DNA of 64,000 nucleotides from Octopus vulgaris (taxonomy: Eukaryota), in NCBI GenBank assembly GCA_951406725.2, contig OX597821.1, positions 47,492,001-47,556,000 of the forward strand, written 5' to 3'. Positions 1 through 64,000 of the stretch are shown piece by piece. Below the pieces are notes generated by a model that was not told the origin of the DNA, made no database searches, and worked only from the letters and a program-made list of their open reading frames with translations. The position numbers were made by a program, and so were the translations under genes. Position 1 is the stretch's first letter. The number at the start of each line of letters is the position of its first letter.

Positions 1-704
1 GTGTGCATGTGTGTGTGTAAAGTGGGATTTGTGCACATGTATATTTGTGCTTCTGAATATACATACATTTCTATTAAATTTCTCATTATTCATACGTGTG
101 CATGTGTGTGTGTGTGTGCGCGCGCGCGCGTGTGTGTGTATGTGTGAGTGTGTGTGCGTGTGTGTGTGCATACATATTTGTATCTATGTTTGCATTTTTA
201 TCAATCAGTCTGCCTGTCTGTTTGTCTGTGTTATATGTGTTCCATTAATGAGCTCATTAAAATCAAAATTAATAAAGCATTTAACGACTAAAGTCTAATC
301 CAATTTTCCCTAACCCAAAAGCTTAATGTGTGATTAAATCCTAGATAAATATTCGTTTGAGCTGAATTAGCCATACTCTAAGTTATGTTATTTCTATTTT
401 CAGTTTAACAGTTCACACAGTACACTGCATATCGATTATGGTACTGTTGAAGTTAGTGTTGCTATTGCTGTTGTTCTTGCTGATGTTACTGCCTTTCTGC
501 ATTGAAGAAGAAACAAATTTCTGTTCACCAGAACAGTACTGAGAAATATAAACGCAAAATTTAAACATAAAATAACAGCCAAATATATATTTTCTAGGTA
601 GGTAAAATATATAAATATCTATCAATAAAAAAAAATGCATACAAACACACACACACACAGATATAAGTAAGCATGCATACATGTGTATGTGTATGTGTTT
701 GAGT

Positions 705-718
705 ATACACACACACAC

Positions 719-815
<97 letters not shown>

Positions 816-893
816 TATACATACGTATATATATACATACATATATATATACATATATTCATAGATGCATATACATATATATACACACACATA

Positions 894-957
<64 letters not shown>

Positions 958-1345
958 CATCATCATCATCGTCGTTTAGCGTCCGTTTTCCATGCTAGCA
1001 TGGGTTGGACGGTTCTACTGGGGTCTGTGAAGCCAGAAGGCTTCATCAGGCCCAGTCAAATCTGGCAGTGTTTCTACGGCTGTATATATGTATATACATA
1101 TATATATACATATATATATATACATATATGCATATATACGGCTATATATATGTATATACATATATATATACATATATGCATATATGTACCTATATATATA
1201 TACATATATATAAATATATATATATATATATACACATGGATAATATATACATATATATGCATATATATTTATACATATATATATGCATATATATATATAT
1301 ATATATATATATAACTATATACATATACATATACATATATATATA
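705..1345. repeat. (TA)n / degenerate TA-CA microsatellite block, interrupted by a retroposon tail at 952-1082
   Basis: Direct sequence; source of the many YIYIYI ORFs. Confidence 0.95.
952..1082 (-). mobile_element. RTE-associated 3'-end fragment with (ATG)n tail (family A)
   Basis: catcatcatcgtttagcgtccgttttccatgctagcatgggttggacgg recurs at 9136, 15855, 43672, 46390 and 51690, where it follows RTE coding sequence. Confidence 0.75.
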
Positions 1346-1908
1346 TGAATAAAAAATGGAGTTAACACAGGTGTAATCAAATATTTTTACTTTCGACACA
1401 TGTTTCAAAAATTCCACTGATACTATTCAAAAGAATAAATGGTATTTCCTTTATATTTAACATTCACTATTAATATCCCTACTCTTTCTGTTAGCTACTT
1501 ATGACGTTATATCATATAACGTTTTTTTTAAACAATATTAATAGCGTTCTGTCTATCGCTATACAAATCCATCATTTTTTGCTAAAATGTCTTATTGACG
1601 AGTTTCGTTTTTTTCACTTTCCTGTGGAGAAGATTGCATTGTTTATACCATTTATTCTTTTGAATAGTATCAGTGGAATTTTCGAAACATGTGTCGAAAG
1701 TAAAAATATTTGATTACACCTGCGTTAACTCCATTTTTATTCATATTATTCAAAATATTCAACGTAAACACGAAGTTTCTACCTTTATAAACAAGGAGTT
1801 ACATCACCTTTACTTGTGAGATTCTTGCTGCCCTGGTAACTATTTATTTAACTATATATAAATTATAACTATTTCCGCGTTAATTGTTAACAAGATAAAA
1901 ATACACTC

Positions 1909-1915
<7 letters not shown>
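1345..1915 (+). mobile_element. Penelope-like pseudo-LTR remnant with 5' inverted duplication, embedded in (TA)n
   Basis: Inverted repeat ~1346-1446 vs ~1645-1743; hammerhead-like motif at 1616-1701; homologous to 49900-50070. Confidence 0.7.
1616..1701 (+). ncRNA. Minimal type I hammerhead-like motif, A6U core variant
   Basis: Stem I ACTTTC/GAAAGT; core CTGTGGA; stem II GAAGATT/AATTTTC; GAAA; near-palindromic CATGTG; GTC cleavage triplet. Confidence 0.65.
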
Positions 1916-1960
<45 letters not shown>

Positions 1961-1965
<5 letters not shown>

Positions 1966-2063
1966 AATATGAAATTGTCGGAGTCCGCATTGTAACGATA
2001 AACAGTTTTTGTTATAATTGTTTACTGTAGGATGCTGACTCCGACAATTTCATATTATTGTTT
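1961..2063. repeat. Short inverted repeat (~30-bp arms) abutting (TA)n
   Basis: acaataatatgaaattgtcggagtc...gactccgacaatttcatattattgt. Confidence 0.8.
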
Positions 2064-2860
2064 ACAAATCGATTTCTGCTGTTACAATTGGTGACCCCGA
2101 CGTGATCTAAGTCGGGAGAAGAATTGAGCTGATGCAGACATATAGCAAAACAAGGGAGTAGATGTGCCTAACAGAGGTGCATAGTGAATCTTGCATGCAT
2201 GAAGTGGATTTGATCCACCATAGCGAAATTTAAATTAACGCTGTAACAGAACTGTTCCCATGGTGAAACAATGGTTTTTCTCTGACAGCAGTTTTACATT
2301 TTCCAGATGGCTTTAGCTAGGCCGAAATAATGCTTTCACTACTTGACCCCTTCCAACCTCTTCTACTTCACCAAAAGCTAGAATAGAGATAACAAGACCA
2401 CCAACTAAATCTATTGCTCTCAATGATATATCTATCCTTCTGGATCTTTATATAAGCAAACACGCCCCAAGCAAAAATCAGTTCATCACAGTCGTGACGA
2501 CTCAACGGAGTTAGTCATAGTCGGTGACGACTCAACGAGGTCTGGGTGACCAACCTTGGTCAGAGGGAGAAAGCAACTGTGAGACAATACACTACAATTC
2601 TCTCTAGCTCTAATTCTGTTATCTTACAACATCATTCTGTATCTCTCAGCAATTACTACTACTAAACAATGAAGAGGACACAAACACAAACTTTACTTTG
2701 CATGCATTTGGATGTATCATTAACCTGTCTGTCGAGACAAGGTATTGTAGCGTAACGGTAAATAAATACTTTCATAAAACATCATGCATTGTTCATCTTT
2801 CACATCTTATAGTATGCAATAATAACAAATTATCGTCACAACTGGTGACCACAACATATC
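2064..2860 (+). mobile_element. LTR-retrotransposon remnant (probably Gypsy-like) with two LTR-end/PBS junctions
   Basis: ...TTACA-AT-TGGTGACCCCGACGTGAT at 2089-2106; second ...TCACA-AC-TGGTGACCACAACATAT at 2843-2859, preceded by AATAAA at ~2761. Confidence 0.55.
2089..2106 (+). promoter_or_regulatory. Primer-binding site complementary to the 3' end of tRNA-Trp
   Basis: TGGTGACCCCGACGTGAT is the known 18-nt tRNA-Trp PBS, 2 nt after a CA LTR terminus. Confidence 0.85.
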
Positions 2861-2900
2861 ATATTGTGTACCAAATCAATTTAAAACTGTTATATATATG

Positions 2901-2958
<58 letters not shown>

Positions 2959-2989
2959 CATATTTTTTATTGTATTTTTTATTTGTATA

Positions 2990-3026
<37 letters not shown>

Positions 3027-3029
<3 letters not shown>

Positions 3030-6000
3030 TTTCAGCTCAGAGCTGTGGCCATTCTGACGCACCGCCGCTTTGCTACTCTGTTATTATTGGGAGCCTCCTT
3101 GAATATGCGGCACTTGGTGAAGAATGGCGTTTGATGTAGCTAACCTCATTTGCATGTCTTGCCGTGAGGTAGGTTCACTGGAAGAGGCCCAGCCGTGATT
3201 TAAAAACGCCCGTATCAACTTTGTGCAGGTTCCTCAAGCTCTTTGGGAGAATATTAAAAAGCTGTGGATCCCTGAAACCCAGGCTGTTGCAGTGAATGGT
3301 CCTGAAGTGCGATGGCATTGCTGAGATCTTTGGCACTATGCAGTGACAACCAGTTCTGGAATTGGTGTAGCTTTCAATGCCAAAAATTTGGCACAATTCC
3401 TTCCAGGATCTTCCAGATGTATATTACTACATACCTCTCCTGCCTTCCCTCTAGGGAGTAGAATCTTGTCTGCTATAGCCTTTCCTAGTAGCTGAGCTGT
3501 GGCAATGAGACAGTCTTTTTTGTGAATCTTCGCTGGATTGTTTCAAGATCCGCTGTTAATTTTACACTGTTGGGTGACCATAGCTGGGTGCAGTAATCCA
3601 GGCTGCTGAGGACGAATGTCCTCCATAGGATCATCATGGTTTCCTTATCTCTGGTTCTGAATGTTATTACGATCCATCAAGCTAGTCGTCATCACTTTGT
3701 CACCTTCCTGGTAATGTGCACTTGGAAAGAGGTATCATTACTCATGTCGAGAACAAGATCCCTCACTGAATTAGGCTCTATAATTGTAATTTCCAGTGGA
3801 TCAGTGTAGCCTGTAAGTTTCATATTCAGTTTTGGACGCTGGTAGCATAGGGCTTAGAATTTTTCAGCATTAAGCTGTATATTATTATCCTCAACCCATT
3901 TGTAAATCGAGTCCAACTCCTACTACAGATGTGCAGCATCGCTGGGTTTCTGTATTTTCTGTGAGACTTTAGCATCGTCTGTGTAGCTAGCAAGGGTGGC
4001 TATCCAAACTGTTGAGGGCATATCTGAGAGAGCCACTATGAAAAGCAGTGGTCCCAAGACAGTGCTCTGTGGAACACCGCTCACTATTTGTGTTTTCATT
4101 GAGGTGGTTCCATTGGCTACTACTGCCTGACTTCTATCTTTCAGAAAGTCATGTAACCACTCTCCAAGTTTTCCAACTATGCCAAAGTTATGCAGTTTGT
4201 TTCATATCATACCATGATCCACTTTGTTAAAAGCTTTTGCAAAATCAAGGTATATTACATCCACACTTGAGTTATTGAGTAACTGCCTCAACACCCAGTC
4301 ATAACGTTGTAAGAGCTGAGTTAGGCAGCTCCTACCTGGTCGAAAGCCATGCTGGGTATCACTCAGCAAGTTATTTTTTTCAATGAATGTGATTAGTTTC
4401 CCTCTGACTATCCGTTCCATGACTTTGCTGATGTGTGAAGTCAGAGAGATAGCTCCATAGTTTTTAGCATCTGCTCTGCTTCCACCTTTATGGATTGTGC
4501 ATATTATTCCCTCCTTCAGCTTGTTTGGCAATCTGACATTTGCAAGAAAGCTCTGGAAGAGAATCTGGAGGGGTTTTGCCAGGGCACGCTTACACGCTTT
4601 GAGGATTGGTGGGAAACCATCAGAACTAGCAGTTGAGTTTGCGTCCAACTCATCTATGTCTAGTAGTATATCTTCTTCGTTAATGTTGATGTATTCCATC
4701 GTAACTGCCTCGCTGGTTACAGGTGCGGCGGCAAAGAAGTCCACTGGTTTGTTCACTTGTCTGTGTTCCAACGGGGTGGTAAAGACACTTTTGAACTGGT
4801 AATTCAGTACCTCACTGATCCTAGTTGGACTGTCTGTGAGGGAGTCATCCTTTTGGAAGAGGGGTCCTATCTTGCAGCATACTGAGGCTGTTTCTTTCGC
4901 GTAACGAAAGAAGGCCTTTGGGTTTGACTTAATGTTTTTTATAACACAGGCTTCTTTGTCTGCTCTCTCCATCGCATAGTATTGTTGCAGGCTTTTTTCA
5001 ATTTCCATCAGTGTTTTTTTTTTGGCAGGATCTTTCACTACTTTTGGGATGTTGGTTGAGTCGATTTGCACTTTCGTCTGTCATCTCATGAGGATCATCC
5101 TCTCCCTTGGAATCTTGTTCCTATTTGTTTTGGCCATGTGCTCTGGGACAAATTTCTGACTTATGGCTTGCAAAACAGACATGAAATATTCTAGTTTCAT
5201 GCCAATGTCTGGTGTGGAGAGACATTTTAGCCAGTCCTGTCTGAGGATCTCTTTTTGATCGATTTCCAGTCTGCTTTGTTGAAGTTCAGATTGAAGAAAT
5301 TTCGGGTGCTTCCTTTAGGTTGTATGTCTCTGGTTGCTTTCGGCCCAAACATAGACAGCTCTATTACGTTGTAATCCGAGACTAATGATAGCGTCACTTT
5401 CACATCATGAACAATGTCCATATTGTTTGTGGAGCAGAAATCCAAAACGTTGTTTGACCTAGTTGGTTTGAGTACAACTTGCTTCATGAATAGGGTATTG
5501 GTGATGTTGAGCAGGGACTCCACCAGTGCTTGCTTGCAATGAATCATTCCTGAGAGCATGAGACATTCAGGCCATTTGACGTTGGCGAAGTTGAAATCAC
5601 CCATAAGAAATATACTTGCGTGGTGTTCCAGTTTCATGAGGATTTCTTTAATTCTTGTGAGGCAATCTTCAAACTTGCGTATGTGGTTTGGAGCATCTGG
5701 TGGGCAATATGTATTGCATATTAATATATTGTGTTGTCTTACGTATACAATTAGAGTATCATATACTAAATTTGAGTACGATAGTAAGTCCTGGGGTGTG
5801 AGGTCATCACAGATGTATACAGCAACTCCAGCATGGCTCATTTCCCTTCTGTCTGTTCACAGTATGGCATAGTTTGGTACGTGTATTTCTGCGTCCTCTA
5901 TATCAGGGCTGAGATGAGTTTCCTCGAGTGCTATGCATAGGGCTTGATTGCATGCAGCGAGGTCTCTCAGGAAAGAAATTTTACTTTTATTATGATGTAG

Positions 6001-6765
6001 CAGGACCCCAGTATTTAGTAAAAATATTGGTGTGATGACTGCAGGCGTTAGAGGAGGCCATCTCATGTCTGTTATCTGTGGTGGTCTTGCGCAGTGGTGG
6101 GCAATGTTCCTTGTATGCGCTTGATGTACTCAGGTCAGCTGCTGCACAATCTTTTGCGCCATGCGCAAAAAAAAAAGACTCTTGCTCATCTGCTGCCTTG
6201 CGCGTAACCTCTGAAGAGCGCACTTCTTTTATATATTTTTTCTTTGCAGACGATTGTTGTCTTTCCTCAGGGAAGTTTTTCTCCTTAAGCCCCCTGTAGT
6301 TTTGGTAGGGTTTCGGGTGAGCAAACCGGCAGTTTCTGCCATCTTTCCCATACCAACATTTGCCTTGCAAATAAAATCTGCAGGTCCTTGAGCGCCTTCC
6401 AAATTTCTTCTTTCCTGTAGTGTTTGGGATAGCATTGGATCCTCCAAATGGCTTTCTGTTTTTTGTTTGGTAGGTTGGGGTTTCGGTTTTGGTTGTTTCA
6501 TTTTTGCCTTTTCCTTTTTCTTCCTTTCCTTCTTTATGTTTGTGTTTGTGTTCTGTTCTTCCTTTTCTTGTGGTAGGAGTTTCTTTTTTCTGGTTGTCCA
6601 ACGGAGTGAGGGCTCCATTCCTTTGTAGGACCAGTTGCACAGAGGGCCTTCTCATTGCTGCTTCCTTGGCTCCCCTATCCTTTTCTGCCTGGGCGTTCAC
6701 AGGGGTGGGGGATCAATTCTTTTGAGGAACCATTAGATCAAAGAGACTTCTGGGTTTTGTTTCAT
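3027..6765 (-). mobile_element. Long decayed CR1-group LINE: ORF1 remnant with CCCH finger, APE endonuclease, reverse transcriptase, 3' tail
   Basis: ORF1 CRFYLQGKCWYGKDGRNCRFAH; APE motifs IALEETHL, MGDFN, NNVLDF; RT motifs ISLTSHISKVMERI, QHGFRPGRSCLTQLL, DVIYLDFAKAFNKVDH, GVPQSTVLGPLLF, YTDD (~3974-3985); multiple stops and frameshifts. Confidence 0.9.
4202..5071 (-). pseudogene. LINE ORF2 segment (N-terminal half of RT)
   Basis: 289-aa open segment with non-LTR RT motifs; flanked by frameshifts. Confidence 0.9.
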
Positions 6766-6794
6766 ATATATATACATATATATAATAATATAGA

Positions 6795-7445
6795 TAATAT
6801 ATATATGCATATGTGGGCACAGGACGTCATGAAACGTGTACAACAAAAAAGTACGAAGGACGACTATATGGAGCATGAACTATTCTTTCGTACAACGAAA
6901 GTCACAAATGGAAAACAAAATAAACAACATAAAGAACGACCCTTTATCAGTTGTTGGCCGTTTTTGTAGTCTCGCATTTCGAGCATGTAACAACAATATA
7001 CGCTTTCGATAAAACAGTTGCTCATATAAAGGAAATCAAACAAAAAATTGGGATTTTACGGAAGGTTAAAATAGCTAACACAAACAGGTCAGAGAAAACA
7101 AACAGGATGGGCTACTAATCCTAAACGAGGTCGTGGTAGAGAACGCATAAATCAAGATAGGTCAGGAGGCAAACAAGAACACGTCTTCCTTATTCCAGCT
7201 ACAACGGAGAGGAAGAAAGAAAGATGGCTGATGGTTACGTGAGAACCACGTGAGCAAGGGAGGAGGAGTGAGGCATTGAGAGTGACAGAGTAATAGGATA
7301 GAATAGTGGGAGAAGAGGTGGTAAAATAATAAGAGAAAGAAAAATAGAAAAACGAAAGTGTAAAAAGATCGTATTGAGTGCGCATCGTGATTATTAAGAT
7401 AAAACTTACTTGGAAGAGGATGCGTGACGTCCGGTCATATAATAA
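6795..7445 (-). mobile_element. Non-coding interspersed repeat (family B), probably PLE pseudo-LTR-derived
   Basis: Homologous in opposite orientation to 12670-13420 (atgtgggcacaggac..., ccct(tc)atcagttgt); CT-rich tract; ends in (TA)n. Confidence 0.55.
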
Positions 7446-7452
7446 TATAAAT

Positions 7453-7492
7453 GATATATATATATATGCATATATACGTATATGTACATACT

Positions 7493-7556
<64 letters not shown>

Positions 7557-7591
7557 CATATATACATATATACATATATATATACATATAT

Positions 7592-7622
<31 letters not shown>

Positions 7623-7710
7623 CACATACATATATATACATATGTATCCACATGCATATATACATATATATACATATATATACATATATACATATATATA
7701 TATACATACA

Positions 7711-7764
<54 letters not shown>
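7453..7764. repeat. (TA)n/TACA microsatellite
   Basis: Direct sequence. Confidence 0.95.
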
Positions 7765-7766
<2 letters not shown>

Positions 7767-8273
7767 TTCAGCAACGTACCAAATTACCGGAGTCATTCTT
7801 GTTGCTTATTTTGATTATATATACATATATTTATGAATATATAGAAAAATGTGCAGATAACATCAAACCAAATTTCACAGTCTTCCCCTTCTACAAGTGC
7901 AAAGACACAATCTCTCCACAAAAACGTTTAAATAAAGAAACTTTTTCATTGAAAAATACAGAATACGTCTTAATATGCATGCATAACCAACTTTTATCTT
8001 TTTACATATTTCAATTCACGATTACATCACTGTGTATAAATCCCCACACTAAACAAGTTTTTCGAAACCGTTTTTTCTCTGTACATATATATTCCCTTCT
8101 CCTTACCGAAAGCTGAACAGTTATCTCCCTAACCCACAACAATAACAATAATAGCGATAATCAATTACCTCGCTTTATTGTTCTACTTGTGAAGTTATTC
8201 GCTCATAAATATCATCACACACATGGATAAAATTTCTTCTTTGGAAAATACATATTCAAATAAGTAAACCATA

Positions 8274-8308
8274 ATATCATGAGTAGCGATAGCGAAACCG
8301 GTCAATAT
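8274..8308 (+). ncRNA. Minimal hammerhead-like motif with A3-U8 core
   Basis: ATATC-ATGAGTA-GC gata GC-GAAA-CCGG-TC-AATAT; lies in a (TA)n-bounded element ~7765-8415. Confidence 0.55.
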
Positions 8309-8481
8309 ATTAAAAACTATGTAAAATGTGCATATTTTCTTTTTTTAATTTCTTACATATATTACAACTCACCACGTGGGGATAGTCGAAATTCCTCCTT
8401 TCTGTTACCACTACTATATATATATATATATATGTATGTATATATATATATCAAAATAAGCAACAAACATATCCAGAGGTA

Positions 8482-8570
8482 ATGTAGTACGATCGTTTCA
8501 TGCAACTCCATTTAATTGAACAATGCAGTCGTTACATCAATTTAAAATGCAGAGCAATCCTCAGCTGCAC
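8482..8570 (-). ncRNA. Minimal type I hammerhead motif
   Basis: Minus strand GTGCAG-CTGAGGA-TTGC...GCAT-GAAA-CGATCG-TA-CTACAT; palindromic stem III; one mismatch in each of stems I and II. Confidence 0.7.
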
Positions 8571-9135
8571 AAAGATATAGGATTTAATTAAATTAGAAAA
8601 GATGGACATATTAGTTTAATTATGCCTAAAATCTCCAAGAAGTTAAGGAGATAGACAAAGAACATGCTGTCTCCACTCCAGCACAGAAGTTACCAAGATA
8701 TCAAAAAGATATACATTATTACAGACTCTGCCAGTCACTGATTTTTTTGTTTTTATGGGGTTAGTTTTAATTTATAGATTAGTTTATCAAATCCTTGTGT
8801 ATCTAAGGCTGAGAGAACAGAGAGCAGTATCTGTTAGGGGTAGGGCTGAGGGAGCAGACAGACTTTATAGTTGGTATAGTCATAAAAATCAAGATTTATT
8901 AGAAGCAATATCATGAAGTTTGGTAAAGGAAAACTTAAAACAAGATGTTAGCTGACAGTTAAGGGGTGAATATTGATTAATTGGTATATATTGGTATTAA
9001 TAAAGGAGTATTGAGGCAAAACAACATGCTAATTATATATTAATATTATAATCTAATCAGTTTTTTATAAGTAGAGAATATGCCAGTATAGTTTTATATG
9101 AGCTAAGTAGGAAATTATAGAGATACAAAAATTAG

Positions 9136-9280
9136 ATGGCGTTAAGAAGGGCATCCAGCCGTAGAAACACTGCCAGGTCAGACTGGCCCTGGCACAGCCT
9201 TCTGGCTTCCCAGACCCCAGCTGAACCGTCCAACCCATGCTTGCATGGAAAACAGACGTTAAACGATGATGATGATGATG
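9136..9280 (+). mobile_element. Family A RTE-associated 3'-end fragment
   Basis: ggcgttaagaagggcatccagcc...gacgttaaacgatgatgatg. Confidence 0.8.
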
Positions 9281-10115
9281 AAATAAAGGCTAATTATAAA
9301 ATAATAAAGAAATAAAATAAAATAATCAAATAGCTTAATTACTGATACTATGGTAAAGTATACAGAGCTAATTAACACCAATAGAGAAGATTTGTTTAGA
9401 AAAAGTATAATAACTCAAAATATATTAGACTAAAAATTATATATTTACTTATTTAGCTAATATCAATGAAAGACTGATGTCTGGTATCAGCTAAAGGAAT
9501 CTTTAAGTAAAAGAACATTCATATTTTACACTAGTCTTTTTTTAAAAACTAAGGGTTATATTATACGTTTAATAGTTTACTATTGTTACTCCCTACATGA
9601 TAATTATAGTTTCTTAGTGGTACTTGTTTAGGAGGGTTATTTATATAAAGGCCCTTATAAATACTAAGATCAGGAGGGTAGAGCTCTTTAAGAAAAAGAT
9701 AAATCAAGTAATTTCTAAAGATAATTTCAAACAATATTGTCTTATTGTATAAAGTTAAAATTTAGGGTAATCTAGAAGATTATTAAGAATGAAATTTTAA
9801 TAAAAGGATAAAACTTCTTTGAATATTTTGAGTATTTACAAAACTTTTACCACAATAGAGGGAAGAAAAGAAAATTGCAAAGAAATAGTTCAATATTTAC
9901 TTATTAACTTATCTAAATATTAACTTATTATATGGTTTCTATGGAGATTGATCAAGCGGCTTTTAACTGGTATTTAATAAGGGAGCAACTGAGGTTAAAG
10001 AACATGTTAACTATATACTGATTTAATTAGATTCAACTATACCGGTATTACCATATATAAGCTGAGTATGAATTAATAGGTGTAGAAAGATTAGATTTAT
10101 TTAAGTCTACTATAA

Positions 10116-10159
<44 letters not shown>

Positions 10160-10379
10160 ATATAATGTATAAATAATGTATAAATATATATGATTCAATT
10201 ACATTGATTGAATATCTTCATTTATGCGTTCAGGAATTTAGTTGACTGCCTAGGATTTGCGTTTTCATTCTCCTCTACTATAAATATATTTGTACATATA
10301 TATATATATACATCTATATACTTATATATATATAAGTATATAGATGTATATATATATTTGTATATGTATATATTTGTAT

Positions 10380-11010
10380 AAGTGAAAATATGTGTAAAAC
10401 ATAAAAAAGGGGAAGAGAAATGTCTTCATTTCACATAGTTTTAATATCTTTTTATTAAAAAATATATTTTATTGATTGCAAAATCTCATAGCATGTAGTG
10501 ATATCCAACGGTTTTCACTATTTAAATTAACTTTTCAAGGGACATTGGGAAGTGATAATTCATTGAGACATGGGGGTCACACCATTTCGGATTTCTGGAG
10601 AAGTGAAAATGAATGGAGAAAGTGTATAAAGGGAGGTAACAGGTAGCAAGGGCGGGAAGGGGGGGGACAGCTACTGCCTCAGCATTTTATTGAATATATG
10701 AGAGTTAATTTCTACAGGAAAAGGGAAAAATAAAAATAATTGCAATTTTGAAAAATTGGGGAAAAAGGGTTGTGGCCACAATCAAATGCAAAAGACAACA
10801 CAAATCAGTTGAGAGACTCCTAACAGATGAAAACAGTACTCGGTACATACGACACCAACAGTTAAAAAATGCGGATGACCTAATTGTGATACATGCCCAA
10901 AGCTAGCTGAAGGCTCGGAATTCACATTCCTGCAAGGAGAAATATTTTTGATTAAAACCAACTTCACATGTGCCTCTCAGGACCTGATTTATGTCCTAAC
11001 CTGGTCAGGT
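10380..11010 (+). mobile_element. Penelope-like (Neptune/Poseidon-type) fragment: Cys knuckle and start of GIY-YIG, preceded by a probable inverted pseudo-LTR
   Basis: 10850-11010 translates as TVKKCG*PNCDTCPKL...IKTNFTCASQDLIYVLT; degenerate minus-strand hammerhead-like motif at 10501-10545 (stem I ATGTCC/GGATAT). Confidence 0.65.
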
Positions 11011-11608
11011 TTTTATATATACACATATACATGTAGACATACATATGTTATAATGCTTTTAATACATTTAGGGAAGGTAGTTAACACTTGTTACAAATAT
11101 ATTTTGTCTCCAAGTCAAAAATGCAGTGAAAGCACCTCATTTCTCACCCTGTTGCCCTATATCTTTTCTAGCAATTCTAGATTATATATTGAGAGAATTA
11201 TTAGAATGCTGTGTGTTATTTGCTCTGAGTTTTTAAAGCATTTTATGTTCATATCCTGCTCCAGTGTTGTTGAAATAAAGCATTAGTCAAGTACTGGTTT
11301 CAATGCAATAAGCTAACCTCTTTCACCAATTTTGTAGCTCTGTATGGAATTCTGAGGGAAGGAAATCAATCAAGGAAATTAACCCTAGTTATCAACTACT
11401 ATTAAATTTTCTTAACCTTAATGGAATGTGTATATGCATGCACTATGGTGGTACTGTTGGACAGCATGTATTTTGTTTCTCTTGTTATTCCCTCAATAAA
11501 TTTGCTGACAAAAATTTGTTCCATCTCAGTAACTCATATACCAAAAGAATTTCTAGCATGAAAATATTTTAACTGGAATATTTACTCTCTGTTGTCAAAA
11601 AACATTAA

Positions 11609-12400
11609 TACAGTGCTCCCTGTTTATAAGGCACCTTGCTATACCGTGTCTCCACATATAACGCAGGTGGTTTGATGGACCCCAAAATAATTTGAATCAG
11701 AATTTCTCTCATTATCACTCACAACTTGCAAGAACCTTGATTAAAAACAGAATTTCAGCGAATTTCAATGAAATAAATACCTTAATCAACAGCTTGGAAA
11801 TGTTGCCATCGGTTACCATATGATTGGGTGCTACTTACATGTATTGTGTGCATAATTTCTTTGATTTTGTGATGAAAACACCTTTTTGGTCGGTAAGTGC
11901 TTTTGACTGTTTTCCATGATTTGCTTGAATTGTTTGAAGAAGCTTCTGCCAATCAAAGTGTTTAAATGAGTCAAATAAATTAATATTTAAAGGAAGTAAT
12001 TAACACCTTGGAGGTACAATTTATATAAAAGGGAGATCATATTCCACTTCATTCATTACAATTTCAAGCTACCTTGCAGATATTTAAAAAAAAAAAAATT
12101 ACCGCATGAATACACTATGCCTAAGAGGAAATCCTCTGCTGTAAAGGAAAAGTTAAATTTGGTTGACTGCATACGAAATGCAGTGTAAAAGCATTTCATA
12201 AGTATTTATTGAAAATTCTTATTTTAGAGTCAACAGGAATTACTTACAGAAGTAAACAATGTAAATATTTTTAAAAAGTTGTTTCAAGTGCGGTAATTCA
12301 TGATATTTTGTAAGTAATTTATTGCTGTTTTATAATAAATGTTAAATTGAATATGTCTTTTCTCGTTCGTGCACTTTACTAATCAAATTAAGTATCTCAT
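11609..12400 (+). mobile_element. pogo/Tigger-like DNA transposon remnant
   Basis: TA-CAGTG..CCC terminus; MPKRKSSAVKEKLNLVDCIR at ~12117 resembles the CENP-B-type N-terminal HTH of pogo transposases. Confidence 0.45.
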
Positions 12401-12479
12401 TTTCTTCTATTATCGTTTGCCTTCTACCCGTGAATCTATGGCCTGGATGCGAAATTTTTTCCCCACCAGAGTTCCAAAC

Positions 12480-12670
12480 TCCAGTTATGAACTCATTTGC
12501 CATAAATCAACAAATAAAGAGTTATTAGCTATATTTTCCCACTTAATGCCATAGATCCGTCTGAGGCACATCTGATGGAAACGTTCCAGTTGTTTAAGGT
12601 GGTATCGATATGTGTCCCAAGTCTTGCAGGCATAGACAAGAGAAGGGAGCACACATGCCTTGTACACCTT
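12480..12670 (-). mobile_element. RTE LINE fragment (post-RT region)
   Basis: YKACVLPSLVYACKTW...LERFHQMCLRRIYGIKW. Confidence 0.8.
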
Positions 12671-13420
12671 TATCTTTATCTTTCTGCATATGTCTCGCCG
12701 ACTCGTAAGCTCAACTCTGATGCAACTCTTCTCCCTATTATTCTTTTGTTTTTATCTCTCTTCTACCACTATTCTATCCTTTTATTCTTTCGTTTTCTCT
12801 CTTCCTTTCTTTTGTCTCCCCTTCTCCTTCTCGCTTTTTTCGCTCTTATCCTGTCTCCAAATTTTTTCTTCTCCTCTTCGCAGTTCTCTCTCACTCTCTC
12901 TCCCTCACTCTTCCTCCTTTGCTCACGTGGCCCCCACGTGACCATCGGCCAATCTCCTAACTTGTGCTTCTTTCTTTCTTCCTGTTTCAACTGGATGGGA
13001 AGACGTATTGTTCTCTGTCTCTTGTCCAGACTTGTTTCTTCGCATTCACCACCACAACCTCGTATAGGCTTAGCAGCACTTCCTGTTTCTTTTCACTGTC
13101 CTGTTTTTATCACCAATCTTATCACACTCCGCAAGGTCACAAGTTTTATTTAATTTGTTGTGCGAGAGCAACTGTTCTATCGAAAGTGTATCGTGTTGAG
13201 GGTTGCTTGAAATATGGATTAGAAAACAGTCGACAACTGATGAAGGGTCGTTTCTTGCATTGCTTGTCTTGTTTTGCATTTGTTTCTTTCATTGCTTACA
13301 GAAAAAAAGTCCTTATTCCATGTCTTTGTACTTCGTATTTTTTGTTGTTTATGTTTTGTGATGTCCTGTGCCCACATTTGCATATGTATATACATATGCA
13401 TGTAAGTATGTATGTATACG
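12670..13420 (+). mobile_element. Family B repeat, second copy
   Basis: Reverse-complement homology to 6795-7445; contains CTGATGA at ~13237. Confidence 0.55.
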
Positions 13421-13487
13421 TATGTATATATGCATATATATATTTACTATTCATATTATATATACATATATATATATACATATATAT

Positions 13488-13534
<47 letters not shown>

Positions 13535-13538
13535 CATT

Positions 13539-13573
<35 letters not shown>

Positions 13574-13576
<3 letters not shown>

Positions 13577-13612
13577 TAGCAGAGATACCCGGCGTTGCCC
13601 GTGTTACATGCA
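13574..13612 (-). mobile_element. Helitron 3' terminus (hairpin + CTAG); body probably extends to ~14850
   Basis: Minus strand cacgggcaacgccggg hairpin followed ~8 nt later by CTAG-T. Confidence 0.7.
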
Positions 13613-14860
13613 ATTGAAGAATTAGACTTTTCTGTAATATTTTCTGTAATGAACTGGAATATCTATGTTTCGAATTTCATCAAAATTGCAGATGAGGGTT
13701 ATTTCCCTCTTTACACACCCTAAAAAAATTGTAATCGTGCCACATGTATCCCATACTACTGATTTTTATGTGCATATTCCAAAATTCCAGTCTTACTGAA
13801 CCTGTTAAAAAGATTTTGCTCCTGAAAAATGAAGGTCATGGAGCTCTAAAATGTGAGAGTTAAGGCCCTGTTGGGAGTGGGCATCTTAATGTCAACCAGA
13901 GAAGTTGAATTGTTGAGAATCTTTTTAAATTGGGTCTTATTTCTATTGTTTGAATTTCTTTGAAATAGGAAATATATGTTCACTGGGTTTGTAAAAGAGA
14001 GCAAAGCTACAGGAAACCAAAAGACGAATGATCACAATAAGCAGTCAGTTACCCTACCTTAGTCATTACCGCTCCCAATGTAGGATTCCTCACCATCCAG
14101 GTGATAGGCACAGCCGTAAGATGCATTACAAATCTATAGCAATTGGAAGGGCGTAACCCAACTGTGTGACGTGAGGGCTAAGGAGAAATGAAAGTTGGAG
14201 TTTGCAAATGACCACTATATTGATACGTAACTGGACAGAATAAATTTACTATCTATAAATCTCTTTGAATAACCAGTCACTCATCTGGGAAGGCCTTGAA
14301 ATCAATGTTACCATCTGTGGACTATGTGTGACCCAGTGATAATAAAAAGACTGAAAGGAGAACTGCAATCAAATAACTTTACTCAACACTTTGCAACTGA
14401 ATCAGTGGAGGCAAAGATGCCTCTCATTTACTTGACGATTTATGCACCACATTGCAGGAATCACAATGTAAGTGTATGTCAAAGCAAACTATTACACTGT
14501 TGTACAATTGAATTACAAATAATGCTCAACTTTATGCTTATGTAACCCTACAGCTTCCAAGAGCACAACTGTATTCGTTTTTGCTTGGATAAAATGACAA
14601 AATTGTGGGTGTTAAGTCCCCATGGAGGGGTCTTTCTAACTTGTAAGAAGATCAAATTTTATAAATATTACTTCATTTGTGTCTAATATCTATGATTAAA
14701 ATTTCATCAACAGCAAAAATATGTGAATTGTCATGGAGTTTATGGCCCTTATGCATAGAATATAATTTCCAAATTTCCTAAATTCAGTACTTTTGACCTA
14801 TTTTTGGATCATAAAAGAAATGACTAAAATTTGGGAATTAAGACCCCCATTAGTGTGTTA

Positions 14861-14902
<42 letters not shown>

Positions 14903-14924
14903 GATATACACACACACTTACAAA

Positions 14925-15183
14925 GATAAATTGATAGATACAACTGAGTGGGCAAAAAAAATATGAGACACAGCCTAGTGCTTTTTTTATGTTGATAAAC
15001 CTGGTACTTATTCTATTAGTTTGTTCTTGTAAAAGCAGTAAGTTATGGGGATGTAAATAAATGAACAGCAGTTGTGAAGCAGTGATGAGGGCGAAACACA
15101 GAGATAAAGACACACACATACACTTGCATATATACATACATATATATACGAATGATTTGTTTCAGTTCCTGTCTACAAAATCC

Positions 15184-15226
<43 letters not shown>

Positions 15227-15430
15227 CACACACACAAAGATAAATTGATAGATACAACTGAGTGGGCAAACAAAAATACGAGACACTGCCTAGTCCTTTT
15301 TTTATTTTGATAAGTCTGGTACTTATTCTATCAGTTTCTTCTTGTGAGACCAGTAAGTTATGGGGATGTAAATAAATGAACACCAGTTGTGAAGCAGAGA
15401 TGAGGGAGAAACACAAAGACACATATAAAC
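14925..15430 (-). mobile_element. Two tandem partial copies of SINE family C internal region
   Basis: 14925-15120 and 15230-15430 are near-duplicates containing ctggtacttattctat...taagttatggggatgtaaat. Confidence 0.7.
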
Positions 15431-15456
15431 TTACATATATATACATATATATATAC

Positions 15457-15620
15457 AATTGATTGTTTCTCTCCTTGCTTTTTTCTGTGTCCCTTTCTGT
15501 AGAAGAGCGTAGGCTCGAAACGTAAAAGACTTTTTCTATTCCTGAGCGTTATACTAATACATCTGTTTGTTTTGTACACCACATGTCTTCGTCTTTTGTT
15601 TTTTTGTGAACTCTCCCTAT
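15457..15620 (+). mobile_element. Small hammerhead-bearing element (family H) in (TA)n
   Basis: Homologous to 38163-38345 and 55250-55430 (both minus). Confidence 0.75.
15489..15530 (+). ncRNA. Minimal hammerhead-like motif, A6U variant with an extra A after A9
   Basis: CTTT-CTGTAGA-A-GAGC gtag GCTC-GAAA-CG-TA-AAAG. Confidence 0.65.
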
Positions 15621-15654
15621 ATATACACATACACACATATATATATATATATAC

Positions 15655-15717
<63 letters not shown>

Positions 15718-15800
15718 CATATATATAAATAAATATATATATATACATACATATATATATATATAGATATACATATATGTATATACATATATATACATAT

Positions 15801-15832
<32 letters not shown>

Positions 15833-15833
15833 G

Positions 15834-16031
15834 TGCCACCTGTGCAGGTGGCACATAAAAAGCACCCACTACACTCACGGAGTGGTTGGCGTTAGGAAGG
15901 GCATCCAGCTGTAGAAACATTGCCAGATAAGACTGGAGCCTGGTGCAGCCTTCTGGCTTCCCAGATCCCCGGTCGAATCCGTCCAACCCATGCTAGCATG
16001 GAGAACGGACGTTAAACGATGATGATGATGA
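15834..16031 (+). mobile_element. Family A RTE-associated 3'-end fragment
   Basis: ggagtggttggcgttaggaagggcatccagc...(GAT)n tail. Confidence 0.8.
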
Positions 16032-16038
16032 TATATAC

Positions 16039-16086
<48 letters not shown>

Positions 16087-16409
16087 ACATATATATATAT
16101 ACACATGCATGCATATATATATATACACATACATGCATATATATGTATGTATGTGTTCATATAAAAGACTATTTTACTAAGAATTTTAAAACATTAATTA
16201 CAAAGCTGTTGAAATAGAATTTCTGCACATTTTTTTGAGCAGTCAGTTTTACATTTAATGTACATGTGTGTGTGTGTGGGGGGGGGGGGGTAAATGGATG
16301 AGTTCAGTAATTAGTTGTCCATAATGACTGTATAAATTGTGCTTTATCTACATATTAATCAAGTATAGAGCTTTAGGTACTGGGAAAATTAAATTAAATT
16401 TCTTAGTCG

Positions 16410-16477
16410 TTTAATATTATTATTGTTGTTATTGATGCAATTATTATGACTATCATCATCATCATCATTGGTATCAC

Positions 16478-16510
<33 letters not shown>

Positions 16511-16512
16511 CA

Positions 16513-16554
<42 letters not shown>

Positions 16555-16660
16555 TTGTTGTTGTTGTTGTTGTTGTTATTGCTGCTGCTGTTGTTGTTGT
16601 TGTTGTTGTTGTTCTTGTTGTTGTTGCTATTATTATTATTATTATTTTATTATTATTATT
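16410..16660. repeat. Compound (ATT)n/(GTT)n/(ATC)n microsatellite
   Basis: Direct sequence. Confidence 0.95.
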
Positions 16661-16890
16661 AAGGCAGTGAACTGGCAAAATAGTTACCACATTGGGCAAA
16701 ATTGCTAGCGGCATTTTGTCCATCTTTATGCTCTAGGTTCAAATACCTCTTAGGTTTACTTTGCCTTTCATCCTTTTGGGATTGATAAATTAAGTATCAG
16801 TCAAGTACTGAGGTCAATATGGTCGTCTTTCCCCACCCACCAATACTTCAGGCCTTGTAGCTATAGTAAAAAGTATTATTATTATTATTT
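16661..16890 (+). mobile_element. tRNA-derived SINE family D
   Basis: B-box-like ggttcaaatacc and core gcctttcatccttttggg..gataaattaagta.cag; matches 51261-51477 and 45935-46155. Confidence 0.75.
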
Positions 16891-18776
16891 AAGATGTCAC
16901 ATGGAATCCAATATCATGCTGGTATTGTTTTACATTTTTTATTAGCATTTAATCCCACCCTTGTTATGTACAGGTAGATATATTCTATCTGTATCAGTTT
17001 GGGACAGTGACTTTGGAACACTGTTAGAAGTTCCTTGGTTTTTCTTTCTAAGGTCTTCAATCCTCTTATCTCTTAGTATCTGTAATTATGATAACTAGTG
17101 TATTTACATCTATTGTCTTATTTCCATTAAGTGTTTTAAAGCTAGTCTGACTCTTCCATACTACTCTTTTTTAATGTTCCCCTTCATTTCTCTGTGTTGC
17201 ATTGTATCAATTTCCTTGACTTCTAGAAATTTTTATAAGTTGCTTTTAACTTATTGCATAATCCCAGTGTTTGTATCTAATTAAATGTTCTGAATTTTTG
17301 CCTCATTTCCATGTAGCCCTGACACATTTGTTCTATCCAATATGCATTTTCATACCTTGGCTGGGTTTATGCTTTTGAATGAAATTTTATCCCTGTGCAT
17401 ATTCTTATATAATTCACATAAAGGACATGATTTATTGCTTCTCCATAATATCTCTAGCCAATGATGTTGACCAACAGCTCAATTAGAGTTCCCAACCATG
17501 ATAACAAAGATGCTGTCATTCATTGCCAAGATGGTCCTCAAGAAGGTCTCATATAAAAAAAATCTTTTTGTTCATCTGTTCATCTTGATTGTGGTGCATA
17601 TACATAGATAACTGCTGCTGTCATGTTTCACATGAACAGTCTAAACTTAATTACTCTGTCACACTTAATTATTCCGTCTTAATTACTTTATCCACGTTCT
17701 GCCTACTTCACCTGTTCCAGCACAGTTCTCCTCTAAGAATTTGTACCTGAGGCTTTCTTTTATTTTACTTCTTGTACCCAACACATTTATTTGGCTCTAC
17801 AATAGCATCTCTATAATTTCTCCAGTCCAACTCATCATCTGACCAATATTGATAGCAACGAACAATTTGCACCTGGCAAGAAGAGTCGAGTTTCCTGTGG
17901 TAAGCAGATTGATTTCTAATTGTTTGTCAGATTGTTTGGCAACACATGGCTGGTTGTTTCCACCTTTAACTGATTGACTGTTTATTCACTCATTCACTAA
18001 CAAATTTCTACCTGTCTTTTGGTGACATTAATAACACAGTGGATGTTTGTCTGTGTTCTTACAGCTGGATGTCACCCCTATCACAAACCACTTTACAGAA
18101 CAGAGACTGACAGTGTTTTATCAAGCCATCCACACAATATAAGTTGTCTGTCAGACCCATAGTGCCACCTCTACACATTTTCAGCTTCTATTCAATGTTG
18201 TCTCTCTCCTACACTGCTGACTTGCAGAGACTACATCTTCTCTGAGAGGCCATTATAAGGAGGAAACCAAGCAAAACTCTGAAAACGCTTTAGGTTCACT
18301 ATGACCACACACACAATCATTAGTTAGTACTTATTATGTTGACCAGGACATAAATAAAAGGCAAAATTGACCTGGCTGGGGTTTGGACTCAGAAAGTAAT
18401 CTAAGACTGCAAGCTATATTCTTTTATACTTTTACTGGTTTCAGCCATTGGCTTCTGACCATGCTGGGTATGCTGGATTATGTTGAACTTAGAACCTTGT
18501 CTGATACTTCTTCTAAAACTTTCAGGAAGTAGAATGACAAAGTTGACCTAGCTGGGATTTGAATTGAGAACATAAAGAGATGTAATCAAATATCATAAGT
18601 TTTTTTTTTATTTAATGAATCCATTTTGTAAATTAGCCACAATAGAAGATTGATAGATTGAAAAGAATAGCTTAAGATGACCATATGTCCAAGATTTTCC
18701 TCTTCTGTAGAAAACAGCTTAATCATAAGATTTTTGCTAAACTTAAGATTAACATCTTCAATTACATCTTACTTAA

Positions 18777-19300
18777 TTGTTGTTGTTGTTGTTGTTGTTG
18801 TTCTTCTTCTTCTTCTTCTTCTTCTTCTTCTTCTTCTTCTTCTTCTTCTTCTTCTTCTTCTTCTTCTTCTTCCAGCATTCACCCAGGTTGGGTTTGAGCT
18901 GGCTTCATTCATCCTCCATGCTGCATCTCTCACCAACGCCGACCAGGCCTGGCGATTTGAGGCTAATGACCACGTGATCTCCAACCACTCTTTATTCCAG
19001 CAGTGAACTCCGTAGATATGGGGGTCTAGGTCGGGTTCCAGATCAGCCTTGACTATCATCAACCAGGTTTTTCGTTGTCCACCACATCGCTTTCGCCAGC
19101 CCTGAAGGAGAGCTGGGGCAATTGCTTCGTAGATGAATTCTCCTGGTTGATGATGGAGGGCATGACCCAGCCAACACAGACATCTCTTTAGGATGACTTG
19201 TCAGAGGGAGGTGATTCTGCACTTCCCTTCGACAAGTCATCCTAACGAGACGTTCTTCTGTAATTCTCTCGTTGCAATGCCAGTACACTTTAACCATCCC
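18777..19300 (-). mobile_element. RTE-clade LINE 3' end with (AAG)n/(AAC)n tail
   Basis: WRKRCGGQRKTWL..VKADLE...YG..W..EW...LASNRQAW; tail at 18777-18872. Confidence 0.75.
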
Positions 19301-20469
19301 TGTTACATTATACAACAGTTACAGCAACAACAATAATTGTATGGTTTGGTGTGTGATTGTTAAGTGATAATTTTGATCTCTTGTTTACTTTCAATTAATG
19401 ATGCATTGATTTGTATACATATTCATTAATTTACTAAATATATTGTTGTTTAATTTTTAAAATTAAAAAACAAAAACACACAAAACAACAACAGGCTCAT
19501 AAAGAAATATAAATAAACATATCAATAAATGTAATAAATCAATCAAGGAATTAAGAGTAAAATACATATCAGTTGCTTGACACATAATAATCATTTGCAA
19601 AATTATACAAGCATTCTTGTCTGTCAAACGTTCTTGGCCATACTAATGAGATAATTACAGAAGAGCAATCATGCAATGTGAGAAATTTATTGCTGGGTCA
19701 GGCACCCCCTAACCAATTTTTCTCATCTGTTTTGAACTGAAATTATCATGCAAAAAGAAAAAAACAACACATTTTGCTTGTGTTTAGTTAAGGTCATGCA
19801 CATTCTCAAAAAGAGCAAAAGTTTGTTGCAAAATTTAAATCACGATGGAAAATATGTTTTAATTGGCAGTAGTTCCACAGGTCATCAGTATCAAAGGAAC
19901 CAGAAAGAAACTATCAACAACAGAAAAACAGATTGAACTGAAATTTATGAAGATACTTCTGTCGGTAAATTATGAAATTACTTACATCAGTAATTGTGAA
20001 CTTCTTTCTGTCAGTAATTTGTTGTTGTTTGTTTGTAAATGGTGACTGAAAACTTAGACTTACGGTGAAAACAATAACAAGTAAGTTAAACAATGGCATA
20101 TGAGAATTGAAAGTGAAAAGAATAGCAACTGAAAAATGAAAGTGAAAACAAGAGATATAGATACAGAGATATGTTACAGAGAGATAGAGATAGAGATCTA
20201 TAGAGAGATATACATAAAGAGATATGTTACATCACTGATGCTAGAAAACCGAAAGTAAATATTTTTAAAACTTTCAAAGACGTGAATGTAATATAAAAAG
20301 CAATATTCTTTATTTTTAATAATTTTCAATTAAAAAATCAAATGTACAGCCTATTATTTGTCTGAGGTCAAATTATTCATGCATCCCTAGTATGAAAGCA
20401 ATTGATGAAACCGTTTACTCGTGAAAAGTGAATATGCTCACATCTCTATCATATATATATATATATATG

Positions 20470-20539
<70 letters not shown>

Positions 20540-20596
20540 TTAGTGAATTGAAGAAATGGAGTTGAACGAAGATTGAACAGAAATCGTTTTATTGCA

Positions 20597-20676
20597 TTCT
20601 ACACGTGTTTCGAAAGCCACAATTTACCAAATTCCGATTGAATAAGGAGACCATATTGTGTCTTTCTCTTCAGGAA
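20597..20676 (-). ncRNA. Minimal type I hammerhead ribozyme (inverted pLTR copy)
   Basis: Reverse complement of 22506-22585. Confidence 0.8.
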
Positions 20677-20900
20677 GAAATAGGGAAATCCGTTGGCAAA
20701 AACAAAAACAGAACAGAGGCGCAGCAAAACAAATCGGACGAGGCTCCAAAGAGCCCATGGCCAAACTGTTTATCAATGTATGTTGAAATAGGGTGGTGGG
20801 TGCGTTGAAGATTTTAACAGGTCAGGCAGTGGTCATTCCGGTGGGTGAGAGCACGGGGTGCGTAGATGTTCTTTGTGACCGAGACTAAAGTTCTGACTAT

Positions 20901-21830
20901 TTAAAGGTTAACTCGCATAAAGTTAGGATAGCTTTCTCCAACACTAAAAACCTCGCCCAGATAATCGCCTCCCATAATAATAGGCTGCTTACTAAGACCC
21001 TATCACCCTTTTCCGGAGGCACAGCTTCTTCCGCTCCCGGTTTAACGCTCAGTAGGAATAATAATAGTAGTAATAATGATATGAGAGCCAGTACAGTGAC
21101 TCATAATCTCAGCTCCAACCAGGGATTATATACTAGGGGTATAGATATAAATAAGGGTGATGTCATTAACGGTAACAATGGCAGTAGTGAGGTGAGCGCA
21201 GCTCGGCTCATTAGGGTAGAGAGTCCCAATAGCAACTCCAGCATCGTTTCCGGCAATAGCAGCACCACGGGCACTAGCAATGACAGCACTCTGAGTGATA
21301 GTGTAGAATCAGGGGTTATTCCGTTAGTTAATAGTGACGTAGTGGAAAATAAAGTAGTAAGCGGCTGCAGTTCTCGCAACAAATATAGTAACAGTAACGC
21401 AGTTCTAATTTCAGAAACTAATCCTAATAGAATAAGGTTCACGTCGGTGAACTCCAAGACCAGAAACGCCGTCTACCAATGCAAGGTTTACACGGACTCA
21501 GATGTCTACTCATATGTCGGGGCCTCATCGTCAAGGTTGGCCTTACGAATCTCCAACCATTACGCAACTTTTCGCGACGTGAATAAATGCCAGACCACGG
21601 GACTTAGCAAGCTAATATGGCGATTGAAGAATACGAACTCAAGCTACAGCCTGGAATGGTCAATTTTGTCGGTGGCCCTCCCATTTGATAGGGGCAGAAG
21701 GAAGTGCAACCTTTGTGTCTCCGAGCTCTTCCATATATTGTTCGCCAGAGACCGGATGGTAAACGGACTTTTACAGTCGGCTTTTCGATGCCCCCATTGG
21801 CGGCGTTATACTTATCTTGCTTATAAATAA
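20901..21830 (+). CDS. C-terminal part of PLE polyprotein: post-RT motif, Ser/Asn-rich linker, GIY-YIG endonuclease with CxxC
   Basis: Frame is open upstream of the ATG at 21081 (KVRIAFSNTKNLAQIIASHN); EN motifs AVYQCKV, YVGAS, RISNH, LSKLIWRLK, LEWSIL, CNLCVSE, CPH. Confidence 0.85.
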   Translation, partial: LKVNSHKVRIAFSNTKNLAQIIASHNNRLLTKTLSPFSGGTASSAPGLTLSRNNNSSNNDMRASTVTHNLSSNQGLYTRGIDINKGDVINGNNGSSEVSAARLIRVESPNSNSSIVSGNSSTTGTSNDSTLSDSVESGVIPLVNSDVVENKVVSGCSSRNKYSNSNAVLISETNPNRIRFTSVNSKTRNAVYQCKVYTDSDVYSYVGASSSRLALRISNHYATFRDVNKCQTTGLSKLIWRLKNTNSSYSLEWSILSVALPFDRGRRKCNLCVSELFHILFARDRMVNGLLQSAFRCPHWRRYTYLAYK

Positions 21831-22009
21831 CGCTTATAAATAATACTTGCACCCGGTTACACTACTTATATGAAAATAGCCCTTGGAAATAAATTTTGAA
21901 AAAGCTTTTTAAGAGAAATATGATTAACCATTGCAAGGGGAATTACTCCCAGGAGACGAATGGGGTTTTGTTTTGACGACGGGGGGTTTCTTTGACAAGG
22001 CATGATTAG

Positions 22010-22210
22010 ACGAACACACGCACACATAAAATATTTTTCTGCCGCCTGACGGATTTTTCAGCAGTGACCATTGTGTAGGGCTGTTTACCAACTGACGGCC
22101 GCGCGATTAAACGTACATACGAACACATAAAATATTTTCTACCCCCTGACGGATTTCTCAGCAGTGACCAGTGTGTAGCGCTTCTTACCAACTTGCGGCT
22201 TCGCACATAT
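22010..22210 (+). repeat. ~110-bp tandem duplication in the PLE 3' UTR
   Basis: acacataaaatatttt...cctgacggattt.tcagcagtgacca.tgtgtag...ttaccaact occurs twice. Confidence 0.85.
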
Positions 22211-22505
22211 AGAACAGTTCACACACACATGTTTCTAAGTAGATTTTGTCCCGCCCCATATAATACACCTAATATTCTTTAAATAGTCAGAACTTTAGTC
22301 TCGGTCACAAAGAACATCTACGCACCCCGTGCTCTCACCCACCGGAATGACCGCTGCCTGACCTGTTAAAATCTTCAACGCACCCACCACCCGATTTCAA
22401 CATACATTGATAAACAGTTTGGCCATGGGCTCTTAGGAGCCTCGTCCGATTTGTTTTGCTGCGCCTCTGTTCTGTTTTTGTTTTTGCCAACGGATTTCCT
22501 ATTTC

Positions 22506-22585
22506 TTCCTGAAGAGAAAGACACAATATGGTCTCCTTATTCAATCGGAATTTGGTAAATTGTGGCTTTCGAAACACGTGTAGAA
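22506..22585 (+). ncRNA. Minimal type I hammerhead ribozyme, canonical core
   Basis: TTC-CTGAAGA-GAAAG(a)CACAAT...ATTGTG(g)CTTTC-GAAA-CACGTG-TA-GAA. Confidence 0.85.
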
Positions 22586-22798
22586 TGCAATAAAACGATT
22601 TCTGTTCAATCTTCGTTCAACTCCATTTCTTCAATTCACTAATAATATTAAAATTCAATTATCCGCACCAACGCATGGTTGCAACACCATATGGTTGTAC
22701 CTCCAACCGTGCTGTCTTCTGCTGTGATTTTTGCTACCAAGGTATCGGTTAAACTTTTGATTAATCTGCAACAAGATTATTCATCTTTCTATTTCACA

Positions 22799-22862
<64 letters not shown>

Positions 22863-23689
22863 ATATGTATGTATGTATATATATTATTAATAATGCTGCA
22901 AAAACATCACAAAAACTGTTACTCGGAGTTTCACACTAACATGCCTTTTATTTATGTCCTGGTCGATATAATAAGTACTAAAACTGAAAAACACCTTAAA
23001 TCAAAAATCAAAATTTCAGAAATAACTGTAGTTAGAAGGGAAAACATATGTACCAAGAATAAATTAATTAATGGTAAAGTAAGTTTAATTAAAAATAAAT
23101 GCAAGCCTGCATGTAATAATATTCACTTACATAAATCAAATGGCCTAGAACTAAACACACTGTGCACTTAAACCTATACACACTAAAAAACATAAACGTA
23201 CATATGTACATTAAACATACAAACTCTAATACATGCATACATATCTAGAAACATACACAGGCAAAATATAAATATGAATATTTATATACTAATGTATATA
23301 TAGGTATCTACACATATATATATGCACATCATACGTTTTTGCTATATTTAAGTGAGAATGAGAATAAGAATAAGAGGTGGCAGTTGGAAGGAAAAGAAGT
23401 GACAGAATGGAGAAAAAGAAAGAAAGAGAGAGAGAGGGAGAGAGAGAGAAAAATAAAGATAGAGAAGATAATGGCATTCACTAAAGAATCTAACAATAAG
23501 GAAAAGATACATCTAAACTTTATGCATAAAAGTCAAGCATGTGAATGCACATATAAAATATACATACATACTCATTTAAGCAAATACATATATACAATAG
23601 TAATACACATGTAAACACACATACAAATATATAGATAAGCATAAATGCATGTGTATATATATATATGTATATATATAGATATATACATG

Positions 23690-23811
<122 letters not shown>

Positions 23812-24254
23812 TAAGGGTAGAAATTGATATTAATCAATCAAAACCAGTGGCCTAGCATATTTTTTAAAAATCCGAAGTTTAAAACTTTTTTTTACATACA
23901 AAATTTATAGAACTGACCACTAAAAAAATGGACAGCCTATATGCTAGATATAGACGTCAAAATTGCCATTTTCCATGAAGAATGTGTTCTCAAGAAAAAA
24001 ATCAGCAAAAAACCAAAGTGTAAAAATAAGCAAGACAAATGAAAATATACGAAATAAAAAACGATTACCTATGTAATAATTAGTTTCACTTGTTAATATT
24101 TAGGTTTATGGATATGCAAACATCTGCATTTGGAAAATTTCCGAATTACCAAATTATGTGAAGAAAGGGGCTGATTCACATGTGGTGAATTCGGCCCCAA
24201 CTTCCCCAAGGAAAAAGTAAATAGAACTTTTTACTTTTTGTGAACGGACTCACT

Positions 24255-25562
24255 TAACTTTTGTTGTTTAAATGTGCGTGGTTTGAGTTCGAAATGGAAG
24301 CAGGCGTGTTTCCTCGACGATCTCAGATTATATGATATACATGTAATGGACAGTCTACAAACCTTCTCACCTCTCCGTAAAGGCTTGGCTCTGCAGACAA
24401 GTACAGTCTATGTGGACCCTGAAGGTGGGCTAGTCGTCCTTTATGTGACATACAGCAGTAAGGCCTTCAGGTTGATCGGACTCTATGCACCTTGTGCTAG
24501 AGGTTTCCAAACTGATTTTTGTCGGCGCCTAGAGGGCTTTCTCGTGACGTCGAAGACATTAGTGGTATTAGGGGACTTTAACGCTATCGTTGACGCACGC
24601 ATCGATAGTGTTGCCTCGACCGATAGAAAAGTGAACTCACGTCTTGTGGATCTGCTTAAGCGTTTTCAGCTGGCAGATCGTCACAGACTAGACCGTCCGA
24701 ACGTCCCAGAGTGGACTTTGATGAGTAGTGACGCAAGGTTCAAGTCTTATCTAGATAGGATAGTGATAAGAACTAGAGATAAGTCTAGTTTTAGTTGTCC
24801 ACAGCTTGTCCAGGTGTCCTACACTGACTGTAGAATGGTCAAGTGTAGACTGGACATAGGTAACACACTTAAGATAGGACCTGGCTACTGAAAGCTGAAC
24901 AAGTCTATTTTGACTTGTGAGGCATACTGTAGCCGGATTAAGGAGTTAGTGCAGCGGGCGTTAACTGGAGCCGTGGTTAATAACCGGTGGTGGTTCGCCC
25001 TCAAAAGAGCCATTCGATTCGGGTCCATTAGGTTTAGTAAACAACTAAGACTAGACAGGGCTAGAATAGAAGGGCAACTAGTTTAGAACTTAGAGGAGGC
25101 GTTGAGGTTGGGCTCTGCATCTCACATTTTGACGGCGAGAACGGCATTAGACTGTCACCTCAAAGCCAAACATGAGAGGTGTAGAGTTTGGGCTAAAGTG
25201 TGAGCATTGGGCTGTGAGGGAATTAATGTTGCTGGATGGGCCCGTACGATAGAAACCCAGTGTGGCAACGATTCCACAATTAGGTCTCTTGTTGACGAAA
25301 ACGGATGCACGGTCAAGGAGCGGGTCAAGATGTGTGAGGCGCTTTACAGGCACTTCGCCAAGTTGTTTGGGAGGTGAGGCCCTTAGGGACTTCCTGTCTG
25401 GTGGCCCGCATCTCTCGGCTTGAGAGGCTGAATACTGTGAAGGGCCAATCACAGCCGAGGAAGTAATCGAAGTGTTGGGCGAGTACCCCGGGGAAAAGTC
25501 GCCAGGTCTCGATGGTCTGCCCTATGAGTTTTATAAAAGTATGCCAGACTTGTTTGGGCACC
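24255..25562 (+). mobile_element. L1/Tx1-type LINE ORF2 fragment (APE endonuclease to start of RT)
   Basis: CLNVRGL, LIGLYAP, VLGDFN, SYLDRI, GPGY*KLN, KSPGLDGLPYEFYK. Confidence 0.85.
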
Positions 25563-28526
25563 TGAAGGAGTTGATTAAAATTGGCAATAATGTAATAGAT
25601 ACGATAAAATCAACAGCAATAGAACCACTAAATATAACATTGCTAAACCAACTAGCCTATGCTACATCTGCAGTTATTACTGAAGCAAAAGGCATAAAAC
25701 TAAAAAAGAAAACTGCTCAACAGAAGAAAAGACAACCAAAATGGAAAGATAACCTAGAAAAGGATATACAATGCAAGAGAGGTGACCTATCAATACTGAC
25801 CGAAATAAGTAACGGAAACTAGGTCAACCAAAGAAAAGCCAAGAAAATATGTAAGAAGCATGGGATCAAACAAAAAAATGAAATACCTGAAGCAAAAGAA
25901 AACCTAAAGTAAAAAATCTAAGCAAAGGCAAAACAACTGTCACGATATATAAAGTGAAGCAAAAAATCTAAACAAAACAAATTATTTAAAGAAGATGGAA
26001 AGAAATTTTACAGGGAACTCGGTAAATAACAAATAAATGTTGAGCAACCACCAAAGAAAGAGGATATGGAAAATTTCTGGAGTACGATAAGGGAAAATGA
26101 AAAACAACATAATGAAGATGCAGACTGGATTAAGGAACAAGAAACACTCCTGGAAAATAAAGAAGTACAGGAATGTGAAGATATTCAAAAGGAGGAGGTC
26201 ATCCTGGCCCTGAATAAGCCACAGGGAATAGATCGAGTACCAAACTTCTAGATCAAACAAGTTGATATAGATAGAGATATGTTATCAGCATACAACGAAG
26301 TCATGAAAAATCCAGAAAATAGCCCAGACTGGTTGACACGTGGAGTGACATTCCTAATACCGAAAACAAATGACACAGAAAACCCAAAGAACTGTAGACC
26401 AATCACCTGTCTACCAGCAATGTATAAAATATTAACATCTGTAATCACTAAAAGAACATACACATTCCTAGAAGAAAAAAAAAATCTACTACCACCAGAA
26501 CAAAAAGGTTGTCAAAGATGGAGCGATGGATGCAAGGACCAATTGCTGATAAACAAAATGATCCTTGAAGACTGCAAAACCAGGAAAACGAGCCTGAGTA
26601 CATCATGGATCGACTATAAAAAGGCGTTCGATAGTGTACTTCACTCATGGATTCTGAAAGTGATGGAAGAATCCCCAACCCTCATCAAGTTTATGAAACA
26701 CAGCATGAATACACAGGAAACTACGTTGCTGCTGAACCATTCCAGTGGATCAATAACAAGCAGACCAATCAAGATCAAAAGTGGTATCTTCCAAGGGGAC
26801 TCGTTGTCACCCTTCATATTCTGCTTGGCACTGGCACCATTAAGTACCATGCTCAACAAAACCGGGAATCGATATGAGATCAAGAAGAAAAAAGGGAGTC
26901 ATCTGTTCTACATGGATGATCTGAAAATGTACTCAAAAAAATGATGAACAACAAGAAAGTCTACCTGCTATGGTTAAAAAGTCCAGTGATGATATCAAGA
27001 TGCAGTTTGGACTGGAGAAATGTGCAAAAGCCTCTTTCATAAGAGGCAAACTGGCATGTTCTGTGGGTATCCACGTAGATACAGAAGCAAGAATCCGAGC
27101 ACTGGACCAGGAAGAAGCATATAAATAACTTGGCATAGATGAAAGTAATGGCATAAAACATCCAGCAATGAAAGATAAGATTAGAAAAGAGTACTACAGG
27201 AGAGTATGGTTAGTAACAAAAAGTGAACTCAATGCTGCAAACAAAATAGAAGCCATTAACACTCTTGCAGTACCAATTGTAGCTTACAGTTTCAACATAA
27301 TCAACTGGCAGATGAGCGAAACAAAGAAACTAGACTCCAAGATCAGAAAACTACTAACCATGGCTTGAATGAACCACCCCAAAATAGACATGAACAAGAT
27401 GTATTTACCAAGAAGCATGGGAGGAAGAGGACTAACTCAATTAGAATTATCTTACAAAACCACTGCTGTAGGATTAAATACATATCTTGAGCTGTCAAAA
27501 GATCCTCTAATGAAGCTTGTGAACCAGCATGATAAAGTAAAGAAGCTATACTCGGTATACAAAGAATCTGTACAGTTAAAGAAACAACTGATGATGGAGG
27601 AACCTAGAATGAAGGTGAGTGAGAAAGTAACTGAGTTCGCTAAAAGAGTTAAAGGAAGAAATGAAAAAAACAAGCCCAGAAGAAGAGCAAAGAAGAATGG
27701 CTAGAAAAACCGATGCATGGCTGATACCCAAGTAGAGTGAACAAACCAGATGTAGAAAAACGAGACACTCATGAATGGATGAAGAGCTCAGGACTGAAGG
27801 TTGAAACCGAAGGTTTTATCATAGCAGCACAAGATCAAAGCTTGGCAACCAGGGCTTACCACAACAAAATAATGAACGATGGCACTGAGCCGAAAATGCA
27901 GAATGTGTCATGAGCAGAATGAAACCGTGGACCACATCTTAACTGGATGCACAGTGCTTGCAAAAACCGAATATATTCATAGACATGATAGAATAGCACA
28001 ATATATCCATTAAAAGATATGTAAACACTACCAACTTCCAACTTCAGAAAGATGGTACCAGCATAAACCTGAAACTGTGACCGGAAAAGATGATATAACA
28101 GTACTCTGGGACATGCCAATCAACACCGATAAAGAAATCAAGGCAAACAGGCCGGACATAATCATCAAAGATGGGAAGAATAAGAAATGCTTAATGATAG
28201 ATGTGACAGTACCATCAGAGAGAAATGTGTTCATTAAAGAAGTTAAGTACAAAGACCTAGAAATAGAAGTGACCAAGATGTGGGGAATGAAAAGCAGCAT
28301 AGCACCAATGGTGATTGGAGCGTTAGGGCTAATTAAAAAGGGCCTTGATAAGCAGCTCAACAACCTCCCTTGCAGTGTTAATGTGAGAGAACTTCAGAAA
28401 ATAGTGTTACTAGGTTCCGCACACATTTTACGCCGTGTACTCTCCATGAGATGAGGACCTGCTGTAACTCTAGGGTCAAGGGATGATCCCAGTTCAGCAG
28501 AAGACAACAGACCATATTTTATTTTA
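25563..28526 (+). mobile_element. R4/Dong-type non-LTR retrotransposon (RT + CCHC + restriction-like endonuclease), decayed, ending in (TAA)n
   Basis: RPITCLPAMYK, WIDYKKAFDSV, GIFQGDSLSP, YMDD (~26909), YLPRSMGGRGL, CRMCHEQNETVDHILTGC (~27897), ANRPDIII...IDVTVP, KYKDL, IGALG. Confidence 0.9.
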
Positions 28527-28558
28527 AAATAATAATAATGATAATAATAATAATAATG

Positions 28559-28599
<41 letters not shown>

Positions 28600-28616
28600 A
28601 TTAATAATAATAATAA
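28527..28616. repeat. (TAA)n tract at the 3' end of the R4/Dong element
   Basis: Direct sequence; Dong elements are known to target TAA repeats. Confidence 0.9.
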
Positions 28617-28800
28617 CATCGAAAAATACCTTAGGAATGAGAACCCAGGTTAAAAATTTCCCTAAGACACCTGGTGAAGGCTGATGAAGGTATATCAGCT
28701 GAAATGTTATGTTAACAACAAACAAGATGAGGACAAATATCTATCAAATGTAAATAATGTAAATAATGTACATAATTCCTCATCTTTTAAATATAGAACA
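28617..28800 (+). mobile_element. Small element with degenerate hammerhead (28666-28713)
   Basis: GACAC-CTGGTGA-A-GGCTGAT...ATCAGCT-GAAA-TG-TT-ATGTT. Confidence 0.55.
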
Positions 28801-29807
28801 GTATTATCCAAATAAGTCACGTAGGGAAAAGATTGCATAGAAATGTCCAATGGGAAGGCATGGTTATATTTGAATTAAGATATGACCTGACAGTTAGAAA
28901 CAATACTTAGTGTGGTGTATATTTGAAAATTTTAATACATGTGAATGAAGTTAAACTAGAGGAGATAGTGTATAAAGAGCTCCTATATTGTTAATGTAAA
29001 CAAGTGTTATAGAGGCAAAACTGGATTAAAGAGAGAATAAGATTTGTAGAATGGACTATTGTTTGCATAAGAACTAATATTCGTTAGTATGTGTTAAATA
29101 TAAGGTAGAAAAATAAGTAAAAACAGAAAAGTAGTTGTTAATATTACAATTATATAGTAAATACTGACTATGATTACAAAGATGAAGAAAGAGGGATTTA
29201 TTACTGGATGTTGAATTATAGATAAATAACAATGTAGGAGAGATAAATGAGCTGGGGATGAAAAAAGAGAAAAGAAGTTTTAATTCATATATAACTATGT
29301 TTAAGTATAAATAAAAATTAAAATATTAGGTAAGGAACTAGCTTGATATAATGTACGAGGGATATATAGTGGTATTAGATTCATATTAATATTCAAGTAA
29401 TAGAGGAGAATTGTACATTATGAATATAAGAGAAAGTACAAGTTTAGAGGTGAACAGAAGTATACAAAAAAAATTTATACACAATGTCCTATAAAAACTT
29501 ATGAGGAAAAAATTGTTAGTATATTTATATATACATGAGTTGAGGAATATCTGCACATTAGTATACATAGATATAGGAATTCCAGTTATTTTTTATTTGA
29601 GAATACATAAAGGGACACCATATAAGAGTATATATACTCATACAGGTGCAAAGAGCGAAAAAAAAGGCACACATACATATAAAAAAATAATAGTCTATAT
29701 ATATGTGTGTGTTTGCAAAACATACGTATATGCACACACATTCATATTAAAAAATACATTGTTGCTCTATGGTATTATATATATATATATACATGTATAT
29801 GTATGTA

Positions 29808-30250
29808 TATCTATCTATCTATCCGCTCAGTCGAAGTCGACTCTCGGTTACTCGTTGGATCAGTGTCCTCCAGTCAGTTCTATCCTGGGCGGCTTCTTTT
29901 AGATTAGCTATGTCCATTCCGGTATCACTCTTGATGGTGTCAAGCCAGTGGGTTCTTGGTCGGCCTCTTCTTCTCTTGCCACTGACCATTCCAAGCATGA
30001 TGTCCTTCTCCAGGGATTTTTTCTGCATAATATGACTGAAATATGCCAATCTATGCTTGGTGATCCTGGCTTCTAGCGACATTTTCGGCCTGATCTGCTT
30101 AACTTCTCCATTGGTGAGCCTCGCTGTCCATGGAATCCACAAAAGTCTTCTCTAACGCCAAAGCTCGAATGCATTAATTCTCTTCTGGTCAGCTTTCTTT
30201 AGTGTCCAGGTCTTGCATCCATATGTTGCTATTGGGAAGACAATTGCATT
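29808..30250 (-). mobile_element. RTE (BovB-like) LINE 3' end with (GATA)n tail
   Basis: IPWTARLTN...RLAYFSHIM...SLEKDIMLGMVSGKRRRGRPRTHWLD...DRTDWR. Confidence 0.9.
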
Positions 30251-30949
30251 CAACAATCACCAATATGTATGTATATACATATGTATATGTGTATGTATAT
30301 ACATATGTATATGTGTATGTATATACATATGTAAATGTATATACATATGTATGTACATACATTTGTTTATATGTATGTATATGTATACATGTATATACAT
30401 GTATATATGCTTATATGTATGTATGTATATGCATATGTTTATATATATATGTATATATATGTATAGGAATAGCTGTGTGGAAAGTGGAGTGGCTACATGA
30501 CTTTCCAAAAGGCAGACTGCAAAGGAAACACAAATAGTAAGTTACATTCCACAGGGCTCTGTCTTTTACCACAAGAATTTTAAAGATCTACTGTCTGAAA
30601 TAAGGACACATTACAGCTAGATACTTCTAAAAGACAGTATGGTAATGGTTGTGATGGCTTTCCTTTTAGATCTACTCAGTCAAGGTGAAACTGGGTTTAA
30701 GCATTACAACAATATCTTAGGTTACCTTGCTAGATATGTGGATGATGGGTAATGATTTCCTCAGCAATAAACTTCATTATTTGCAATGCAGCATTTAATC
30801 AATACAGCCTGCCTGAGCTTTTGAAAGAATGATCTAAACTCAGAATTAGCCTGCCTTAGGGCCCCTTCCACTAATGATTAAACAGCATCATTTTTTTTAT
30901 TAACTAAGACCACAAATGACTAACTGGGGTATCTTTTCCAGCAACACTT

Positions 30950-31900
30950 TCTGTATCTCCTTGTGTGTAAAGTTTTGTATAATATCTGAAATCAATATTT
31001 TGACTGAGTTCTGATTCAATGTAGGGTTGAGCTAAGGCCAACAGATAACTTTGAGATAGGATTGCTCTGAAATAGATCCTTATCCGTTTAAACTTAATGA
31101 ATGAAAGTTTTGTTGAGTCTGTAGTTGTGGACACCATAAGAAACATCTAGAATGATTCACAATTATATTGGGATGGTGTTATCCAAATTTTAGTTGCATA
31201 TTTTTTGTTGAGTAAATCTCTCAGTTGCAATATCCTATAGTTTCCATGTCAATAAATTCATTTGACAAATCTTGGTCATTTATAACAGCATTTGTACATT
31301 TCTGCAAATGACACCTATTTTGTGGTCAAAAGTTCTTTTAATATAGGCATACACTACAAGTGGAATTAGAAAATATAGTAAATTTGATTTGCAGCTTCAA
31401 ATATTCTTGTGAGATCACCATTTATTGAATTGGCAAAAAATGCTGGTCTCAAGTAATGATTCTGCTTATGTCTCAGGATCCTTTATCTGGCTTTTATCAC
31501 TTGATTACTTCTCATTAAGAAAAATCTTTTCCTTTCATTTGCTGCAAGTTAAATTTCATTTTTCAAGCTGTTAGTGGCATATTTTGGTCTGTTGGCACAA
31601 AGTGAAATGGACGTCACACTTTCAATAGAATTTTGACAGGCATTTTGGTGTTACCCACATCAATATCAACTGTGGCATCTGTTACTCTTATCATGTCCCT
31701 TGAAGCCAATACAAATTATCCCATTGATTTTGTGAAAATGTAAATATTTATGAACATTTTCTGTGACACATTTAATTTGTATACAGAAAAATATGAATTA
31801 TATATTCATAGACAAATTTACAAACTCTTTGCCTTGATTATTGCTATAGGTCAAGATTTGAAATATCCTTTGCTTTAATTCTGTACAATGTGAAACCCTG
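30950..31900 (-). mobile_element. hAT transposase remnant (C-terminal dimerization region)
   Basis: FLMVSTTTDSTKLSFIKFKRIRIYFRAILSQ..L.ALA...IESEL..IDF resembles the hAT ERSFS.LK.IK.YLRS.M.Q motif; upstream extent uncertain. Confidence 0.6.
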
Positions 31901-32499
31901 TATTTTTAAATCACATGTTACATAATTATTATAGCAATGTTCCACCAGTCAAAATGGAAGAGGTAATATCTTTTTGTGTGTAGGAAATAAAAGTCAGCAT
32001 TATGTATAAATTCATAGTTGTTATATAAAAGATCATTCTATTGATTTCCTACATATTCCTTGATCATGCCAGTGTAGAGAATAAGAAAATATCTGGAGTG
32101 TATAAGGAATTCAGAATCAAGCGAGAAATGAACAAAACTACAAATGAAAAATATCATTACTGGGTATAGGTATCATTTCTAAAATGTAAACCAATCAACA
32201 GGCGATGAACCTGCCCTTGAACAAACTGACTTCATCTAAAATGTCAGATTGAAATTGCTGTCCAAGAACCATCTACAGTGGTCAAATAAATTACACTGGA
32301 ATGGAACAGAATATCACAAACATAAAACAAAGCCGTGAGAAAGCATATATTGATGACATACAAGATTGATATGATATTGGAACTTTAATAGAAAGAACTG
32401 CAGAAAACGTTGAATAATGTCTTAAATAAGTGATAGTGAACAGCAATGTTTTCAGTCAGTAATTTTAGACAAGAATAACAATCAACAGCTCTCTGATAT

Positions 32500-33460
32500 T
32501 TGATATTCCAAACTGGTTAGTATGGAGTATGAAGCCATATTTTGCTTACTATGTTGACTATTTGGAAAATACAGAGTAAATACATCAGATTTGACTATAA
32601 AGAATGGATAGAGAAAGTTATGCCACGGAATTTCTTTGGTATAAACATAATAACCAGCATAAATTGAATTATGTATCATAGAGAGAGTTCCAACAGAATA
32701 TTTATTCAAACAGATGCATGTAACATTTTCTACATAGACAACCTGTAATTAAGGAGACTAACTGATCTAATATTTTATGTAATTTAATTTACACTATTTC
32801 ATACTTTGGTGAAAGGGAATTAGCATTCCATGGTACCTCTCATCTGATTGGAGATGTTCACAATGGTAACTTCCTTGAGCTGGCTGAACTTTTGTCTTAC
32901 TGAGATCCCATACTTGACTTTCCTTGACATTTCTGACCTATACCAAGAAGGTGAAAGAAAGCCAGGAAAATGGAGAAATGTTGCATGTACATGGTTTTCC
33001 TGTTGAATCACTAAGTAAAGTTATTTCTCTTTGGTCTTATCTAATTTTGGAATACATACTCCCAAAAAAGATCAAAGCTAAAATGCTATCCATTTACAGT
33101 TGATGCAACACCTGATACCACACAATTTTAAACATACAACATTTATTATACTTTACCTCTAATGTGTAGATTGTGAATTTACGACTCAGGAGAGATTGAT
33201 ATCTTTTGAAGATTGATATGAGAAAATAAGTTTTGAGATAACAAACCTAATAAAAGAAACATTAAATAAAAATAGTTATTCTTTAGGAAGATTGTGTGGG
33301 TCAAGGATAAGACAATGGTACTAATATGGCAGTCAAGTGGAAGAGAATATAAATGGTATTATTTAATGAAAATTCTTTTGCTATTTTCACACCATGAATT
33401 GTGTGGCACCTGTATTGAAATGGTAACTGTTTGGGAACTATTGAAAGTGTCTGTAATTTC
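32500..33460 (+). mobile_element. hAT (ZMYM1/Tip100-like) transposase remnant
   Basis: WLVWS..AIFCLLC*LFG (TTF-type finger), NGNFLELAELLSY*DP, TVDATPD, GQG*DNGTNM. Confidence 0.75.
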
Positions 33461-33516
33461 TTTCCCTGAAATCCAAAAAGATGGTGAGTTCTTCTTAAAC
33501 ACAGACACAGACACAG

Positions 33517-33576
<60 letters not shown>

Positions 33577-35261
33577 GCATGCGTGCGTGCATTGGAGATG
33601 TTAAGTAAACAAGAACATTGAACCAGATGAGATAAGTTTCATAAGAAAGAAGATGTATATTTAATAACTCCTGTTACTTTATTTGTGGTTTTGGAGTCTG
33701 ATTAAACTTCAGAACAACCTGTAGATCCAATTTGATGCCACTGAGATTTACATTTTGTTTGACCAGGGTGTGTAATTAAGGCTAGTTCAAGCAAGAATCA
33801 AGAGATGATCATGCTCTTGAAAACAACTTTAAGTAAATGTCATTGAATATTTGAATGAGAATGTCTTTGAATGTCTCATTTTGGTACCACACATGAGTCA
33901 GCAGATCACAGCATAAAAGTAAAAGAAAATTAAATTAAATAAGCATGTTTTCAAAATAGGAGAAATAGATCTGCTTAAACAATTCCTCAATTAATTCAAC
34001 ATGTATCTAGGTTAGTGAAAACTGAAAGTGAATTAATTCCATTCTATGTAATCAGTTTCTGGTGTTTGTGCATAATGAGACTGCAAAGGTCAACGGCTAG
34101 ACTTGTCTACTGTCAAGTCTTTGGTGTCTAAAGCCAGTCGCATTTTCTGTTTAGAGAAGCAAAAAAATGGCTCAGCAATTACTTGTCTCTGAATTACTTA
34201 AATTTCTGATTGGGTAAAATAACACCTGTGATGAAACAGTGAAATAAATATGGCAATAGTGAAACAGAGACTTTACATGTAAAATTCTTACAGAAAAGGG
34301 TTGCATTGACAGCGATGTAGTTTTTAGATCAGCATATTGGATTGACTTTGTCGAATATTCTATAATAAATAGGAATTACTTTGTGTGTGTCTCTGGCTGG
34401 AAGTGTGGAGAGAGAGGGAATGATAAGAAGAGTGTATATGGTTGTATGTGTCTGAGTATATGCACATGCATGTGCGTGTTCAACAATAAGAGAAATAAGA
34501 TGGAAAGAATATTCAAAAGAGGGATGCAGGGAGGGGAAGAAGAGGAGTTGAACAGTAGAATAGTGGTGATGATGATGCGTAACACCTCTCACTGTATATA
34601 CATATATGTTATTGTATAACACATCACTGATGATGAGCTAGCATTAATGTACATCGTTGTTTCATAACAATGTACTGACTAATGACTTCTGTTTGAGTGA
34701 TCAATCAATATGATCAAGTTTATGTCAGTGCCATATCAGAGTAACGATAAACATGACTAATGATATATGAAGTTGGTCAGTTTAGCAGAATATAGCCTGC
34801 TGTCTAGTTACAAAATGTTTTTGGAGAATTATTTATTGGTGACTAGATCACTTGTGTACCTCATAGTAACACTCCACTTACTTGAACCTCCAATCACCCC
34901 TTTCTCATCTTGCTAGATTAACTGCCAAATCGCCTTCAAACTGTAAAGTATAGAAGCCATCTTATCATGGCTAACCACATTGGGGAGGAGGTGTTACTGT
35001 AGCTTTATAGCCCCAAGAGATCTTCATCTCTAGCTGGCTTTAGACGCAATATCTGTGTCCTTGGAATGGCTTCTATGCTTTACATTATCGAGCGATTACT
35101 GTTTCAATCTCATTCTGAGATTTAATTATGCCGCCTTCAAACTATTTCATACCATCTTAAAAAACTGATTGGATAATTTTGTCTAGGTGGGTCATGGTTT
35201 GAATACATTTGATTATAAATCTGTTCAATCAAAGGTTGGTTGATCTGAGAAAGAACAACAA

Positions 35262-35294
35262 TAACTACTACTGCTGCTGCCGCTACTGCTACTG

Positions 35295-35350
<56 letters not shown>
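35262..35350. repeat. (CTA)n microsatellite
   Basis: Direct sequence. Confidence 0.95.
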
Positions 35351-36334
35351 GTTCCACACCACCACAATGACTTACTACTCTGCAATCTTTATCTTTGTTT
35401 CAACTGCCTGTTACTCCTCAAACCCACCACCAAAACACTCTGCTGAACCTCCCTAATCCTCTCCATGATCATCTCGATCCAAGTGTATCTCAATTTTGTG
35501 AAAGCTGAACATCAGCAACTTTAAAATCTAATCAGTGTGGGAAGAGAGGGCCTGCATAATTATAAATGTTACTGTTCTTCATCTTCCCAGTAAGGAATGG
35601 AAATTATGAACACATACACACATACAATATACACAGAGACACACACTCACACATGCAACATACACAAGCTGTTGAGCCAACAAAAGTGGCTCTATGTGGT
35701 CACTTGTTCTGATAGGAGTAGTAGTCAAATCTACAATTTAACATATTAAAAAGGGAAAGGCACTGTGTTTAATGTAGTTCTAGATATACAGAAAGATGAG
35801 ATGATCATGGCTGGAGTGTCTTTCAACTAGGCTGATCTAAGACTCAACAACAACAATATGTATAAACATAGGCAAATATAAATTGCATGTAGGGACACAG
35901 TATTTCGTTTTACAAATATAATTTACTACTAAGTATATTAAAGATTTATAAGCCAATAATGTGTCCTACTTTTGTGTTAGCAGTGCTTTGCTTTCATCTT
36001 TAAGTTTATCTCTACTGTTCTGTTAGCTAATGAAGTTCATAAGATAATTGTTTATTCCTTGGTCATCTCATTTTGTATATGTTCACATTTCTGGTGCATC
36101 TCCAGGCCTGGAGATGTTGCTGTTACCACCGGTGTTGCTGAAGCTACCATCAGTGCTGTTGTCATGGGAGTTAGGTGGTGATGGTGACCTTGGTGTGAGT
36201 GGTGGTGGCTAGTACTAAGGATGTGTAGTCAGGTTGCCAGTGGCCAGTGGCTTGAAATTTACCAGAAGGATGAACTTCTGGTGACAGCAATACGATACCT
36301 CATATTTCTTGTTGATGGATACAGCAGATTAAAG

Positions 36335-37666
36335 CCTAGACACCAAAAGCTACTCAATTATTGTTGACCCTACACCTGACATGACATATGTTGACCAGCT
36401 GGTTATTGTCGCTTGATACTGTTATAATAGAAAGCCCTGTGAGATATTTTTTTAGCATTTTTGCAGGTAGAAAACCATTCATCCACAACCTTATTCAACA
36501 AAATAATACAATTTCTGGTGGAGTATAAGCTTTCACTTGAAAATATCTGTGATCAATCGTATGATAATGCTTCCAGCATGAAGGACTCAGAGAAAGGGCT
36601 GCAATCACTTCTTAAAAACATTAACAGATATGCAGACTATGTACCATATGCAAGCCATTCATTCAGCCTTGTTGGAGAAAAGGCTGTGTCTAGTGTACCT
36701 GAAGTTGTTTGGCATCTTGCGGCAGCTATATGTTTTCTTTTCTGAATCTCCTTGAAGATGGAGGATTTTAATCACACAGGGCAATCTAGCCTTTTCTCTA
36801 AGGAGCTTAAGTGTAGCTAGATGGTCTGCACACTATGAAGCAGTCCGGGCAATTAAAAATGATATAGGGATATTTTACACACTCTCAAACACATGTTAAG
36901 CGAAATGCAAAAAATTTGTGCCACAAGTAGGTAAAACTGGAGTATATTGTTTTAATAGACATTTGGGAAGAAGTGAATCAGTAGGCAAAAGGTTTATGTG
37001 AATATATCACCTCAAATTATTCTAATGTTTCTAAATGCATTGTGACAAAGAAATTTGCAGATGGAACAAGTGATAGGGCTTCTTTGAAAGGGGCTGAAAA
37101 GTTTAGGATAGAAGTTCTAAAATCAAGTCTATGACTGCTTGATAATCCAGTTAAGCAAGAGGATAGAGCCGTATGAGCAGATTGCGAAAAGGTACAAGTT
37201 TCTCTCAGAATTAATGAACAATTCAGAATTTGATGAGAACAGTATCAAACTTATAATATTGCATTACAAAGACAATATTGACTACAAATTAGTAAAAGAG
37301 TGTTATCAGTTCAAAGTGTATTTACACCTTTGGAAATCCCGGAACACAGAAGAAAACACAGCATCTAAAATGCAATGCACAGAGGTTCTTCAGCTTATTT
37401 ATGAGCAACAATTAAGTGACGTGTCCCCTAATATTACCACTGCACATAAGCTGTGCTTGACAATGCCTATCACAAGCTGTGAAGCAGAAAGGAGTTCCTC
37501 AAAGCTTTCCTTTGAAAAGAATAAATTTTGGTCTACCATGGCTGAAGAGCACTTAAATTCCTTATGCATATTGTCTCTAGAAAATGACATTGCAAGGAAG
37601 CTCTCATATGACAAAACTGTAAGGGAATACGTTGCTACAAAATACAGAAAAAAGAGTATTTTGTAA
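36335..37666 (+). mobile_element. hAT (ZMYM1-like) transposase pseudogene
   Basis: YSIIVDPTPD..VDQL, DQSYDNASSM, YVPYASHSFSLVG, SLSVARWSA, PITSCEAERSSSKL, STMAEEHLNSLCILSLE. Confidence 0.9.
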
Positions 37667-37979
37667 TTTTCATATGTATCTTAATTATAAGATTAATTAT
37701 TAGATTATATCAACTGTAGTATTTGTTATATTTTATGTCTTTATTCTATGATGCATCATTCATGTATATAATGCTTCCCTTATTTATGTAGATGTGTATG
37801 TATACATCTATGTTGATGTGTATGTGTCTGAGGGACTTTTGCATATCTGTGTAAGTGCAAATGTGTGTCTGTGTGTGAGTGTGTGAGTGCACTTCTGTGT
37901 ACGTATAGATGCGTATTTCTGATTGTGTGTGTGTATACATGTATCTAAATATCTTTCTGTCCTTCAATTTATATATATG

Positions 37980-38595
37980 TAGGTGCAGGTGAGGCTGTGT
38001 GGTAAAAAGCTTGCTTCCCAACCACATGGTTCCAGGTTAAGTTTCACTGTGTAATACCTTGGACAAATGACTTCTAATAAAGCCTTGGGCTGACCAAAGC
38101 CTTGTGAGTGGATTTGGTAGAGGGAAACTGAAAGAAACTTGTTGTGTATATATATATATATATAGTTGAAATTTACAGAAAAACAAAAGATGAAGACAGG
38201 TGTATAAACAACAAGCAGGTGTATTAGTTTGATGTTCGTGAAGGTGAGAAAGTCTTTTATGTTTCAAGCCTATGCTCTTCAGCAGAAAGGAACACGAGGA
38301 AATAAACAGAGAGAGAATAAATAAAAAATAAAAATGGTGAGAGAACAAAAGAAACTTGTGGATTTAGCGGTGGGGAGAGTCTTTGTGTCTGTGTGTGTTC
38401 CGCCATCACTGCTTGACATCTGGTATTGGTGTGTTTATGTCCCCATAAGTTAGCGGTTTGGCAAAAGAGACCAATAGAATAAGTGCTAAGTTTAAAAAGC
38501 CCTGGGGTTGATTTGTTTGCCTAAAACTCTTCAAGGCAGTGCTCCAGCATGGTTGCAGTCAAATGACTGAAACAATTAAAAGAATAAAGGATATC
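37980..38595 (+). mobile_element. tRNA-derived SINE family C, with a family H element inserted in its internal (TA)n
   Basis: ggctgtgtggtaa...ggttccaggtt head; gtggatttggtag..ggaaactgaaagaa; 3' gtgctccagcatggttgcagtcaaatgactgaaac. Confidence 0.8.
38163..38345 (-). mobile_element. Family H element with hammerhead-like motif at 38252-38294
   Basis: Minus strand CTTT-CTGCTGA-A-GAGC atag GCTT-GAAA-CA-TA-AAAG. Confidence 0.7.
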
Positions 38596-38665
38596 TATCT
38601 ATCTATTTATCTATCTATCTATACACATATATATATATATATATATATACATACATATATATATG

Positions 38666-38740
<75 letters not shown>

Positions 38741-38767
38741 GTATATATATACATATATATATATGTA

Positions 38768-38824
<57 letters not shown>

Positions 38825-39013
38825 ATGTTACCATGTCTGTATTTGTCAATGTGTGGGATGCAAACGCACGCACACACATATACGCACAAAAACACTGTGT
38901 GTGTGTGTGTGTGTGTGTGCACAATAGTTTGTGATTGTGTTGAGGTCAGTGTGTACTTATCAGTACATGTAGGTCTGTATGGATATATGCATTCATGTAT
39001 GTGTATAACTAAG

Positions 39014-39060
<47 letters not shown>

Positions 39061-39319
39061 GTGTCATTGAAAATGTATGCATATGTATATGTGTGAGTGA
39101 GTACATCAGTGTATGTATTTGTACGTCTATATTTGTATGCTTGCATGTATGTATACATACCTCTATGTATATATGCGTGTGTGTATAAATGTTTATGTGT
39201 GTGTGTATGTGCATGCATGTTATTTATGCAACAAGAGGTTTCCCTGTGCCAGGCAATAGCTTCAGGCATTGTCACAGCCATTTCTACAGATGAATCATCA
39301 GCGAAATATTCACCCGTCC

Positions 39320-39750
39320 TCACCACATAATCTCCCCTAACTCCACCACCTCTCCAACCACCACTGGTATTACCAACACTAACACTACTACCACCACCAC
39401 CACCACCACCACTACTCTTACAACTATTACAACAACCATTGTCAATGTCATTACTACTAACACCACAGCCACCACCACTATTGCAACTATCGCCACCACC
39501 ACCACCACCACCACCACTGCAACTACCACCTCCGACACACTGCCGCCACCATTGTAACTAACACTGTCACCCCCACCCCATCGCCACCTCCACCACCCCA
39601 CAGCTGCTGTCACTACCACTGTCAGTAACACCATAACCACCACCACCACCACAAACATTGTAACTACCACCATCGCCACCACCATTCACACCGTAACCAC
39701 CATCACCACCACTAACACTATAACCTCTCCACCTCCTCTACCACCATCCA
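39320..39750. repeat. Degenerate (ACC)n low-complexity tract
   Basis: Direct sequence. Confidence 0.9.
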
Positions 39751-40501
39751 TTTCTGGCCATCAGGACTTTCCTTACCATGTTGAAATTTATATTTTATAT
39801 GTCTTTTCTATTTCTTTTCTCAGCCAACGCCACCATCTCCGATACAACAGAAGGTAGGGGGATAGATCTAGCCAACGCTCTATTTGCCTGGCCTAACCTG
39901 TCCTAGCCTCACTGACTGAGTCATAGATTCAACAGTTACAAACCCTCACATCTAACCCTCCGCAGCTTTGCCAAATATTTTATTATACATGAAGGAATGA
40001 AGAATTGTTCCAGGTTGACTGATTACTTCTCTATTTTAAAAATGAAGACTAACAGCTAAATTTATATATAACTAATTATACATACACATCACACTCGCAT
40101 AAATGTACATCCATATATATGTGTGTGAGTGTGTGTGTTTATGTATATTTGTGTGTATACACACACACACACACACACATATATATACACGCACATGCAA
40201 TTCAAATATGAATTAGAAGAAATGCTAGTGTTGTAAATGTTATTGACCACACACACTCAATGTACAGGCTATGTTTGTTTACCACTAAGTTGCAATTTAG
40301 TGCATTGAGGATGACTTCTTTCAAAGCTTCAGGTGTTAAAATAACTGATAGTCATAATGGACAGGTGAGACAACTTGCCCCATATCTCATTCCGGAGTGT
40401 GCCACCTACCAGCAAACAACCAAAGCACATACATTGAGTATGTGTTGTTGATAAATTTATTCCTATATTTTATGCATTTATATAAGAGTATATAATGAAT
40501 T

Positions 40502-40558
<57 letters not shown>

Positions 40559-40708
40559 GGTGAATGAATTATCCTATGTTTATCGTCAGCATAGAAAATT
40601 CGTTTAACCGAAACCTGGGTAGCAAATTCACGTCAGAAAACACGGTTGAAGCGACCTCGAGAGTAAAGGAATTTTGTTAACATCTTCGTTCGACTCCATT
40701 CTTTCATT

Positions 40709-40816
<108 letters not shown>

Positions 40817-41714
40817 TTAAAATATAAGAGTGTATAAAATATTTTTATACACAAAGAGGAGACCTTTGACAGGACTCCTTACATGCTAAAAAGGCCAGTT
40901 ACAACCCAAACCATGTAAAAAAGAATTCATGAGGCATGATAGTATATATATATATGTCAGTTTCTCATGGGAATTGGATAATTAGGTGGTTACCTAAAAT
41001 CCAGTATGGAAAGAATAGTAGTGGCTCGCTGTTACTGGGGGTCAGTAAGTGTCATAACCTGTTTGAGGGTAACTGTGAAAACAAATGGGATGAGAGATGA
41101 TCGGTGGTATTCCATCAAGACTTACATCACTTTCCCCCTAAATACCTGAGTGAGTGGTAACTCCTAACTGGCAACAAAGGCTTAGTATGTACACAGAAGG
41201 AGTGCAAAAGATGGGGAGTGTAGAGGTATCCAAACTTGAACACATTTGTTGATGTATATGCGTATGTGTGTGTTTATGAATGTGAGGTTGTGTGAGGTGG
41301 GCAGCGTGTTGGACTGTCTGGAAGACTGATGGTGGAAGCCCTAATTTTTATAATCACATTGGAGTCTGTGGCTGATTGATCATATGCTTCCTTTTATATG
41401 GGCATGACCAGAAAACTTTGCTTTTGCACCTTAAGTAGTCATTTGGATGAATGGTGATCCTTTGTAATCTAAGGGATTTCGAGGGGCAGGGAATATAACT
41501 CTTGACAGAATCCCACTCTCTTTGTCTTCTCCAGATCAATTCCATCTTTTCGCAGCACTCAAAAACAGGATATGACACTTGCTGAGCTCAGCCACTCTTA
41601 CTAACATGGTGTTAGATAATCACCTAATTACCTAATTCTTATGAGGATGTGATTATTAAGATTAGCTAAAATTGACTTACAATATTGTCCACTACAAAGA
41701 TTAATATCTATTCT

Positions 41715-42082
41715 TTTATTCTTTTACTCGTTTCAGTCATTTGACTTCAGCCATGCTGGAGCACCACCTTGAAGGGTTTTAGTCAAACAAATTGACCCCA
41801 CAACTTATTTCTTATTTATTGGTCACTTTGCTGAACTGTTAAGTTACAACATGTAAACAAACTAACACCAGTTGTCAAATGATGAAGGGGGGACAGACAG
41901 ACACAAATACACACACACACACGCACACACACAACAGGCTTCTTTCAGTTTCCATCTACTAAATTCACTAACAAGGCTTTAGTTGGCCTGAGGCTATAGA
42001 AGAATGCATTTTCCCGAGGTGCCATGCAGTGGGACTGAACCCAGAACCATGTGTTTGAGAAGCAAGCTTCTTACCACACAGA
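41715..42082 (-). mobile_element. SINE family C
   Basis: Reverse-complement homology to 37980-38595. Confidence 0.8.
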
Positions 42083-42148
42083 TAGATATGTTTATAAATC
42101 TCTATATATATACGATGTAAATATATTGTATGTATATATGTGTGTATG

Positions 42149-42195
<47 letters not shown>

Positions 42196-42204
42196 ATGTA
42201 CATA

Positions 42205-42615
42205 TATCTTTTTAATCTTTTTCTTGTTTCAGTCATTAGACTATGGTCATGCTGGGGCAACACTTTGAAGAACTTTAGTGGAACGAATTGACCTCAGAAC
42301 TTAATTTTTAAAAATCTTGGTACTTATTCTATCGGCCTCTTTCTCCTAACTGCTAAGTTACGGGGACATAAATACACCAACACTGGTTGTCAAGTGGGGG
42401 ACAAACACAGACACCAAAACATATGCGCACACATATAAATATATATGCAACTGGCTTCCTTCAGTTTCCATTTACCAAATCCACTCACAAGGCTTTAGTC
42501 AACATGAGGCTATAGTAGAAGATACCTATCCAAGGTGTTATACACAGTGGAACTGAACCCAGAACCATGTGATTGAGAAGCAAATTTCTTACCACATAGC
42601 CATACCTGCACCTAT
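42205..42615 (-). mobile_element. SINE family C
   Basis: Same head and 3' stem-loop. Confidence 0.8.
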
Positions 42616-42717
42616 ATAAAAATGACACAAACATAAGAATGGCACACATATGAAAACACTCAATCCACAGATTAAAATCCTACAGTGTAGTTAATTTGTT
42701 TTCATTATTTAGACATA

Positions 42718-43072
42718 TAAAGGGTAAAGACCCCTTTGGTCATGAATATCCAAGGGAATGCATCTAGAAAGTTAACCTCCGAGGCATAAGTCTGCACAAA
42801 GTTGTTTACGGAAGACCAGCAGTCGCCCATGCATGCTAGCCCCCTGCCCCCTCCACTCTCCATATCACCAATGTTATCCAAAGGGAAAGGCAAAGGCTGA
42901 TTCAACTTGGCACCAGTGATGCTGTAACTCATTTCTACAGCTGAGTGGACTGGAATAGCATGAAATAAAGTGTCTTGCTCAAAAACGCAATACACAGTTC
43001 GGTCCTAGAATTGAACTCACTACCTCATGATTGTGAGTCCAATGCTCTAACTGCTGAGCCATGCAGCTTCAC
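42718..43072 (-). mobile_element. tRNA-derived SINE (distinct family; related head at 47658-47915, plus)
   Basis: Minus-strand head tggctcagcagttagagcattggactcacaatcatgagg..gagttcaattct; gagcaagacacttt...cactcagctgta core. Confidence 0.7.
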
Positions 43073-43202
43073 ATACATATATACATACATACACGCACAC
43101 TTACATATTTATATATATATTAACTGTGTGTATGTATATATATGTGTGTGTGTGTATACTTATATGTATATGTATATACATATATATATATATAAGTATA
43201 TA

Positions 43203-43247
<45 letters not shown>

Positions 43248-43249
<2 letters not shown>

Positions 43250-43668
43250 TCTTTACTCTCTTTTAATTGTTTCAGTCATTTGACTGCGGTCATGCTGGAG
43301 TAACGCCTTTTAGCTGAGGAAATCGACGCCAGGACTTATTCTTTGTAAGCTGAGTACTTATTCTATCAGTCTATTTTGCCGAACCGCTAAGTTACGGGGA
43401 CATAAACACACCAGCATCAGTTGTCAGGCGATGTTGGAGGGTGGGGGGACAAACACAGACACACAAACACATGCACATATATTTACATATACATATACAT
43501 ATATGCAACGAGCTTCTTTCAGTTTCCATCTACCAAATCCACTCACAAGGCTTTGGTTGGCCCGAGGCTATAGTGGAAGACACTTGCCCAAGGTGCCACG
43601 AAGTGAGACTGAACCCATAACCATGTGATTGGTAAGCAAGCTACTTACCACACAGCCACTCCTGCACC
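43248..43668 (-). mobile_element. SINE family C
   Basis: Full head-to-tail homology to the other copies. Confidence 0.85.
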
Positions 43669-43671
43669 CAT

Positions 43672-44010
43672 ATCATCATCATCATCATCATCATTTAGCG
43701 TCCGCCTTCCATGCTAGCATGGGTTGGACGGTACAACTGGGGTCTGTGAAGCCAGAAGGCTGCATCAGGCCCAGTCTGATCTGGCAGTGTTTCTATGGCT
43801 GGATGCCCTTCCTAACGCCAACCACTCCGTATATATATATATATATATATATACACATACATCTGTCTTTGGTATTAGAAAGGGTATTCAATCATAGAAA
43901 CCAAGCTAAAATGAAATACAGAATCTGGTGTAGCCCCCTGGTTTTACCAGTTCCTGTCAAGCTGTCCAACACATGCCAGCATTGGAAAACAGACATTAAA
44001 TGATAATGAT
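43672..44010. mobile_element. Two family A fragments in opposite orientation
   Basis: 43672-43830 (minus) and a diverged copy at 43865-44010 (plus). Confidence 0.7.
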
Positions 44011-44959
44011 GCCTCTGTGTGTGTGTGTTTATGTCTGTGTATCAGAGTGTATTTTGAGTGTATGCATACATGTATATATGTATATATTCTACTATTAGAT
44101 CAAATTACCTTTTGGAGATACACTTTTTTTTAATACACATCTGTATTGACTTTCACTTTAGTAATGCTTTCCCCTATGTATTTATTTTTATTTTATTTTA
44201 TTTTATCTAGTTTCAGCTCACGAGCTGTGGCCATGCTGGGGCACCGCCATGTATATGCATAAATGTAATTCTTTTTCCAAATAAATTGCATTTCAAGTTT
44301 ATTGCTCCAATGGAGCTATAAACTTCAAGTTTATTGCTCCAATGAAGCTATATAAATTGCTCCAATGAAGCTATAAGGCATTATTCAAGCGTTCAACTAT
44401 GAATCCACTGCATCTTACAGCAGAAACAGCTGTAAGCTAATGGAGTTAATAAGATAATCGTTTATTCCTTTGTCATCTCATTTTCTTTTGTGCGTGTGTG
44501 TGTATGTGTGTGTGTGTGTGTGTGTACATACGAGTACATACATGCACGCTCTCACACACAGACACACACACACATACGCACGCATTAGGTTTGTTTGTTG
44601 CTGTAGAAAATCAAATGTTTGAACTTATTAATTTGAAAATAACTGCATAATATCAGGTTCTTTTACCAAAGATTAATGATGCTATTTATTTTGTTCTTTG
44701 TATAATATTTAATTAGTAAATTGATAATTTATCCTTATTGCTAATAACAATGTAAATAAATAACAGAGGAAAAGGATTAGAATTTATTCCCTTATATTAG
44801 AGAGTTCACAACTTCTTTATAAAGATATGTAAGCAAGTGGTTATGTTGCAGGGGTTTCAGATGGCCAATTTATTTATAATTAAGCTAAACAATAATGTTA
44901 ACATTTTAAATATAAACACTTTTATGCTTTCTCAACAATAAAATTGTAGTAAAAACATT

Positions 44960-45330
44960 CCTCCCAGTTGATTCAGTTATTGATCAAAATAAAGTTGTTT
45001 GCTATCCAACAGGATTTCTAAATTCTTTCGAATCTCTCAGATTGCCGCATCACAAGCATAAGCTGAAGCTTCCTTTGTACTTCTACAATTCAGCCTAAGT
45101 TCTCTAATGATGCTAGCTTAAAAATAAAGGCATTACAGCTTCACATCATTGAAGCATCAATTCAAACTGGTTCTGTTAAGATAGAAGATACTTTTATTTC
45201 TAGGATATCCTGAATTGTAAAAATCTCATTTAAGTTTATGCACATGAAATTTCCCCTAGAATTCAGAGACAAACACTGAAAGTTGTTGGCCTGAAATTAC
45301 AAAATTTCTTCTCTCAACAGTGCATATGAT
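44960..45330 (+). mobile_element. Helitron PIF1-like helicase C-terminal remnant
   Basis: DSVID...YPTGFLNS...LPHHK.KLK; IIEASIQTG...FISRI; QRQTLKVVGL.L. Confidence 0.75.
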
Positions 45331-45934
45331 GCTGAGGTGGAGGAACAGCTATTGATATCTACATAAATTCTCCTTTGGGAAAAATATGCAGTGTTGCATA
45401 TAAAGAGGTATTGTAATTTCTGATTTCAAATAAATCTTTGATTAAATGTTTGCTATTTTCTCCCATCCCAGATTTGGTCAACTTACTGAGTAATTTACTG
45501 AGAAAGCTATTTTTCCATTTCAATTGTCATTTTTTTTGTCAATTAAATATATGCACTATTTATTTGATCTTCACTTTACTTTTTATTTGTATCATTTTTA
45601 GCTTATACATCAGTCAAAGCTCTTTTGTCAGATATTTTGTGACTTCATCAGTGAATCTCTGTACCATGTGTCTCCTCCTGTCCTGCTTATTCCATTCTGT
45701 CCTTGATGGAAGAACTTTGACAGACATATATAACTATAGGAGAGTGCTTGAATTTGTCCGTTAAATACTTTCCAATAAATTCTAGCAAGCTCTATCTTAC
45801 AAACTGTATTTTAACCAATCAACATGCCACTTAGATGTAATGGTTTGGTGAATGCACCAATATACTGGAAAGTATTTAAAGGACAAATTCAAGCATTTCT
45901 GACTGTTACTCACACCAATGACCATCCTGAAGTA

Positions 45935-46155
45935 TAATGGTATCAAATTTTTGGCACAAGCCCAGCAATTTGGGGGAGAGTGAGTAAGTCAATTATATCA
46001 GTTTCAGTAATCAGTTGGTACTTATTTTATCAACTCCAAAAGGATGAAAGGCAATGTCTACCTCAGCAGAATTTGAAGTCAGAACATAAAAATGAACGAA
46101 ATGTAACCAAGCATTTCGCTCAGTGTGCTGACGATTCTGGCAACTTGCCACCTTA
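45935..46155 (-). mobile_element. SINE family D
   Basis: ggtacttattttatcaactccaaaaggatgaaaggc is the reverse complement of the core. Confidence 0.75.
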
Positions 46156-46389
46156 TCCCAAAGTATAATGATATGATTCAACACATGTTTTCACATCAAG
46201 AATTTGCAAAAAGAAAACAAATACCTAAGAACAATAGTAGAATTGCATTCTGTAACCAACAGACATATTTGCCCAATCCCAGGCAAAATTAAAATTATCA
46301 ACAACTCCATTGCATCTTCATAACAAAGTCTATACCTGGACTTGAAACCCTCTCCTTCAAACACTCATACGTGGAAACTGACAGGAGCA

Positions 46390-46585
46390 ATCATCATCAT
46401 CATCAACATCATCATCATCGTTTAACGTCCGCTTTCCATGCTAGCATGGGATGGATGGTTCGACTGGGGTCTGGGAAGCCAGGAGGCTGCACTAGGCCCC
46501 ATCTGATCTGGCAGTGTTTCTACAGCTGGATGCCCTTCCTAACGCCAACCACTCCGTGAGTGTAGTAGGTGCTTTTTACATGCCA
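46390..46585 (-). mobile_element. Family A RTE-associated 3'-end fragment
   Basis: Same sequence as 952-1082 and 43672-43830. Confidence 0.8.
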
Positions 46586-47289
46586 CAATATTTGTGTGTG
46601 TGTGTGCATACACACGTGTGTGCGAGTATGTACACATGTGTGTGTGTATGTGTGTGATATTAATAAATTGAATATAATTTACAGTGAAAATTTGCAATTT
46701 CAGTTTGATGAAAATACCAGTGACTTCAGTACAAAACCTCTCGCTACAGTTCACCTGAATTCAGCATTTCTGACTGTTACTCACTCCCTCTTCATTTGTT
46801 GTTTTAGTTTCCCTCTACTGATGTAATCGGAGTGTGGAACATATTGCATCTTATTATATGTGAGATACAATGCAAAAACTATGATGGCTGTAAGCTAAAG
46901 TATAAGATCTCTGATCACGTGATCTGCAGCCATTCTCTCAGCAGTATATATTGTCTTGCTCGATCCATATTTCCTCCACAGTTGACTTGTTACCAGTGGG
47001 AATGTAGGTCATGAGCTGTAAGCTAGCCAGATATCTGTTTGTTGATATGATAGATGGGTGTGAATCAAAGGAAATCTTACTGCTATTATTAGACCATGTA
47101 TATAGAAGCACATTGATAATATAACACAGAGATGCACACACACACACACACACACACAAATGTATGTCATTATTCAGTTTATTTATGTATGTAATGTATG
47201 AATGTGTGTATATTTGTATGTTTTGTTTTATGTATGTCTTCTCATGCATATACTTGCATATCTAGATATAGATGCATATATATCAAATT

Positions 47290-47396
47290 GATTTATACTT
47301 AAATGATAAACTCCTGGAAAGTTTTACAGATTTTTATAGTTCCCGTGATGGCTTGGATCTGTAGATGCACATGCACACGTGAAAGCACGCATGCAC

Positions 47397-47449
<53 letters not shown>

Positions 47450-47612
47450 TGTCATAATTCAGTTTTTCCCTTTCTGGTTTTGAGAAGACTAATTTCTCAA
47501 GATTGGTACTTAGGCAATGTGTTACATATCCTAGTGCCCCACTAATTACAGGTATAAACCTGAACTTGTAATCTGGAGAGAATAACTGCAAATTTTTCAG
47601 TAGTTCAGCATA
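47290..47612 (-). mobile_element. C-terminus of a restriction-like-endonuclease (REL) LINE, split by a (CA)n tract
   Basis: YAELLKNLQLFSPDYKFRFIPVISGALGYV...REKL / LQIQAITGTIKICKTF. Confidence 0.65.
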
Positions 47613-47619
47613 GGTGTGT

Positions 47620-47650
<31 letters not shown>

Positions 47651-47947
47651 CATGTGTAAAGGCATGTGGTCTCGTGGTTAGGGTATTGCACTCACAGTTG
47701 CTAAAGCATGGGTTCAGTTCCTGGACACTTCATTTCATGTTGCTTCAGTCCATTCAGCTGTAAATGGGTAACCCTGTGACTGATTAGTCTTCCAATCAAG
47801 GGTATTGTTGGCCTGCTCACCTAGCCAGCAGGGTAGCATCATTCAAAGGCCAACATCATGTAAAATGCATCGTGAGTAGTGACGTATAACAATATCCAGT
47901 CGGTTGGTTGATCATATGATATATATGTGTGCGTATATATGCATATG

Positions 47948-48180
47948 TGGAGGCGCAATGGCCCAGTGGTTAAGGCAGTGGACTAGCGGTCGTAGGATCA
48001 CAGTTTCAATTCCCAGACCGGGTGTTGTGAGTGTTTATTGAGCGAAAACACCTAGAGCTCCACGTGTCTCCAGCAGGCGGTGGTGGCGATCCCTGCTGTA
48101 CTCTTTTGCCACAACTTTCTCTCACTCTTCTGTTGGCCTGCTTGCTTAGCCAGCGGGGTGGCGTCATTTGAAGGTCACGG
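47948..48180 (+). mobile_element. tRNA-derived SINE family E (shorter variant)
   Basis: tggaggcgcaatggcccagtggttaaggcag...gtttcaattccc; homologous to 57697 and 63500 copies. Confidence 0.8.
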
Positions 48181-49942
48181 TAATCATGGTGATATATGCA
48201 TGTATATAAAATTGATTTATATACATACACACGTACGTATAGAAATCAAGGTTTTAGAAGTAATTCTTTCTTTACAATGCAAGCATATTTTATAATGTAT
48301 ACTATATTTGTATTTAATTTTCTCTTTTATTTTTCATCATAACGTGCTCTGATATGACCAATATTAAGACAGTTGAATCCATTAAAATAATTTGGAAAAC
48401 AAAATTTCATGTTTTCTTCTCTCAATAATTGAATTAAAATATATTCAAACTGAAATACTATGTTAGTATTGGTGTTTAACCACTAGCAGACGCTCCAGCC
48501 CAGAGGAGCGTTGTCTCCTCTCCTTATCTATCCTGTCATTACTATAATGATTGCTCTTCCTTGAAATGGGCAGTCACATAACTCCTCAATTCAGTGACCC
48601 CTAATCCACTGGTCTTTTAACCTCTTATCACTCTTGGTGCATCCAAGTATCCAGCCCCTTTGGTCCCTCATTAACCATTGTTCCCTGTCCTCTTTCGGGA
48701 ATTTCCTTCTTGCCCCTCACTTTTCTGCGGGTGTTGACTTTAAATTGAACATTAACAGCACCACTCTTATTGGTTTTGGAGGATCTAAAAAGTCACGGGC
48801 ACTATTACTTACTCCTGACTCAGAGACTAAAATAAAAAGTTTGTTTCCAATATGAAGCCTAATAGCTTTGGGCAAGGGATGATGGTAACAATCTTTTTTT
48901 TTTTCATTTTTGTAAATGTTTGAGTGAAACCTTCTGTTTACGTAGCATCAATGCCTTGTGTCTATGAGTGGTAGATCAAATCTGTTACCTTGTTTAACCC
49001 CACTACATAATTCTTGAGTACCTTCAGTGGATTTTGCTCTGTTACAAATATTGAGGTCAGGAGTCACCATGGTATTTTATACTACCTAAAACTATGGATC
49101 ACGTGTTCATCCCACTATTTGCCCCACCATTTACATGGGCCTGACATTAATGTCGCTCCTGTTCTTTTCTCTCTAGAATATCATAAAATATTTGCCAGGC
49201 AGTTGAGTACCCCTATTTAATGTGAGTATTTTCAAGGATACGTGGGTAACTGCTATAATGAATTTAGTTTCTTTATTTCAATGTCTTTGGTTCAATTTCT
49301 GTACCAAGTGAAGGCAGGCACCGACTTTGCATATTTCATCTATCTAGGGGGGGGGGGGAGAAGCTGAGTCAATAAACTACAGTAAGTAGCTGTAATATAC
49401 TGGAGTTTATTCAGTCAACTATACCTTTTTTCCTACAGTATAGTAGCCTTGTACCAGTGTAAAAGTCAGTATTTCAACCAATATGAATATATAATGATAT
49501 GGAAATGATAGAATATTTCTTTGGGCACTTAATGAACTTTGAACAACAATTTACATTTACATTATTAACAATAAATAGCTTGTCTGAAAAAAAAAAACTA
49601 TTTACTTTCAACAAATATAGAAAGCTAGAGCTAATATTCTATTTCAGACTATTGACTTATTAATTGGAAATTAAGTATATTTAATTAGTTTACGAATATT
49701 CATAATTTGATCAAAATATGCAGATACTACTATTTATTAATTCAGAACACAGGTAAAACAATTTGAGTCAACTTAAAATTTGTAATCAATAAAATTGGTC
49801 AACTTGAACCAACTTTGGGAAATAGCAATGAATATTAATAAATGGAATATTACATACATACATTCATAAACATACATATATGTATCTATATATATATTAA
49901 TTGTTATAATTGTTATAATTGTTGCTGAGATAGGTTCTCTTT

Positions 49943-50026
49943 CTTTCCTGATGAGAAGATTGCATTATTTTACACAGTTTATTCCTTTGGAATAAAACAA
50001 ATGTTGTCTTCGAAACATGTCGAAAG
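49943..50026 (+). ncRNA. Minimal type I hammerhead ribozyme, canonical core, in a PLE pseudo-LTR remnant (~49900-50070)
   Basis: CTTTC-CTGATGA-GAAGA...TCTTC-GAAA-CATG-TC-GAAAG. Confidence 0.85.
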
Positions 50027-50161
50027 TAAAAGAATTTGAATAATATCTGCATTCAACTCCATTTATTTACTTATATACATATATATATATATATATATAA
50101 ACATATATACATATATACACACACACACATATATGTATATATACATACATACATACATACA

Positions 50162-50193
<32 letters not shown>

Positions 50194-50329
50194 CACACAT
50201 ACAAATATATTTATATGCACCTATATGAACGTACATACTTAAGGCAAGCTGGCAGAATCATTAGCCTGTTAGACAAAATGCTGGATAACACGCAAAATAC
50301 CCCCTGCACCCTTTACAAAACTCACCCAC

Positions 50330-50545
50330 ATTGTTGAGCCATGACTCAGAAAGGGTGATAATTTGATGGTGCAAGGTTGGGATTTTAAGCAGGATGAAAC
50401 AGCACTTCCAGCCCCTCAGGTTTCTTGAGTTTGTGCTTGGTCACATTGGCAGTGTCTGTTGGGACATTATCACGCTGGAGAAGTGCTTGTCTTCAATTGA
50501 CCAATGCCAAGTAGTGGGCTTTCAAAGCATGCAGTTGTTGAGCAT
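50330..50545 (-). mobile_element. mariner transposase remnant
   Basis: LQRDNVP.DTANVTK.KL; EVLFHPA*NPNLAPSNYH (cf. HDNARPH...YSPDLAPSDYH). Confidence 0.7.
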
Positions 50546-50801
50546 AAAGGTTAGTGTTGACAGTATATATATATATATATATATATACTTTCACAATATA
50601 GATATATTATCATTTTATATTTCGAAAAATATTCAGACAATGGGTATTTAAAAAAAAAACTATACTCAGTTTACCAGCTGATGGTTGTAAATGAGTAACT
50701 CAAAGTACTGGAAATTGGGGCGTTTCAGTTATAATTTATTAAAGAATAATATATTGAGTCCTATAATTTATGTTTCTGGTGAATCAACAGATATATATAT
50801 A

Positions 50802-52073
50802 TAGGTACAGGCATGGCTGTGTGCTAAGAGGCTTGCTTCCTAAGAACAGGGTTCCAGGTTCAGTCCCATTGCATGGCACCTTGGGCTAGTGTCTTCTGCT
50901 ATAGCCTCGGGCTGACCAAAGACTTATGACTGGATTTGTTACACAAAAACTGAAAGTAGCCTTTATGCTATACACCAGTGAAACTTGGGCTGTGACTGCC
51001 AAGGAATGAAAGAAATTAAACTGGTATGCTTTGCTGGATGTGCAGTGTTAGTGTGGATGTGTGACAGAATATAAGCATCTTGAAAGAATAGTTGGGTATA
51101 AGAGGCATCAAGTGTGGTGGGCAAGAGAGACAACTGTGCTGGTATAGTCATGTGATGCATATGGACAAGGACAGCTGTGTAATGAGGTGCTGATCTCTAA
51201 CTGTGGATGGAACCTGCAGTAGAGGTACACCTAGGAAGGCATGAGATGAGGTGGTGAAGCGTTAGCACGCCGGGCAAAATGCTTAGCAGTATTTCGTCTG
51301 CCGCTACGTTCTGAGTTCAAATTCCGCCGAGGTCGACTTTACCTTTCATCCTTTCAGGGTCGATTAAATAAGTACCAGTTACGCACTGGGGTCGATGTAA
51401 TCGACTTAATCCGTTTGTCTGTCCTTATTTGTCCCCTCTGTGTTTAGCCCCTTGTGGGTAGCAAAGAAAAAGAAATAGGTGAAGCATGATTCTTGAACGT
51501 TGAGCCTCACAGAGGCAATGACGAGTGACCAAGACATTTGGCAATATGCTGTGCTTGAGAGGACCCATGAAGCCAATGTTGGCATCATGTAACTGGCACC
51601 CATGCTGGTGGCACAAAACATACTATTCAAGCATTGGGCCTCATAGAGACAATGTAGCCAATGCCAGTGTCTCATAACTGGCATATAAAAGCACCCATTA
51701 CACTTTCAGAGTGGTTGGCATTAGGAAGGGCATCTAGTCATAGAAACCATGCCAAATCAGACTGGAATCTGGTGCAGCCCCTCAGCTTACCAGCCCTGAT
51801 CAAACTGTCCAACTCATGCCAACATGGACAATGGATGTTAAATGATGATATATATATGTGTGTGTGTGTCTGTGTTTGTCACCCCATCACTGCTTAACAA
51901 CTGGTGTTGGTATATTTACATTCTTGTAACTTAGCAGTACAGTAAAAAGAGATCACTAGTATAAGTACTAGGCATAAAAATAAGTCCTGGGGTCAATTTG
52001 TTCAACTAAGTCCTTCAAGGTAGTGTTCCAGCATGGCCACAGACAAATCTGAAACAAGTAAAAGAATAAAGAG
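50802..52073 (+). mobile_element. Nested stack: SINE C (50802-50965 + 51855-52073) > RTE 3' fragment (50966-51850) > SINE D (51261-51477)
   Basis: The two SINE C halves are collinear; SINE D is flanked by TSD GGTGAAGC (51253-51260, 51478-51485). Confidence 0.8.
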
Positions 52074-52112
52074 TATATATATGTGGTTGTGTTTATATAC
52101 ACACACGCACAA

Positions 52113-52187
<75 letters not shown>

Positions 52188-52188
<1 letters not shown>

Positions 52189-52482
52189 GTCCTGTACAGG
52201 ACAGTACTACTGACGTTTATGGCCCCAGGAAGACATCTCTTCCAGCTGTCTAACAACACACATTCTGTGTTTGATTAGTATTTGTGAGGGGAGGTCATCA
52301 ATCCCATCTCTAGCAGGCTCGAGTTTCTGGGTGGTTACCCTGTGTATTATGTAAGGCTTAGAGATGGGCGTGATGACCTCCCTTGCAAATACTAATCAGA
52401 CACAGAATGTGTGTCATTAGCCAGCTGGAAGAGATGTCTTCTTGGAGCTATAAACGCCTGTAGCACTGTCTTGTATAAGACA
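52188..52482. mobile_element. Fold-back / MITE-like element with ~125-bp inverted arms
   Basis: Arms 52188-52312 and 52359-52482, 46-bp spacer. Confidence 0.8.
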
Positions 52483-52549
52483 CCACACTTGTTTGGCAAT
52501 TATATGTTACAATTCCGTATTGCTACTGTTTATATCTTGCTCAGATTTA

Positions 52550-53262
52550 ATACAAACTACAAATCCTTTCAGAAAGATGGCCATGCTTGATCTGTAGGAA
52601 AGACGTTGGTAGAAACTCCCTATGTTGCACCCAGTGCAATATCAGAGGAAGATTAACTGGGAAAATAGTTTCATGTGTGTTAGGTCCACAGGTGCAATAA
52701 ACACAGAAAATGTACAGAAAACAGACTGCATTACATGCCAGTGGGGTAAGCTAGAAGTAGTTATTAGCTTCCATTATTTTGGTGGCCAAGTTAGTTGTGG
52801 AGGTGGATACTCTGAGAGTGTAGCTTCAAGAATACGAGTAGGCTGGACAAAGTTCAGAGAGCTCCTGCCCCTATTGGCAACAAAAGGCTTCTCCTTCAGA
52901 GTGAAAGGCAGACTGTATGATGCTTGTGTGCAAACAGCTATGCTACATGGCAGTGAAACATGGGCTGTGACTGCCTAGGACATGTGTAGGCACGAAAGAA
53001 ATAAAGCTAGCATGCTTCGCTGGATGTACAATGTTAGTGTGCATGTACGACTGTGTAAGCATCTTGAGAGAAAAGTTGGGCATAAGAGGTATCAAATGTA
53101 GTGTGCAAAAGAGATAACTGTGCTGGTATGGTCATGTGATGCATATGGATGAGGACAGCTGTATAAAGAAGTGCTGATCTCTAACTGTGGAGGGAACTTG
53201 CAGTAGAGGTAGACCCAGAAAGACATGGGAGTAGGTAATGAAGTATGATCTTTGAACATTGG
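52550..53262 (+). mobile_element. RTE LINE fragment (post-RT region)
   Basis: LEVVISFHYFG...RIRVGWTKFRELLPLL...KGRLYDACVQTAMLHGSETW; RGRPRKTW. Confidence 0.85.
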
Positions 53263-53355
53263 GAGAATTGTAAATATGGAGAGAGAACAATGACAAAGAT
53301 ATATCTGAAAGAAGTTATGTACACATAATAAATTGCTGGAAAATTAGAGGTATTT

Positions 53356-53413
<58 letters not shown>

Positions 53414-53944
53414 ATACTAAAATTCAAAGTTTTTCTGTTTTCCTACCCTTTTATTAAGATGATAACAGTTTCAAATAAAATTAAAATATTTTATTTGGAA
53501 CACATGAGGGGTGGGCTCTGAGAGAGGTGAATTATAAATAAGTAACAATTGATGGATACTGTCAATTCATTACAGCCGTTTCTAATGAATTTTTTTATTG
53601 TTTTTTTTTAATTTTTTAAATTCCCACTTTAAGTAAAAAAAAAAATCAAGCTGAAAATAATGATTTTCACAGTGATACTTGAAAGAGTTGTCACAGCTAC
53701 TCAATCTGTCCTTGTTTCTTACTTTCCTTTTTGTTCCCGTAATCATTTATACAACTTTTGGAGTACCATGAACTGAAAGATAGAAATTCTCCCTATATTT
53801 TTATGAGATTTTTTTGAATCACAGGTACTTTTGTTGTTTTTACTCAATGGGGAAAATTACTATTTTATTTAAATAAAGTATTAATATTTATCATCTTACT
53901 CAAAAATCAGAAAACTGACAGACATTGAATCTCATAAGACTGGA

Positions 53945-54530
53945 AAAACAAACAAGTGGGTTGTACCTCATGATGAAGCTCTTTTAAGAGCATTCAGATG
54001 CCACTGCAATGTTGAAATTGTTGCTTATGTGAGGTCAGTTATGTATGTCATCAAGTGCACGTTGGAAGGAAATGACCAAGCTACTATTCAAATAAACAAT
54101 GATAATGAAATTTGTCAATATCTAATGGGTAACTATACTGGACCATCCAAAGCAGCTGCATCCATTTTAGGATTTTCAATTCATGAAAAAGCACCTGAAA
54201 TATTGAGACTGCAAGTTCATCGAGCAGATGAACAAAGAATATTGCTCCGAAATAATTTGAATATATATGGCTGTCAATGAATGACATATGAGAACAACAG
54301 AATTTTTTTCATTGTGCATCAATGATGACTTTGCAGAAACATTGCTTTGTGCTGATGCCCATGTATTTCACTTGGAACAGTAGTAACAAAGAATGACAAA
54401 GAAGAAAGTGAGGAAAAAAGTTGAAAGTCATTTGAACGTTTTCAAAGAAGATTTAGTTGTGTTTATGTTGTCACACCAAAGGCAGGAGGACTGTATTATT
54501 TAAGAATTTTATTGCATGAAGTTCAAAATA
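53945..54530 (+). mobile_element. Helitron RepHel remnant (post-Rep region)
   Basis: NKWVVPHD..LL..F.CHCNVE...SV.YVIK...G.DQA...NEI.QY...GFSIHEK.P.I.RLQVH. Confidence 0.8.
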
Positions 54531-54856
54531 GCATTTTTTTCCTTTGGTGACATGCCTTGACATTTTCAACTTGGAGTGGTTGTGACCCAATGGGTCATGG
54601 AGGTGAAACAAATTATTGAAAGAAAATGAATGCAGAATAGCTGCATGTGTACATGAAAAGTAAATTATAAAAAGAGAAAAGTTATTTAAGGAATATAGGA
54701 AATTCAAGGCAGCTTAGAACTTTGTTTTTGTCTTAGGAAAGTGCTGATATAGCTATGGAGTATGCTGGACAGAGAATTGAGAAACTAGAAGTTGATGTGA
54801 GTTACATTGAAACACATACATGCACACATTAGATTCCTAAACTGGCATACACACAT

Positions 54857-54894
<38 letters not shown>

Positions 54895-55249
54895 AATGTT
54901 ATCAGGATTACTTCCCCTAGGATCTGTTGAAATCTGTTGTCACTGGGCTAACATTTCAGGGTTGACATCTAAATCTCTCTCCTTCCACCCTTTCAGGTCA
55001 ACTACCTTGCATTCACATGGCAAGCTGGAATGTAATTCCAATCAGTTTAAACCAAAAAAGGTCACTGACTCTGGCAATATCCCTTCAATTACTCTCAAAC
55101 ATTTTACCTTATATTTATGAAATATTTCAGTCTTGCCCTTTCTTCAGCAATCTATTCTGATCTTTGGAAACACACTACAGTGTGTCTCATTCTCAGGAAA
55201 GACAACCATTCTGACACTATATATTCAAATATTTGAATATATATATATG

Positions 55250-55430
55250 TTCAAATTCACAGAAATCAAAAGAAGACAGGTGCAAGAACAACAAGCAGGT
55301 GTATTAGTTTAACGCTCAAGCAGAATGGAAAAGTCTTTTCCATTTCAAACCTACACACTTCAACAGAAAGGATTAAGAGAAAAAAAAGAGGAGAGAAAAA
55401 GAAAAAAAAACCGGAGAGTAAAACATTTTT
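55250..55430 (-). mobile_element. Family H element with decayed hammerhead-like motif (55333-55372)
   Basis: Minus strand CTTT-CTGTTGA-A-GTGT gtag GTTT-GAAA-TG-GA-AAAG. Confidence 0.6.
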
Positions 55431-56179
55431 TGTAGGGATTAATGGTTCAACATGATGAAGAAGAAAGAAGCTGAATGAAAGTGAGATATTGACAGTGACC
55501 CAGTCGAACAAATTTACTCTCACACGCATGTGTGTTGGCGAGAATGGTGTGTGTGAGTGGTTAGCGTGTTAGTATGTATGTGTGGGGGAGCTGAAAAATA
55601 TGTGGATCTGTGTATGTGCATGTGTTAAATGATCTAGTGCAAGCATTATGTGGAGTGATATGCATTACATGTACTAGTATGTTTGTGTGTGTGCATATGG
55701 ATGCGTGTATATATGTGTGCAAATGTATTGGCTTGGGTGTGTGTGTGTATGTGTACAAGTTACATAGTATGTTACGTGGATTGATGTGTGTTTTGTGTGT
55801 ATGTGTGTGCACACATATGGACGTGTGTATATGTGTGAGTATGTGTATGGATGTGTGAAGCTAACATGTGTGTATGTGTGTGTGTGTGTGTCTATGTAAA
55901 CGCTTGTGCTTAGCAGTTAGTATGTGCTTGTTAAAGTGGTGTGTGCAAGTGTGTATGTGTGTATGAGACTGTGACCATATAGTGGGCATGTGTACAATGT
56001 ATGTTGTGTGTGTTTAAGCATGTTGCATGTACATGTCTATATATTGTCTGTGTGCAGGTATTATGTGCTTGTGTGGGTGTAAGAGTGTGCATGATGGTGT
56101 GTGGTGTGTGTACTGAGTAATGAGTTGAACAGTGTGTATGGGTGTTTGTATAGTGGTGTGTGTGGTGAGGGTACTGAGG

Positions 56180-56262
<83 letters not shown>

Positions 56263-56267
56263 GTATA

Positions 56268-56325
<58 letters not shown>

Positions 56326-56395
56326 TTTAAAAAAAAATTTTTAATTTTATCTAGTTTCAGCTCATGAGCTGTGGCTATGCTGAGGCACCACCATT

Positions 56396-56515
<120 letters not shown>

Positions 56516-56959
56516 GAAATAGAAATATATATTACAGACATTAAAACCATTGGCTGGATTGGTGCAGCTGGAAAGTCATTGTGTTGTTTCAAATGACAGT
56601 GGATTAGGGTAAATAATATTTTAAAAAGTGAAAAAAATAACTGGGAATATCATGTACAAATAATATGAATTATATAATCGTTGTTTGTCTGAAATAATGC
56701 TTTCATGCAGAATTGCAATAATTTTCATTTAGCAAAGTGGCTAGTAACTACATACTTTAAGTGCAGGGCAACACTGGGTATCCTTCAGTGTGTGAGTATG
56801 TGTGTGCATGCATGCATGTGTGTGTGTATGTGTGTGTTTGTGTTTGTGTGTATGCAGGCATATATGTCTGTATGCGGATTAATGTACTTCAACTGGTATG
56901 TCTAACTTGAAAGTATTTTATTATCACTTGTTCACTCTCTTAGATGACCTAATCAATCT

Positions 56960-57004
<45 letters not shown>

Positions 57005-57696
57005 ACACATTCTATCTTTTCCTCTTTTATTTCCTCTCCCTTTCTGATGCACAGATCAACTCAGTTTCGTTTATTAGTGACCAGATTACATGTTAATCTC
57101 CATGGTGGTGACTATGGCAACCGTAGAAGTGACATTAAATACTCCTCTCCTCACTCACTACATTCAACCATCATGTCTATTTATATACCTCTTTCTGTAA
57201 CTTCAATCTTATGGATTTCTATAATTTATTTGGTTTTACTTTATATGCTTTTTATTGTTGTTGTTGTTGTTGGTGTTGTTGTTGTTGTTATTGTTGCTTT
57301 GCTCTTCTAATATTTATCATTTCAATAATTAAAAGATGGGAAGATGATAGCTGAACTTTACTTCTGTTATTTATTTATTTTTTCAAATATATGTTTATAT
57401 TTATATTATTTATTTAATTATCAGTATATATGATTAGTTCACAGAAAGGAAAGGAGCCGTGACCATATACTTCACAGGTTTTCTGAAGACTAGTTAGGTA
57501 ACTGCAGTTGATATCCACTTGGAACTTCTGTATGTTGATGTTTTTAGGATAAACAAGGATAGCAATGAGGCAACAAAACTACCTTCCCTTGCCACACAGT
57601 TGGAGAAAACCAGAAACGTAAGTCATTAGCGGCAGGACTGACATGTGGCTAAACAACACGTTCACCATCACTTCTACCAACACCACAAGCAACAAG

Positions 57697-58082
57697 TGGA
57701 GGCACAATGGCCCAATGGTTAGGGCAGCGAACTCGCAGTCGGAGGATCGCGGTTTCGATTCCCAGACCGGGTGTTGTGTGTGTTTATTGAGCGAAAACAC
57801 CTAAAGCTCCACGAGGCTCCGGCAGGAGGTGGTGGCGACCCCTGTTGTACTCTTTCGCTCGAACTTTCTCTCACTCTTTCTTCCTGTTTCTTGTCCCCGA
57901 CTTCCTACACAACTGCTGAGCCTGGATGCGCATTCATCCATCCATTGATGCTCTCGATGTCGGGGGTTGACCTGCTTTCTCTTCTGCGGGTCTTATGAAT
58001 AGCAAAGGACCACGTTTCGGACTTCTTCCATCTTGCGAGCTCTGGGACGAAGACCGTTCACTCAACAGCAACAGCGACAGCG
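57697..58082 (+). mobile_element. SINE family E, full length
   Basis: A/B-box-like tRNA head, (ACAGCA)-like tail, TSD CCACAAGCAACAAG (57683-57696, 58083-58096). Confidence 0.9.
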
Positions 58083-59089
58083 CCACAAGCAACAAGGCTA
58101 CATTGGCTTGGTTACTTAACTTGGAACATTGGTCAGCTGTATCTGATCTGCATTGCCTTTGATCTTAATGCAAGCAGAGGCTAGAGTGCCCTGTCACATG
58201 ACTTGCTTTTTCTTTAGACTGATTGTGAGACTGAAAAGGTCACAAAGTCCTGGGAAACTCTCCATTAGGTTCATAAATTACTTGCAGAATTCGAAAGTAT
58301 TGCCGTATCATTATCAAATGACATGTCTTTGATGCTAACTGTCCTTATCTTAGATTTCATCAAGCACCAATGGTAACCTCTCTTATCTTAGAATTAATGT
58401 TTACTTAGACTATATCAAAGAGCCTGAGTGGAGCTTGACATCAACAGTAGAGGACTTAAAAGGAAAGGCACCAAGAGTCAAGAACACATCCTTGTTTCAC
58501 ATTGCTCTTCACTCTAAATTCCTTGGTCATAGACTTGACATACCAAACAGTGCTCATCAGACCATCACTGATAAACATGCCGACGGGAAATAACATAATT
58601 AGGTGAGACAAGCTGAATGAATCAGCTTCACTGACTGACAGGTGATGGTCATTTAGAAAAAGCGCAGGCTAAAACTACATGCCTTCACTAGTCAGTTAAG
58701 GTGAGACAGTGTCACGTGACAACTTGCTGGGGCTGCCTGCTGGAGCCTATGCGGCAGGTATTTAAAGGGAAAAATTTGACAAGACAGTCAGTCACCGGCT
58801 GACACTCGCTGACAATACATCGAAGAGGCCAGGGAACAGAAGAAAGAAGAAGAAAGAAGACATGCACTCAATACCAGAGCTGAAAGCACCTCCAAAAGTA
58901 GGGGGGGGGGCGCCACGTCAAAATGGTAGAGGAGTAGGGGCCGAAACCGGATGTGGTTCCTCCTGATGATGTCTTAAACTAACTGGATCCTATAAAGGAG
59001 CTGTTGTGGTAGCAGACCACGAAACATGGTTGTAATTCCTTGGTCTCCTAGGTAGCAGAAATTTTCTACTACCTTTAATGAGCCACAAG

Positions 59090-59545
59090 GGAATTTGAGA
59101 AAATCAATTTTCTCAGTCTCTAAAGTTTTTAAGGATCCTGTACATCTTCCACATATGAAAACTATCTTCTTTGATAACCTTCTAATTAACCCACTGCACT
59201 GGGTACACTGTATGGAATTCCAGCCTACAACTTTCCCACAAACAAAACAGGGCTACTAGGCTCTTAGTCTTTGCCAAGTTAATCTTAAGGCCCTTAGATT
59301 CCAGGTTTTGCTTCCACACCTGGAGTTTTTTGTGTAACTCTGATAGGGAATCCACTATGAGGGCAAGATCATCAGCTTATAGTAGTTCTCAGGGGCTGTT
59401 ATGGCTTGGGGGACATTGAAAAGGAGAGGACTAAGGACTGAGCCTTGATGAACCCCTACCTGTACACCAGATTCTTTGTTGCACTTGTGGTTAACTCTCA
59501 CCTTACTGACAACATCTTTGTACATGGCTTGTACAGCTTTCACGA
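59090..59545 (-). mobile_element. RTE LINE RT fragment
   Basis: VGVHQGSVLSPLLF; L*ADDLAL; LESKGLKINLAKTK. Confidence 0.8.
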
Positions 59546-59763
59546 GCTACAGAGCCCACCATGTCATAGTGGGACACTCTACTGAAGGTTTTCAATTGTG
59601 AACTCTATAATTATTTAATTATTAGTATTTATATTTAAACTATCAGAGAAAATGATTATGTTCAATATTGAAATATTATTTCAAAAAGTTTTTTACTTTT
59701 CAATTGAGGAACTAGCATAAAAATCATTTGCTTTATATAGAGGTTTGATGCTGAGCTTCTTAA

Positions 59764-59979
59764 CCCTTTAGCATTCAAACCATCCATATCCAGCCAAAAT
59801 ATTCTGTCTACTTTATGTTCAAACTGGCCAGATCTTGTATCTCACACCTACCCTACAATATCATTCTAAAAATGATCAAATCATCAAACTTTTGATGTTA
59901 CAAGATAATTCATGATTAATTTGAAGCAATGTGAGCAAATAAGCATTATATTTGACAAAATAATCTGAATGCTAAAGGG
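59764..59979. mobile_element. piggyBac-like MITE
   Basis: TTAA on both flanks; 14-bp TIR CCCTTTAGCATTCA / TGAATGCTAAAGGG. Confidence 0.85.
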
Positions 59980-62129
59980 TTAAATAATGAACTCAAAGTC
60001 CAATATTTTCTTTTTCTTACAATAAATGATGAACCATTTTACAAATCCCTTTTACAGTTAAAAAAGAGAATGTTGGGTATATGATTTCTGAGAGGTATTT
60101 CTAATCTGTAACATTTCTATTTTCTGCATTCAAGGTAAAGGTGATCTGTTTATGTGTAAAAGATAAGTGGGTTTTGAAAGGAAATTGTGAAATGTAAGAC
60201 CTTTCCTTAATATCCTTGGAATAAATCTTTCATATTAGGGTGAATCCTAAAAATGGAAACTTCATCAGATTTCTTCTCACAATGGGGTGAATATTCCCAG
60301 TTTACTTGGCATAATAAACAAAGCACTTATTTATCTTAGCTATGACATCAATTAAAACGATATTTCAAGATAAACTTACATTTTGCTTGTTTTAGTCTAA
60401 AGATTTCTCATAGGAATATAATTTATGATAAATTTCTAGGTTTGTATTATTTACATGAATTGCAAGAAATGCAAGGCAAATTTCCTCAATAATGGTTTAT
60501 TAGAAATAGAGAAAAGACAACAAATGAAACATTGTGTCTTCTGTTTGAAAACACTGACTCAGAGTATTTCAGAAATAATCAGATGAAGAAACAATTCAAT
60601 TATCTGTTGTCACATCTCTCTTCTGTGGAAATTCTTTGAGAATTTCAAAATAGTTGGCAAAGGCAAAGATGAGAAAGAAATAAGAAAGAAATGTGTGAGA
60701 GATCAAGGAGCCTAGCTTTGAAGTGGTTGATTACCTGAAATGTTTAAAGAGAACACGAAATGTAAATCCAATAAGCATATTGGACTCTCTGCTTGGTCAA
60801 GGGCTTGGGATGTAATCCTTTCTTTGAACCCACTAGCATCTAATTATTATTATAATAAGGAGCTGCTTTGCCAAAGATTTCTTTGTTAGGTGAGAGTTTA
60901 GAAATCCATATACTAATGCTATTGATTTAGTTTTTACGAAGTATGAACAAGAGGTAAGAACCTGTGTGCATAAGTTATTAAAAATTTTTTTTTCCAAATA
61001 CCTATGGAGTATGCTGAGAAATGACCAGGTGATCATTTCAATGTAATTCTATATTCAATGTATTAAATATCTTACACTATTTGTCAAAAGTGGTGATTGC
61101 AGTTGTCTGCATTACTGAAGAACACCACATTGACTTTGAATGAACCTGTAAGATTTGATATTGTTTGGTGTAGGTTTAATCTTTGTTGAAGAGCAGAGGC
61201 CTTTGAGCATGCATAATAGTTTTGATACCATTATGACTTGTATGACTATACTCTCAGGTGAAGCTGAGAGAGATAATGCAAAGAGATTTAGAAATCAAAA
61301 GGTACAATTTGATGTTGTCAAATTGAATGAACTTAAAGTAGAATTTGTTGCTAATACTATTCAATCAACTAATTATAAGGCTACTGCCATTGAATTGGTA
61401 AGATTTGGTTATCTTCCTTATATTATTGTTAACATTTCTTAAGATACTCTTGTTAATTAACTCTCAGCTTCTGTGAGATTAAGCTACATTTTAGATTTGA
61501 AATGAAGCTCTCTCTTTGTGTTTCTTAATTGTTCTGTATACGCATTTCAAACTTAATTAAACATTCTATCTCATTTAATTTCATTTTTGTGCTCCAGTGT
61601 TTATATTATTGTGAGTATGATTTTTTTTATATAATTTTAGGTTATGCTAATTATTAAATAGTTATCTATTAGCATTATTCTCTACTTTATAATGAGAATT
61701 TGTTTTGTCTGAAGATGTATATTTTAATTCCTAATAAGCTTAAAGTCATTGCAGGAATAGTAGTGGTATTGTAATTTATTGGTACATTAGTATCAGCAAT
61801 AAACACCATTCTGTTTTGTGCTATGCTCATTCAGCTTTGAATTATATCTTTCAGTTTCTAAATTTCTATCTATTATCTCCTTGTACTTTACCAGAGTATA
61901 TAGTAAAATAATGTTAATAATATTGGTATTACTATGTATATTTAAAGGACTCTGATCTTAGATCAAGATACCTCAGTATGAAGTCATTCATTAGCACAAA
62001 CTTTTGCAATCCCATTGATCCTTATATGGACAATAAACAGGAAATTTACTATTATAAAAAAAGGATTCTACATGTGTCTAGCTTATGTACACCAGATACA
62101 TTCAGGAAATACTCTCTGCCTTCTAATTC

Positions 62130-62615
62130 CATATATAGGCCTCATAAGATGATCTGGCTCGCACTCACGTTTTCCTTAACCAAGCCAGATCTTGCCAGAT
62201 CATTCTTAAGTCTAATTGATAAATATTTCCCCATTAACCAATGCTACAGAAAGCTCTTCGACAAAAACCATCTGAAAGTGAGTTACAGCTGTACCTCAAG
62301 AATAATAAATATTACAAAAGGAAAGCCAACCAAACTTATAGAAGTCAAGTGTAGATGCTGGAACACGAATGCGTGACTAGTCATGCAGGACAGAGGTGAT
62401 AATATATTTGAGGCAGAAGTTATCTCTACTAAACCAAACAACTTAAAGGACTACATTGGTATTTGTGGAAGGTAGGTTAAAATATTGTTACTTCAACTAT
62501 GCAGTTACTTCCACAGAAAGGGAGAAGAGGAATACAGCAATATTACTGAGTTCTCTCGAATTTAAAGAGTATGATGCTGATTTTGACATCAAGTGGAAAA
62601 TGGTGAAAGATGTTT
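62130..62615 (+). mobile_element. Decayed Naiad-type PLE fragment (post-RT region + GIY-YIG)
   Basis: IW....FS....LARSFLSLIDKYFP....RKLFDKNHLKVSYSCT; CRC; IFEAEV; YIGIC; frameshift, then EGRLK..Y.N...KRNT...IKW. Confidence 0.8.
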
Positions 62616-63499
62616 TGTTTGTTTGTTTAATTCTCTCACGAAATTAGTAGCAACAATATACTAGTTCATACATTGACTTCTCTTGCTTTAGGTCATCAAC
62701 TTGTTCCATACAAGTCTGTATGTATATATATATATATAAATATATATATATATTTATATATAAATATGGATCAAAACAATTTTATTCAAACTCTTTGGTA
62801 TGCTGAGTTTCAAGTGTATCATTAGTCTTTGGTCATTGAAGTCTGAATGAGAGTTTGATTGAAGAGAGTTGATGGACATTAGCCTGCAGTTGGTCAAGAA
62901 AGGTCATGCAGTGTCACAGTTTAATGTTGGTATTTCAGCAACAATAATTGCTTGGAAGATACCACATGGTGGACAGGAAACTGACCATGTGGTAGACAGG
63001 AAATTGTTCGTTTGGTTGGGGTGAGTTGGAAGGAGCAGTAGATGTAGGAATATATATATGTATATACGTGTACATGTATGTGCCCATATTTCTTTGTGCA
63101 TGCATCCATACTTATACAAGTGTGTATGTGTGTGTAGGTGTACATTCATGTATCTGTGCACATGCACGTGAACACACACACGAAGGCACACACAGGCACA
63201 CATATTTACACAAGTGAGCACATGTACATACATGAACATGCATCGGTCCATAGGTATATGGATGTGCATGCATGTACATGTACAGCAGCATACACACAAC
63301 CATGTGCATGCATACAGTGAGCAGATGCATTCATGGACCCATGCATATGTGTGCATGCAAGTGCATATATTCATGTGGCCATGTACAAGGGGTGAGATTA
63401 TGTGGATAGACAGGCATGAAGAAGAGTTGGGGTTTGGTGATTTGCAGTGCTGTTCATCTGGGTTAGTTAGTGACGGTGACCTTGCCACAGGTGATGCTG

Positions 63500-63884
63500 C
63501 TGTTGCTGTTGCTGTTGAGCGAACGGTCTTTGTCCCAGAGCTCGCAAGATGAGAGAAGTCCGAAACGTGGTCCTTTGCTATTCGTAAGACCCGCAGAAGA
63601 GAAAGCAGGTCAACCCCCGAGACCGAGAGCATCGCCGGATGGATGAATGCGCATCCAGGCTCAGCAGTTGCATAGGAAGTTGGGGACAAGAAACAGGAAG
63701 AAAGAGTGAGAGAAAGTTGGGGTGAAAGAGTATAACAGGGGTCGTCACCGCCCCCTGCTGGAGCCTTGTGGAGCTTTAGGTGTTTTTGCTCAATAAACAC
63801 ACACAACGCCCAGTCTGGGAATTGAAACTGCAATCCTCCGACCACGAGTCTGCTGCCCTAACCATTGGGCCATTGCACCTCCTG
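63500..63884 (-). mobile_element. SINE family E, full length
   Basis: Reverse complement of 57697-58082; TSD CAGGTGATGCTG (63488-63499, 63885-63896). Confidence 0.9.
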
Positions 63885-64000
63885 CAGGTGATGCTGGGAG
63901 TGGCTGGTACTAAGGAGGTATATCCGGGTTGTTGGCAGCTAGTGGCTTGAAATTTCACAGAATGATATACCTCTGGTGACAGCAGTATGATACCTCATAT

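Follow-up and report, generated by a model that had tools for sequence, protein, structure and literature searches.

A family of Penelope-like retroelements (PLEs) in Octopus vulgaris carries a minimal hammerhead motif in which the core pair between residues 3 and 8 is fixed as A3–U8. The motif lies behind a reverse transcriptase–GIY-YIG reading frame, and both the 3:8 pair and stems I and II covary across related families. Modelling and analogy with characterized elements lead us to favor, with some reserve, the reading that this is a minimal PLE hammerhead with a fixed A–U pair whose RNA, in intact elements, is predicted to undergo slow, dimer-dependent and probably protein-assisted cleavage after C17.

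A 35-nt hammerhead motif with an A3–U8 core

The window analyzed here is a 64,000-nt stretch of O. vulgaris contig OX597821.1, and it holds a 35-nt minimal type I hammerhead motif at 8274–8308 on the forward strand. A base-by-base reading of this segment in the first-pass annotation agrees with the window letters, and the motif is laid out as follows:

8274–8278, +: 5′ strand of stem I
8279–8285, +: core strand N3–A9, AUGAGUA, with A3 at 8279 and U8 at 8284
8283, +: N7, G in the window copy and A in most family A copies
8286–8293, +: stem II, two G–C pairs and a 4-nt loop (GAUA here, GAAA in one subfamily)
8294–8297, +: GAAA, core strand after stem II
8297–8302, +: self-complementary ACCGGU, predicted to form a 6-bp helix III between two RNAs
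8298–8301, +: palindromic CCGG
8302, +: U16.1 in hammerhead numbering
8303, +: C17 in hammerhead numbering
8303/8304, +: predicted cut between C17 (8303) and 8304, inferred from hammerhead numbering
8304–8308, +: 3′ strand of stem I

No extra base separates A9 from G10.1. A descriptor allowing any Watson–Crick 3:8 pair matched 8274–8308 as the sole site on either strand of the window and gave 0 matches in 300 locally shuffled windows. An Rfam scan of the window at the gathering score matched no family, hammerhead models included.

Relative to the family majority, the window motif differs at two positions, N7 (G for A) and 8304 (A for G). The second creates a C8278·A8304 mismatch in the innermost stem I pair, beside the predicted cut, and represents a G-to-A change at a CpG; the earlier attribution of this mismatch to CpG decay is borne out by a G at the corresponding position in 55 of 58 family A copies. 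Across its length the window copy lies ~9% from the family A majority, compared with a family median of 5.6% (~5% in the related family B). It is a lone diverged fossil that has no intact stem I pair beside the cut; it probably no longer cleaves and would serve poorly as a test substrate. We found no variant at 1% or above at N7 or 8304 in contigs from three sequencing runs labelled as three organisms, a check in which contigs needed 85% likeness and drop rare variants, and in which a fourth run gave 4 contigs only.

The motif lies near the 3′ end of a Neptune-like element

A repeat search in the 2.8-Gb genome returned 2097 first-look candidates, 40 of which were scored, and placed the motif in a mobile element with the following parts:

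7834–8414, +: 5′-truncated PLE copy (family A) with a (TA)n run after it, from genome-wide matches
7847–7986, +: frameshifted remnant of a GIY-YIG endonuclease C-terminus with a stop codon, from tblastn
8355–8414, +: optional tail of ~60 nt, present or absent among copies, both forms ending at (TA)n

Genome matches to the window element run from query base 70, at 7834, to ~8415 with 85–89% identity. The element span first proposed, 7765–8415, thus needs correction at its start, which lies at ~7834, and positions 7765–7820 belong to another repeat. This other (TA)n-associated repeat flanks the element on both sides (7765–7820 and 8451–8700) in opposite orientation.

Family A copies have a common 3′ end and ragged 5′ ends, and some reach as much as 1.5 kb past the 5′ limit of the window element, into an open reading frame. 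Family A locus L236 encodes 635 amino acids in one frame, with a reverse transcriptase match (RVT_1, E = 1.1e-6, narrowly below its cut-off) followed by GIY-YIG (E = 1.6e-6) and, ahead of the endonuclease, the Cys-rich linker CGRPNCGTC, a feature of the Neptune clade. Used as a tblastn query, this frame matched the window element over residues 590–622 and 622–635 with 85% identity in two frames. Two 3′ ends occur in the element, and the hammerhead motif is positioned ~50–110 nt upstream of them; the tail that separates these ends was present in ~28 of the 45 copies at the head of the list, some of which had been retrieved with a query that itself bore the tail. An inverted second copy occurred in 4 of 29 distinct loci (L061–L090). 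Family A therefore displays 5′-truncated and inverted copies, an optional tail and microsatellite targets, all traits of endonuclease-bearing PLEs, and by its sequence anatomy the element is of the endonuclease-bearing, Neptune-like type. The portion of Craig et al. 2021 available to us (PMC8557442) describes Neptune-type elements in matching terms, with a reverse transcriptase, a Cys-rich linker (CxxxxCxxC) and, at the C terminus, a GIY-YIG domain, (TA)n targets, inverted truncated copies, an optional tail and an optional frameshifted ORF1.

Two sister families, D (L230 and L234) and E (L221), show a pseudo-LTR layout with one motif in each of the pair. No fetched family A locus contained a same-strand pair of motifs, and only the 3′ copy was present. 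The 5′ ends of 34 family A copies spread from −5 to −1495, and the way these copies were picked precludes showing starts at the cut. Head-to-head inverted copies were seen in L043, L101 and L160–L176, with junctions only 12–100 nt upstream of the hammerhead, so that each makes up a short palindromic insertion.

Elsewhere in the window, a second remnant from this clade of PLEs, older than the first, lies at 10781–11049 (+) and comprises the linker and the start of GIY-YIG at 58% identity to family A. Frames at 20889–21830 (+) and 61921–62376 (+) presumably derive from endonuclease and thumb pieces of other PLEs, and gave no Pfam match above cut-off. Decayed frames at 4202–6712 (−), 24244–28454 (+) and 37121–37666 (+) come from other mobile elements, and we take them to be fragments of LINE-type reverse transcriptase and endonuclease and the end of a hAT-like transposase. 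A 100-bp unit is present in two copies, 78–86% alike, at 22004–22227.

A3–U8 is fixed in family A

With the family flanks held constant, A3–U8 was found in 450 of 484 exact-pattern copies and a reversed-pattern control gave 0. The remaining 34 copies consist of 23 with A3 and another base at position 8 and 11 with another base at position 3, all of which retain U8; C3–G8 occurred in 0 of the 484. Sampling by DNA or protein similarity, with no core pattern imposed, gave 58 copies, of which 55 have the same pair. An unconserved or canonical core in paralogous copies, raised at the outset as grounds against a rare-core ribozyme, is thus not what the family contains.

The family core reads AUGAAUA, and the G at N7 of the window copy occurs in 1 of 58 copies. 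As N7 = G is a rare variant, the G7-containing search motif initially proposed misses most of the family (53 matches versus 30 in the control). About 10 of 30 loci fetched with that motif were rejected as hammerheads, since they belong to one family in which the match falls within apparent coding sequence and lacks a stem I. Ten core sites vary less than random non-CpG sites among the 58 family A copies (1.4% versus 6.0%, p = 0.0016), a low rate that sits within a generally quieter region from 0 to +80 at 3–4%. The consensus core strand CUGAnGA is not matched by family A, which has AUGAnUA in the 450 copies. The first-pass annotation had proposed a natural rare-core family that searches requiring CUGAnGA would miss; the naturally fixed A3–U8 core and its escape from such searches hold, but a free-standing ribozyme family does not, as the motif belongs to the known PLE minimal hammerheads.

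Covariation and core states across related families

We compared 16 representatives across related families, hand-chosen from pattern hits that required a Watson–Crick 3:8 pair and related to each other. The 3:8 pair is Watson–Crick in 16 of 16 (A–U in 8, G–C in 4 and U–A in 4), a figure that overstates the number of independent events (~3–4) because the set is pattern-selected and related. Stems I and II covary across the set, with 5 of 6 stem I pairs changing on both sides. Paired cells reach 90.9% compared with 26–43% for slid partners, and 0 of 500 shuffles reach the observed score. Residues U4, G5, A6, A9, G10.1, C11.1, GAAA and CCGGU are invariant while the flanks differ, as are G12, A13, A14, A15.1–U16.1 and ACCGGU (16 of 16); G10.1 directly follows A9 in all 16, and at residue 17 only C, A and U occur. 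This covariation upholds the initial argument that the core pair is not a product of random decay. In purine-3 families residue 17 never complements residue 3, being C or A with A3 and A with G3. U3 occurs with A17 in family D and one form of family F, where the predicted fold traps a U3–A17 pair. Few independent lineages underlie this pattern at residues 3 and 17.

A3–U8 recurs on different stems. Subfamily A′ has stem I changed on both sides and N7 changed and keeps A3–U8. In family B both stems are different, stem II taking at least four forms, residue 17 is A, and the core pair is once more A3–U8. A family B pattern excluding the GC stem II gave 250 matches (control 0), some of which are decayed family A copies. 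In one family B size class with positions 3, 7 and 8 left free, 41 of 45 copies are A–U, 1 is G–C and 3 are mismatched.

Among motifs with the CCGG palindrome, the commonest 3:8 state in the genome is U3–A8 with 5255 matches (control 0), followed by A3–U8 with 700 and by G3–C8 with 124 (control 16) in families sharing flanks with B, all three counted with stricter patterns than the canonical core, which gave 200 matches (control 36), mostly from one ~359-bp tandem repeat. That repeat (L134–L159, L281 and L288) has a canonical hammerhead in each unit and is retrozyme-like; copies related to it carry U3–A8, a separate C–G to U–A switch. Among 20 canonical-core loci fetched we found no close C3–G8 sister with a matching frame, and no intact or young A3–U8 element was found among 142 scored of 21623 candidates. 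Families D and E, recovered by protein search, are young, with intact frames of 753–785 amino acids and copies 97–99% alike, and both have U3–A8.

Apparent core switches in single copies of U3–A8 families (L101 to A3–U8 and L243 to C3–G8) were not counted, since pattern searching had singled them out among thousands of copies. A metagenome scan gave 16 matches; all of them lacked a PLE frame and 15 had a stem I of 0–2 pairs, and these were taken as chance.

Families D and E also contain an upstream frame of ~340–410 amino acids counted from the first Met (L230:1014–2327 and L221:786–1889, both +), for which Pfam gave no match in L230. Six T followed by AG stand at or just before the reverse transcriptase frame start in both families and resemble a −1 frameshift site; a frameshifted ORF1 is described for some PLEs in the part of PMC8557442 available. 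In young family E, the U3–A8 hammerhead at L220:5212–5250 is one U shorter after the palindrome than in the older L235 (−, ~5245), so that it either has no residue 17 or requires GAAA to hold one more A. Family E spread recently despite the shortened U run in L220.

Evolutionary route to the A3–U8 core

In a DNA tree with the core masked, the family B copies with A3–U8 form one clade (support 95/95) nested within G3–C8 families. The accepted tree uses reference-anchored columns and is limited to rows of 420 bases or more, 24 of the 47. A first tree of the same groups (38 of 50 rows, untrimmed) rejected a single A3–U8 clade (p-AU 6e-7) and is less trusted, since its short rows clustered together whatever their family, an effect that probably stems from unrelated flanks. 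Family B copies with A3 have four flanking diagnostic sites in common, and compared with the closest G3–C8 sister, 2 of 6 diagnostic differences are the 3:8 partners themselves; the chance of 2 of 6 falling on one named pair is ~1e-4, a post hoc value for groups defined by their core. Two family B copies, L105 and L112, have C at column +5 though the motif reads U8, probably a misalignment at an upstream duplication.

The nesting of the A3–U8 clade within G3–C8 families points to a route from G–C and not from C–G, and we infer that, at least in family B, A–U arose from G–C by two transitions through a G·U wobble. No amplified G·U wobble subfamily was seen among the families recovered. A protein tree (34 of 85 rows) supports five families well on a weak backbone (87/78 and 88/62) and does not reject a single origin of purine-3 cores (p-AU 0.104). 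The A3–U8 of the window's family may descend from a purine-3 ancestor shared with B and its G3–C8 relatives or may have risen separately from U3–A8. The change from C3–G8 implied by the first-pass annotation needs correction; since the family has no C3–G8 copy and its nearest relatives are U3–A8 or G3–C8, C3–G8 is probably not the direct ancestral state.

Predicted fold and the case for cleavage

Folding calculations suggest that two RNAs are needed to assemble the motif. In a lone L072 copy, closure of helix III is predicted to cost +3.5 kcal/mol. In cofolded pairs of L072 (−13.3 kcal/mol) and of L128 (−15.1 kcal/mol), a double hammerhead joined by the 6-bp ACCGGU helix is the predicted minimum-energy state. 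In the window copy, breakage of the stem I pair beside the cut puts the double hammerhead 6.8 kcal/mol above the minimum. Stem II has only 2 bp, and a loop–loop contact is not evident.

We propose that two element RNAs would pair through their ACCGGU palindromes into a double hammerhead, and that RNA from intact elements would be cut slowly after C17, probably with help from the element's protein. The general acid would be the 2′-OH of residue 8 and not its base, as the known mechanism suggests; G8 acts through its 2′-OH (PMC2920678; PMC6257768). Since the 2′-OH does the chemistry, any Watson–Crick 3:8 pair could hold residue 8 in place. PLE minimal hammerheads cleave weakly as dimers according to the accessible text of PMC4209133, and the Anolis PLE hammerhead needs its element's protein and is partly rescued by a G3–C8 pair in the accessible text of PMC11167929. 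Set against cleavage in intact elements is the finding that all A3–U8 families seen are old and broken, while the young families D and E use U3–A8, as is the lack of a same-strand motif pair in the fetched family A loci.

The rival that survives best is that the fold was kept for a role other than cutting, such as protein binding, RNA dimerization or placement of the reverse-transcription start, with negligible cleavage. We judge this unlikely, though it deserves serious weight. Cleavage of the Anolis element is dispensable in vitro, where hammerhead-dead mutants do not reduce insertion, and no RNA ends were found at the cut, at least in the sections of PMC11167929 at hand; the activity of PLE minimal hammerheads is very low in the corresponding sections of PMC4209133, and the octopus motif sits close upstream of both 3′ ends. 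A purely structural role fits less well with the 3:8 pair itself, which belongs to the active conformation and is absent from ground-state minimal structures in the accessible part of PMC3884650, and retention of that pair through several base swaps, with G12, A13 and A14 unchanged and residue 17 never G across the 16 representatives, is the prediction of selection on catalysis.

Drift offers a still less probable account, in which the ribozyme was already dispensable, A–U came from G–C by AT-biased mutation and families spread with a dying motif. Both G–C to A–U changes are transitions towards A/T, 3 of 4 flanking diagnostic changes in family B are also C to A or T, the age distribution of A3–U8 and U3–A8 families runs in the same direction, and Naiads spread without canonical hammerheads in the available portion of PMC8557442. 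Against this, A3–U8 survives several subfamilies with changed stems (A, A′ and B) with the other core bases intact, single 3:8 mismatches are rare (34 of 484 in A and 3 of 45 in B), and the post hoc concentration of diagnostic differences on the 3:8 partners is hard to obtain by chance. That the motif resembles a hammerhead by chance, or is one canonical hammerhead in decay, would fit its shortness and AT-rich composition, the lack of an Rfam match and the narrow margin of the G7-containing motif over its control. Both readings are excluded to near certainty by 450 exact copies versus 0 in the control, by the lack of any C3–G8 copy among the 484, by the covarying stems and by the fixed position behind a PLE frame.

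Relation to known hammerheads

Two extended type III ribozymes reportedly still cleave with any Watson–Crick pair at 3:8, although pyrimidine–purine is preferred to a degree that depends on context (Przybilski and Hammann 2007). Those variants were engineered and stabilized by tertiary contacts, whereas the octopus motif is natural. Very many PLE hammerheads with a short stem III are said to cleave as dimers (Lunse, Weinberg and Breaker 2017).

The octopus motif is closest to the min-HHR of Cervera and De la Pena 2014 (PMC4209133), which, as far as the available text describes, is likewise type I with a short stem I, G10.1–C11.1, an NUH site and a palindromic, dimer-requiring helix III, and lies at the end of an RT–GIY-YIG element known mostly from solitary truncated copies. 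It differs in having a C3–G8 core, with U3–A8 in Schistosoma as the sole core variant in that text, as well as an extra base between A9 and G10.1 and a long stem II, where the octopus motif lacks the extra base and has a 2-bp stem II. Natural U3–A8 hammerheads (Perreault et al. 2011; PMC3088659, accessible part) provide a precedent for compensatory 3:8 change, but keep the pyrimidine–purine order that is reversed in A3–U8. The Anolis Poseidon element PAc (Frangieh et al. 2024; PMC11167929, accessible part) has a hammerhead near its tail as in octopus, with a natural C3–G8 core; the reversed G3–C8 was engineered, and A3–U8 falls outside that study.

PLE hammerheads, natural U3–A8 and laboratory tolerance of other pairs are thus already known. 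No natural A3–U8 core appeared in the literature searched, which did not reach the largest survey of PLE hammerheads (Lunse et al. 2017) or one supplement of PMC4209133. It is likewise absent from the accessible portions of PMC6765202, PMC6155905, PMC11014351, PMC2837043, PMC10085705 and bioRxiv 10.64898/2026.07.22.740005.

Implications

From the modelled fold and analogy with known elements, the proposal that A3–U8 was a working natural core, with this PLE clade passing through U–A, G–C and A–U states while active, and with A–U arising from G–C via a wobble and perhaps again in the window's family, stands in our view at an even balance. The family B lineages, in which G–C and A–U occur within the same stems, provide natural, phylogenetically ordered pairs of near-identical ribozymes differing at 3:8, and offer an immediate way to ask whether selection on PLE hammerheads acts on cutting. 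The contrast between the canonical and the three other core counts points to a descriptor undercount: if the proposal is true, counts based on CUGAnGA would miss ~30 of every 31 hammerheads of the CCGG-palindrome class in the octopus genome, and a natural 35-nt motif that has a stem II of 2 bp and lacks tertiary contacts would be working with an A3–U8 core.
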